From assembly GCF_000698785.1 (NCBI RefSeq), contig NZ_CP007536.1:1980001-2012000 (forward strand): a stretch of 32,000 nt of DNA. The letters are read 5' to 3'. Under the pieces are notes generated by a model. The model did not search any database. It worked only from the letters and a program-made list of their open reading frames with translations, and was not told where the DNA came from. The translations under genes were made by a program, and so were the position numbers. Source of the stretch: Nitrososphaera viennensis EN76. GTDB taxonomy: Archaea > Thermoproteota > Nitrososphaeria > Nitrososphaerales > Nitrososphaeraceae. Within the stretch, counting starts at the first letter, position 1. The number at the start of each line of letters is the position of its first letter. Below are positions 1-32,000 of the stretch, piece after piece.

Positions 1-505
1 TCCCCTCCTTGCCGCCGTATATCATCACCTCAAACCAGTACCGGCCTTTCTTCTTGTCTCGAAATGTATGCTTCCCTTTGCACTCAACGCCTTCGCAGTA
101 CCGGCGCTTGGCGTCTATCGCAACTACCACGCACTGCTTGCCGAAAATCTCCATCAATTGCGTTATCAGCCCCGGGCTCTTTACCGCCGCGGTGTTTATC
201 GACACCTTGTCGGCCCCCGAAAGCAGGATCCCGCGTGCGTCCTCCAGCTTCTTGATGCCTCCTCCGACCGTGAACGGGATGTCGATGACGCTTGCCACCT
301 TGCGCACCACGTTTTTCATAGTGTCTCTCCCCTGCTGCGACGCCGTGATGTCGAGAAACACAAGCTCGTCTGCTCCCTGCTCGCTGTACTTTTTCGCCAG
401 CTCGACAGGGTCGCCGGCGTCCTTGACGTCTGCAAAATGCACGCCCTTGACCACGCGGCCGTTGTCCACGTCAAGGCACGGTATTATGCGCTTTGCAAGG
501 GTCAT
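1..505 (-). CDS. hisF: Imidazole glycerol phosphate synthase cyclase subunit HisF (N-terminal ~168 aa; gene runs off the left edge)
   Basis: Absent from the ORF track because it has no stop in the window. My reverse translation from ATG at 505 reads [56 protein letters not shown]..., a canonical HisF N-terminus. The start overlaps the hisA stop (ATGA at 502-505). Confidence 0.9.
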
Positions 506-1209
506 GCTATCGCCTTCACCCTCTCTATGGAAACCCTGCCGTCGTACATCGCCTTGCCAAGTATCACTGCGGCGCACCCGACGCTCTTTACCCTTATCGT
601 GTCCTCGAGGCTGGAGATGCCTCCGCTTGCGATTATCCTTGCCTTATCGCTGAATGCTACCGCGTTTGCAAGCGTCTCGATGTCCGGGCCCTGCAATGTC
701 CCGTCGCGCTCGATGCTTGTGAGCAAAAAGTCCTCGACGCCCATTGAGACAAACTGCGATATCGCGTCATTGACTTTGACGCCGGCAGACTCGCTCCAGC
801 CCTTTACCATGATCATTCCGCCGGCCTGGTCTATCGAAACCACGACCCTGCCGGGGTGCTTCTTGGCAAGCTTTCTCACCGCTTCGGGGTCGCTGTAGGC
901 CATCGTGCCGATGACGACTCGCGCAGCCTTTTCAAGCGCCTCTTTTGCGGCTTCGGGCGTCCTGATGCCCCCTGCGACCTGTACCGGCGTTTTCACGGCC
1001 GACACGACCTTGGCTATCGCCCCTGCGTTATTCCCGGTGCCAAAAGCCGCGTCAAGGTCTACCACATGGAGCATGTCGGCGCCGGCGGCCTCCCATTTTT
1101 TGGCCATCTCTGCCGGGTCGCTTCCGTAGACGACCTTGTTCTGGGCGTCGCCCTTGACGAGCCTCACCACCATTCCGCCCATGATGTCTATAGCCGGGAT
1201 CACCTTCAT
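502..1209 (-). CDS. hisA: ProFAR isomerase HisA
   Basis: [21 protein letters not shown]...VVDLDAAFG...GGIR is a HisA-type (beta/alpha)8 signature. It has 4-nt overlaps with hisH and hisF. Confidence 0.92.
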
Positions 1210-1838
1210 TTCTTGTCAGCCTTGGCTTCTTTGCACATCGAAAGAAAGTTCTTGATCATCCTGGCGCCCACGTCGCCAGATTTCTCGGGGTGGAACTGGA
1301 CGCCCACCAGGTTGCCCTTTTCCACCACCGCCGGGACCGTGGTGCCATAGTCAGACGACGCCGTGACCAGCTTTTTGTCCTTTGGCACCGTCTTGTACGA
1401 GTGGACGAAATACACCCACGAGTCGTTCTCGATGCCCCTGAGGAACCTGCTGTTTTTTGCTGTTATCTTCAAATTGTTCCAGCCCATGTGCGGCACCTTT
1501 ACCTTGCCCTTTGGGAGCATCACCACCTCGCCGTCCAAGATTTTCAATCCTTCCAGCTTGCCCTCCTCGCTCCTGTTAAAGAGCATCTCCATGCCGAGGC
1601 ATATCCCCATCACCGGCATGCCCTTCTCGATGGCAGAATCAAGGCGCTTTGCGTCTTTCTCGATCGATTGTATGGCAGGATCAAAGTTGCCGACGCCGGG
1701 GAGCACCAGGCCGTCGTACCTGTCCAGGTCTTTCATGTCGTAGATGATGTCCACCTTTTTGGCGCCGTTTCTCTCCAGCGCGGATTTCAGGCTGAACAGG
1801 TTTCCCGCGCCGTAATCAAATATAGCTATCTTTGTCAT
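1206..1838 (-). CDS. hisH: Imidazole glycerol phosphate synthase glutaminase subunit HisH
   Basis: MTKIAIFDYGAGNLFSLKSALE...GICLGMEMLF...VQFHPEKSG is a class-I glutamine amidotransferase with the Cys-His-Glu context typical of HisH. Confidence 0.92.
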   Translation of the reverse strand: MTKIAIFDYGAGNLFSLKSALERNGAKKVDIIYDMKDLDRYDGLVLPGVGNFDPAIQSIEKDAKRLDSAIEKGMPVMGICLGMEMLFNRSEEGKLEGLKILDGEVVMLPKGKVKVPHMGWNNLKITAKNSRFLRGIENDSWVYFVHSYKTVPKDKKLVTASSDYGTTVPAVVEKGNLVGVQFHPEKSGDVGARMIKNFLSMCKEAKADKK

Positions 1839-1847
1839 TATCGTCTC

Positions 1848-2450
1848 TCACATCGCGCCCTTGGTGCTTGGCACCCCTTTCCTCCTGCCGTCGATGCTTG
1901 CCGCCGCCCTGAGGGCAAGCGCAAACGCCTTGAGCGCGGCCTCGACCTTGTGGTGGTCGTTGTCGCCGTACTCCACCACCATGTGGGTGCACGCGTTGAG
2001 GCCCTGCAGGAGCGACCTGCAAAAGTGCTCAAGGTCCTCCCTCGGGATACCTTCAATGCTTGCGCGCTCCAGCTTGACGTCCATCCTGTGATATTGACGT
2101 TTAACGAGGTCGATTGCGACATAGGCAAGCGCCTCGTCCATAGGCACCATCGCGCTCCCAAACCTCACTATCCTTGCCCTGTCGCCCAGCGCCTTGTCTA
2201 TCGCCTGCGCAAGGGCGATTGCAACGTCCTCTGCAAGGTGGTGTACGATGCCGTCGTTTGACTTGCCGGCAAGCGTGATGTCCATCATCGAGTGCTTGCC
2301 TATCGAGGTTATGAGGTGGTCGATAAAGGGCAGGCCGGTCTTGACCTTGGTGTTGCCGTCGCCGTCAATGTTGACCTCTACGGTGACTGATGTCTCTTTT
2401 GTGACGCGCTCGACCCTAGCCTTCCTCGCAGCAGCAGGAGAAGGAGCCAA
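1848..2450 (-). CDS. hisB: Imidazoleglycerol-phosphate dehydratase HisB (monofunctional, no phosphatase domain)
   Basis: RVTKETSVTVEVNIDG...GLPFIDHLITSIGKHS...HHLAEDVAIALAQA...DNDHHKVEAALKAFA contains the IGPD metal-binding His motifs. Its 200 aa length means there is no fused HAD domain. Confidence 0.92.
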   Translation of the reverse strand: MAPSPAAARKARVERVTKETSVTVEVNIDGDGNTKVKTGLPFIDHLITSIGKHSMMDITLAGKSNDGIVHHLAEDVAIALAQAIDKALGDRARIVRFGSAMVPMDEALAYVAIDLVKRQYHRMDVKLERASIEGIPREDLEHFCRSLLQGLNACTHMVVEYGDNDHHKVEAALKAFALALRAAASIDGRRKGVPSTKGAM

Positions 2451-2459
2451 CTACAGGGT

Positions 2460-3410
2460 TTAGGCTGGCTTTACTTTATTTAATAGTAGCTTTGGCAGGA
2501 GGTCGACGCTTTTTGCCACCGCTTCTGCACCCCTCTCCTTGAAAAGCGCAAGCGTCTTGGCTGGCTCGGGAGAAAAGCCGTATATCCCGACAAACGCAAT
2601 GGGCAGGCCCGTTTCCTCCTGTGCCCTGCGGGCCATCAGCATGTCCTCGGCCGAGTCGCCGCAGTACAGCGCGTTTTTTGCGCCCATCACCTTCATGGCC
2701 CTCTTTGCCGCATAGGGGTTTGGCTTGGCGTACTCTCTCTTTTCATCCTCCAGAAACACGCAGGCGTCGATGTCAAAATACTGCATCACCGGCTTGAGCG
2801 AATACTCCGCGGCAAGCCTGCTCCTTCCAGAGACGATCGCAAGGTTGCCTCCAAGCTTTTCGTACAAAATCTTCATTGTCTTTTTGCTCACGGCAAGCCT
2901 GTCGTTGTCGATGAGCGGTTTTGTATCCATGCAGTATTTCGGCGCAATGCCGTTCTGCTTTTTAAAGAGCGCCGGCCCGTAAAACAGCTCGTCAAACACC
3001 CTGCCGATGTAACTATCTTTTACAGGCGCAGGGTAAGCAAGCATTTCCTTGATTTTTGCAATGTCATATCTTGAGAGGAACCTTTCAACAGACTCTATCC
3101 CGGTCTCGTCTGTGTTTTCTGCTATTTCTAGCAGGAACTTGCGCGCGCCGGCCGCCGTGGTTTTCTGCTGTTTGTTTGCAAGAAGCATGGCAAGCGCAAT
3201 CGCATAGCTGGTGTCGGTGTCGTTGTTGAACCCGCCGCTCTGCCTGAACTTTAGTATCAGCCGGTCGGTGACAAGGCCGCGCATCTTTGTCATCCCGGAC
3301 TGCGCAAGCACGAAATCGACCGTCTTTTTTATCGCCTCGTTGTACGACTTGCGTATGTCGACGAGCACGCCGTCTATGTCAAACAGCGCGCAGTCAAACG
3401 ACATATGCAT
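2460..3410 (-). CDS. HAD-superfamily hydrolase with a large cap insertion; candidate histidinol-phosphate phosphatase
   Basis: HAD motif I is FDIDGVLVD, motif II LAIVSGRS, motif III YAKPNP and motif IV CGDSAEDM. The gene sits between hisC and hisB, and its start shares one nt with the hisC stop (TGATG). Confidence 0.8.
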   Translation of the reverse strand: MHMSFDCALFDIDGVLVDIRKSYNEAIKKTVDFVLAQSGMTKMRGLVTDRLILKFRQSGGFNNDTDTSYAIALAMLLANKQQKTTAAGARKFLLEIAENTDETGIESVERFLSRYDIAKIKEMLAYPAPVKDSYIGRVFDELFYGPALFKKQNGIAPKYCMDTKPLIDNDRLAVSKKTMKILYEKLGGNLAIVSGRSRLAAEYSLKPVMQYFDIDACVFLEDEKREYAKPNPYAAKRAMKVMGAKNALYCGDSAEDMLMARRAQEETGLPIAFVGIYGFSPEPAKTLALFKERGAEAVAKSVDLLPKLLLNKVKPA

Positions 3411-4504
3411 CAGCTAGTTGCCCCTTCTTCGACGCATTTTAGGAACCTGTCGTTCATCTCCTGCGTGCCAATAGTGACGCGCATGCAGCCTGCATGCCCG
3501 GAGACGTTGCCAAGCAGCTTGACCACTATCCCTTCCTTTTCAAGCGCCCTTGCAATCGCAGAGTAACTCTTGCCTGTTTCGACAAAGAGAAAGTTTGCGT
3601 CCGACCTGAAAACCCTGATGCCCTTTATCTCTGCAAGCCTTTCAAAGACGCGCTTGCGCTCGCCCTTGACGCCCTCGATGGTCTTTTTCACGAAATCGGC
3701 CCTTTCAAGGACGCCCGTGGCTATTGTGAGCGAAAGCGTGCTGACCGGGTACGGCGACTGTATGGTAGAGCGGAACACCCCTGCCGTCTTTTCTCCTGCT
3801 ATCATGTAGCCGACGCGCGCGCCGGCAAGCCCAAACGCCTTTGACAGCGTACGGAGCACTATCACGTTGTCGCGCCTTGTGGCTTCCCTTGCAAGCGAGT
3901 AGCTGGAAAAGTCGGCGTATGCCTCGTCGACGAGCACGAGGCTGCTGTCGTCAAGCCTGTCCAGGAGCTCCACCGCGTCTTTTCTTGGCACCTGGCCGCC
4001 CGTCGGGTTGTTTGGCGAGCAGAGGTAGACAAGGTCGGATCTCCTTGCGCTCCTTGCAAACCTGTCGATGTCAAGCTCGAAATTTTTGTCGAGCGGAACC
4101 CTATCGACCCTCATTCCGTGCAGCTCGCACCTGTTGACAAAATATGAAAACGTCGGGACAAAGACGGTTGCCCTGCTCCTACTGCCTTTATTCTTCTTCT
4201 TGTTGCCCGCAACAAGCGTCGTCAGCAGGAGCTCGATTATCTGGTCAGAGCCGCTGCCGGCGCCGATGTATTTTTCATTTATCCCTGTGTATCTTGCAAG
4301 CTGCTCATAGAGGCCGTCAAGCTCGTCTATCGGGTATTCGCGAAGGTCGACGCGTTTTGCGGCTTCTGTCACCACCTGCAGGACAAACTCGCCGTCCAGC
4401 GCGAAATTCTCGTTGGAGTCCAGCTTTATCGCGCCTGTTATCTTTTCGGGCCGGACGTAGCGGTCAAGTTTCGCTATCCTCTTTAGCTCTTTTTCAACCG
4501 TCAT
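3410..4504 (-). CDS. hisC: Histidinol-phosphate aminotransferase HisC
   Basis: Class-II aminotransferase features are present: CSPNNPTG and the PLP-lysine context TLSKAFGLAGARVGY. It sits in the his operon and has a 4-nt overlap with hisD. Confidence 0.9.
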   Translation of the reverse strand: MTVEKELKRIAKLDRYVRPEKITGAIKLDSNENFALDGEFVLQVVTEAAKRVDLREYPIDELDGLYEQLARYTGINEKYIGAGSGSDQIIELLLTTLVAGNKKKNKGSRSRATVFVPTFSYFVNRCELHGMRVDRVPLDKNFELDIDRFARSARRSDLVYLCSPNNPTGGQVPRKDAVELLDRLDDSSLVLVDEAYADFSSYSLAREATRRDNVIVLRTLSKAFGLAGARVGYMIAGEKTAGVFRSTIQSPYPVSTLSLTIATGVLERADFVKKTIEGVKGERKRVFERLAEIKGIRVFRSDANFLFVETGKSYSAIARALEKEGIVVKLLGNVSGHAGCMRVTIGTQEMNDRFLKCVEEGATS

Positions 4505-5823
4505 TCTTCTTTCTCCTTTCTCCTTCTTGCCCTTACCGCCTCGTAGTGGTTTGGCAGCCCTTCCGCCGTCGCCATCTCTTTTACCGCGCTATCTACTTTT
4601 GCAAGGCCTGCCCTTGTCACCTTTACCCTGTTTACCAGCTTGACATAGTCGAGCACGGAAAGCGACGCCCTTGACTTGCCAAATCCAAGGGTGGGAAGCA
4701 CGTGGTTTGACCCGAGGCAATAGTCGCTTGCAGACGACGGCGCGTCGGGGCCGACGAGCACGAGCCCTGCAGACTCGATCCTGTTCGCAAACGCCTCTGC
4801 CTTCTTTTTGCTGGCGCTGATTACCTCTAGGTGTTCCGGCGCAAACTCGTTTGCAAACTCGGCGCACGCCCTTTCGTCCTTGCAGATGGCTACAAAGCCG
4901 TTCTGCGACAGGCTCTTTTTCACGATCTCTGACCTAGCAACACCTGATGAAATCACCGCGTCAGCCTGCTCCTGCACCTGCGCTGCCAGTTTTTCCGAGG
5001 TCGTCACGAGGCCGCACACCGTGTCGGGGCTGTGCTCCGCCTGCGATATGAGGTCCACCGCAACCAATCTGGGGTCAGCGGACGAGTCGGCGTATATCAA
5101 GAGCTCCGTCGGGCCTGCGACCATGTCAGTTGACACGGCACTTGACGCGGCCAACTTGGCCGCCGTGACGAACATGCCTCCCGGGCCGACTATCTTGCTC
5201 ACCGGCCTTATCGTCTGCGTGCCGTACGCAAGCGCGGCTATCCCCTGCGCGCCTCCCGCCTTGTAAATTTCATCGACGCCGCAAATGTCAGCAGCCACGA
5301 GCGTCAGCGGGTCTATGGAGCCGTCCTTTGCCGGAGGAGATATTGCGACTATGCGCTTTACGCCTGCCACCTTGGCCGGCACGGCGCACATCACCACCGT
5401 GCTTGGGTACCTCGCCTTTCCGCCCGGTATGTAGCAGCCCACGCTTGCCACCGGCTGCACTGTTCTTTCTATCGAAACGCCCTCTGATCTAATCTTGATG
5501 TTTTTGAGCCTCTTGAGCACTGCAAGCTCGCTCTTTTCAAGGCGCGCCTTCATCAGCTTCAGCGCTTTAACCTGCTCCCTTGACACTTTCTCATAGGCGT
5601 CCTTGACCTCCTGCCCTGTCACCTTCAATGAACCAAGCCTGACGCCGTCAAATTTTGCAGTGTAGTCAATCACCGCGGGGTCGCCGTGCGCCGAAACGTC
5701 ATCCATTATTGCGCGCGCCTGAGCCATCAGCGCGTCAGAAATCGCGTTGGCCGACTTGCGCAGCTTTGCCGCTTCTGCTGCCGGCTCGCCGGCGACGACG
5801 TTTACAACCTTCATAATAATCAT
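4501..5823 (-). CDS. hisD: Histidinol dehydrogenase HisD
   Basis: A 440-aa protein with IAISPP, GAQGIAALAYGT, GPGGMFV, SQAEHSPD and APEHLE motifs characteristic of HisD. Confidence 0.92.
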   Translation of the reverse strand: MIIMKVVNVVAGEPAAEAAKLRKSANAISDALMAQARAIMDDVSAHGDPAVIDYTAKFDGVRLGSLKVTGQEVKDAYEKVSREQVKALKLMKARLEKSELAVLKRLKNIKIRSEGVSIERTVQPVASVGCYIPGGKARYPSTVVMCAVPAKVAGVKRIVAISPPAKDGSIDPLTLVAADICGVDEIYKAGGAQGIAALAYGTQTIRPVSKIVGPGGMFVTAAKLAASSAVSTDMVAGPTELLIYADSSADPRLVAVDLISQAEHSPDTVCGLVTTSEKLAAQVQEQADAVISSGVARSEIVKKSLSQNGFVAICKDERACAEFANEFAPEHLEVISASKKKAEAFANRIESAGLVLVGPDAPSSASDYCLGSNHVLPTLGFGKSRASLSVLDYVKLVNRVKVTRAGLAKVDSAVKEMATAEGLPNHYEAVRARRRKEKEE

Positions 5824-5824
5824 G

Positions 5825-6802
5825 CTACGAATATCCGTCCAGGTTTACCTCTTCAAGCGGCAGTATCTGCCTAGGCTCGAGGACCACAAGGCCCTGCGCC
5901 AGCTTTCTCATCTTGGGGACGATCCTGATGAACTCTTCCTTGTCGATGACCGTGTTGACGCCGAACCAGCCCTCCTCCGATAGTGGGCTTATTGTCGGCC
6001 TCTTTAGCGCCGGCAGCGATTTCAGCAGCTTGTCAAGGTTTTCCTTCTTGACGTTGACAAAGATGTGCAGTTTCTTGCGCCCATCGACTACGCCCCTTAG
6101 CAGCACCACCATGTCGGCGATTTTTTCGCGCTTTTTCTCGTCCTTTAGCGCCTTTTTGTTGGCTACCAGCACCGCAGTCGACGTGGCGACAGTGTCGATT
6201 ATCTTCAGGTTGTTCTGCACGAGCGTCGTCCCGGTCTCGGTGATGTCGAAAATCGCGTCGACGTCCTCCGGCGGCTTGGCCTCCGTGGCTCCAAAGGAAA
6301 GGAATATCTCGACTTTTTTGTTGTCGCCCACGCGCAGCCACGGCGTCACTATCATCGGGTCTGCGTCGCCGTACGCCTTTTTGTACGCCTTGGTTGACTT
6401 TATGTACGCCGACGTGGTCGTCAGGTATTCGGATGAAAAGCGCAACGTTTTGTTTTTCTTGGCAAAGTCAGACACCATCTCGTCAAGGCTCCCGTACGGA
6501 AAGCTGCTAGGGACTGCTATCACCTGCTTGACCCTGCCTATCTCCAGGTCGAGGAGCACTTCAACGTCTGCCTTGGCCTCCTTTATCCAGTCCCTGCCTG
6601 TTATGCCCACGTCGTAAAATCCTTCCTGGACATAAGTGGGGATCTCTTGCGGCCTCAGGATCTTGGCCTCTATCTCTGGGTCGCTCAGCCTCACCCTGTA
6701 CGTGCGGCCCCTGCCGCTCACGCTCTGATAAGCCTGCTCTAGGAGCTTGAAAGTGACTTCCTCTATGCTACCCTTTGGGACCGCAAATTTCACAGTAGGC
6801 AT
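5825..6802 (-). CDS. hisG: ATP phosphoribosyltransferase HisG (long form); first gene of the operon
   Basis: MPTVKFAVPKGSIEEVTFKLL...LRPQEIPTYVQEGFYDVGITGRDWI matches HisG. The ORF track starts at a GTG at 6814. I prefer the ATG at 6802 because a TATATAT box (6831-6837) lies about 30 bp upstream, which would put 6814 outside the transcript. Confidence 0.88.
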   Translation of the reverse strand: MPTVKFAVPKGSIEEVTFKLLEQAYQSVSGRGRTYRVRLSDPEIEAKILRPQEIPTYVQEGFYDVGITGRDWIKEAKADVEVLLDLEIGRVKQVIAVPSSFPYGSLDEMVSDFAKKNKTLRFSSEYLTTTSAYIKSTKAYKKAYGDADPMIVTPWLRVGDNKKVEIFLSFGATEAKPPEDVDAIFDITETGTTLVQNNLKIIDTVATSTAVLVANKKALKDEKKREKIADMVVLLRGVVDGRKKLHIFVNVKKENLDKLLKSLPALKRPTISPLSEEGWFGVNTVIDKEEFIRIVPKMRKLAQGLVVLEPRQILPLEEVNLDGYS

Positions 6803-6828
6803 GTGCGAATGCACAAATCGCGCTACCG

Positions 6829-6840
6829 CCTATATATCTT
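6829..6840 (-). promoter_or_regulatory. TATA box of the his operon promoter
   Basis: The minus strand reads AAGATATATAGG, centred about 32 bp upstream of the hisG ATG at 6802. This spacing is typical of an archaeal leaderless or short-leader promoter. Confidence 0.5.
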
Positions 6841-6926
6841 GTATGGGGTCTGGCCGGGTCTCTCAAAACCTGCCGGTTATCGTGAAAAATTTATGCCGTT
6901 GTGATTTCTGCGCCGAAGAAACAAAG

Positions 6927-8183
6927 CTAGCCCTTGCGCAGGGACGCAAGCGCTTCCCTTGCCTTTTCCACATTGACCTGCCCCTCCTCTGCGATTTTCC
7001 TTGCCACCGCGTCGACTTCGGCGCCCTTTGCTCCCGCCATCACCGCGATGTTGCGCGCGTGCAGGCGCATGTGGCCCTTCTGTATGCCCTCCGACGCAAG
7101 GGCGCGCATTGCCGCAAGGTTCTGGGCAAGGCCGGCTGCAGCGATTGCCATAGCAAGCTCTTTTGCATTGTTTACGCCAAGTATCTTTAGCGCAAGTTTT
7201 GCGGTGGGATGCACGTTTGCCACGCCGCCCACGACCCCGACTGCCAGCGGAAGCTCTATCTCCCCGGCAAGGTCTCCGCCTTTTGCGCGCCACCATCTGG
7301 TCAGCGAGCGGTACGTGCCGTCCCGCGCCGCCCACGCGTGCGCGCCAGCCTCTATTGCGCGAAAGTCCTGGCCGGTAGCCAGCGCCACCGCGTCGACGCC
7401 GTTCATGACGCCCTTGTTGTGCGTGACTGCGCGATACACGTCGGAATGCGCAAGCGCGTACGCGTACAGTATGCGCTCGACCGTCTCCTTGCCTCCAAGC
7501 TCCTCTTTGTCAAACACCGCCCTGCACCTGGCCATCCTCTTTGTCGCATAGTTTGACAGGATCTTCAGCACCACGTCGCCCCCTGTTATCTCGGCGACCC
7601 TCGGCGCTATTGCCTCGCACATCGTGTTTACCGCGTTTGCGCCCATCGCGTCCTTTGTGTCTATTATCAATTCAACGACGAGCATCCGGCCCATCCTGTT
7701 CTTGCTGGAATCCCTTACTACGCGCGCCTGCAGGCCGACTGCAGAGACGGACCTGCTCTTTGCGTTTGCAATCGCCAGGAGCTCTTTTTTGCGCGCAAGC
7801 ACCTTGCGCTTTGCCGCGCCGATATTGCTGCGGAGTGAAACAACCTGCACCTGCCCTATCATGAGCGACCCGTCTGCCTCCGCGGCAAAGCCGCCTTTTG
7901 CCTTGGCAATCTTGGCGGCCTTGCTTGCCGCCGCTATCACGGACGGCTCCTCTATCGCCATCGGCACGAGTCGCTCTATTCCGTTTATCACAAAGTTGGT
8001 CGCTATCCCAAGCGGGATGGACATTGTGCCGACCGCGTTTTCAACCATCCTGTTTGCGCTTTCAAACGCAAGGGGCTGGCCAAACGACGCTGCTTCCTCG
8101 CCTGTCAGCCCTGCCGACTCTATTAGAAACGCAAGCCGCTCCTCGCGGTCCATCTCGTAGAATTTCTTCTTTTCCTTGCTCAC
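6927..8183 (-). CDS. hmgA: HMG-CoA reductase, class-II-like
   Basis: ENAVGTMSIPLGIATNFVINGIERLVPMAIEEPSVIAAASKAAK together with DAMGANAVN matches the class II pattern (P. mevalonii type ENVIG...NF.ING...VP...EEPS.VAAAS). It does not match the class I pattern. Confidence 0.88.
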   Translation of the reverse strand: MSKEKKKFYEMDREERLAFLIESAGLTGEEAASFGQPLAFESANRMVENAVGTMSIPLGIATNFVINGIERLVPMAIEEPSVIAAASKAAKIAKAKGGFAAEADGSLMIGQVQVVSLRSNIGAAKRKVLARKKELLAIANAKSRSVSAVGLQARVVRDSSKNRMGRMLVVELIIDTKDAMGANAVNTMCEAIAPRVAEITGGDVVLKILSNYATKRMARCRAVFDKEELGGKETVERILYAYALAHSDVYRAVTHNKGVMNGVDAVALATGQDFRAIEAGAHAWAARDGTYRSLTRWWRAKGGDLAGEIELPLAVGVVGGVANVHPTAKLALKILGVNNAKELAMAIAAAGLAQNLAAMRALASEGIQKGHMRLHARNIAVMAGAKGAEVDAVARKIAEEGQVNVEKAREALASLRKG

Positions 8184-8371
8184 GGCAGCTAGCCTACAGC
8201 CCTGTCACCCTTAAAATCTTGTCATATCATTGCCGCTGAATGCGTAAAATCGCGGTAAAAGTCGGCGTATGTCGAAATATTTTCCTGCTGCCGTACAGGG
8301 AGCGAAAATACGCTATAGTAGACTAGCAAGCCTGTCGATGGCAATAATCCTCTGCAAATATAATCAACGAC

Positions 8372-8623
8372 TTATCTCGCGCCTTTTCTCCTTTCCCGCG
8401 TGTCATAGATCACGGTATCTCCGACTTTGCGGTAAACCAGGACCCCTTGCAATTCCTTGCCGCAGCCGCAGGGCAGCGTCTTTACGTCATGGATATTCCG
8501 GTATCCGCAGTTGCCGCAATGAAATGAATAAAGCTCCTTCACCGGCCCGGCACTACTATTGCTGGCAAAATCATTTCCAATGTCCCTTCTGAGCTTGTTG
8601 TAGCGGTCGTCTATGCGTGACAT
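8372..8623 (-). CDS. Small zinc-ribbon protein (hypothetical)
   Basis: An 83-aa ORF carrying CGNCG...x13...CGCG, i.e. four Cys in ribbon spacing. It is divergent from the next small Zn-finger ORF. Confidence 0.5.
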   Translation of the reverse strand: MSRIDDRYNKLRRDIGNDFASNSSAGPVKELYSFHCGNCGYRNIHDVKTLPCGCGKELQGVLVYRKVGDTVIYDTRERRKGAR

Positions 8624-8765
8624 CGAGTCCTCTTTCTAGGTGCTAGTGGCGTTCTTGCCAGACATTAATGCTGCTGCCAGGTGTTTGGCATCGGTACTGA
8701 CATTCTAGGCGGCTCGTAGAACCAAGAATTTATGCGAGTGAGCACATATACTGATGATCGGCTGA

Positions 8766-9170
8766 ATGGTGAGGTACCCAGAACCGGCCTTCTGCAACAA
8801 CTGCAGGATGGGATTTGAGGAAGGTGCCATGACCGTATGTCCGCATTGCCGGTACAGCTATTGCAAGGCCTGCTATCCTGAACACCACAGGATGGAAAAA
8901 ATGGTTCCCCTATTAGCCAATCCAACGATTCCTCGAAAAACAAGCCGAGCGACAACGACGACAATAACAGATAGCGGCTTTACGGTCAATCACAACCCGG
9001 TCCAAACACCGCCGATCCCGAGACTGCGCGATACTCAGGGAACGCCGACGCCTGCGGCTGCAAACCCGTTCATTTTCAAAAGGGGGACAGGCAGGCCAGA
9101 CGAGCCGCCAGAGGCGGCAGGCGCTCCAAACAGGCCAAAGGAGACGCTAATAATGATACATGCAAAGTAG
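8766..9170 (+). CDS. Small protein with HIT/MYND-like cross-brace zinc finger and a Pro/Thr-rich disordered tail
   Basis: FCNNCRMGFEEGAMTVCPHCRYSYCKACYPEHH gives the spacing C-x2-C-x11-C-x2-C-x4-C-x2-C-x3-HH. The rest of the protein is low-complexity P/T/A-rich sequence. Confidence 0.55.
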   Translation: MVRYPEPAFCNNCRMGFEEGAMTVCPHCRYSYCKACYPEHHRMEKMVPLLANPTIPRKTSRATTTTITDSGFTVNHNPVQTPPIPRLRDTQGTPTPAAANPFIFKRGTGRPDEPPEAAGAPNRPKETLIMIHAK

Positions 9171-9358
9171 TGGTAGCAGAGGTTTGGCTATATCCATCTC
9201 TCGGGGTTCCTGTATGGTATGCGGAGAGTCTTGTCATCGCCACCTGTCATAAAATAATGGAAAGTTCTTCGTTATATGTTATTCATGAAATATTTTATAT
9301 TAATATTCTATATTTTTCATGAAACCTTTTTAATCCTTCCAAGACTTGCACACCGTCA

Positions 9359-9784
9359 ATGAACAGGAAAACAACGATCTTTGCCACCGCAGGCACAGCC
9401 GCCATTCTGGCAGCGGCCGTGCTGGCTTTTACGACGGCGACAGCGACAAGCCAGGCAGCCTTTGCGGCCAACGTAAACATCGACATAGTGCCGGGAGCGG
9501 AAATCAAGACCAGCGATGCATTTTCTCCGAGCTCCCCGGAGGTCCACGTAGGCGAGACGGTGACATGGACAAACAAGGACACCTCTTCGCATACGGTGAC
9601 GTCCGGCTCGGACGGCAAACCCGACGGCAAGTTCGGGGTCAAGGCAGACGGAACCCCTGAAATCATAGAGCCAAACAAGACGCAGGAATTCAAGCCAACA
9701 ACGCCGGGAGACTATTCGTACTACTGCGCGCTCCATCCTGCAATGGTTGGAAAACTTACGGTAGAGCCAGCCGGCGTCAGTTAA
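9359..9784 (+). CDS. Plastocyanin/cupredoxin-type blue copper protein with N-terminal signal or anchor
   Basis: The hydrophobic N-terminus is TIFATAGTAAILAAAVLAF. Type-1 Cu ligands are in canonical order: SSHTV ... YYCALHPAMVG (His, Cys, His, Met). Confidence 0.85.
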   Translation: MNRKTTIFATAGTAAILAAAVLAFTTATATSQAAFAANVNIDIVPGAEIKTSDAFSPSSPEVHVGETVTWTNKDTSSHTVTSGSDGKPDGKFGVKADGTPEIIEPNKTQEFKPTTPGDYSYYCALHPAMVGKLTVEPAGVS

Positions 9785-9860
9785 GAAGAAGAGGAAGAGG
9801 AGTCAACGAAAGAACACACCACGACATAACGCGAGGCACTCCATCACAGCGGGCATGCAG

Positions 9861-9888
9861 CATAGCAAAAAAAGCCCTATGTTTTTTT
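9861..9888 (+). terminator. Hairpin plus T7 run downstream of the cupredoxin gene
   Basis: CATAG(9861-9865) and CTATG(9877-9881) form an inverted repeat. It is followed directly by TTTTTTT (9882-9888). Confidence 0.35.
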
Positions 9889-10100
9889 CTTTCTTGCCTA
9901 ATTTTTTGCGGGTCGTATGCCAGAGGACTCTAAAAACGGCAGTCGCGGCAAGAGGCATCAAAAAGATCAGACAAGATCTTCCTTCTGACGTGCTTTCTCC
10001 GTCACAGGGCGGGCCTGTTATTTTACGAACAAGGCAAAAAATTCTAGAAAAGAGTTTGCTAAAGAAGCCGTCGAAGGCATGTGTGTGTGAGAATCTACTT

Positions 10101-11228
10101 TCAAGGCGCCTGTATGTGGAGGATCTTGTCGTCGCCGGGGTTGGGTATGGCCCTGCCGTCGCGGTTTGAAGTCAGCACGTACAGCGTGCCGTCGGGCGCC
10201 TCCACCACGTCGCGTATCCTGCCGTAGCTTGTCAGGACGTTTATGGCGGTGTTGTCAGAAAGGTCCACCTTGCGCAGCTGCATCGCCTTGAGCGACGCGA
10301 CCAGCAGGTCGCCCTCGTAGCCCAGCTTGTCAGAGTGCGCGACTGCCATGCCTGCCGGCGCTATGGCAGGGTTGAAGCACGCCACCGGCTTTTCAAACCT
10401 CGTCGCGTCGCACTGCTCTATGGGCCAGCCATAGTTTTCGCCCGGCTTTATCAGGTTGATCTCGTCGTTGCCCGACTCGCCGTGGTCCGTCGCGTACATC
10501 CTGCTGCCCTGCGCGTCCCACGCGAGGCCCTGCACGTTCCTGTGGCCGTACGAGTAGACCGGCGAGCCGGCAAACGGGTTGTCGTCCGGGATGGAGCCGT
10601 CCGGGTTTATGCGCAGTATCTTGCCTGCAAGCGAGCCGGCGTCCTGCGCAAGCTCGGGCTGCTTGGCGTCGCCTGTTGCTATATACAATTTGCCGTCGGG
10701 CCCGAACCTTATCCTGCCGCCGTCGTTCCTGTCAGAAGCGGGTATGCCGTCAAGCACGACCCTGGAATCGATAATCTTGCTGTCCTTTTCAGTCAGCATC
10801 ACTACCTTGTTAAAGACGGCGGTGCCGTTCGTGTACGTCTGGTAGATGTAGAGCAGGTGGTTCTGCATAAAGCCGGGGTGGAGTGCAAGCCCGAGCAGCC
10901 CTGCCTCGCCTTCCTGCGCCACGTTGATGTATGCCGCAGGGTCTGAAAGGAGCGTGCCGTTTGCCGCCACGACGCGTATCGCCCCCGACCTTTCGGTGAA
11001 GAACAGCCGGCCGTCCTGCGCCACGTCGATAGCCCAGGGGACGTCGAGGTTCTCTGCCACCACCTTTATGCCGGAGCTGATGCCGCCTGTGCTGTTGCCG
11101 CTGCTGCCGCCAGTCGAGGGCTCGGGGATGGGGATGGTAGTCGACGAGGGCGCAAAAAATATGGTGGCCACCGAAGCGACTATGATTGCCACCGCCGCGA
11201 CAAGCGCCAGCCTCCTGTCCCGCTCCAT
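10101..11228 (-). CDS. PQQ-dependent soluble sugar (glucose/sorbosone) dehydrogenase family beta-propeller, membrane anchored
   Basis: An N-terminal TM segment is followed by FFTERSGAIRVV, LLGLALHPGF, GGRIRFGPDGKLYIATGD, GKILRINPDGSIPDDNPF, YSYGHRNVQGLAWD and GENYGWP motifs of the YliI/sorbosone dehydrogenase family. Confidence 0.82.
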   Translation of the reverse strand: MERDRRLALVAAVAIIVASVATIFFAPSSTTIPIPEPSTGGSSGNSTGGISSGIKVVAENLDVPWAIDVAQDGRLFFTERSGAIRVVAANGTLLSDPAAYINVAQEGEAGLLGLALHPGFMQNHLLYIYQTYTNGTAVFNKVVMLTEKDSKIIDSRVVLDGIPASDRNDGGRIRFGPDGKLYIATGDAKQPELAQDAGSLAGKILRINPDGSIPDDNPFAGSPVYSYGHRNVQGLAWDAQGSRMYATDHGESGNDEINLIKPGENYGWPIEQCDATRFEKPVACFNPAIAPAGMAVAHSDKLGYEGDLLVASLKAMQLRKVDLSDNTAINVLTSYGRIRDVVEAPDGTLYVLTSNRDGRAIPNPGDDKILHIQAP

Positions 11229-11293
11229 ACGCTATCATGGAGGGGTTGGATGGAGAAGGCTTAAAATGTAATCCCTCGTCTTTACAATAAACA

Positions 11294-12409
11294 ATGAAAG
11301 TTTCTGACATCATGGTTGCAGACGTTGCAAGCGCCGCCTCGGAAGACCCGGTCGCCAAGGCGTTCAGCGTCATGATTGACAGGTCGATTAACCAGCTGCC
11401 ACTCGTCGACGAGGGCGGCCGGTATGCCGGCATGGTGTTTGCCAAGCACCTCCTTTCTTCAGGCGCCCCGCCCACGTCAAAGCTAAAGAGCTATGCGGTA
11501 AAGACGCAGGCGCTAAGCCCCGACGAGGACGTCGAAAAGGCGGCCAGGATGGTGCTTGGAAGCGGCAACAGGGCGCTTCCGGTCGTGGAAAACAACGGCA
11601 GGCTCGCAGGGATTGTCAGCGAGACCGACATCGCCCAGACTGCAGACTTTGGGCACGCGACCGTCGACGAGGTGATGTCAGGTGCAATCGTGATCGAGGA
11701 GGACACCCCGCTTGCCGACGCCATGTCAAAGATGCGCCGCTACAACATTTCCCGGCTGCCGGTAATCGACAAGAAGGGCGTCCTTCGCGGGGTCGTCAAC
11801 ATACTTGACGTCGCGTCGATACTCGCGACCCCGAAAGAGCGCACGAGCAAGTCCGCCGCCATCACCGGCAGCAAGTCAAGGGTGCAGGGCGACGTGAAGG
11901 TGAAGGACATCATGCGCAGGGCGGTGTCTGTCGAGCGCGGGACAAAGATGAACGACCTGTCGGAGCATTTCAAGAGCAACGAGGAGATAGTGGTCGTGGG
12001 CGACGGCAGGCCGATGGGCATCGTGACTCCAAAGGACGCGCTGGAGCTGATACTGCCGCAAAAGAGGGACGGGCCGGCCATCCACATGGCGCACCTTGAG
12101 GGCGACTCTGACAGGCGCGAGATCGAGGAGCAGCTCGCAAAATTCGTCAAGAAAATCCAGGGCAGGCTGGGCGACATCCAGTCGGTGGTCGTCTACGCGG
12201 ACAAGCACAAGACCCGGAAATACTCTGTGAGGTGCCGGCTCATGACGGCCAAGGGCGTGATAAACGCCAAGGCGGTGGGCTATGACCCGCTAAGCGCGTC
12301 CAAGGAGCTCATCGAGAAACTTGACAGGCAGATCAAGACCGAGCACACCCAGAAGGTCAAGGGCAGGCAGCACCGCGAGTCCGCAAGAAAAGCGGAAGAA
12401 GAAGTGTGA
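11294..12409 (+). CDS. Four-CBS-domain protein with C-terminal HPF/RaiA-like (ribosomal S30AE-like) domain
   Basis: Four CBS units occupy about aa 1-55, 66-116, 123-176 and 203-255. Residues aa 263-352 follow the HPF beta-alpha-beta-beta-beta-alpha pattern and end ...SASKELIEKLDRQIKTEHTQK. A TTAAAATG box lies about 29 bp upstream of the ATG. Confidence 0.8.
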   Translation: MKVSDIMVADVASAASEDPVAKAFSVMIDRSINQLPLVDEGGRYAGMVFAKHLLSSGAPPTSKLKSYAVKTQALSPDEDVEKAARMVLGSGNRALPVVENNGRLAGIVSETDIAQTADFGHATVDEVMSGAIVIEEDTPLADAMSKMRRYNISRLPVIDKKGVLRGVVNILDVASILATPKERTSKSAAITGSKSRVQGDVKVKDIMRRAVSVERGTKMNDLSEHFKSNEEIVVVGDGRPMGIVTPKDALELILPQKRDGPAIHMAHLEGDSDRREIEEQLAKFVKKIQGRLGDIQSVVVYADKHKTRKYSVRCRLMTAKGVINAKAVGYDPLSASKELIEKLDRQIKTEHTQKVKGRQHRESARKAEEEV

Positions 12410-12413
12410 TAGG

Positions 12414-12545
12414 CGCGGACGAGGAGATTTGAACTCCTGATCGCCCGAGGGCGAATCGGCTTTCTGTCAGGCCATGTGGTAGTAACCGACTCAAGGCCGA
12501 CGCATTATTGTGTCTCGAGTAGAGAGACCACTCTGCCACGTCCGC
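12414..12545 (-). tRNA. tRNA-Ser(UGA), class II, with two apparent introns (D-loop and anticodon loop)
   Basis: Hand fold: acceptor GCGGACG/CGTCCGC, U8G9, D stem GCA/UGC, anticodon stem UCGGC/GCCGA with loop CUUGAG..A. The long variable arm is UCGCC-CUCG-GGCGA, the T arm is AGGAG-UUCAAAU-CUCCU, and the discriminator is G. The gene is 132 nt against about 86 nt expected. Confidence 0.8.
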
Positions 12546-12570
12546 GCAATGCAATCCTCTTGCCCGCCTA

Positions 12571-12593
12571 CTTTTATACGTTATATAATATAA
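12571..12593 (-). promoter_or_regulatory. TATA elements upstream of tRNA-Ser
   Basis: The minus strand reads TTATATTATATAACGTATAAAAG. The TATAAAAG is centred about 30 bp upstream of the tRNA 5' end at 12545. Confidence 0.55.
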
Positions 12594-12692
12594 CGGGCTT
12601 GCAGAGCGGCAAGACGGCTCGAATCTGGAAAAAACGGGATTCGCCGGCTGCTGCTATTATTATATACACAAGGATGATGCGGCAACTGCGGC

Positions 12693-12857
12693 CTATTCCA
12701 CTTCTCCGTAATGCACGGTTCTCACGTGCTCCTCCCTGTCCTGCAAATCATCAAAAGCAAGCTGGCACATGTAGCACGACCACTTGTACTTGGGAGGCCG
12801 CTTTTCAGGTCTTGCCCTGAACGCATTTGCAAAATACCTTGAAAGAGCAAACGTCAT
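12693..12857 (-). CDS. 54-aa classical C2H2 zinc-finger microprotein (not in the ORF track, below its size cutoff)
   Basis: My translation is MTFALSRYFANAFRARPEKRPPKYKWSCYMCQLAFDDLQDREEHVRTVHYGEVE. It has C-x2-C-x12-H-x4-H spacing and a basic N-terminus. Confidence 0.5.
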   Translation of the reverse strand: MTFALSRYFANAFRARPEKRPPKYKWSCYMCQLAFDDLQDREEHVRTVHYGEVE

Positions 12858-13114
12858 GGCATGATATCACGTACAAAATATTAAACAATTACTAACAGAA
12901 TAGTGGTGATACTATATTAGAGACTACAAGATACGAAAAAATCGTTGTATTTGCCCTTTGTACATGTATTTTTAGTAAAGCCTGCTTGGCCTGGAATATC
13001 GAGAATTAGCGAGTCGAGATACCCCCGACCTGTGTGGGTCCAAGCCAAGCCCGCTTTTTCCTTGTGCAAGGACAGAATGACAATGTCAAAAAGAGGCAAA
13101 ATAACGCGAGAGAT

Positions 13115-13321
13115 TCATCGTTCGATTTCCTTGAACGACGGTGATGCGCCGATGAACTTGGCGATCTTGTATTTTAGAAAAACCGGGTGTTCTTTGCCGC
13201 AATCATTGCATCGAAGCCTGACATTGCCGGAGATGCTTCTGTACCTCGGTTTTGTTGTTTCATCTTCCTCGATGCATTCAAGCACGTTGCCGCAATCGCA
13301 GGAAAATGACTGCTTTGCCAT
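13115..13321 (-). CDS. Small zinc-ribbon protein (hypothetical)
   Basis: A 68-aa ORF with CDCG ... C ... CNDCG cysteine knuckles. It is more protein-like than the overlapping plus-strand ORF 12945..13346. Confidence 0.5.
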   Translation of the reverse strand: MAKQSFSCDCGNVLECIEEDETTKPRYRSISGNVRLRCNDCGKEHPVFLKYKIAKFIGASPSFKEIER

Positions 13322-13577
13322 TGACCATCATATACGCATACTTTAGATAAAAACCCTGTAGTAGGGGAGGAGATAGTCCAAGCATCACTTGAAACTATTG
13401 GTACACACAGAGGCATGAGAATGGAGAGGGAATCTGCGATGTTGCTTCACTTTCTTGCGTGGCAGTATATCTGCTTTGAATCTTCAAATAGACGCATTTT
13501 TAACCCTGTCAAGTACAGATTAACTGGTTTTCAACTTAGGAAAAAGAAGAGTACTCAATGAATCGCAGTTAAAAGAG

Positions 13578-13847
13578 ATGGTGATGCCCGGCCAGGGTCA
13601 GTTTTTTGGGCGAGTGATAAAGCTAGTCGGCGGCGACAACATCGTAGTGAAATGTACTGACGGCAAGGTAAGGACCTGCAGGATCAGGGGAAAGATCAAG
13701 CGAAGGATGTGGATAAGGGACAACGACCTAGTCCTGGTGGCGCCTTGGGACTTTCAGTCTGACAAGGCAGACATCATCTGGCGGTACATTTCTGCGCATG
13801 CAGAAAAGATCAAGCAGGACGGCCACCTGGCGGGTCTTGACGAATAA
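13578..13847 (+). CDS. eif1a: Translation initiation factor aIF-1A (S1/OB fold)
   Basis: GQFFGRVIKLVGGDNIVVKCTDGKVRTCRIRGKIKRRMWIRDNDLVLVAPWDFQSDKADIIWRY is the conserved IF1A OB-fold core. The first ATG may truncate the N-terminal tail (see findings). Confidence 0.88.
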   Translation: MVMPGQGQFFGRVIKLVGGDNIVVKCTDGKVRTCRIRGKIKRRMWIRDNDLVLVAPWDFQSDKADIIWRYISAHAEKIKQDGHLAGLDE

Positions 13848-13861
13848 TAACTGCCGCCGCA

Positions 13862-14512
13862 TTGTCCGTCAAGCAGCGCCAAGACATAGAATCGCGTCTT
13901 GCTAACTACTACATCCCCCTTCAGATTTTACAGATGGTGGCAGAAGATTGCGGATGTGGCACTACTCTGCCTGCTGCAGCATCAGGCATGCGCGGGCTGG
14001 GGCGAAGCGCCAAAAATTCAAACCTGTTCGCCGCGCTAAACGACAGGGCGGTGATCCTTCTCCAGCAGATATTTATTGATGGCCAAGATTCCTTGTCAAA
14101 TTTTAGATTCGCAGCATTTCTTTCTTCCAAGTGGACCCCGGTTTCGTACAAATTCATAATGAACAAAACAGTCACCGGCAAGTCTGGCGGCACGTATACT
14201 TTTGATGTTTGCGTCTACAGCCGAAATACAGAAGAGCTGGTGACAGTCGGCATGCAAAATAATAGCACAGAACAAAAAGCATCGGATAATGAATCGTTAC
14301 GCAAATTCCTGGCCGCCGTTGACGACCTTTACGCCGCACACCCGCGATTGCAAAGTGCGTACCATGCGTCTTCATATGGTTATGATAATAATTGTGATTC
14401 ATCGCGTTTAAAGCGCGATATGGCGGCCGGCGGCAGTCGTGGTAAAGTAGAAATCAGCCTTCTAGAATACAGAAACGCAGTATACTTTGAAAATAAGTCG
14501 CTTCTGGCCTAG
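13862..14512 (+). CDS. Hypothetical protein (possible degenerate Mrr/PD-(D/E)xK-like core)
   Basis: A 216-aa ORF with a TTG start; an alternative ATG gives MVAEDCG. The GGTYTFDVCVYS...LVTVGMQNN...FLAAVDDLYAA layout only loosely recalls Mrr-type nuclease cores, so no confident family is assigned. Confidence 0.45.
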   Translation: MSVKQRQDIESRLANYYIPLQILQMVAEDCGCGTTLPAAASGMRGLGRSAKNSNLFAALNDRAVILLQQIFIDGQDSLSNFRFAAFLSSKWTPVSYKFIMNKTVTGKSGGTYTFDVCVYSRNTEELVTVGMQNNSTEQKASDNESLRKFLAAVDDLYAAHPRLQSAYHASSYGYDNNCDSSRLKRDMAAGGSRGKVEISLLEYRNAVYFENKSLLA

Positions 14513-14625
14513 AAATATCTGTGCGCAACCAAGAGCGGCTTGCAACAACAATATTTCACTGGTAATGAAATATTAAAGAATGCCGAATTCTTGTTATAGA
14601 ATGCGTGTAGGGTTATGGTGAAACC

Positions 14626-14894
14626 ATGGATCTGTCGGGCGGATTATACGTAAAACCTGGGTATGATGAAAAGACCCGACACTGCTTGAATATGAACTCG
14701 TAAAACGAGGTATAGCGCGGAAATATATACAATCGTACGATAGTGCACGCGCAAAAGAAGGCTCGTTATTCGTATTCTTTGATGATGATGAGCATAAAGC
14801 TAATCCGAAGAAGATAGTGATTGCGAAAATAATTGGCATAGATGAGAGTGGAAAGCTGGCACTGCGCCACACTATGGAGTTTCTATCATCGTAG
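14626..14894 (+). pseudogene. Possible frameshifted small ORF (two protein-like frames joined at an A-run)
   Basis: Frame 1 runs 14626-14703 (MDLSGGLYVKPGYDEKTRHC...). A second frame runs 14670-14894 (KDPTLLEYELVKRGIARKYIQSYDSARAKEGSLFVFFDDDEHKANPKKIVIAKIIGIDESGKLALRHTMEFLSS) and has no start codon of its own. The two frames meet at GAAAAG, 14667-14672. Confidence 0.25.
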
Positions 14895-15039
14895 TTGTGA
14901 GTCGTACTTTCAAAATTGACCCGGTGGTACGAACGCACACACAAAAAGAGCTGCAAAGAAAAAACAGCAAGACATCGGGTAACAATATTACGTGTCATGG
15001 GTAAACAAGGGTTAAAATAATTCTCGTGCAAGTTTACGC

Positions 15040-15564
15040 ATGTCAACAAAAAACTTTCTCAGCAGCAAGAAAGTGATTGTAGTTAGCATCCTGGCCGTCG
15101 TCGCAGTGTCTGCAATTTTCGTGGTATCATCGATGATGATGGCACAGGCAACTGCACAGCAACAACAACAGCAGAGGGCAATGATGACAATGCCTGAAAT
15201 AAAAGGATCGGTGAGCGTCGCAAACGCAACAATGGGCTTTATCAGTGAAAATGTCAAGGTGCCGTTTGTCACAGCGGCCAATACCGCACAGGGACAGGTG
15301 GCCAACGGGACCGTGCTTGGCGGGCACTTGGGCGTGGTGCAGGGGTATCTCGTATACACGTTCTTTGTGGCAAACACTTCAAACCAGACAGGACACCTGG
15401 TCGTAGTTGATGCAGGAAACGGCCAAGCGCTCTACACCTCTGAAGGCCATACTCTGGGTTCATTTGGTCCGATGTCTGGACACTGGGGAGGGCCCTGGCA
15501 TGGAGGAGGAGGGTGGGGCGGACCCTGGAAAGGGCATGGGTTTGGCTGGGGGATGTGGCACTAG
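15040..15564 (+). CDS. Signal-anchored PepSY-domain protein with Gly/Trp/His-rich C-terminal tail
   Basis: The TM anchor is VIVVSILAVVAVSAIFVV. The PepSY-like core is GTVLGGHLGVVQGYLVYTFFV...GHLVVVDAGNGQALY. The tail is GHWGGPWHGGGGWGGPWKGHGFGWGMWH. Confidence 0.7.
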   Translation: MSTKNFLSSKKVIVVSILAVVAVSAIFVVSSMMMAQATAQQQQQQRAMMTMPEIKGSVSVANATMGFISENVKVPFVTAANTAQGQVANGTVLGGHLGVVQGYLVYTFFVANTSNQTGHLVVVDAGNGQALYTSEGHTLGSFGPMSGHWGGPWHGGGGWGGPWKGHGFGWGMWH

Positions 15565-15619
15565 CCCCACTCCCCTCTCTTTTGTTTAAAAAAAGTTGTT
15601 GAGGAGGCTCGGTAAAAAA

Positions 15620-15766
15620 ATGATAAACCAGAACCAAGGCGGCAGGCCACAAGATCTACGCGCATTAAATTGCGGGTACTGCTACCAGCGAAAAGCCGAG
15701 ATATTCCAGGTAACAGGCGACTATTGCCTCCAGTGCTGGCAGGACGAGACTCATCCTAACGTCTGA
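15620..15766 (+). CDS. 48-aa zinc-ribbon microprotein (not in the ORF track)
   Basis: My translation is MINQNQGGRPQDLRALNCGYCYQRKAEIFQVTGDYCLQCWQDETHPNV, with CxxC...CxxC spacing. GAGGAGG lies 13 nt upstream of the ATG. Confidence 0.45.
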   Translation: MINQNQGGRPQDLRALNCGYCYQRKAEIFQVTGDYCLQCWQDETHPNV

Positions 15767-15850
15767 TATAACATTGCCAGGCATAGTTTTGCCAAGACAG
15801 AAATCTATAAGCTCTTCCTTTACCGAGTATACTACAGAGACACTAACCGT

Positions 15851-16297
15851 ATGGAAATTGACCCGGTAGCTAGAGAATTTATAGAAAGAGCAAGGATTGC
15901 AATCCTCGCAACAGCCGATTCTGAATCGAAACCCCATTTAGTGCCCGTAGTATTTGTGTTTGATGGCAGCCGTTTCTTTATACCAATAGACGAGAAAAGG
16001 AAGACGATCAAGCCTGAGAAATTAAAAAGGGTAACGAATATACGCGAAAATCCTAACGTTGCCCTGCTCGTTCATGAATATAGTGAAGATTGGACAAAAT
16101 TGGCATTTGTAATGGTACAAGGAAAAGCCTCGATAGAAAATAACAAGTCACAAGAAGAAGAAAAAAGCGTATGGTTGCGAGAAGCTTGCAAAAAATTGAT
16201 TGTAAAGTATCCTCAATATCAGAAAACAGGGCTGGGCTACCTGTGCATCATAATAAAGCCGGAAAAAGTATCGTCGTGGCAAAATTCGCCAAGTTGA
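15851..16297 (+). CDS. Pyridoxamine 5'-phosphate oxidase-family, probable F420-dependent enzyme
   Basis: AREFIERARIAILATADSESKPHLVPVVFVFDGSRFFIPIDEK...NIRENPNVALLV is typical of the PPOX-class split-barrel family. Confidence 0.75.
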   Translation: MEIDPVAREFIERARIAILATADSESKPHLVPVVFVFDGSRFFIPIDEKRKTIKPEKLKRVTNIRENPNVALLVHEYSEDWTKLAFVMVQGKASIENNKSQEEEKSVWLREACKKLIVKYPQYQKTGLGYLCIIIKPEKVSSWQNSPS

Positions 16298-16371
16298 AAA
16301 ACACATACATACATAATTCATTTTTTGTTTCTGATGGTGATGATGATGCAAGCTTCTTGTGTAGTAGTTTT

Positions 16372-17322
16372 TCATCTGGCAAATCTGGCAAGCTGCTTTG
16401 TTAGCTCTACCATTTTCTTCACATCCTTGCCTATTGGGGAAAACGCGTGACTAAATATTATGTGGTCGACTCCCTCTATCGCCTTCAGTCTGTCTATGTC
16501 GCTTCCAATTTGATCAATGGTGCCACTCATAGGCAATCTCTGTTGTTGCTGCTGCCCCGGTGATGAGCTTGGGCCGGATTCTATCACATTTGGATATGTG
16601 AGCACAACCGCACTGATCTTTGACGGGTCCTTGTTTGCCTTTCTTGCACCTTCCCTTAGACCATTCATGGCCTGTTCAATCTGATCCAGCGGTCCAAACC
16701 CTGCAATAGGCATCCAGGCATCTCCATATTTTATTACCCTCGAGAACGTGTTTGGGCTGAATCCGCCAAGCACTATCCTGGGATGCGGCTTTTGCAAAGG
16801 CTTGGGACCTATTTTTGATGCTGGTACGTTGTAGAATTTACCCTTGAACTGAACTACTTCCTCGGTCCATGCTTGTTTTAATAGCTGCAAGAATTCGTCT
16901 GCCCTCTCCCCTCTATGCTTGAAAGGCACACCTGATACGTCATACTCGTCTTTCGACCAGCCAAGGCCAAAGCCCGCAATAGCTCGACCGCCCGACAAGA
17001 TATCAAGCGTGGCAAATCTTCTTGCGAGCACTACAGGGTTGTGAAACAGCATGTCAATTATAGAAGTCCCTAGAGAAATTCGCTCCGTATTGCCTGCCAA
17101 GTAGGTTAGTGTTTCCAGAGGGTCAAGTACATTCTGGTATTGAGCTGGAAGAGAGCCATCAGGTGTTGCGACATATGGTGTCTGGGGCTTTAGCGGCCAC
17201 AGGAGGCGTTCCAATGCCCAGACTGAATCGAGACCTTCCTTTTCAGCCTCCTTTGCAGTATACAGGACGTTTTCTCTTGTAACATTCTCTCCAAGGTGTG
17301 GCAACATTATTCCAGCTTTCAT
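16372..17322 (-). CDS. Luciferase-like monooxygenase (LLM) class F420-dependent oxidoreductase
   Basis: MKAGIMLPHLG...AKEAEKEGLDSVWALERL...LGTSIIDMLFHNPVVLARRFATLDILSGGRAIAGFGLGW matches the LLM family TIM-barrel pattern. Confidence 0.8.
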   Translation of the reverse strand: MKAGIMLPHLGENVTRENVLYTAKEAEKEGLDSVWALERLLWPLKPQTPYVATPDGSLPAQYQNVLDPLETLTYLAGNTERISLGTSIIDMLFHNPVVLARRFATLDILSGGRAIAGFGLGWSKDEYDVSGVPFKHRGERADEFLQLLKQAWTEEVVQFKGKFYNVPASKIGPKPLQKPHPRIVLGGFSPNTFSRVIKYGDAWMPIAGFGPLDQIEQAMNGLREGARKANKDPSKISAVVLTYPNVIESGPSSSPGQQQQQRLPMSGTIDQIGSDIDRLKAIEGVDHIIFSHAFSPIGKDVKKMVELTKQLARFAR

Positions 17323-17418
17323 ATTGCTTACTCAAGGAAGGTACACTGGTACATACTATTAAAAGAGTTTCAAAAATCCTCTCCGGGTAATATATGATGA
17401 TGACGGCGGAGCTAAAGG

Positions 17419-18435
17419 TTATCGCTTGATTCCCTCAATTACTCCTATTGTTTTTGACTGGGGATAATGCGTCTGCACGTATTGCAGCCCTGCTTTCTCT
17501 AGCAATACTGCATATTCCTTTTCTGTTCTCTCTCTTCCAGTGAGGGCGCACATCATGTGTATATCAAATAGTTTTGAGAAATGAGGAATTTCCGGACCCG
17601 GCACTACATGCTCGACTACAAGAATTCGTCCGCCAGCAGGAGATGCTCTTTGAATGTTTGATAAAATCTTGACACATTCCTCGTCGTTCCAATCGTGCAG
17701 AATCATTTTCATGATATACGCATCTGAGCTTGGAACCTCTTGGAACATGTCGCCAGCAAGATATTTGCATCGATCTGCCATTCCCATCTTTTCTGCCCAT
17801 AGCAGCTCCTTATTCTTGATAGTAGATTCCAATTCAAGCACAGTGCCTTGAAGCTGCGGATGTTTCTGAAGGATATTGCAAATAAGATGCCCATGCCCTC
17901 CGCCAATGTCGCACAAGCGTCGGATGTTTGAAAAGTCGTAGCTCTTGAGAGCTTCGAGTACCAATTTGGTATGCGTGGCAGAGTAACTGCTCATGGCATA
18001 GTTGAAGACTTCCGCATAAGCAGGATTCTGCGGGATATAGTCAAATATCCTGAGGCCAAACTCGCGAATGAATCCATCTTGTTTGCCATCCCTGACCATA
18101 TCCACAAGATGTTTCCAGATGGAATAGTGCTCTGGACCTTCCTCCAGCAAAATCACTCCCCTTAATGTTTGTGGATGGTCTTTGCGAACTAATTCTCCTA
18201 AAGGCGTGATTGAAAAGCTCTGACCATCTTTTTCATTCAAGAATCCAATAGAAGCAAGAGCCCTTAAGAGTCGATAAGATAATGAAGCATCAAGACCCAA
18301 TTCTCTAGCAATTTCAGAGGCATGCTTTGGAACTGTGCCTAGAGATTCAAAGATTCCTAATTTTACACCAGTGTATAATATTTGACTTCTCCATCTGCCT
18401 AGTATCGTATCAATAACTTTTTCATAGTCGGACAT
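17419..18435 (-). CDS. SAM-dependent O-methyltransferase (family 2, with N-terminal winged-helix dimerisation domain)
   Basis: The SAM motif LCDIGGGHGHL is followed by GDMF and ILHDW motifs. The overall layout resembles plant/bacterial small-molecule OMTs. Confidence 0.8.
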   Translation of the reverse strand: MSDYEKVIDTILGRWRSQILYTGVKLGIFESLGTVPKHASEIARELGLDASLSYRLLRALASIGFLNEKDGQSFSITPLGELVRKDHPQTLRGVILLEEGPEHYSIWKHLVDMVRDGKQDGFIREFGLRIFDYIPQNPAYAEVFNYAMSSYSATHTKLVLEALKSYDFSNIRRLCDIGGGHGHLICNILQKHPQLQGTVLELESTIKNKELLWAEKMGMADRCKYLAGDMFQEVPSSDAYIMKMILHDWNDEECVKILSNIQRASPAGGRILVVEHVVPGPEIPHFSKLFDIHMMCALTGRERTEKEYAVLLEKAGLQYVQTHYPQSKTIGVIEGIKR

Positions 18436-18665
18436 AAGCCGGGCACGTAGTCGTGGATATTAAGACGTTAGCCTAGTTGTTGGACAAGAATTCGAATTTA
18501 CCTGTTAGTTTGGGAAAGCGGGCTCGGGCACCAACTTTTGAATGGCTTTTGGCGCCAGTTTTGTCATTTCTGACTGAATTGTAATTCTGATAGGTATTCA
18601 AAGTACAAAACTGAATAGATATTCAAATTAATGCATTTAGTCGAGCTTCTGGTGTAATCGTGGCT

Positions 18666-18776
18666 TGCCATCAAATCGTCATTACTGATTGAGAATAGTG
18701 GAATATACATATTAGCAGACAGCACTAACATGCAAACATGCCATCAAATCGTCATTACTGATTGAGAATAGTGGAA
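18666..18776. repeat. Two perfect 38-bp direct repeats separated by a unique 35-bp spacer
   Basis: TGCCATCAAATCGTCATTACTGATTGAGAATAGTGGAA occurs at 18666-18703 and again at 18739-18776. Flanks and spacer are unrelated, so this is not a simple tandem duplication. Confidence 0.9.
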
Positions 18777-18787
18777 GTAACTTGGAA

Positions 18788-19105
18788 TCAAGATTTGTCT
18801 TTTTGCCGAGCTTTGTTTGTCAGGAATTCGACGAGTGGCCTAAGTTGGGTTTCAATTGTGTCGTCATATCTTTTCACAATATGCTGCTTTCCATTTTGCA
18901 CAGTAATTTCATAGTTGAAGGGATCCGCTAGCGTACTGGCCTTCGATTCAGAAGGTAGAGCGAAAAATGACGCCTTCTCAATCAAGTTTGTAACTACTCT
19001 TATTTCCAGCCTTGACATCTCTTTTGTATCCAAAACGACACGGATATGGAATCCTCCAATTCCTCCACTACGCTCGAAAGAGATCTTCATATTCCGGGAT
19101 GTCAT
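18788..19105 (-). CDS. Emfourin-like (protealysin-inhibitor family) small protein; likely metalloprotease inhibitor or immunity partner
   Basis: MKISFERSGGIGGFHIRVVLDT...FFALP...FNYEITVQNGKQH... matches my memory of the emfourin family pattern (MKI.FERSGGFAG ... Y.I.V). The probable true start is the ATG at 19090. The gene is divergent from the metallopeptidase gene. Confidence 0.6.
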   Translation of the reverse strand: MTSRNMKISFERSGGIGGFHIRVVLDTKEMSRLEIRVVTNLIEKASFFALPSESKASTLADPFNYEITVQNGKQHIVKRYDDTIETQLRPLVEFLTNKARQKDKS

Positions 19106-19203
19106 GCCCGTCTTTATTAAGATATTTGTAGAACCTTAAATAAAAGTCAAAATATTATTAATGTCTGAGGCTCAAAGATGCATATCTCTCGGGAAGTGCC
19201 AGA

Positions 19204-20718
19204 ATGGTTCTAACTAGCACAAAACCGATGTACTTGGAACGTAATACTGACCTTGGAAAATTCTCACATGGAAATTTTGACTTCAATTTTGACCCAAACG
19301 AACCTTCAGTGACAATTGTAGTTAGAGTAAAATACAAGCTACAAAAAGGAATCAGTTCCGAAGAAGCAGCTCGATTCAAGGAAAGGTTACAGAAGGCGGT
19401 TAACGAATTCGCACATAATAGGGCTGAACTTATTCCTAAAGATCGCAACGGGCCAAGAATACCCATTCGAGTAATCCTTCAGGAAAACAATTCAAGTTAT
19501 CACAAGGTTGTTGACTTGGAGAAAGTTAGAAAATGGCCTTTTGAAAGACCATGGGTTGGAAAAGACATGAATTTTGGTCTCAATAACGGTATAGTTACAT
19601 TGGCTCATGAATTCTATCATGTTCTTGGAAACTATGACGAATACGATGGAGGAGTACTTGAAAATTCTGGCTGGTGGCACGATAATCGTTATTTTAGTGA
19701 CCAAAGAAAATCGCTGATGGGTAACGGAACAGAACTCCGGGAGCGTTATTTTGACCATATCGCACGAAAGGTCTCTAATTTGACAGGAAGAGAATATCTT
19801 CCAGCCTTGGTCCAACCGAGTTCAAATACCTCAAATTACTCTCAGCCGGTACGTGCTAGAGCTATTGACACGCATCCTAAAATTAGGACACATTTGAAAT
19901 TCGGAGATCGGGGCAATGACGTGGTTAACCTGCAAAAATCGCTAAACAGTTATTTTGATTCTGGTTTAAAAGTGGACGGGATCTTTGGTCCAAAGACAAG
20001 ATCGGCAATAAGAAGACTTCAGCATCAATTTGGATTAAAAGAAGACGGGATTGTCGGTCCCCGAACTCTTGGGGTTTTTGGAAAGAAGGCGACCCTAATT
20101 GAAAGTGGTATGAAGGGCAATACCGTCCGCGACATACAAAAAACTCTCAACACTCGTTTCGGTGCCGGTTTAAAAGTGGACGGTATCTTTGGTCCAAAGA
20201 CAAAAAGTGCTGTTCAAAAGATTCAACGGCTTTACGGTCTAAAAGCAAACGGGATTTTCAATTACAATACTAATCTCGCCATCGCAAAAGAACCTTCAAT
20301 AATCAAGAGTGGAATGCGAGGATCGTACGTCCGTGATGTTCAACAAAGGCTTAATGCAAGCATGGGATTTGGTCTAAAGGAAGATTCAATATTTGGTGCC
20401 AAGACGCGAGAATCCGTTAGATCTGTTCAGCGATTGTACGGACTAAAACAAGATGGAATCTTTGGTCCAAAGACAAAAACTGCTATGAATAGCCATGTTC
20501 CTCAGACGATGCGCAGCGGATTGAAAGGAGGTTCCGTAAAAGAACTTCAAGGCCTGTTAAATAGAAAAGGCTATTCACTCGCAGTCGATGGTATTTTTGG
20601 AACAAAAACAAAAAATGCAGTGATGGATTTTCAGAGAAAAAACGGTCTTATTGCTGATGGCATAGTTGGCCCTAAAACCTGGAAAATTATGCTAAGTGGC
20701 AACAGAGTCCGCCAGTAG
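19204..20718 (+). CDS. HExxH zinc-metallopeptidase-like N-terminal domain fused to four PG_binding_1 (peptidoglycan-binding) repeats
   Basis: HEFYHVLGNYDEYD lies at nt 19606-19647 and has HExxHxxGxxD spacing. Four ~68-aa repeats of the G..V..LQ..LN......DGIFGPKT..AV...Q...GL..DGIVGP.T type occupy aa 231-497. No signal peptide is visible. Confidence 0.8.
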   Translation: MVLTSTKPMYLERNTDLGKFSHGNFDFNFDPNEPSVTIVVRVKYKLQKGISSEEAARFKERLQKAVNEFAHNRAELIPKDRNGPRIPIRVILQENNSSYHKVVDLEKVRKWPFERPWVGKDMNFGLNNGIVTLAHEFYHVLGNYDEYDGGVLENSGWWHDNRYFSDQRKSLMGNGTELRERYFDHIARKVSNLTGREYLPALVQPSSNTSNYSQPVRARAIDTHPKIRTHLKFGDRGNDVVNLQKSLNSYFDSGLKVDGIFGPKTRSAIRRLQHQFGLKEDGIVGPRTLGVFGKKATLIESGMKGNTVRDIQKTLNTRFGAGLKVDGIFGPKTKSAVQKIQRLYGLKANGIFNYNTNLAIAKEPSIIKSGMRGSYVRDVQQRLNASMGFGLKEDSIFGAKTRESVRSVQRLYGLKQDGIFGPKTKTAMNSHVPQTMRSGLKGGSVKELQGLLNRKGYSLAVDGIFGTKTKNAVMDFQRKNGLIADGIVGPKTWKIMLSGNRVRQ

Positions 20719-21020
20719 TATTACGGTATGATGAAAGTTCAAATTCGTAGTAAGATGAGTAAATCCGACAATATCATCTATTGGTTGAATATACGGCCAG
20801 TATGGAATTGATCACAAGCTGGTCTCTACTCGAGAGGTAGTAAGATCCGTTTCTTCAGATAAAATAATGCTACATCATCATCGATGTTCGACAAATCCAG
20901 TACTGCAATTCAAAATTACGTTATGTTGATTATCATATTATGTTGGAAGTAAAAATCGCATTCGTAACGCCTGTTGATTATCAAGATATCGTTCATTGCA
21001 TCTTGTTCTGTTTACCCCTA

Positions 21021-21965
21021 TCAAATCTCCAGCGAGATAAAAACAGCACAATGATCTGATGCCCCTTCTGCTCCTTTAACCTGTTGGAATCTATCTCCTT
21101 TAAAATAATCGATATCTGTACCTAAACCTCTTCTCTCAATATACGGCTCTGCAGTACGATTCTTTTCGCAAAGATCCGGTGAAACAAGAAGATAATCAAG
21201 CTGCTCCGCTACCTTTCCTTTCTTGTAATAGTGAGTCCAATGTTCATTCTTTGGCAATCGCTGCTTAACCACATTTTCAAGCCCATGAAGACCTAATAGG
21301 GACTGCAGATCTGGCGAATCGTAGTGATCATTAAAGTCCCCCGCGACGATAAAGTTCCCGGAAAGGCCTTCTCCGAACCTATCCTTGAGGATTTCTGCCA
21401 CACGTTCGGATTGTCTCTTGCGCTTATCTGCTCCTCCTCCTATCTTTGATTTAAAATGGTTTATCAAAATTGTGAGCATCTTGCCTTTCGAAATACCAAG
21501 ATCAACCTCCAAACAATCGCGAGAGAAAGTCCTCTGCCAGGGAGTGCTGCCCTGCGGCTCAAAACGATGAGTACGTATATTGAGTAGAGGATACTTTGAA
21601 AGAATTCCAACGTCAATTTGTCGCATATCATTACCATCGATTACCATCGCGTAAGGATAAAGGTTGTCTAGCCATTCCCTATTGAAGGCGAGAAGGGCAA
21701 ACAAATTTTCAACTTCTTGGATGGCAAGTATATCGGGATGGTTTTCCAAAATTACTGCGGCTGTTGCACGCCGAGCGCTCTTGCTTATTGGTCCAAAATC
21801 GTCTATAGACCATCCAAGCATATTGATGTGGCCTCCCTCTTCAACAAACTTCTCCGGGTCAATGGGTTTTTTCTTTGCAGGACTGCCGCGCTCATAGTCT
21901 AGCAATTTGTAACGATTGAATAGATTTTCTACGTTAAACGTTCCAATCTTTACCTTAGTTGTCAT
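21021..21965 (-). CDS. Endonuclease/exonuclease/phosphatase (EEP) family protein
   Basis: IGTFNVENLF, ILAIQEVE, INHFKS, VAGDFND and SDHCAV motifs appear in EEP order (Asn, Glu, Asp, Asn, Asp, His). Confidence 0.8.
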   Translation of the reverse strand: MTTKVKIGTFNVENLFNRYKLLDYERGSPAKKKPIDPEKFVEEGGHINMLGWSIDDFGPISKSARRATAAVILENHPDILAIQEVENLFALLAFNREWLDNLYPYAMVIDGNDMRQIDVGILSKYPLLNIRTHRFEPQGSTPWQRTFSRDCLEVDLGISKGKMLTILINHFKSKIGGGADKRKRQSERVAEILKDRFGEGLSGNFIVAGDFNDHYDSPDLQSLLGLHGLENVVKQRLPKNEHWTHYYKKGKVAEQLDYLLVSPDLCEKNRTAEPYIERRGLGTDIDYFKGDRFQQVKGAEGASDHCAVFISLEI

Positions 21966-22545
21966 CTTCCATTCTAGCCTGATTCATTTTTCGCCTCCTT
22001 GCGATAGGACTGCAATCTTTAATACTTTTTCCTTCTTTTGTAAAAAATTAAAAAATTTGACCTAAGTTCTCATTATAATATAGAAATATCAATATTTTCA
22101 ATTATATTTTGGAACTGCCAATTGGCGACGATTAGCTGTTGGGAATGATTATGCCACTGCCAGAGTGACATCTATCTCCTCCAAATTTAGCAGACCTCAG
22201 TTGATGGCAAAAAGAGAAGTAGATAATGGCAATATGAATGGTGCCGCGATGGAGAAAAACTAGGACTGGTGAAACCTCTCTGAGTAACAGTGATGCACTC
22301 GATCGCTTAAAAGATCCAAAATGGACTTCTGTCCATATGGGTGCAATCTCAGTTCCTATGCAGACAATGAGCAGTATGCTAATGTTAATGCAACTAAAGT
22401 TATTGATGATCTATCTTTTCTTGTCAATGCAGGAGGATGCAGTAATATGCCGCAAAATATCCGAAAGTTTCTGAGCTCGACTTGTCCCTGAGTATTGCAG
22501 GATGTGTTCTCAAGCTTTTTATCATTGGGTTTGCCCTGTGAATGC

Positions 22546-22833
22546 ATGCCATTGGAGAATAAAGAGATTCTTCAGGCTGATGCTACTGTCATTGTAGGCG
22601 TGATGGTTTTACTTGCTTTGGGCAATCTTGATGCAACTGATTATGGTTCTAGGGCAATAACATCAATTCTTTTCATAGCTGTATCTGGCATAATTGTACC
22701 ATTTTCAGTTTCTGCAATCTTGGCAACCACTGAACATCCGGTAGCAGCTAAACGCTGGATGATAGTCGGCTTCATAATTCTGGTCCTCGTATTCTTGTGG
22801 TATACTCTTGCAGCTTTCTACAGTGTTCGTTGA
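22546..22833 (+). CDS. Small integral membrane protein (three predicted TM helices), hypothetical
   Basis: The hydrophobic segments are VIVGVMVLLALG, ITSILFIAVSGIIVPFSVSAIL and WMIVGFIILVLVFLWYTLAAF. The ATG at 22546 is preferred over the TTG at 22495. Confidence 0.5.
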   Translation: MPLENKEILQADATVIVGVMVLLALGNLDATDYGSRAITSILFIAVSGIIVPFSVSAILATTEHPVAAKRWMIVGFIILVLVFLWYTLAAFYSVR

Positions 22834-23134
22834 ACCTTACCTTGAAATAATTTCAGGAAATGGATTACTATGAAAATATGGGGGACACCTAGACAATAGA
22901 AATCTTTGCGGATCCGTCATTACTCAAGCCTTTTATTGTAAACCTTATACAACATGAAATTAGTTCTTTTATCCTCTTGCGCGGCAGTGTAATAGCTGAT
23001 ATTGCTCACGGCAAACACCGCTGCAGAGAATTATGCACAGCCGTGCTCAAATTATGCAATTATGCACGCTCAAAAAACAGCCCTATGCACCGTGTTTCGA
23101 CCGATTTTTATATTCGTAAAGCGATCAAAATATC

Positions 23135-23416
23135 GTGCGCGAGGGCGAGCAGAAACAACAACTGCTAAAGTCAATCTCGGTTCTTGTGCCGCTTGAAAGG
23201 GTGGAGGCAAGCCTATCCGAGATCGGCTTTCTCTTGCAGGATTCTGCAACCGTTGTAGCCGACGGCAAGTTCTGGAAGCGCATGCTGTACGTGCGCGGCG
23301 GCGAGACGATAAGCGTCTCCGAGGAGATTGGCGACGCGTACCCAAAGGACCCGATTATCACTATCTGCGGTTCCAAGAGCACGATAACGCACGTTGTCAA
23401 GGGCGTGGGCGGCTAG
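23135..23416 (+). CDS. Hypothetical protein (93 aa), first gene of a two-gene unit
   Basis: A GTG start lies about 27 bp downstream of a TTTTTATATT box (23105-23114), which is leaderless geometry. The gene is GC-rich with coding-like composition. No family was recognised. Confidence 0.5.
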   Translation: MREGEQKQQLLKSISVLVPLERVEASLSEIGFLLQDSATVVADGKFWKRMLYVRGGETISVSEEIGDAYPKDPIITICGSKSTITHVVKGVGG

Positions 23417-23419
23417 ATA

Positions 23420-23971
23420 ATGCCACTGTACGAATGCAACGAGCACCAGTTTGTAGAAAACCTCCGGCGCCTGCTTGAGGCCGGCGAAAAGTTTGTCGTA
23501 AACCGCAGGACGACGATGCACGACGACGCCAAGTACGGGCCGGCGACGCTGCCGGAGGAAGAGTTTGCCCGGTACGAGACGCTGTGCACCAGAAAAGCGG
23601 TCAACTCGACAGTCTATGCAAAGGTGCCGTTTGTCGACGCGTACCACGGCGGCCGCATGCACGACGCCGAGGAGAACCTGCACTCGTCTACCACGTTAAA
23701 GTTCCCGAGGATGTCGATACCCTACTACCGCATAGAGTATTCCGTAAACGTGTGGGGCGGCACGTACTTTTTCGCGTTTGACGCGCTATTCGACCCTGAA
23801 ATAGTGATTGAAAAGAGGAGCGGAAGAAGGCTCGGCAAGGGCGCACTGGTGCACGTGCTGCGGTACAGCCCGCCCAGGGAGCAGGTGCTTTCGATAAACC
23901 TTCCAAAGGGGGTCGTGGTGCTAGACGTCAAGCACATGGTGCGCGTGATTGACCACACGTCGAATTTCTAG
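23420..23971 (+). CDS. Hypothetical protein (183 aa)
   Basis: It starts 3 nt after the upstream stop and has protein-like composition. No motif was recognised. Confidence 0.6.
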   Translation: MPLYECNEHQFVENLRRLLEAGEKFVVNRRTTMHDDAKYGPATLPEEEFARYETLCTRKAVNSTVYAKVPFVDAYHGGRMHDAEENLHSSTTLKFPRMSIPYYRIEYSVNVWGGTYFFAFDALFDPEIVIEKRSGRRLGKGALVHVLRYSPPREQVLSINLPKGVVVLDVKHMVRVIDHTSNF

Positions 23972-24562
23972 TCAGTGCGATTTCAGCCACGCAAAAAAAG
24001 CCTCCAGCGAACTGGCAAAGGGGAGCGCCTTGGCATTTTTTGCGTTGTAGCCGAGCAGTATCATCCTCGACTCCAGCCTGTCCTGCAGCGACGGCGGCAG
24101 CTGGTATTTTTTCAACGGGCCGAAAATCTCGAAATAAAACTCTTGTTTGTAAAATGCGACGTGCTGCGCAAAGCAGTCTGACAGTATCGTCGGGTCGCCG
24201 GCCACGCGCTCGTTGATCTCCTCTTGCCTTAGCCCGCGGCTGTCAACAGCTATCTGCAGCATGCGCTTTGTATAGTTCTCGCGAGTGAACGCGGGGTCGA
24301 GTCTGTTTGGCATCGACGCGTACATCCGTATGTCTCTTGCAGCCTGCTCTACCGTCCTTTTTGCAAGGTCCCTTGCCTCTCCTATCTCAGAGTCGCCGTG
24401 CACGCCGTGGTCCTTGCCAAAAATGAAAAACGCGCCGATTGTCTCTTCGCGCTTTATGTACGGAAAGTCGGCCTGCCCTGCGATAAAGCGAGTTATCCTT
24501 GCCGGGATGTCGGCAGGCAAAAAGAGGCCCATGTACGAGTCAGAGAGGACGGGCAACGACAA
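23972..24562 (-). CDS. Hypothetical protein (196 aa)
   Basis: It converges on the previous gene with stop codons abutting (TAG 23969-23971 next to TCA 23972-23974). No motif was recognised. Confidence 0.6.
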   Translation of the reverse strand: MSLPVLSDSYMGLFLPADIPARITRFIAGQADFPYIKREETIGAFFIFGKDHGVHGDSEIGEARDLAKRTVEQAARDIRMYASMPNRLDPAFTRENYTKRMLQIAVDSRGLRQEEINERVAGDPTILSDCFAQHVAFYKQEFYFEIFGPLKKYQLPPSLQDRLESRMILLGYNAKNAKALPFASSLEAFFAWLKSH

Positions 24563-24645
24563 CCGGAATAACGCGCATAGCGTGATTTATTCTTAAAGAA
24601 ATGAAATGAGATGAAAAGAAAGGAAAAAGGAAAAGGCTTTTGCCT

Positions 24646-25182
24646 CTAGTGCGCGTGCGGCGGAGCCTGAGAGCTCTTTGACAGCGCCTCGTTGAAGGTG
24701 CCTGCAGCCTTTTCGTGGAATTCCAGGTTGCTCTGGTCGACCTTGACTGCCTGCGGCGGGCACACTGAAACGCATGCCATGCACCAGATGCAGTCGTGCT
24801 CCCTGATTGGGTCTGCCTTGTCGGTATAGTCCTTGCGCTCTTCCTTTACCGAGCTTCCTGTTCCTGCAAAGGTCTGGTTGATGGCCTCTTTTGCCGGGAC
24901 ATCGTGCTCTGTCCTGTACCACTGGTACACCTGTACGGGGCATGCTTCGATGCAGGCGCCGTCTGCGACGCAAGAGTCCCAGTCGATTGCGACCATCGTG
25001 CCACTCACGCCCAGCGGGACCAGCTCTTCGCCGTGCGACTCGTATGCGTGCTTGACCTCCTCGTTCTCGGCGGCCTCGGCTACCTTGCCTGGGCCCCAGA
25101 AGAAGTGGAAGTGCTCGCCGTCAGAGTGGTTAATCCTTCCAATCACTTGATGATTCCGCGGAAAGTCTGGATCTATCGGCAT
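24646..25182 (-). CDS. Zinc-containing-type dicluster ferredoxin (Sulfolobus Zfx-like) with insertions
   Basis: Two cluster motifs are present, [12 protein letters not shown] and [13 protein letters not shown] His-rich N-terminal extension ([19 protein letters not shown]) resembles the Zn-binding extension of crenarchaeal ferredoxins. TTTATATAAT lies about 35 bp upstream. Confidence 0.8.
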
Positions 25183-25274
25183 TTTTACTCTGCAAGAGAG
25201 AGGGTTTCAAATATTATATAAACTGTTTGCGGGTACGAGCCATAGTTTGCAACTTTGATCTGTAGTCGCCGTCG

Positions 25275-25670
25275 TCAGAGAAACGCCGGCATGAAGAGGT
25301 AGCCTCCGTGCAGTTTCTTGTGCTCGTCGATGCCCTCCTGCGAAACGCCCTGGAAGCCGCACTGGTCGCAAACGTAAAGGCCGAGGGCCTCCGGCTCGGA
25401 CCTGATGCCCACCACGAGCACGTCTCCAAACTCGATGACGGAATGCCCGCCGCCAACGCTTGCCACGTACCTTTTGACAAGGTCTTTTGCCTGCCTGTTG
25501 TTGTTGCCGTCGTCGTCGTCTTCTTCTTGCGCCTCCACCTCGTCTTCAGCGATCGATACTTCCATGCCGCTTTCTGCCAGCACGTCGCGTATCCTGGCCG
25601 CAAATTCGGCGTCGCCGGCGCAGCTTATTGTCAAAGGCATGCCATCACTACCTTCGCCCGGCGCGTACAA
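25275..25670 (-). CDS. Acidic protein with C-terminal classical C2H2 zinc finger (hypothetical)
   Basis: YVCDQCGFQGVSQEGIDEHKKLH gives C-x2-C-x12-H-x3-H. There is a central EEDDDDGNNN acidic run. The gene lies 17 nt downstream of the ArsA-like gene on the same strand. Confidence 0.6.
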   Translation of the reverse strand: MYAPGEGSDGMPLTISCAGDAEFAARIRDVLAESGMEVSIAEDEVEAQEEDDDDGNNNRQAKDLVKRYVASVGGGHSVIEFGDVLVVGIRSEPEALGLYVCDQCGFQGVSQEGIDEHKKLHGGYLFMPAFL

Positions 25671-25686
25671 AAGCGTTGTTGCCTAG

Positions 25687-26862
25687 TTATTTTTCAAACA
25701 GCACCAAAAGCCGCCTGTCTTCAAGCCTTGCCCTGGCAAGCTTCATGCCGGAGGTTGCCACGGGCAGGGGCACGATGTTGACAATCTTGCCTGCCGCGGT
25801 CTTGACGCTCAACGTGAGCGAGTCGCCGTACCTCTCGATCGCAAAGTCGTCCTTTCCCGAAAAGGGCACCTGCACCGTCATGCGTATCGCCGCCGCGCCG
25901 TCCTTCTCAAACGCGTACGGCTGGCCCCTGTAGAACACCTTTGCGGGATCCTCGTCCCCGAACAGCTGGTCGCCGTGCTTTGCCAGCATCTCCATCCCGC
26001 GAAGTTCCGTCGCGTACAGCTGCACTTCCTTTACCGGAAGCGGGTAAAAGTTGGCCTTGGCCTCCTCGACCTTGCCGTGCTGGAAGCTTGCCCACCTGTC
26101 GTAGTACGCGTCGGACGAGCCGGCCATTATCTTGTTCACCACGGCCATGTCCACGTTTATTCCGTAGAGGCTTGCAGACATCATGGCGCGCTTGGCGTTT
26201 TCGATGCTGAACGTGTCGGGGTTTGCCACCAGGCGCAGGCTCGTCACGTTGCTGTCCTTGATAATCTCCGCAAGCGAGTCGAGCCTGTCCATCAGGTCCA
26301 CCTCGCTCTGGATGACGCTCCTTGAGGGCGCCGGAATTTTCGCAAGCGGCTGGAACACCTTGGCAAAGCCAGAGAAAAGGCCGGCAAGGCCGGTCAGCTT
26401 GCGGCCGATGCTCCCGACCAGCTTTGGGAAGTAGAGGTAGCGCAGCGCCTCGCCGGACGCCGGCATGTCGAGCACGACTGCGTCAAACTCGCCCGTGTGC
26501 GAGACCTCCTCTATCTTTAGCAATGAAAAAAGCTGCGTCATGCCGGGGAGCATCGCTATCTCGTAGGCAAGCGTCTCGTCTATGCCCTTTGCGGAAAACA
26601 CGGACGCCATGTACGACAGTATCGTGCTGTACTGCTTGCTCATCTCGGTGACGGGGTCTATCTGCTGCGCCACCAGGTTCTCTGCTACTTGCCCCGGCTC
26701 GTGGCCCACCTCCGGCATCATGAACGCGTCTGCAAGCGTGTGCGCCGGGTCTGCCGACAGGACCAGTGTTCTGTGGCCGCGCCTGGCAAGCTTTAGCCCC
26801 GTCGCGCAGGACGTCACGGTCTTGCCGGTGCCTCCCTTGCCGGTGTATATGATGAGCCTCAA
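25687..26862 (-). CDS. ArsA/Get3-family ATPase with C-terminal HSP20-like domain
   Basis: The deviant Walker A is GKGGTGKT, followed by DPAHTL and a switch region. The C-terminal ~85 aa (IRMTVQVPFSGKDDFAIERYGDSLTLSVK...LEDRRLLVLFEK) look like the ArsA_HSP20 beta-sandwich. Confidence 0.8.
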   Translation of the reverse strand: MRLIIYTGKGGTGKTVTSCATGLKLARRGHRTLVLSADPAHTLADAFMMPEVGHEPGQVAENLVAQQIDPVTEMSKQYSTILSYMASVFSAKGIDETLAYEIAMLPGMTQLFSLLKIEEVSHTGEFDAVVLDMPASGEALRYLYFPKLVGSIGRKLTGLAGLFSGFAKVFQPLAKIPAPSRSVIQSEVDLMDRLDSLAEIIKDSNVTSLRLVANPDTFSIENAKRAMMSASLYGINVDMAVVNKIMAGSSDAYYDRWASFQHGKVEEAKANFYPLPVKEVQLYATELRGMEMLAKHGDQLFGDEDPAKVFYRGQPYAFEKDGAAAIRMTVQVPFSGKDDFAIERYGDSLTLSVKTAAGKIVNIVPLPVATSGMKLARARLEDRRLLVLFEK

Positions 26863-26938
26863 TTTATTCAGGGCAAAATCGACATTTTAAAGATAAAAAA
26901 GTTTGGAAAAAAGGATAAAGAGAGAGAGGCGGCGGGCC

Positions 26939-28165
26939 CTAAGTGACGTACGCCCTCTCTGCGTGCTGCGTGATGTCGAGGCCGATGTCCTCTTCCTCTT
27001 CCTTGACCTTGAGGCCGATTGTCTTGTCTATCACCTTCATGATGACGGCCGTGCCTCCAAAGCCCAGCGCGCCTGCAACTCCGACGCCGAGCGCCTGTAT
27101 TGCAAACTGCATCGGGTTGCCAAAGAGGAGCCCGTTTGGTCCCGCCGGGTTTACCACCTGCGTCGCAAGTATGCCTATCGCAAGCGAGCCGACGATGCCT
27201 GTGACTCCGTGCACAGAGCTGACATCAAGCGCGTCGTCTATCTTCCAGTGCTCCTTGAGGAGCAGGATGGCATAGTAGGACGCAAAGCCAAGCACGATGC
27301 CAAGGATAAACGAGCTCTGCGCGTCGATAAAGCCGGCGGCCGGAGTCACGCCTGCAAGGCCGGCAATGGCGCCGTTGATGACGGCGGTTGTCGATGGCTT
27401 GCCCGACCTTTTCCATGAAAGGAATATCCACACCATCGCGGACGTGGCGGAGGCGATATGGGTTACAAGCAGCGTGTTTGCGGCAAGCGAGCCTGACGCC
27501 AGCGCGCTCCCCGCGTTAAAGCCAAACCAGCCTATCCACAAAAGCGCGGCCCCGATGACTGCAAGGGGGATGTTGTGCGGGACCATGATGTCCGGCCCAA
27601 AGTTCTTCCTGCGGCCAAGGATGAGGGCGGCTGCAAGGGACGCCATGCCTGCGCTGGTGTGTATTACAATACCACCTGCAAAGTCAAACACGCCCAGATC
27701 GGCAAGCCAGCCCCTGCCCCAGATCCAGTGGGCAAGCGGGTAGTAGATGAATATGCTCCACGCTATGATGAAAACAAAGAACGAGCTCCACTTCAGCCTC
27801 TCAGCAAACGCTCCCGTTATGAGGAGCGGCGTGATGACCGCAAACATCATCTGGTATCCGCCAAATGTGACCCCCGGTATCGTGGGCGCATAGTCAACGC
27901 TGTCGTTGAACGGCACGTTGTTGAAGAACAGCCAGTCAAGGCCGCCGATCCACCCGTTCTGGGAAGGAGCGAACACCAGAGTGAACCCCAAGACGAACCA
28001 GAGCGTGGAAAGGATCGCAAGGCCGGAGAAGGTCTGCATGAGGACAGACAGCGAGTTCTTGCTGCGGATAAGGCCAGCTTCAAAAAAGCCAAGCGCGGGC
28101 GTCATCAACATGACGAGACCTGTAGAGATAAGCATCCATGTAGTATCTCCAGTATCGATCGGCAT
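26939..28165 (-). CDS. amt: Ammonium transporter Amt
   Basis: A 408-aa polytopic membrane protein. TWMLISTGLVMLMTPALGFFEAGLIRSKN, FDFAGGIVIHTSAG and DVSSVHGVTGIVG are Amt/MEP signature regions. Confidence 0.92.
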   Translation of the reverse strand: MPIDTGDTTWMLISTGLVMLMTPALGFFEAGLIRSKNSLSVLMQTFSGLAILSTLWFVLGFTLVFAPSQNGWIGGLDWLFFNNVPFNDSVDYAPTIPGVTFGGYQMMFAVITPLLITGAFAERLKWSSFFVFIIAWSIFIYYPLAHWIWGRGWLADLGVFDFAGGIVIHTSAGMASLAAALILGRRKNFGPDIMVPHNIPLAVIGAALLWIGWFGFNAGSALASGSLAANTLLVTHIASATSAMVWIFLSWKRSGKPSTTAVINGAIAGLAGVTPAAGFIDAQSSFILGIVLGFASYYAILLLKEHWKIDDALDVSSVHGVTGIVGSLAIGILATQVVNPAGPNGLLFGNPMQFAIQALGVGVAGALGFGGTAVIMKVIDKTIGLKVKEEEEDIGLDITQHAERAYVT

Positions 28166-28193
28166 TTCCAGCCTCTATGTGAGAGGAGAATGC

Positions 28194-28272
28194 TATAAAA
28201 AGTCATCGCAATCATGATAATATCATAATCTATGATTTTTATGATATGATCTTACAAGTTGCGATAATTATC
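28194..28272 (-). promoter_or_regulatory. amt promoter: TATA box plus clustered ATGAT/ATCAT repeats and two palindromes
   Basis: TTTTTATA (minus strand, 28194-28201) lies about 32 bp upstream of the ATG at 28165. The palindrome ATGATA-A-TATCAT is at 28214-28226, with further ATGAT copies at 28232-28236, 28241-28245 and 28246-28250. The palindrome GATAATTATC is at 28263-28272. Confidence 0.5.
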
Positions 28273-28287
28273 ACGCCCTGTTTGAAA

Positions 28288-29436
28288 TCATGGCTGTGAC
28301 GGTGATGATGATGCTGCTGATGCTGTTGTTGGTGACGACAAGGCAAGCACCAGTTCTGCCGCCGTGCGCCTGACGTCGCCCTCGCCCACGCCGGGGTGGA
28401 CCGGGAGCGAAAGGACCCGCCCCGCGCACCACTCCGTGGCCGGCAGTTTTGTTGCCGCCGACAGCTTGCGGTAGTAGGGCGTCTTGTGCACCGGCGGGTT
28501 GTAGTAGACGGTCGCGCCGATGCCTTCCTTCTGCAGCCTTGCCATCACGCCGTCTCGCGCCGCGCCCTTGGCAAGGCAGACCGTGTAGAGGTACCAGTTG
28601 AACACACGATCGTCGCTTTCCTGCGGCAGCGCGACGTCTTTTGCGCCCTGCAAGAGCTCCGACATCAGCTCTGCGTTCTTCCTCCTTGCGGCAAGCATTG
28701 AGGTGAGCTTTGCCATCTGCACCTTTGCTATTGCGGCCGCAAGCTCTGGCAGGCGCAGGTTCAGGCCCAGGACCCGCGTGTCGTAGCCTTTTACCATGCC
28801 GTGGTTCCGTATCATCTTTAGCTCGTCTGCAAGGCGCGAGTCGTCAGTCGCTATCGCGCCGCCCTCGCCGGCGGTCAGCACCTTGCTTGCGTACATGCTA
28901 AAGCACCCCATTGCGCCAAACGTGCCGGTCTGCCTCTTTTTGTATGTGGAGCCAAGCGACTGGCACGCGTCCTCGATGACGGCAAGCGAGCGCTTTTGCG
29001 CGAGTTCAGATACGGCGTCCATGTCGCACGGGTGGCCGTAGAGGTGGACGGGTATCACCGCCTTTGTCTTTCTCGTCACCTTGCGCTTTGCGTCGGAAAC
29101 GTCGATAGTGTAATCATGCTTTTCAATGTCTACAAACACAGGCTTGGCACCTGCCGCGACGACCGCGTTTGCGGTGGCGACAAACGTGAACGACGGCACG
29201 AGCACCTCGTCGCCCGGCCCGATGCCTGCGGCAAGAAGAGCCGCGTGCAGCGCCGCGGTGCCCGAGTTGACCGCTATGACGTGCTTGCAGCCGAGGTACT
29301 CTTTCATGAGGGATTCGAAATCGCGGACGCGTTTTCCTCCGTCTGCTGCGGCGCTTGTGAGCGCGTTTTCCTCTATAACGCTCATCACTTCACGCTTTTC
29401 TTCTTCTCCTAGCTGCGGCTTGTTTATTGGGATCAC
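28288..29436 (-). CDS. DegT/DnrJ/EryC1/StrS-family PLP-dependent sugar aminotransferase
   Basis: MIPINKPQLGEEE..., AVNSGTAALHAALLA, VPSFTFVATANAV and the SMYASKVLTAGEGG lysine context match the family. It has a low-complexity Ser/Pro C-terminal tail. Confidence 0.85.
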   Translation of the reverse strand: MIPINKPQLGEEEKREVMSVIEENALTSAAADGGKRVRDFESLMKEYLGCKHVIAVNSGTAALHAALLAAGIGPGDEVLVPSFTFVATANAVVAAGAKPVFVDIEKHDYTIDVSDAKRKVTRKTKAVIPVHLYGHPCDMDAVSELAQKRSLAVIEDACQSLGSTYKKRQTGTFGAMGCFSMYASKVLTAGEGGAIATDDSRLADELKMIRNHGMVKGYDTRVLGLNLRLPELAAAIAKVQMAKLTSMLAARRKNAELMSELLQGAKDVALPQESDDRVFNWYLYTVCLAKGAARDGVMARLQKEGIGATVYYNPPVHKTPYYRKLSAATKLPATEWCAGRVLSLPVHPGVGEGDVRRTAAELVLALSSPTTASAASSSPSQP

Positions 29437-29694
29437 GGTGAAAACAAGGTATACTTTTGCGGTTTAAAAGAATGTTGGCGTACATGGCCGTACAAGCTGC
29501 GCATGGCCCGCAGTCGCAGCCGGCAGGATTCTTGGCACAATAATATTGCGAAATGCGCGCCCTGCGTCGTAATCCCTTTTCTCTTTTTCAAGCCCTTCTG
29601 CCTATAGTTTCCAAAACTAGAGTCGTACTTTGTACCAATCAACTAAATCAGTTCTGCATAATGGCTTTTAATTTTCTGGCTAGGTTGACTCCAG

Positions 29695-30555
29695 ATGAAC
29701 GGTAAAAAAGTTCTAGTTATTGGCCTTGGCCAGATAGGCTACAGCAACGCAGAGTACATGACGATGAAGGGTCTGACGGTCGACGGCTATGACATCAGCG
29801 AAAAGGCTGTCCAGCGCGCGCTGGACGATCAGGTCATACGAAAAAGGGCGAGCAACTTTGCCGGCTATGACTATTACATTATCTGCATCTCCACGCACAG
29901 GCCGGAAGACATGTTCCAGCCGTACCTCGACGGGCTGTTTGACATTGCAAGGCAGCTCTCGTACGAGGGCAAGCAGGGAGCGCTTGTCGGGATAGACAGC
30001 ACGATAACGAGGGGCACGTCGGAAAAGGTCCTTGAGATGCTGCGCCACAAGATGCACGTGGTGCACGTACCCCACAGGTTCTACATCAACGAAAAGCACG
30101 ACCACGGCGTGCGCCAGACCAGAGTCATCGGCGGCTGCGAGCCCTGCTGCATCGACAAGGCGCGCCAGTTCTACGGCGACCTCTTGGACATACCGCTCCA
30201 CCCTGTAGAATCGGTGGAGGTGGCAGAGCTGTGCAAGATAGTGGAAAACTCGTACAGGTTCATGGAGATAGCTTTTGCGGAAGAGCTGAAGATGTTCTGC
30301 GACCGCTCTGGCATCAATTTTGCCGATCTCCGCAGCGCGATAAACACGAAATGGAACATCAAGGTACTCGAGCCACGCGATGGCATAGGAGGCCACTGCC
30401 TGCCAAAGGACAGCCAGATGTTCCTCAATTTGTCAAAGAGCCTTCTGGAGACAAGCATCATAGACGCGGCAAAGAAGGTGGATGAGGAGTACCGGTCGCA
30501 CATCGGCCACCCTGTGCCTCCCGGTAAAGTCCCGTCAATGCAGCAGCTGCACTGA
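29695..30555 (+). CDS. UDP-glucose/GDP-mannose dehydrogenase-family protein, short form lacking the C-terminal nucleotide-sugar-binding domain
   Basis: The Rossmann motif is VLVIGLGQIGY and the catalytic-Cys motif is GIGGHCLPKD. The protein ends about 40 aa after the catalytic Cys, at 286 aa total. Confidence 0.7.
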   Translation: MNGKKVLVIGLGQIGYSNAEYMTMKGLTVDGYDISEKAVQRALDDQVIRKRASNFAGYDYYIICISTHRPEDMFQPYLDGLFDIARQLSYEGKQGALVGIDSTITRGTSEKVLEMLRHKMHVVHVPHRFYINEKHDHGVRQTRVIGGCEPCCIDKARQFYGDLLDIPLHPVESVEVAELCKIVENSYRFMEIAFAEELKMFCDRSGINFADLRSAINTKWNIKVLEPRDGIGGHCLPKDSQMFLNLSKSLLETSIIDAAKKVDEEYRSHIGHPVPPGKVPSMQQLH

Positions 30556-30568
30556 GGAATACAAAAGC

Positions 30569-31309
30569 ATGAAGCTGGCGCACCTTGGGGCGATAGCCAC
30601 GGCAGCAATAGTGGCGGTAGGTGTGGTCCTGGCCTTGGGCCCGGCTTACATGCACACGCTTGACCGCAACAAGCCCCCTCCTGTCATGCTGTCGTTTTCT
30701 GTGGTAGACGGCCAGAACGTGCCGCAATGGTGCAAGGACCTTTCTTCCATACTCGCCAAGCACAACGTCAGGGCGACGGTGTTTGTCACCGGCAAGGTTG
30801 CAGAGCAGAACCCTGGCTGCGTGACTGCCCTTGCGGCCTACTCGGGAATAGACATCGGGAGCCAGACGTACAGCTACGTCGCCCTGCCGTCCGTGGGAGA
30901 CTATACAAAGGCACTCGACGAGGTCAAGCGCGGCAAGCTGGCAGTCGACGCGGCTGGCAACATAAACTCCAAGGTATTCAAGGCGCCCTACGGCGCAACC
31001 GACCAGAACATCTACTCGCTTCTTTCAAGCTCTGGCATTTCAGCCGACTTTTCCTATTCTTCGCAATACAACAAGTTCGAGGGCGGCCAGTTCGTCAAGT
31101 ACGACCTGGTGTCATGCGACAACTGCGGCGAGTCGCCGGACAGGGTGCGCCAGCTCATGGACATGCATTCGCCGGTGATGATAGACATCGACAACACGGC
31201 GCAGCCAAGCGAGATCGAAAGCCTGGTAGTCGCGCTCAAGAACGGCAACGTGAACCTTGTGAACGCGTCCGGGCTCACGGGCCTTGACCTGACGGTGAGA
31301 AACGCATAG
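30569..31309 (+). CDS. NodB-homology (CE4) polysaccharide deacetylase-like protein, TM-anchored, with degenerate catalytic motifs
   Basis: The N-terminal TM is GAIATAAIVAVGVVLAL. The CE4 motif positions read SFSVVDG (for TFDDG), IGSQTYSY (for IGxHTxxH) and FKAPYG (for RxPYG). The ATG at 30569 is preferred over the track start at 30482, which overlaps the upstream gene. Confidence 0.7.
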   Translation: MKLAHLGAIATAAIVAVGVVLALGPAYMHTLDRNKPPPVMLSFSVVDGQNVPQWCKDLSSILAKHNVRATVFVTGKVAEQNPGCVTALAAYSGIDIGSQTYSYVALPSVGDYTKALDEVKRGKLAVDAAGNINSKVFKAPYGATDQNIYSLLSSSGISADFSYSSQYNKFEGGQFVKYDLVSCDNCGESPDRVRQLMDMHSPVMIDIDNTAQPSEIESLVVALKNGNVNLVNASGLTGLDLTVRNA

Positions 31310-31311
31310 CC

Positions 31312-32000
31312 ATGATTGAGCAACCACCACCATCATCAGACCAGCAACAGCCTCCTCCTCCAGCACAGTCATCATCATCACTACCATCATCATCAACAAT
31401 AACAACCCCGGCGGCCATGTCCGGGCAGCAGATAGGAAAAAGCGGCCGTATTCACGTCAGCAAGAAAGCCTGGGTGGTCAGGTCGCTGACAATCCTTGCA
31501 GTGCTTGGGATAATCGCTTACACCATCGTCCTGAGCCTGCAGATGAACGACTGGTTCATCCTTGCAAGCGTGATATTCCCGCTCCATTCGCTTACCGCGC
31601 TCGTGGTCGGGTGGATATTCTTCAAGTCGCCGGCCACTGGCAAGGCCGGAGACGACCTGGTTACTGTCATCATACCCGTCTATAACCAGAACGTGATGAT
31701 CGAGTCTGTGATAGACGCCGTGTTCCAGTCCACGTACAAGAACCTGGAGGTGGTTGCAGTGGACGACGGAAGCAAGGACGGCACGCAGGAAATCCTCAAC
31801 AGGCTTGCGGCAAAGCACCCTGCGCTAAAGGTGGTCCACAAGAAGAACGAGGGCAAGCGCAAGGCAATCGCTTCTGCGTTCTACAATTCAAAGGGCAACT
31901 TTTTGATATTCATAGACTCTGACAGCATTGTCGACAGAAACGCAATCATGGAACTTTTGAAGGCGTTCAAGGGCGACCCCCGGGTCGGGGCGGTAGTCGG
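31312..32000 (+). CDS. Family-2 glycosyltransferase, membrane-embedded processive-synthase-like (partial, runs off the right edge)
   Basis: Absent from the track because it has no stop. My translation is MIEQPPPSSDQQQPPPP...(TM helices)...VTVIIPVYNQNVMIESVIDAVFQSTYKNLEVVAVDDGSKDGT...FLIFIDSDS..., with GT2 DxD-type motifs. An alternative start is at 31417. Confidence 0.8.
   Translation, partial: MIEQPPPSSDQQQPPPPAQSSSSLPSSSTITTPAAMSGQQIGKSGRIHVSKKAWVVRSLTILAVLGIIAYTIVLSLQMNDWFILASVIFPLHSLTALVVGWIFFKSPATGKAGDDLVTVIIPVYNQNVMIESVIDAVFQSTYKNLEVVAVDDGSKDGTQEILNRLAAKHPALKVVHKKNEGKRKAIASAFYNSKGNFLIFIDSDSIVDRNAIMELLKAFKGDPRVGAVV

Follow-up and report, generated by a model that had tools for sequence, protein, structure and literature searches.

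An archaeal ribosome hibernation factor that joins a CBS module to an HPF domain has been described under two names, HibA in Pyrococcus abyssi (Q9UYR4) and Thermococcus barophilus (F0LKU5) (Madru et al., Nat Commun 2026, PMC13324472; PDB 9SR9-9SRF, 9T7H) and AHA in Haloferax volcanii (HVO_2384 / D4GWN2; Souza et al., bioRxiv 2026, PMC12934967). Cryo-EM located the HPF domain of HibA in the 30S subunit's mRNA/tRNA channel and the CBS module on the 50S subunit, where the module takes three positions and bears a "PTC loop" (P. abyssi residues 190-207) (PMC13324472); loop 3 of AHA enters the peptidyl-transferase centre (PMC12934967). In both solved systems, the factor was found on 70S ribosomes, and the AMP or ATP site was at the CBS3/CBS4 interface (PMC13324472, PMC12934967). 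P. abyssi HibA binds AMP, ADP, and ATP with Kd values of 12, 65, and 113 µM, respectively, and translation inhibition by HibA requires the C-terminal domain (PMC13324472). Two AMP are seen in the ribosome-bound AHA of H. volcanii (PMC12934967). A T. barophilus deletion strain contained about 60% fewer 70S ribosomes and showed delayed regrowth (PMC13324472), and deletion in H. volcanii lowered viability and depleted ribosomal proteins (PMC12934967).

The initial annotation of the N. viennensis gene analyzed here had read it as a CBS-HPF fusion that might couple energy or nucleotide status to ribosome silencing, and mentioned a possible involvement of CBS-containing proteins in archaeal ribosome hibernation. 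The architecture is the same as that published for HibA/AHA, and such an involvement has indeed been published (HibA, PMC13324472; AHA, PMC12934967). Its view that HPF-family factors are bacterial or plastid proteins is out of date, as HibA is present in 47% of 4026 archaeal genomes (PMC13324472) and AHA occurs in 2,723 species spanning 17 phyla (PMC12934967). The observation is real and the reading correct, but already known, the family having been published in 2025-2026.

The N. viennensis gene and its relation to HibA and AHA

The window, that is, the whole stretch of DNA analyzed, comprises 32,000 nucleotides of Nitrososphaera viennensis EN76 (contig NZ_CP007536.1). The ORF at 11294..12409 of the + strand has an ATG start and 371 codons plus a stop, and its translation into a 371-aa product is exactly as the initial annotation gave it. 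By sequence look-up, the product matches UVS68551.1 / WP_075055348.1 / UniProt A0A977ICN8 (UniRef100_A0A977ICN8) exactly. The original GenBank annotation, AIC16624.1, is "putative inosine-5'-monophosphate dehydrogenase", with a start 26 codons later than in the 371-aa form; alignments to the solved chains 9l96_a and 9sr9_H begin at residues 1-3 of the long form, not at the AIC16624.1 start. The JGI automatic annotation of relatives reads [quoted passage not shown]. The features of the locus, with the evidence for each, are as follows.

11258..11271, + strand: A/T-rich box GGCTTAAAATGTAA, 26-33 nt 5' of the ATG (sequence read and orthologous loci)
11294..12409, + strand: predicted hibA/AHA gene (ORF; exact sequence look-up; full-length homology to 9sr9_H and 9l96_a)
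11294..11647, + strand: Bateman module 1, CBS1 (aa 1-57) and CBS2 (aa 58-118) (Pfam, AF2 secondary structure, motif scan, invariant columns in alignment A1)
11648..11824, + strand: CBS3 core, aa 119-177 (Pfam, AF2, conservation)
11825..11893, + strand: basic CBS3 loop, aa 178-200, ATPKERTSKSAAITGSKSRVQGD, net charge +3 (AF2 pLDDT, alignment, conservation)
11894..12055, + strand: CBS4, aa 201-254 (Pfam, alignment A1, motif scan)
12056..12076, + strand: linker from CBS module to HPF domain, aa 255-261 (low pLDDT at 256-258, low conservation)
12077..12349, + strand: HPF core, aa 262-352 (PF02482, Foldseek, profile match to E. coli HPF)
12350..12406, + strand: C-terminal tail, aa 353-371, QKVKGRQHRESARKAEEEV (AF2 models, conservation, charge)

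At positions −33 to −26, the A+T fraction across 78 orthologous loci was 0.8-0.9; close relatives have the box GGCTTAAAATGTAA in common. It is probably an archaeal TATA element preceded by a BRE-like purine run, as its spacing is the usual archaeal one; such an element would point to an mRNA with a very short leader or none. A sigma-70 promoter/terminator scan, which is unsuited to an archaeon, served only to locate the A/T box. Neither ARAGORN nor an Rfam scan of the whole window gave RNA genes, and an Rfam scan limited to a region did give one.

In sequence searches of the PDB, 9l96_a ranked first (E 1.6e-25) and P. abyssi HibA 9sr9_H second (E 1.6e-21), the latter in a single alignment of aa 3-348 to 6-369; with the family profile, the E-values were 3.9e-30 and 3.2e-30, respectively. 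The entry 9sr9 is a HibA-ATP ribosome complex (PMC13324472), and 9sr9_H is the closest solved chain backed by a publication. The literature search gave no publication on PDB 9l96 or on its sister entries; the acidic chain 9l96_a looks haloarchaeal. Identity to the characterized HibA/AHA proteins is only about 20-25%. The AHA preprint lists A0A977ICN8 among the nine HPF-domain queries used to gather AHA homologues (PMC12934967), and N. viennensis was part of the genome set surveyed by the HibA authors (PMC13324472). From this homology, the N. viennensis protein is very probably an orthologue of HibA (= AHA) with the role of that family.

Structure of the CBS tetrad and the HPF domain

Pfam detected four PF00571 CBS stretches in the full protein (E 8.5e-41), and the N-terminal part of the AF2 model showed four beta-alpha-beta-beta-alpha units forming two Bateman modules. 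The two modules and four CBS motifs of the initial annotation thus stand, and only the boundary shifts from aa 1-255 to aa 1-254, including a 23-residue loop (178-200) inside CBS3. CBS2 carries the canonical G-h-h-S-x-x-D motif (G106-D112), whereas the Asp of the motif is missing in CBS1 (G46 MVFAKH). The CBS3 core is the most conserved part of the tetrad, with 18/59 positions invariant among 78 sequences; its motif is GVVNILD, in which G166 and D172 are invariant in alignment A1, an assignment made at the motif level. The CBS4 motif G242-IVT-PK-D248, a ribose/phosphate motif of the G-h-h-T-x-x-D type, is invariant. Foldseek of the tetrad gave the ribosome-bound SriA and Dri as best matches, together with AMPK gamma, CBS tetrads being found at E down to 1e-20. 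SriA was the top fold match (E 1.4e-20) and the third-best PDB match of the family profile (1.5e-27).

The CBS3 loop ATPKERTSKSAAITGSKSRVQGD is disordered in the AF2 model (pLDDT <50 at aa 180-197) and aligns with P. abyssi HibA residues 190-207. Its first half is well kept, with P180, E182, R183, and S187 at least 94% conserved among 77 relatives and N. viennensis. By alignment, the loop is the predicted counterpart of the HibA PTC loop and AHA loop 3.

The C-terminal region matched PF02482 (Ribosomal_S30AE) over aa 274-353. For the full protein, the score of 24.8 bits clears the gathering cut-off (23.7) by a modest 1.1 bits; the C-terminal 119 aa alone scored 27.4 bits (E 5.7e-6). The best NCBIfam match of the C-terminus was TIGR00741 (yfiA equivalog), yet at 26 bits compared with its cut-off of 40.9. 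The domain is thus homologous to the PF02482 domain without being an equivalog of bacterial YfiA/HPF. Searched as a sequence profile against the PDB, it matched E. coli HPF best (E 0.0026). When the C-terminal model was compared with the PDB by Foldseek, ranks 1-39 were taken exclusively by HPF/RaiA/YfiA/pY chains, mostly from ribosome complexes, with 8fmw_W as the best match (E 6.8e-6); for E. coli HPF (6h4n_x), the target-normalised TM-score was 0.77 and the rmsd 2.9 Å. The AF2 models are of moderate quality (pLDDT 77.6 for the full length and 75.3 for the C-terminal domain), being built on shallow alignments of 35 and 24 close relatives, respectively.

[quoted passage not shown] The HPF/RaiA-like assignment of this region was likewise borne out, its core being aa 262-352 (12077..12349) rather than 12080-12349, and so was the charged tail, as QKVKGRQHRESARKAEEEV is a basic, poorly conserved stretch of 19 residues that is modelled at low confidence as the last helix running on. 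The domain itself is basic (net +5, pI 9.5), and its K/R-rich beta2-beta3 hairpin is nearly invariant among relatives.

Compared with P. abyssi HibA, the alignment shows 6- and 5-residue gaps in the N. viennensis protein at HibA residues 283-288 and 326-330. The P. abyssi insertions, termed archaeal-specific, form a uS19-tail site (283-288) and a uS12 and decoding-centre site (324-330), and a double-deletion variant lacking both still inhibits translation in vitro (PMC13324472). Both insertions are likewise absent from 77/77 Nitrososphaeraceae orthologues, whose HPF core equals E. coli HPF in length, and insertion lengths vary in a set of 45 diverse fused representatives. Such insertions describe HibA/AHA members without defining them. 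We regard the Nitrososphaeraceae form as a minor variant, because deleting the insertions left inhibition in vitro unchanged; since the uS19-tail and uS12 insertions are absent, details of 30S docking may nevertheless differ. That these proteins form a distinct "minimal" HibA subtype, docking on the 30S in a more bacterial-like manner via an invariant DKHKTRKYSxRxR hairpin and shedding the CBS module by degrees, is a tentative idea that we consider unlikely.

Conservation and variant forms in Nitrososphaeraceae

Full-length orthologues of 359-380 aa were found in 77 species-level Nitrososphaeraceae genomes. With the full-length architecture conserved in these 77 genomes, neither the ORF nor the domain match can be put down to chance. 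The underlying scan of genome contigs used highly specific peptide patterns and returned 80 loci, all from Nitrososphaeraceae and none from N. viennensis itself; the wider distribution is taken from the published surveys.

In related Nitrososphaerales, the CBS module is lost or decaying while the HPF domain persists, so that the forms of the lineage are graded from the full fusion through CBS3-4 with a separate HPF to a stand-alone HPF. P0136 is a seemingly genuine stand-alone HPF, and L082 is a split gene. Two other candidates for a stand-alone RaiA were rejected, P0130 as a contig-end fragment and P0122 (Nitrososphaera sp. FF02) as a frameshifted full-length gene. This series could record the shedding of the CBS module and may show which half is dispensable in soil ammonia oxidisers.

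The gene neighbourhood lends no functional support. An aIF1A gene lies 1.2 kb downstream (13578-13847), and a functional link to it was rejected, as the gene is in reach at 4/62 orthologous loci and there in another position. The divergent upstream neighbour, a PQQ-type glucose/sorbosone dehydrogenase, is conserved at 58/68 loci; no connection to the factor was seen, and we treat it as plain synteny.

Proposed function and comparison with known systems

By analogy with the solved complexes, the HPF domain would plug the channel of an idle 30S subunit and shut out mRNA and tRNA, and the tethered CBS tetrad would take the vacant tRNA sites on the 50S subunit, with the long CBS3 loop able to extend into the peptidyl-transferase centre. 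One polypeptide gripping both subunits would keep the idle 70S ribosome assembled, silent, and safe from degradation in starvation, and the preserved 70S ribosomes would allow faster regrowth afterward. Judged by their sequences, the parts expected for the HibA mechanism are conserved, namely the basic HPF domain, the basic CBS3 loop and its conserved start, the K/R-rich hairpin, and the CBS4 motif. That the N. viennensis protein binds ribosomes and nucleotides and inhibits translation, and what role it plays in the cell, we infer from the characterized proteins. The CBS3/CBS4 interface is the probable site for adenine nucleotides, and binding or release of the factor may therefore follow the energy charge. 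Even for the model systems, a link between energy status and silencing is tentative, because neither AMP nor ATP clearly altered HibA-ribosome binding (PMC13324472).

We also considered a protein of the HibA type whose main target would be the free 30S subunit, blocking initiation or subunit association like short bacterial HPF/RaiA, with the CBS tetrad as a nucleotide-controlled switch instead of a 50S-binding staple of the 70S ribosome. The HPF core of bacterial length, the absence of both ribosomal-protein-contacting insertions, and the existence of HibA-bound 30S particles in vitro would fit such a protein. The conserved CBS residues of HibA sit in the core, not at ribosome contacts, and the related Nitrososphaerales that keep HPF while CBS is lost or decaying suggest that HPF may work alone. 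However, the PTC-reaching CBS3 loop is retained with a strongly conserved first half, the full fusion is kept in 77 Nitrososphaeraceae genomes, and the factor sits on 70S in both solved systems, so we judge this improbable. Even less credit, hardly more than a slight chance, is given to a CBS-tetrad regulator with mainly non-ribosomal targets, either an HhpR-like transcription factor or a partner in replication or recombination, whose HPF-like domain would be a generic nucleic-acid-binding module. The transcription regulator HhpR is one of the CBS tetrads that also bear a long loop in this position, and pull-downs with Thermococcales HibA gave replication and recombination proteins; the NCBIfam HhpR match is weak, though, at 43 bits against a cut-off of 520, and HhpR-type (CM-3) proteins lack an HPF domain. 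Ribosome hibernation factors make up all 39 top-ranked structural matches to the C-terminal domain, and the nearest characterized homologues are ribosome-bound.

The old annotation AIC16624.1 would make the protein an IMP-dehydrogenase-related enzyme, or else a generic CBS protein whose S30AE match arose by chance, and IMPDH models do match partially, through their CBS inserts. The identity as IMP dehydrogenase is refuted by the missing catalytic domain: PF00478 was not found even at E up to 10, CBS and S30AE being the only domains, and the equivalog scores 56 against 481 bits over the CBS region only. The S30AE assignment is independently backed by fold and by conservation in 77 genomes, and the AIC16624.1 start lies 26 codons late relative to the solved-chain alignments; the chance that either version is right is negligible. 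The protein is thus best read as a HibA/AHA-type hibernation factor.

The HibA/AHA family extends HPF-type ribosome hibernation beyond bacteria and ties an AMPK-gamma-like nucleotide sensor to the ribosome. The case for it was made in three papers of 2025-2026, one of which names the N. viennensis protein, and the local value of the gene is modest. Soil ammonia-oxidising archaea grow slowly and endure long starvation. In these organisms, the gene is an obvious candidate for ribosome preservation and possibly a dormancy marker for soil metatranscriptomes, and its stripped-down HPF core makes it a natural case in which to ask whether the "archaeal-specific" insertions are important in vivo.

Compared with HibA, the N. 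viennensis protein shares the full-length architecture but differs in the sequence of the CBS3 loop; its host is a mesophilic ammonia oxidiser, not a hyperthermophile, and no Phr-like regulator such as that of HibA is known in N. viennensis. AHA is the same family under another name. Like AHA, the N. viennensis protein has a CBS tetrad related by fold to AMPK gamma; in AHA, sites 3 and 4 were observed with two AMP, and for the N. viennensis protein the comparison is at the level of motifs, canonical in CBS4 and GVVNILD in CBS3. The beta2-beta3 hairpin of 9l96_a is longer than that of N. viennensis.

The bacterial and plastid HPF/RaiA proteins (YfiA, pY; PF02482) have the same core fold and size as the N. 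viennensis domain, with TM-scores up to 0.79 normalised by target, rmsd of 2.2-3.1 Å, and identities of 16-28%. Relative to E. coli HPF, the beta1-alpha1 loop is of equal length and the beta2-beta3 hairpin has about one extra residue, and the domain would bind the same 30S site as bacterial HPF. Unlike bacterial HPF, which stands alone with about 95-115 aa or occurs as long HPF, the N. viennensis domain is preceded by 261 residues of CBS tetrad and linker. Its core is followed by a 19-residue tail only, in contrast to the C-terminal dimerisation domain of long HPF, and 100S formation of the bacterial kind is therefore not expected. The CBS-only factors Dri (Pyrobaculum, 9E6Q/9E7F), SriA-D (Methanosarcina, 9ZNF/9ZNG/9ZNI; PMC13454478), and ARC-A/ARC-P (Methanolobus) carry a CBS tetrad of the same radiation. 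Their CBS modules block 30S or 50S and the HPF domain is absent, whereas the N. viennensis protein has one. In published trees, the CBS module of HibA/AHA adjoins SriA / CM-5, and the distribution of Dri, Sri, and ARC is largely exclusive with that of HibA/AHA (PMC13324472, PMC12934967).

Domain content and fold of the hibA product

The initial annotation had described four CBS domains followed by a C-terminal HPF/RaiA-like domain, and this observation was confirmed in the following gene of Nitrososphaera viennensis EN76, which is a genuine open reading frame.

11294-12409, plus strand: hibA, coding for 371 residues

A Pfam search of the full protein found four CBS stretches (E 8.5e-41) and Ribosomal_S30AE (PF02482) at residues 274-353, the latter scoring 24.8 bits (gathering score 23.7). 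When the last 119 residues alone were used as the query, the PF02482 score was 27.4 bits (E 5.7e-6). In NCBIfam, the yfiA equivalog, a stricter model, was the top match to the C-terminus, yet stayed under its cut-off (26 vs 40.9 bits). At the sequence level, the HPF signal is modest.

The protein is identical to UVS68551.1, WP_075055348.1 and UniRef100_A0A977ICN8, and its 371-aa form is used by RefSeq and UniProt. The long start is backed by two solved chains, 9l96_a and 9sr9_H, which aligned from residues 1-3, and by 77 Nitrososphaeraceae orthologues. The GenBank model AIC16624.1 starts at Met27, lacks the first 26 codons (11294-11371), and describes the resulting 345-aa product as a "putative inosine-5'-monophosphate dehydrogenase". 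This identity, from the first GenBank annotation, was rejected, as the catalytic domain was absent in Pfam and NCBIfam searches.

The AlphaFold2 model of whole HibA (pLDDT 77.6; 35-sequence alignment) showed four CBS units, with a disordered 18-residue stretch (180-197) within CBS3. Modeling residues 255-371 on their own (pLDDT 75.3) gave the same C-terminal secondary-structure order; both models are based on shallow alignments of close relatives. In Foldseek comparison with the PDB, ranks 1-39 for the C-terminal domain were all HPF, RaiA/YfiA, protein Y, and plastid pY chains, mostly from ribosome complexes (lowest E 6.8e-6; TM-score normalized by target up to 0.79). The domain sequence profile had E. 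coli HPF as its top PDB match (E 0.0026). Furthermore, the full-length model was most like the ribosome-bound CBS tetrads of the CBS-only factors SriA and Dri, plus AMPK gamma. Therefore, these fold matches indicated that the HPF/RaiA structural description was correct.

Family membership and mechanism

The two best PDB sequence relatives were 9l96_a (E 1.6e-25) and 9sr9_H (E 1.6e-21, a single alignment over residues 3-348); with the family profile, both reached ~3e-30 in the PDB sequence set, above SriA. Entry 9SR9 is the Pyrococcus abyssi HibA-ATP ribosome complex of Madru et al. (Nat Commun 2026), who defined HibA as four CBS domains (1-269) plus an HPF/RaiA-like domain (270-392) and reported it from 47% of the 4026 archaeal genomes surveyed, N. 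viennensis being one of the set (PMC13324472). AHA of Haloferax volcanii, described by Souza et al., belongs to the same family, and "Nitrososphaera viennensis (A0A977ICN8)" was one of their nine HPF-domain queries for homologue collection (PMC12934967). Thus, the N. viennensis protein is more than a family member, since this exact sequence has already been handled as one in the literature; in the literature searched, the accession was cited by Souza et al. only.

The chain 9l96_a (with 9l98, 9l9c, and 9l9v) is a 406-aa "CBS domain-containing protein" with a CBS-HPF architecture like that of the N. viennensis protein, and its acidic composition looks haloarchaeal. No paper citing these four entries was found in the literature search, so another structural study of the family may be unpublished.

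In P. abyssi, the HibA C-terminal domain occupies the 30S mRNA/tRNA channel, and the CBS module is found at three places on the 50S (PTC, uL5, and L1 stalk); when the module is at the PTC, its CBS3 loop (190-207) encircles the universally conserved PTC adenine (PMC13324472). HibA inhibits translation in extracts, for which the C-terminal domain is required, and hibA deletion in T. barophilus lowered stationary-phase 70S ribosomes by ~60% and doubled the regrowth lag (PMC13324472). Deletion of AHA in H. volcanii resulted in lost viability, poor competition, and loss of ribosomal proteins in stationary phase; two AMP were found on AHA, the CBS3/CBS4 interface being the AMP site (PMC12934967). 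HibA binds AMP, ADP, and ATP with Kd of 12, 65, and 113 uM (PMC13324472).

We infer function in N. viennensis from these homologues, at ~20-25% identity. The HPF domain would lie in the 30S mRNA/tRNA channel and the CBS module on the 50S with its CBS3 loop at the PTC; the protein would inhibit translation and bind AMP at the CBS3/CBS4 interface. The features required by this mechanism are kept: the HPF domain (net +5, pI 9.5) and the C-terminal tail are both basic; the basic, 23-residue CBS3 loop aligned to P. abyssi 190-207, with P180, E182, R183, and S187 in its first half each conserved in at least 94% of 78 sequences; and the CBS4 ribose/phosphate motif was invariant in the orthologue alignment. 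The reading of the fusion as a ribosome-hibernation factor is supported. Its proposed coupling of energy status to ribosome silencing stays hypothetical, because neither AMP nor ATP clearly altered HibA-ribosome binding (PMC13324472).

Gene neighborhood and related loci

The hibA gene is a single unit, and its divergent neighbor, a PQQ-type glucose/sorbosone dehydrogenase gene, is kept in 58/68 loci. An A/T box conserved across the family, GGCTTAAAATGTAA, is located 26-33 nt 5' of the ATG, consistent with a putative archaeal TATA element and with an mRNA that has little or no leader. The following features were observed downstream.

12414-12545, minus strand: tRNA gene
12693-12857, minus strand: 54-aa ORF
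13115-13321, minus strand: 68-aa ORF
13578-13847, plus strand: aIF1A gene (PF01176, E 3.3e-22)
19204-20718, plus strand: 504-aa protein with four PG_binding_1 repeats (E 1.2e-66)

The tRNA gene begins 5 nt past the hibA stop codon and converges with hibA. It was detected by a region-restricted Rfam scan (RF00005, 40.7 bits against a gathering score of 29; E 1.4e-7) and missed by ARAGORN and by the whole-window Rfam gathering scan. Insertions relative to RF00005 of 21 nt in the D-loop region and 31 nt at the anticodon loop suggest two introns. The variable arm is long, and the anticodon would be UGA (Ser) by our own reading. The tRNA is kept downstream of hibA in 79/80 related loci, and in 57 of them the copy is nearly complete.

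The aIF1A gene reads in the same direction as hibA and lies 1.2 kb beyond it, which is suggestive, as both products would target the 30S A site. This proximity was rejected as coincidental because it was observed in only 4/62 related loci, and there at a different position. No other translation-related gene was found among the larger window ORFs scanned; the remaining window contains histidine biosynthesis genes, HMG-CoA reductase, a cupredoxin, an ArsA/Get3-type ATPase, and an ammonium transporter. The 54- and 68-aa ORFs between the tRNA and aIF1A carry paired Cys motifs (C-x2-C ... H/C), zinc-ribbon or C2H2-finger-like in look; they had no Pfam match, and counterparts were found in 1 and 0 related loci, respectively. 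The peptidoglycan-binding repeats of the 504-aa protein are odd in an archaeon without murein.

Two loci of related lineages showed signs of CBS-module loss.

P0136, JGI contig of 2802 nt, gene 1654-2001: 115-aa HPF protein, 63% identical to the N. viennensis C-terminal domain
L082, 563-1269: 108-aa CBS3-loop-CBS4 ORF, stop, 33-nt gap, and separate 115-aa HPF ORF

P0136 is 185 nt away from a divergent HMG-CoA reductase gene, too little space for a CBS tetrad, and nothing CBS1- or CBS2-like was found upstream of the L082 ORFs. Both agree with a published view in which unfused HPF proteins of archaea derive from fusions that lost the CBS module (PMC13324472). Two other short proteins were rejected as stand-alone HPF. 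P0130 is a contig-end fragment, and the 126-aa P0122, annotated as "HPF/RaiA family ribosome-associated protein", corresponds to the 3' portion of a full-length hibA gene (locus L004, 2238-3336) of Candidatus Nitrososphaera sp. FF02 (NZ_JBLNIH010000001.1). This gene is frameshifted in the CBS3-loop region, with overlapping ORFs (2238..3038 and 2761..3336) in different frames; either it has decayed into a pseudogene or the sequence contains an error. Such cases may inflate stand-alone HPF counts in this clade.

HPF core compared with known systems

P. abyssi HibA carries two HPF-domain insertions described as specific to archaea: insertion 1 between beta13 and alpha11, which helps hold the extended uS19 tail, and insertion 2 between beta14 and beta15, which binds uS12 and stabilizes the decoding bases (PMC13324472). 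Compared with the P. abyssi sequence, rebuilt from the PDB alignment with numbering in agreement with published positions, the N. viennensis protein was gapped by 6 and 5 residues at insertions 1 and 2, respectively. It was essentially equal in length to E. coli HPF at both sites, and compared with 9l96_a, the extra residues at both sites belonged to 9l96_a. Neither insertion was found in any of the 77 full-length Nitrososphaeraceae orthologues from species-representative genomes, in which a short hairpin (Y-x-D-K-H-K-T-R-K-Y-S-x-R-x-R) is nearly invariant. When 1.84 billion representatives were searched with a profile, 76 matched at E <=0.001, 45 of them with fused length (340-419 aa); in most of these 45, the hairpin was 3-4 residues longer and the beta1-alpha1 loop 2 longer than in N. 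viennensis. Together, the gaps, the absence of insertions, and the longer loops elsewhere show that the Nitrososphaeraceae HPF core is a stripped-down one.

The CBS-HPF finding itself is already published, the sole new detail being this clade-wide insertion absence and the signs of CBS-module loss in related lineages. A HibA double-deletion variant, with 283SAL285 removed and 324KFRGVHL330 replaced by two alanines, remains a translation inhibitor in vitro (PMC13324472). Therefore, we regard the insertion absence as a minor variant, with which the N. viennensis protein remains a member of the HibA/AHA family.

Follow-up and report, generated by a model that had tools for sequence, protein, structure and literature searches.

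A metzincin-like metallopeptidase with four peptidoglycan-binding repeats beside an emfourin homolog in Nitrososphaera viennensis: a candidate anti-bacterial effector and its candidate inhibitor

Described systems and comparison with the locus

Two described systems have a bona fide Emfourin-family protein in common with the locus of Nitrososphaera viennensis reported here: the protealysin-emfourin (M4in) operon of Serratia proteamaculans and the M4-emfourin operons of Bacillus cereus-group megaplasmids. Emfourin binds the active-site region of its protease 1:1 and inhibits it; this biochemistry comes from the Serratia work only, as cited in PMC9505478, and in the studies cited there emfourin is documented against M4 gluzincins only and never against a metzincin-like enzyme. 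An effector/immunity logic was proposed for protealysin-emfourin by the Serratia authors (PMC9505478). In both protealysin-emfourin and the N. viennensis pair, protease and inhibitor are without signal peptides and the genes are adjacent. The partner enzymes differ: that of Serratia and Bacillus is an M4 thermolysin-like gluzincin, whereas that of N. viennensis is a metzincin-like HExxHxxGxxD domain with no match to Peptidase_M4. The genes are divergent in N. viennensis and co-directional within an operon in the protealysin and M4-emfourin systems. Unlike protealysin, the N. viennensis protease has no propeptide, carries four repeats of a murein-binding type and belongs to an archaeal host.

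Woldo and Danwoldo of Halogranum salarium (Strock et al. 2025, PMC12352652) are also of bacterial derivation and carry tandem PG_binding_1 repeats C-terminal to the catalytic domain; they are likewise horizontally acquired, patchily distributed and found in an archaeon without murein. They provide the precedent of archaeal enzymes with PG_binding_1 that kill bacteria (PMC12352652). Woldo and Danwoldo have known peptidoglycan hydrolase domains (M23, glucosaminidase) and Tat signal peptides, whereas the N. viennensis protein has neither, and its locus, unlike theirs, encodes an adjacent putative dedicated protein inhibitor. Under the definition of an archaeal peptidoglycan hydrolase used in that Pfam-based survey, the N. 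viennensis protein falls outside, since it has the wall-binding domain but a catalytic domain without a Pfam model and without known activity on peptidoglycan. Proteins of this type would therefore escape the survey, the catalytic domain being of an unannotated toxin type (PMC12352652).

Homologs of the N. viennensis domain share a C-terminal toxin position with Tox-MPTase1-5 and HopH1 (Zhang et al. 2012, PMC3482391) and with the toxins of extracellular contractile injection systems (eCIS; Geller et al. 2021, PMC8213781): they stand behind WXG100 or DUF4157/eCIS_core, or occur as stand-alone cargo after VgrG-PAAR. In the archaeal proteins, unlike in polymorphic, T6SS, T7SS and eCIS toxins, the domain is N-terminal and has no trafficking module. 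The N. viennensis domain matches no Pfam model of the Tox-MPTase-type families, and these are listed without immunity proteins (PMC3482391), whereas N. viennensis has an adjacent candidate inhibitor gene. Small inhibitors of about 100 aa beside secreted peptidases, including the metzincin karilysin, are also found in the potempin-KLIKK pairs of Tannerella forsythia, where potempins are a self-protection or latency device for the adjacent peptidases (PMC9890683). Potempins differ from the protein considered here in being outer-membrane lipoproteins outside the emfourin family, and in being bacterial and linked to type IX secretion.

The locus and its composition

Ammonia-oxidising archaea are key soil nitrifiers, and N. 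viennensis is a cultured model ammonia oxidiser; it has no murein. It was identified as the source thaumarchaeon from NCBI protein records. The features of the pair and of its surroundings in the window (the whole 32-kb stretch of DNA analysed) are listed in Table 1. Both ORFs were confirmed where the preliminary description had placed them, and a literature search with the accession numbers of the two proteins (AIC16635.1 and AIC16636.1 for the pair) gave no match.

Table 1. Features of the peptidase-emfourin locus of N. viennensis; positions are counted from the first nucleotide of the window.
Feature	Position	Strand	Basis or remark
Emfourin-family protein, 100 aa	18788..19090	-	PF20242; start M6, as used by NCBI and other gene callers
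Divergent intergenic region, AT-rich	19091..19203	.	98-113 bp, depending on the emfourin start
504-aa protein: N-terminal toxin-type metallopeptidase domain, linker, four PG_binding_1 repeats	19204..20718	+	Pfam
Metzincin-like Zn-peptidase domain, residues ~10-205	19231..19818	+	Family profile, AlphaFold model
Putative zinc-binding/catalytic motif HEFYHVLGNYDEYD, residues 135-148	19606..19647	+	Alignment A1, motif census, snapalysin alignment
Met172 in conserved 'ALMN/LMG' stretch, candidate Met-turn	19717..19719	+	Kept in at least 90% of members
PG_binding_1 repeat 1, residues 237-296	19912..20091	+	Pfam
PG_binding_1 repeat 2, residues 305-363	20116..20292	+	Pfam
PG_binding_1 repeat 3, residues 373-432	20320..20499	+	Pfam
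PG_binding_1 repeat 4, residues 442-500	20527..20703	+	Pfam
Compositionally foreign block containing the pair	15851..22833	.	GC3, GC profile, Pfam
Seven genes of the block: PNPOx-like, luciferase-like monooxygenase, O-methyltransferase, emfourin, peptidase, EEP-family nuclease/phosphatase, orf95			Pfam

The two genes are transcribed divergently. An upstream ATG at 19105 gives an alternative emfourin of 105 aa (18788..19105, minus strand) and an intergenic distance of 98 bp (19106-19203); with the start of the 100-aa form, which begins MKISFERSGG, the distance is 113 bp. The region presumably holds the promoters of both genes, and TTTATTAA and TTAAATAAAA within it look, by eye, like archaeal TATA boxes.

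The G+C content is 0.40 at 18-21 kb vs about 0.57 in the flanks. The pair had been placed in the most AT-rich part of the window; it does lie within the AT-rich block, whereas the lowest single 1-kb bin (0.387) is at 22-23 kb, outside the pair. GC3 of the seven block genes ranges from 0.33 to 0.47, compared with 0.68 to 0.82 in the flanking housekeeping genes. This contrast, together with a domain tree in which the archaeal proteins group with actinobacterial T7SS toxins, supports the earlier suggestion that the block is foreign DNA acquired horizontally. Searches for a tRNA, an integrase and flanking repeats around the block were negative, and no Rfam family was matched. A near-repeat of 20 nt (positions 15251 and 23616), which brackets the island and was considered att-like, was rejected as a probable chance match; its copies lie some 600 bp beyond the GC3 boundaries, within two unrelated ORFs. 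None of the observations on the pair itself (ORFs, motif, domains, composition) is attributable to chance.

The peptidase, its repeats and its family

The 504-aa protein is named 'peptidoglycan-binding protein' at NCBI. Its N-terminal HExxHxxGxxDEY domain of about 200 aa has no match to any Pfam, NCBIfam or PHROG model. The key residues of HEFYHVLGNYDEYD (H135, E136, H139, G142, D145, E146, Y147) occupy columns that are invariant or near-invariant across the family in alignment A1 and the motif census, and they include the extended metzincin motif HExxHxxGxx(H/D) as H135-E136-x-x-H139-x-x-G142-x-x-D145. The distance from D145 to M172 is 27 residues. Where at least 90% of family members have the Gly of HExGH, the N. 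viennensis protein has Tyr. Among PDB sequences the family profile matched snapalysins only (1C7K, 4HX3), with E=0.1 over 37 residues spanning HExxHxxGxxDxY. The AlphaFold model of the domain (pLDDT 86.3, pTM 0.81) gave 18 top Foldseek matches that were all metzincins, at weak similarity (TM 0.26-0.41, E ~3e-3). The snapalysin and metzincin matches and the retention of the downstream Met in most members fit the metzincin/snapalysin-type zinc site first suggested from the motif spacing.

In common with snapalysin (M7), M6 InhA and the M64 IgA peptidase, the domain has HExxHxxGxxD followed by Tyr and a conserved Met further downstream. It exceeds snapalysin in length by about 60 residues and is set apart by an invariant DTDLGKFSHGNFD segment near the N-terminus; its similarity to the Asp-type metzincins is below significance in sequence and Pfam comparisons and weak in structure. 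Membership of snapalysin family M7 is not supported, the domain having only the above profile match and no Pfam match. Nor does it belong to M4: there was no M4 Pfam match at E<=1, and the zinc motif follows the HExxHxxGxxD pattern. Matches of family members to the M6, M10 and M64 models of Pfam were weak and below cutoffs. As far as can be judged from the sequence, the catalytic machinery is intact, with HExxHxxGxxDEY and every family-invariant residue kept. Together with the model and the metzincin structural matches, the intact motif suggests that the protein is a zinc endopeptidase.

The C-terminal half matched PG_binding_1 (PF01471) with 221 bits (E=1.2e-66), which confirms the four repeats reported in the preliminary description; the repeats are mutually 83-85% identical over 46 nt of DNA. 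They probably bind murein. The highest Kyte-Doolittle mean over 19 residues is 0.64 in this protein and 0.84 in the emfourin, and neither has a hydrophobic segment; to the extent that hydropathy alone can tell, the absence of a signal peptide from both proteins, as first described, holds. The peptidase domain begins at about residue 10 and is not preceded by a trafficking domain, and no WXG100, PAAR, VgrG, DUF4157 or sheath gene was present among the window ORFs scanned.

What is new is the placement of the N-terminal domain, by profile similarity, in a rare and unnamed metzincin-like family of about 100 clusters among 1.84 billion proteins. The search of these 1.84e9 proteins returned 305 representatives at E<=1e-3 and 102 at E<=1e-10. 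We know of no characterised member of this family. Its bacterial members are found in effector position in three settings. Fusions of the homologous domain to WXG100 (T7SS) occur at 53-56% identity. Homologs are encoded after VgrG-PAAR(-DcrB) of the T6SS at three loci (L006, L016 and the contig of P0024). In 18 of 68 members eCIS_core/DUF4157 is N-terminal to the domain, and eCIS toxins are built in this order (PMC8213781, PMC3482391). A YukD-like protein together with an FtsK-like ATPase forms another such context, and a conserved lipoprotein-like gene is found 3' of two bacterial members. The family is further tied to the envelope by wall-directed modules that have been joined to the domain repeatedly and independently (PG_binding_1, LysM, OmpA, Tae4, Tse3_N), with PG_binding_1 C-terminal in the archaeal proteins and N-terminal in P0099 and P0111. 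That homologous domains are T7SS, T6SS and eCIS cargo in bacteria strongly supports the idea, put forward with the first description of the locus, that the enzyme is of effector type.

The same description offered a viral lysin cassette as an alternative, and an origin from a virus or plasmid is highly improbable. The PG_binding region does match PHROG wall-binding modules of phage endolysins, but searches with the catalytic domain found nothing in 50,697 phage records, 72,556 plasmids, IMG/VR or PHROGs, and a viral structure library yielded weak MMP-like matches only. No neighbouring gene of the island matches a PHROG, the island lacks a detected integrase and tRNA, and in the hosts of archaeal viruses there is no murein for a lysin to attack. 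On these grounds the lysin cassette was rejected.

It is distinctly unlikely, in our estimate, that the protein is no weapon at all and that it scavenges wall debris (necromass peptides, as nitrogen or carbon source) or attaches the archaeon to bacteria, with the emfourin merely preventing cytoplasmic damage. PG_binding_1 would indicate murein affinity only, N. viennensis is a soil dweller among bacteria, and nothing in the locus indicates killing activity. Against this, the domain's relatives are, in their great majority, carried by injection or secretion systems that serve antagonism, the patchy distribution and island position are typical of conflict genes, and scavenging or attachment would need an export route just as a weapon would.

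Archaeal-type proteins number four in the databases. They have diverged to 50-62% identity while the full five-module architecture was kept, which points to purifying selection. The scan of genome contigs returned two loci only, that of N. viennensis itself not being one of them, and the scan of metagenomes nine, mostly short. An apparent peptidase and PG_binding relative at 56% identity, P0188, proved to be only a PG_binding/DUF1402 protein and was dropped. Such sparse distribution could also be expected if the block were recent and largely silent foreign DNA with intact, unused genes heading to decay, and the extreme GC3 mismatch with host genes, the absent export signal, the substituted active-site Gly and an emfourin pseudogene at a related locus (see below) agree with this. 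The probability of such an outcome appears low: both ORFs are intact with all family-invariant residues present, and the conserved architecture of the four diverged proteins is contrary to decay.

The emfourin homolog, its pairing and a proposed mechanism

The small protein carries the NCBI name 'protealysin inhibitor emfourin [Nitrososphaera viennensis]'. It is a single-domain protein, and its assignment to the emfourin family, made in the preliminary description, is supported by a significant full-length match to PF20242 (E=1.7e-12; 48 bits, with the cutoff at 27; positions 1-90 of a 91-position profile). By tblastn it is 26% identical to annotated Bacillus emfourins over 94% of the length (E=1e-4), and the genes of these are directly 3' of an M4 peptidase gene. 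An adjacent M4 gene is not found in N. viennensis, where the neighbour encodes a non-M4 domain and Pfam detected no Peptidase_M4 in the window among its fifteen non-overlapping ORFs of 300 aa or more. No emfourin was found among PDB sequences with the window's emfourin, a four-sequence profile or a Bacillus emfourin as query, and a word-indexed homolog search with the protein returned only itself.

Pairing of the two genes recurs at one related locus, L011, which encodes the closest homolog of the peptidase (62% identical, same architecture). One emfourin-like copy there is intact, divergent from the peptidase gene and cut by the contig end (Pfam E=0.0035); the other is a decayed ortholog, a pseudogene with 38% identity over 87 aa (E=1e-19). 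Apart from peptidase and emfourin L011 shares no gene with the window, and its arrangement differs. Since both families are rare, two emfourin-like sequences flanking this ortholog are hard to explain without a functional link. No emfourin was seen beside the Woesearchaeota homolog (L025) or beside the approximately 15 bacterial family members examined; the upstream side of L026 lies beyond its contig. Co-conservation of the pair, expected from the first description, thus holds at L011 and fails at L025 and in all bacterial members examined, and is thin overall.

The emfourin homolog is a candidate cognate inhibitor of the neighbouring peptidase. It is also conceivable, though rather unlikely, that the peptidase is indeed an effector or enzyme aimed at the wall and the emfourin not its inhibitor, having been co-transferred or placed there by chance and serving an M4 peptidase elsewhere or none. 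Every characterised or annotated emfourin pairs with an M4 peptidase; the Woesearchaeota and bacterial relatives do without an adjacent emfourin; metallopeptidase toxins are listed without an immunity partner in published surveys (PMC3482391); and one of the L011 copies is decaying. What speaks for a cognate inhibitor instead is that the two emfourin-like sequences at L011 are independent, in another arrangement and with no other shared gene, that the divergent spacing is tight (98-113 bp), and that an M4 gene is absent within the 32 kb.

The pair may accordingly be read as a horizontally acquired anti-bacterial effector with its cognate cytoplasmic inhibitor, a reading to which we give an even chance and in which catalysis, inhibition, export and target are each predicted. 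The catalytic domain would derive from a family that bacteria use as secreted or injected toxins (T7SS, T6SS and eCIS cargo), and in the archaeal lineage it would have been joined to the four PG_binding_1 repeats, which would keep the enzyme attached to the murein of bacteria. There it would act on the cell envelope, cleaving either peptidoglycan peptides or wall-associated proteins. Without propeptide and signal peptide, the enzyme would fold active in the archaeal cytoplasm. The emfourin homolog may form a 1:1 complex with it at the active-site region, on the model of emfourin and protealysin, and may keep it latent and shield the producing cell until the enzyme is released. Exit would be by a non-classical route such as lysis, vesicles or some injection system; the lack of a signal peptide, trafficking domain or secretion-system gene within the 32 kb counts against the effector reading. 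So do the Tyr in place of the conserved Gly, the weak structural similarity to solved metzincins, the record of emfourin against M4 enzymes only, and the thin co-conservation with one of the L011 copies a pseudogene. An archaeon without murein should need no immunity to a strictly murein-specific enzyme, and the substrate may therefore be protein rather than peptidoglycan, or the inhibitor may have another role.

A broader and more tentative proposal, which we hold to be possible but on balance somewhat unlikely, is that emfourins are not specific to M4 peptidases and form a more general class of cytoplasmic immunity or latency proteins recruited to unrelated zincin toxins, and that N. viennensis uses a non-classically released enzyme, built from a toxin domain and murein-binding repeats, against bacteria. 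If so, Nitrososphaerota would have their first described effector-immunity pair, and a new family of metzincin-like toxins would be defined by it. Should the effector-inhibitor reading hold, a metzincin-like enzyme would be added to the M4 peptidases as an emfourin target, and a name and a first functional handle would be gained for a rare toxin domain found in bacteria on three delivery machines. Ammonia oxidisers would be counted among the few archaea with candidate weapons against bacteria. The question posed would then be why a murein-free organism keeps an inhibitor of a murein-anchored enzyme.

Both proteins of the pair are small, free of cysteine and soluble-looking.

Gene pair and surrounding island

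The emfourin gene and the peptidase gene of Nitrososphaera viennensis are divergently transcribed and separated by 98 bp, or by 113 bp with the M6 start. Both open reading frames lie exactly where the preliminary description had placed them. Its assignment of the small protein to the emfourins was confirmed by Pfam (PF20242; 48 bits, curated cutoff 27; E=1.7e-12, profile positions 1-90 of 91), and the protein already bears the name 'protealysin inhibitor emfourin' (AIC16635.1/WP_075055356.1). The large protein, named merely 'peptidoglycan-binding protein' (AIC16636.1/WP_075055357.1), carries the four PG_binding_1 repeats claimed for it (221 bits in the Pfam scan), while for its residues 1-230 neither Pfam nor NCBIfam gave a match, even at E<=1. 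The repeats share 83-85% mutual DNA identity over 46 nt (window 19962-20619), which suggests that they were recently duplicated within the gene or homogenised by gene conversion. No hydrophobic segment was found in either protein (maximum KD19 0.64 for the peptidase and 0.84 for emfourin), in line with the earlier statement that both lack a signal peptide.

Coordinates and features of the emfourin-peptidase pair and the convergent gene
Feature	Position	Strand	Remarks
Emfourin gene, upstream start	18788..19105	-	105 aa
Emfourin gene, M6 start	18788..19090	-	100 aa; N-terminus MKISFERSGG; start preferred by NCBI and other gene callers
Peptidase gene	19204..20718	+	504 aa
Zinc motif HEFYHVLGNYDEYD	residues 135-148		in the 504-aa protein
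PG_binding_1 repeats	residues 237-296, 305-363, 373-432, 442-500		in the 504-aa protein
EEP-family (endonuclease/exonuclease/phosphatase) gene	21021-21965	-	nuclease/phosphatase; 314 aa; without signal peptide; convergent with peptidase gene

The pair belongs to a block of seven consecutive genes (15851-22833), a compositional island with a GC3 of 0.33-0.47, compared to 0.68-0.82 in the archaeal housekeeping genes on both sides (HMG-CoA reductase, hisD/hisG, Amt, ArsA/Get3). Neither an integrase, nor a tRNA, nor a convincing flanking repeat was found for this block. Silent foreign DNA, a reading with which the composition would agree, is improbable; the peptidase retains all residues that are invariant in its family. 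The block also carries PNPOx-like, luciferase-like monooxygenase and O-methyltransferase genes, reminiscent of secondary-metabolite tailoring enzymes. A direct repeat with two identical copies of 38 nt (TGCCATCAAATCGTCATTACTGATTGAGAATAGTGGAA; 18666-18703 and 18739-18776, 35 nt apart), without a match in Rfam, is located in the 352 bp that separate the O-methyltransferase gene from the emfourin gene and ends 12 nt past the emfourin stop codon.

The N-terminal domain and its bacterial relatives

A homolog search with the N-terminal domain retrieved 31 proteins. The family is rare, since a profile run exhaustively against 1.84 billion cluster representatives matched only 305 of them at E<=1e-3, and 102 at the stricter E<=1e-10. 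Its alignment reveals a sharply conserved module of ~190 aa with an invariant N-terminal segment (DTDLGKFSHGNFD), the zinc motif HE(F/L)GHxxG(L/N)xDEY, the further motifs WWHDN and RYFDH, and a Met within 'ALMN' kept in at least 90% of the members. At the Gly of HExGH, present in at least 90% of the family, the N. viennensis peptidase has Tyr, and its homologs P0038 and P0182 have Phe. The zinc site had been described as metzincin/snapalysin-type, and among all PDB sequences the family profile matched snapalysins only (1C7K, 1KUH, 4HX3), weakly and exactly over HExxHxxGxxDxY; the E-value was just 0.1. The domain is not a member of M7 or of any named family. Two AlphaFold models (23 sequences, pLDDT 75.6; and a better one with 37 sequences, pLDDT 86.3, pTM 0.81) display the metzincin order of elements, namely backing helix, sheet, HExxH helix, Met loop and C-terminal helix. 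In both Foldseek searches of the PDB, all top matches belonged to the metzincins (astacin-type hatching enzymes, MMP-2/3/7/13, BMP1/TLL1, fragilysin, karilysin), with poor scores (E ~1e-3 to 7e-2, TM 0.26-0.41). On the basis of these profile, model and structure matches the domain is called a predicted divergent metzincin-like zinc peptidase, without a close solved relative.

In bacteria, the genomic context shows the family to be a secreted or injected effector domain. In the closest bacterial relatives (53-56% identity) the domain is C-terminal to WXG100/'YukE' of the T7SS, as in Rhizocola hellebori Rhe02_74950. Homolog P0041 (L012 3082-8384), with the peptidase domain at its N-terminus followed by ~300 residues without assignment, has on one side the gene for an FtsK/HerA-like ATPase of 936 aa and on the other that for a YukD-like protein with a ubiquitin fold (26.2 bits against a cutoff of 27), in what looks like a T7SS-type locus of a high-GC organism. 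Three members are stand-alone genes immediately 3' of VgrG and PAAR of the T6SS, one of them also with a DcrB/DUF1795 adaptor. In 18 of the 68 diverse members scanned, eCIS_core (PF13699, formerly DUF4157) precedes the domain; eCIS_core ahead of a toxin domain is a published eCIS toxin architecture (PMC8213781), and the present one corresponds to the 'PVC-metallopeptidase' marker (PMC3482391).

The recurrent joining to wall-directed modules points to the cell envelope as the probable site of action. PG_binding_1 is found at the N-terminus of two members (P0099, P0111), the gene of the former being followed by an Extensin-like_C/M15-like gene; LysM occurs in four members (borderline scores), and fusions to OmpA, Tae4, Tse3_N and Extensin-like_C are also present. 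Directly 3' of two LysM-type members lie lipoprotein-like genes (L015 948-1538 and L017 3484-4050; 48% mutual identity, E=8e-59; no Pfam family; lipobox by eye), candidates for a new family of envelope-located proteins that would confer immunity to this toxin. Annexin domains, which are unusual in bacteria, occur in six of the 68 members scanned family-wide (P0033-P0176; best E=4.8e-43) and may mark toxin versions directed at membranes or at eukaryotes. Targeting thus appears modular, and murein would not always be the target.

Archaeal homologs, origin and pairing with emfourin

The N-terminal domain followed by four PG_binding_1 repeats was found in four proteins only: that of N. viennensis, P0038 (62% identity, metagenome contig L011), P0181 (50%, L026) and P0182 of a 'Candidatus Woesearchaeota archaeon' (50%, L025). 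The last has archaeal genes around it, deoxyhypusine synthase and Trm1 among them; the neighbouring upstream gene (L025 5345-5839) codes for a protein of 164 aa that has two zinc-ribbon/treble-clef motifs and is no emfourin. In a rough neighbour-joining tree of 105 domains, without support values and excluding P0182 (below the length filter), the other three archaeal proteins group with the actinobacterial WXG100 toxins and P0041, at distances of 0.38-0.46 within the cluster versus at least 0.59 to all other members. The catalytic domain therefore most likely derives from a Gram-positive T7SS toxin lineage. The window has no gene in common with L011, L025 or L026 apart from the peptidase gene, which together with the foreign GC3 indicates that the gene is mobile; the horizontal acquisition suggested previously is thus upheld by composition and clustering. 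The viral lysin cassette offered then as an alternative is very improbable. It would agree with the PHROG matches of the PG_binding repeats, but the catalytic domain had none there, nor any match in 50,697 phage records, 72,556 plasmids or IMG/VR, and a viral structure library gave only weak MMP-like matches. A viral or plasmid origin is without support.

Emfourin is known beside M4 peptidases. On Bacillus cereus-group megaplasmids an M4 family metallopeptidase gene is followed 33 bp on by a co-directional emfourin gene, matching the Serratia protealysin operon as outlined in PMC9505478. On megaplasmids of 437-610 kb (L027, L028) this operon is accompanied by genes for an S8 serine peptidase, a YukJ family protein and a XerS recombinase, and in B. 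thuringiensis also near an IS231C transposase, which suggests that the canonical pair is itself mobile. No M4 peptidase gene was detected by the family scan of the 32-kb window.

Co-conservation of the archaeal pair was seen in one further locus. In L011 the peptidase gene has an emfourin-like sequence on each side: a divergent upstream gene cut by the contig end (Pfam Emfourin E=0.0035, profile positions 13-64), and a co-directional downstream copy, 87 residues of which align with the emfourin of N. viennensis at 38% identity (E=1e-19), and which contains one frameshift and two in-frame stops and is thus a pseudogene or assembly error. Since the window and L011 are arranged differently and have no further gene in common, the pairing looks more like a functional link than like gene order kept by descent. 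A chagasin-family (I42) cysteine-peptidase-inhibitor-like fragment (L011 3143-3361, minus strand, ~1 kb away from the gene for P0038; below the Pfam cutoff with 23.6 bits, E=6.5e-5) would be a further protease-inhibitor-like gene there. With a profile from archaeal and Bacillus emfourins, no emfourin-like ORF was found within 6 kb of the gene for P0182, on the downstream side of P0181 (whose contig lacks the upstream side) or in any bacterial family locus examined, and surveys of metallopeptidase toxins list no immunity protein (PMC3482391). That emfourin has nothing to do with this enzyme, as these loci would allow, is unlikely beside the two sequences in L011, yet deserves some weight.

Proposed role

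The pair is most likely, with roughly even confidence, an effector-inhibitor module, each functional step of which we infer. A toxin-type zinc endopeptidase would be anchored to bacterial murein through its four repeats; lacking a propeptide, it would be active from the moment of folding, and emfourin would hold it inactive in the archaeal cytoplasm. A recent preprint argues that anti-bacterial archaea should shed immunity genes, the target being absent in themselves. Retention of the inhibitor in a murein-free host suggests that the enzyme may also cut proteins and endanger its producer, or that emfourin may act in latency or loading. A scavenging or adhesion role, non-antagonistic in nature, might also use wall-binding repeats and is quite unlikely for a relative of secreted or injected effectors. 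The weakest link of the effector-inhibitor reading is the export route: no signal peptide, trafficking domain or secretion genes were seen within the 32 kb. In lacking a signal peptide the peptidase is like most archaeal PG hydrolases, 68% of which have no known one (Strock et al., PMC12352652).

The emfourin family, PG_binding_1 and the metallopeptidase toxins of T6SS, T7SS and eCIS are already known, and so is the idea that archaea can kill bacteria with enzymes directed against murein (PMC12352652). A literature search (emfourin, both proteins, Nitrososphaera with peptidoglycan-binding) found no publication on this locus. Three points are new, as far as found: emfourin is paired with an enzyme that is metzincin-like and not of the M4 type, the N-terminal domain, until now without annotation, is recognised as a rare family of effectors common to three delivery systems, and such a module exists in an ammonia-oxidising archaeon. 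The EEP-family gene is not a neighbour of the peptidase gene in L011, L025 or L026; its product could be a second effector of the island.
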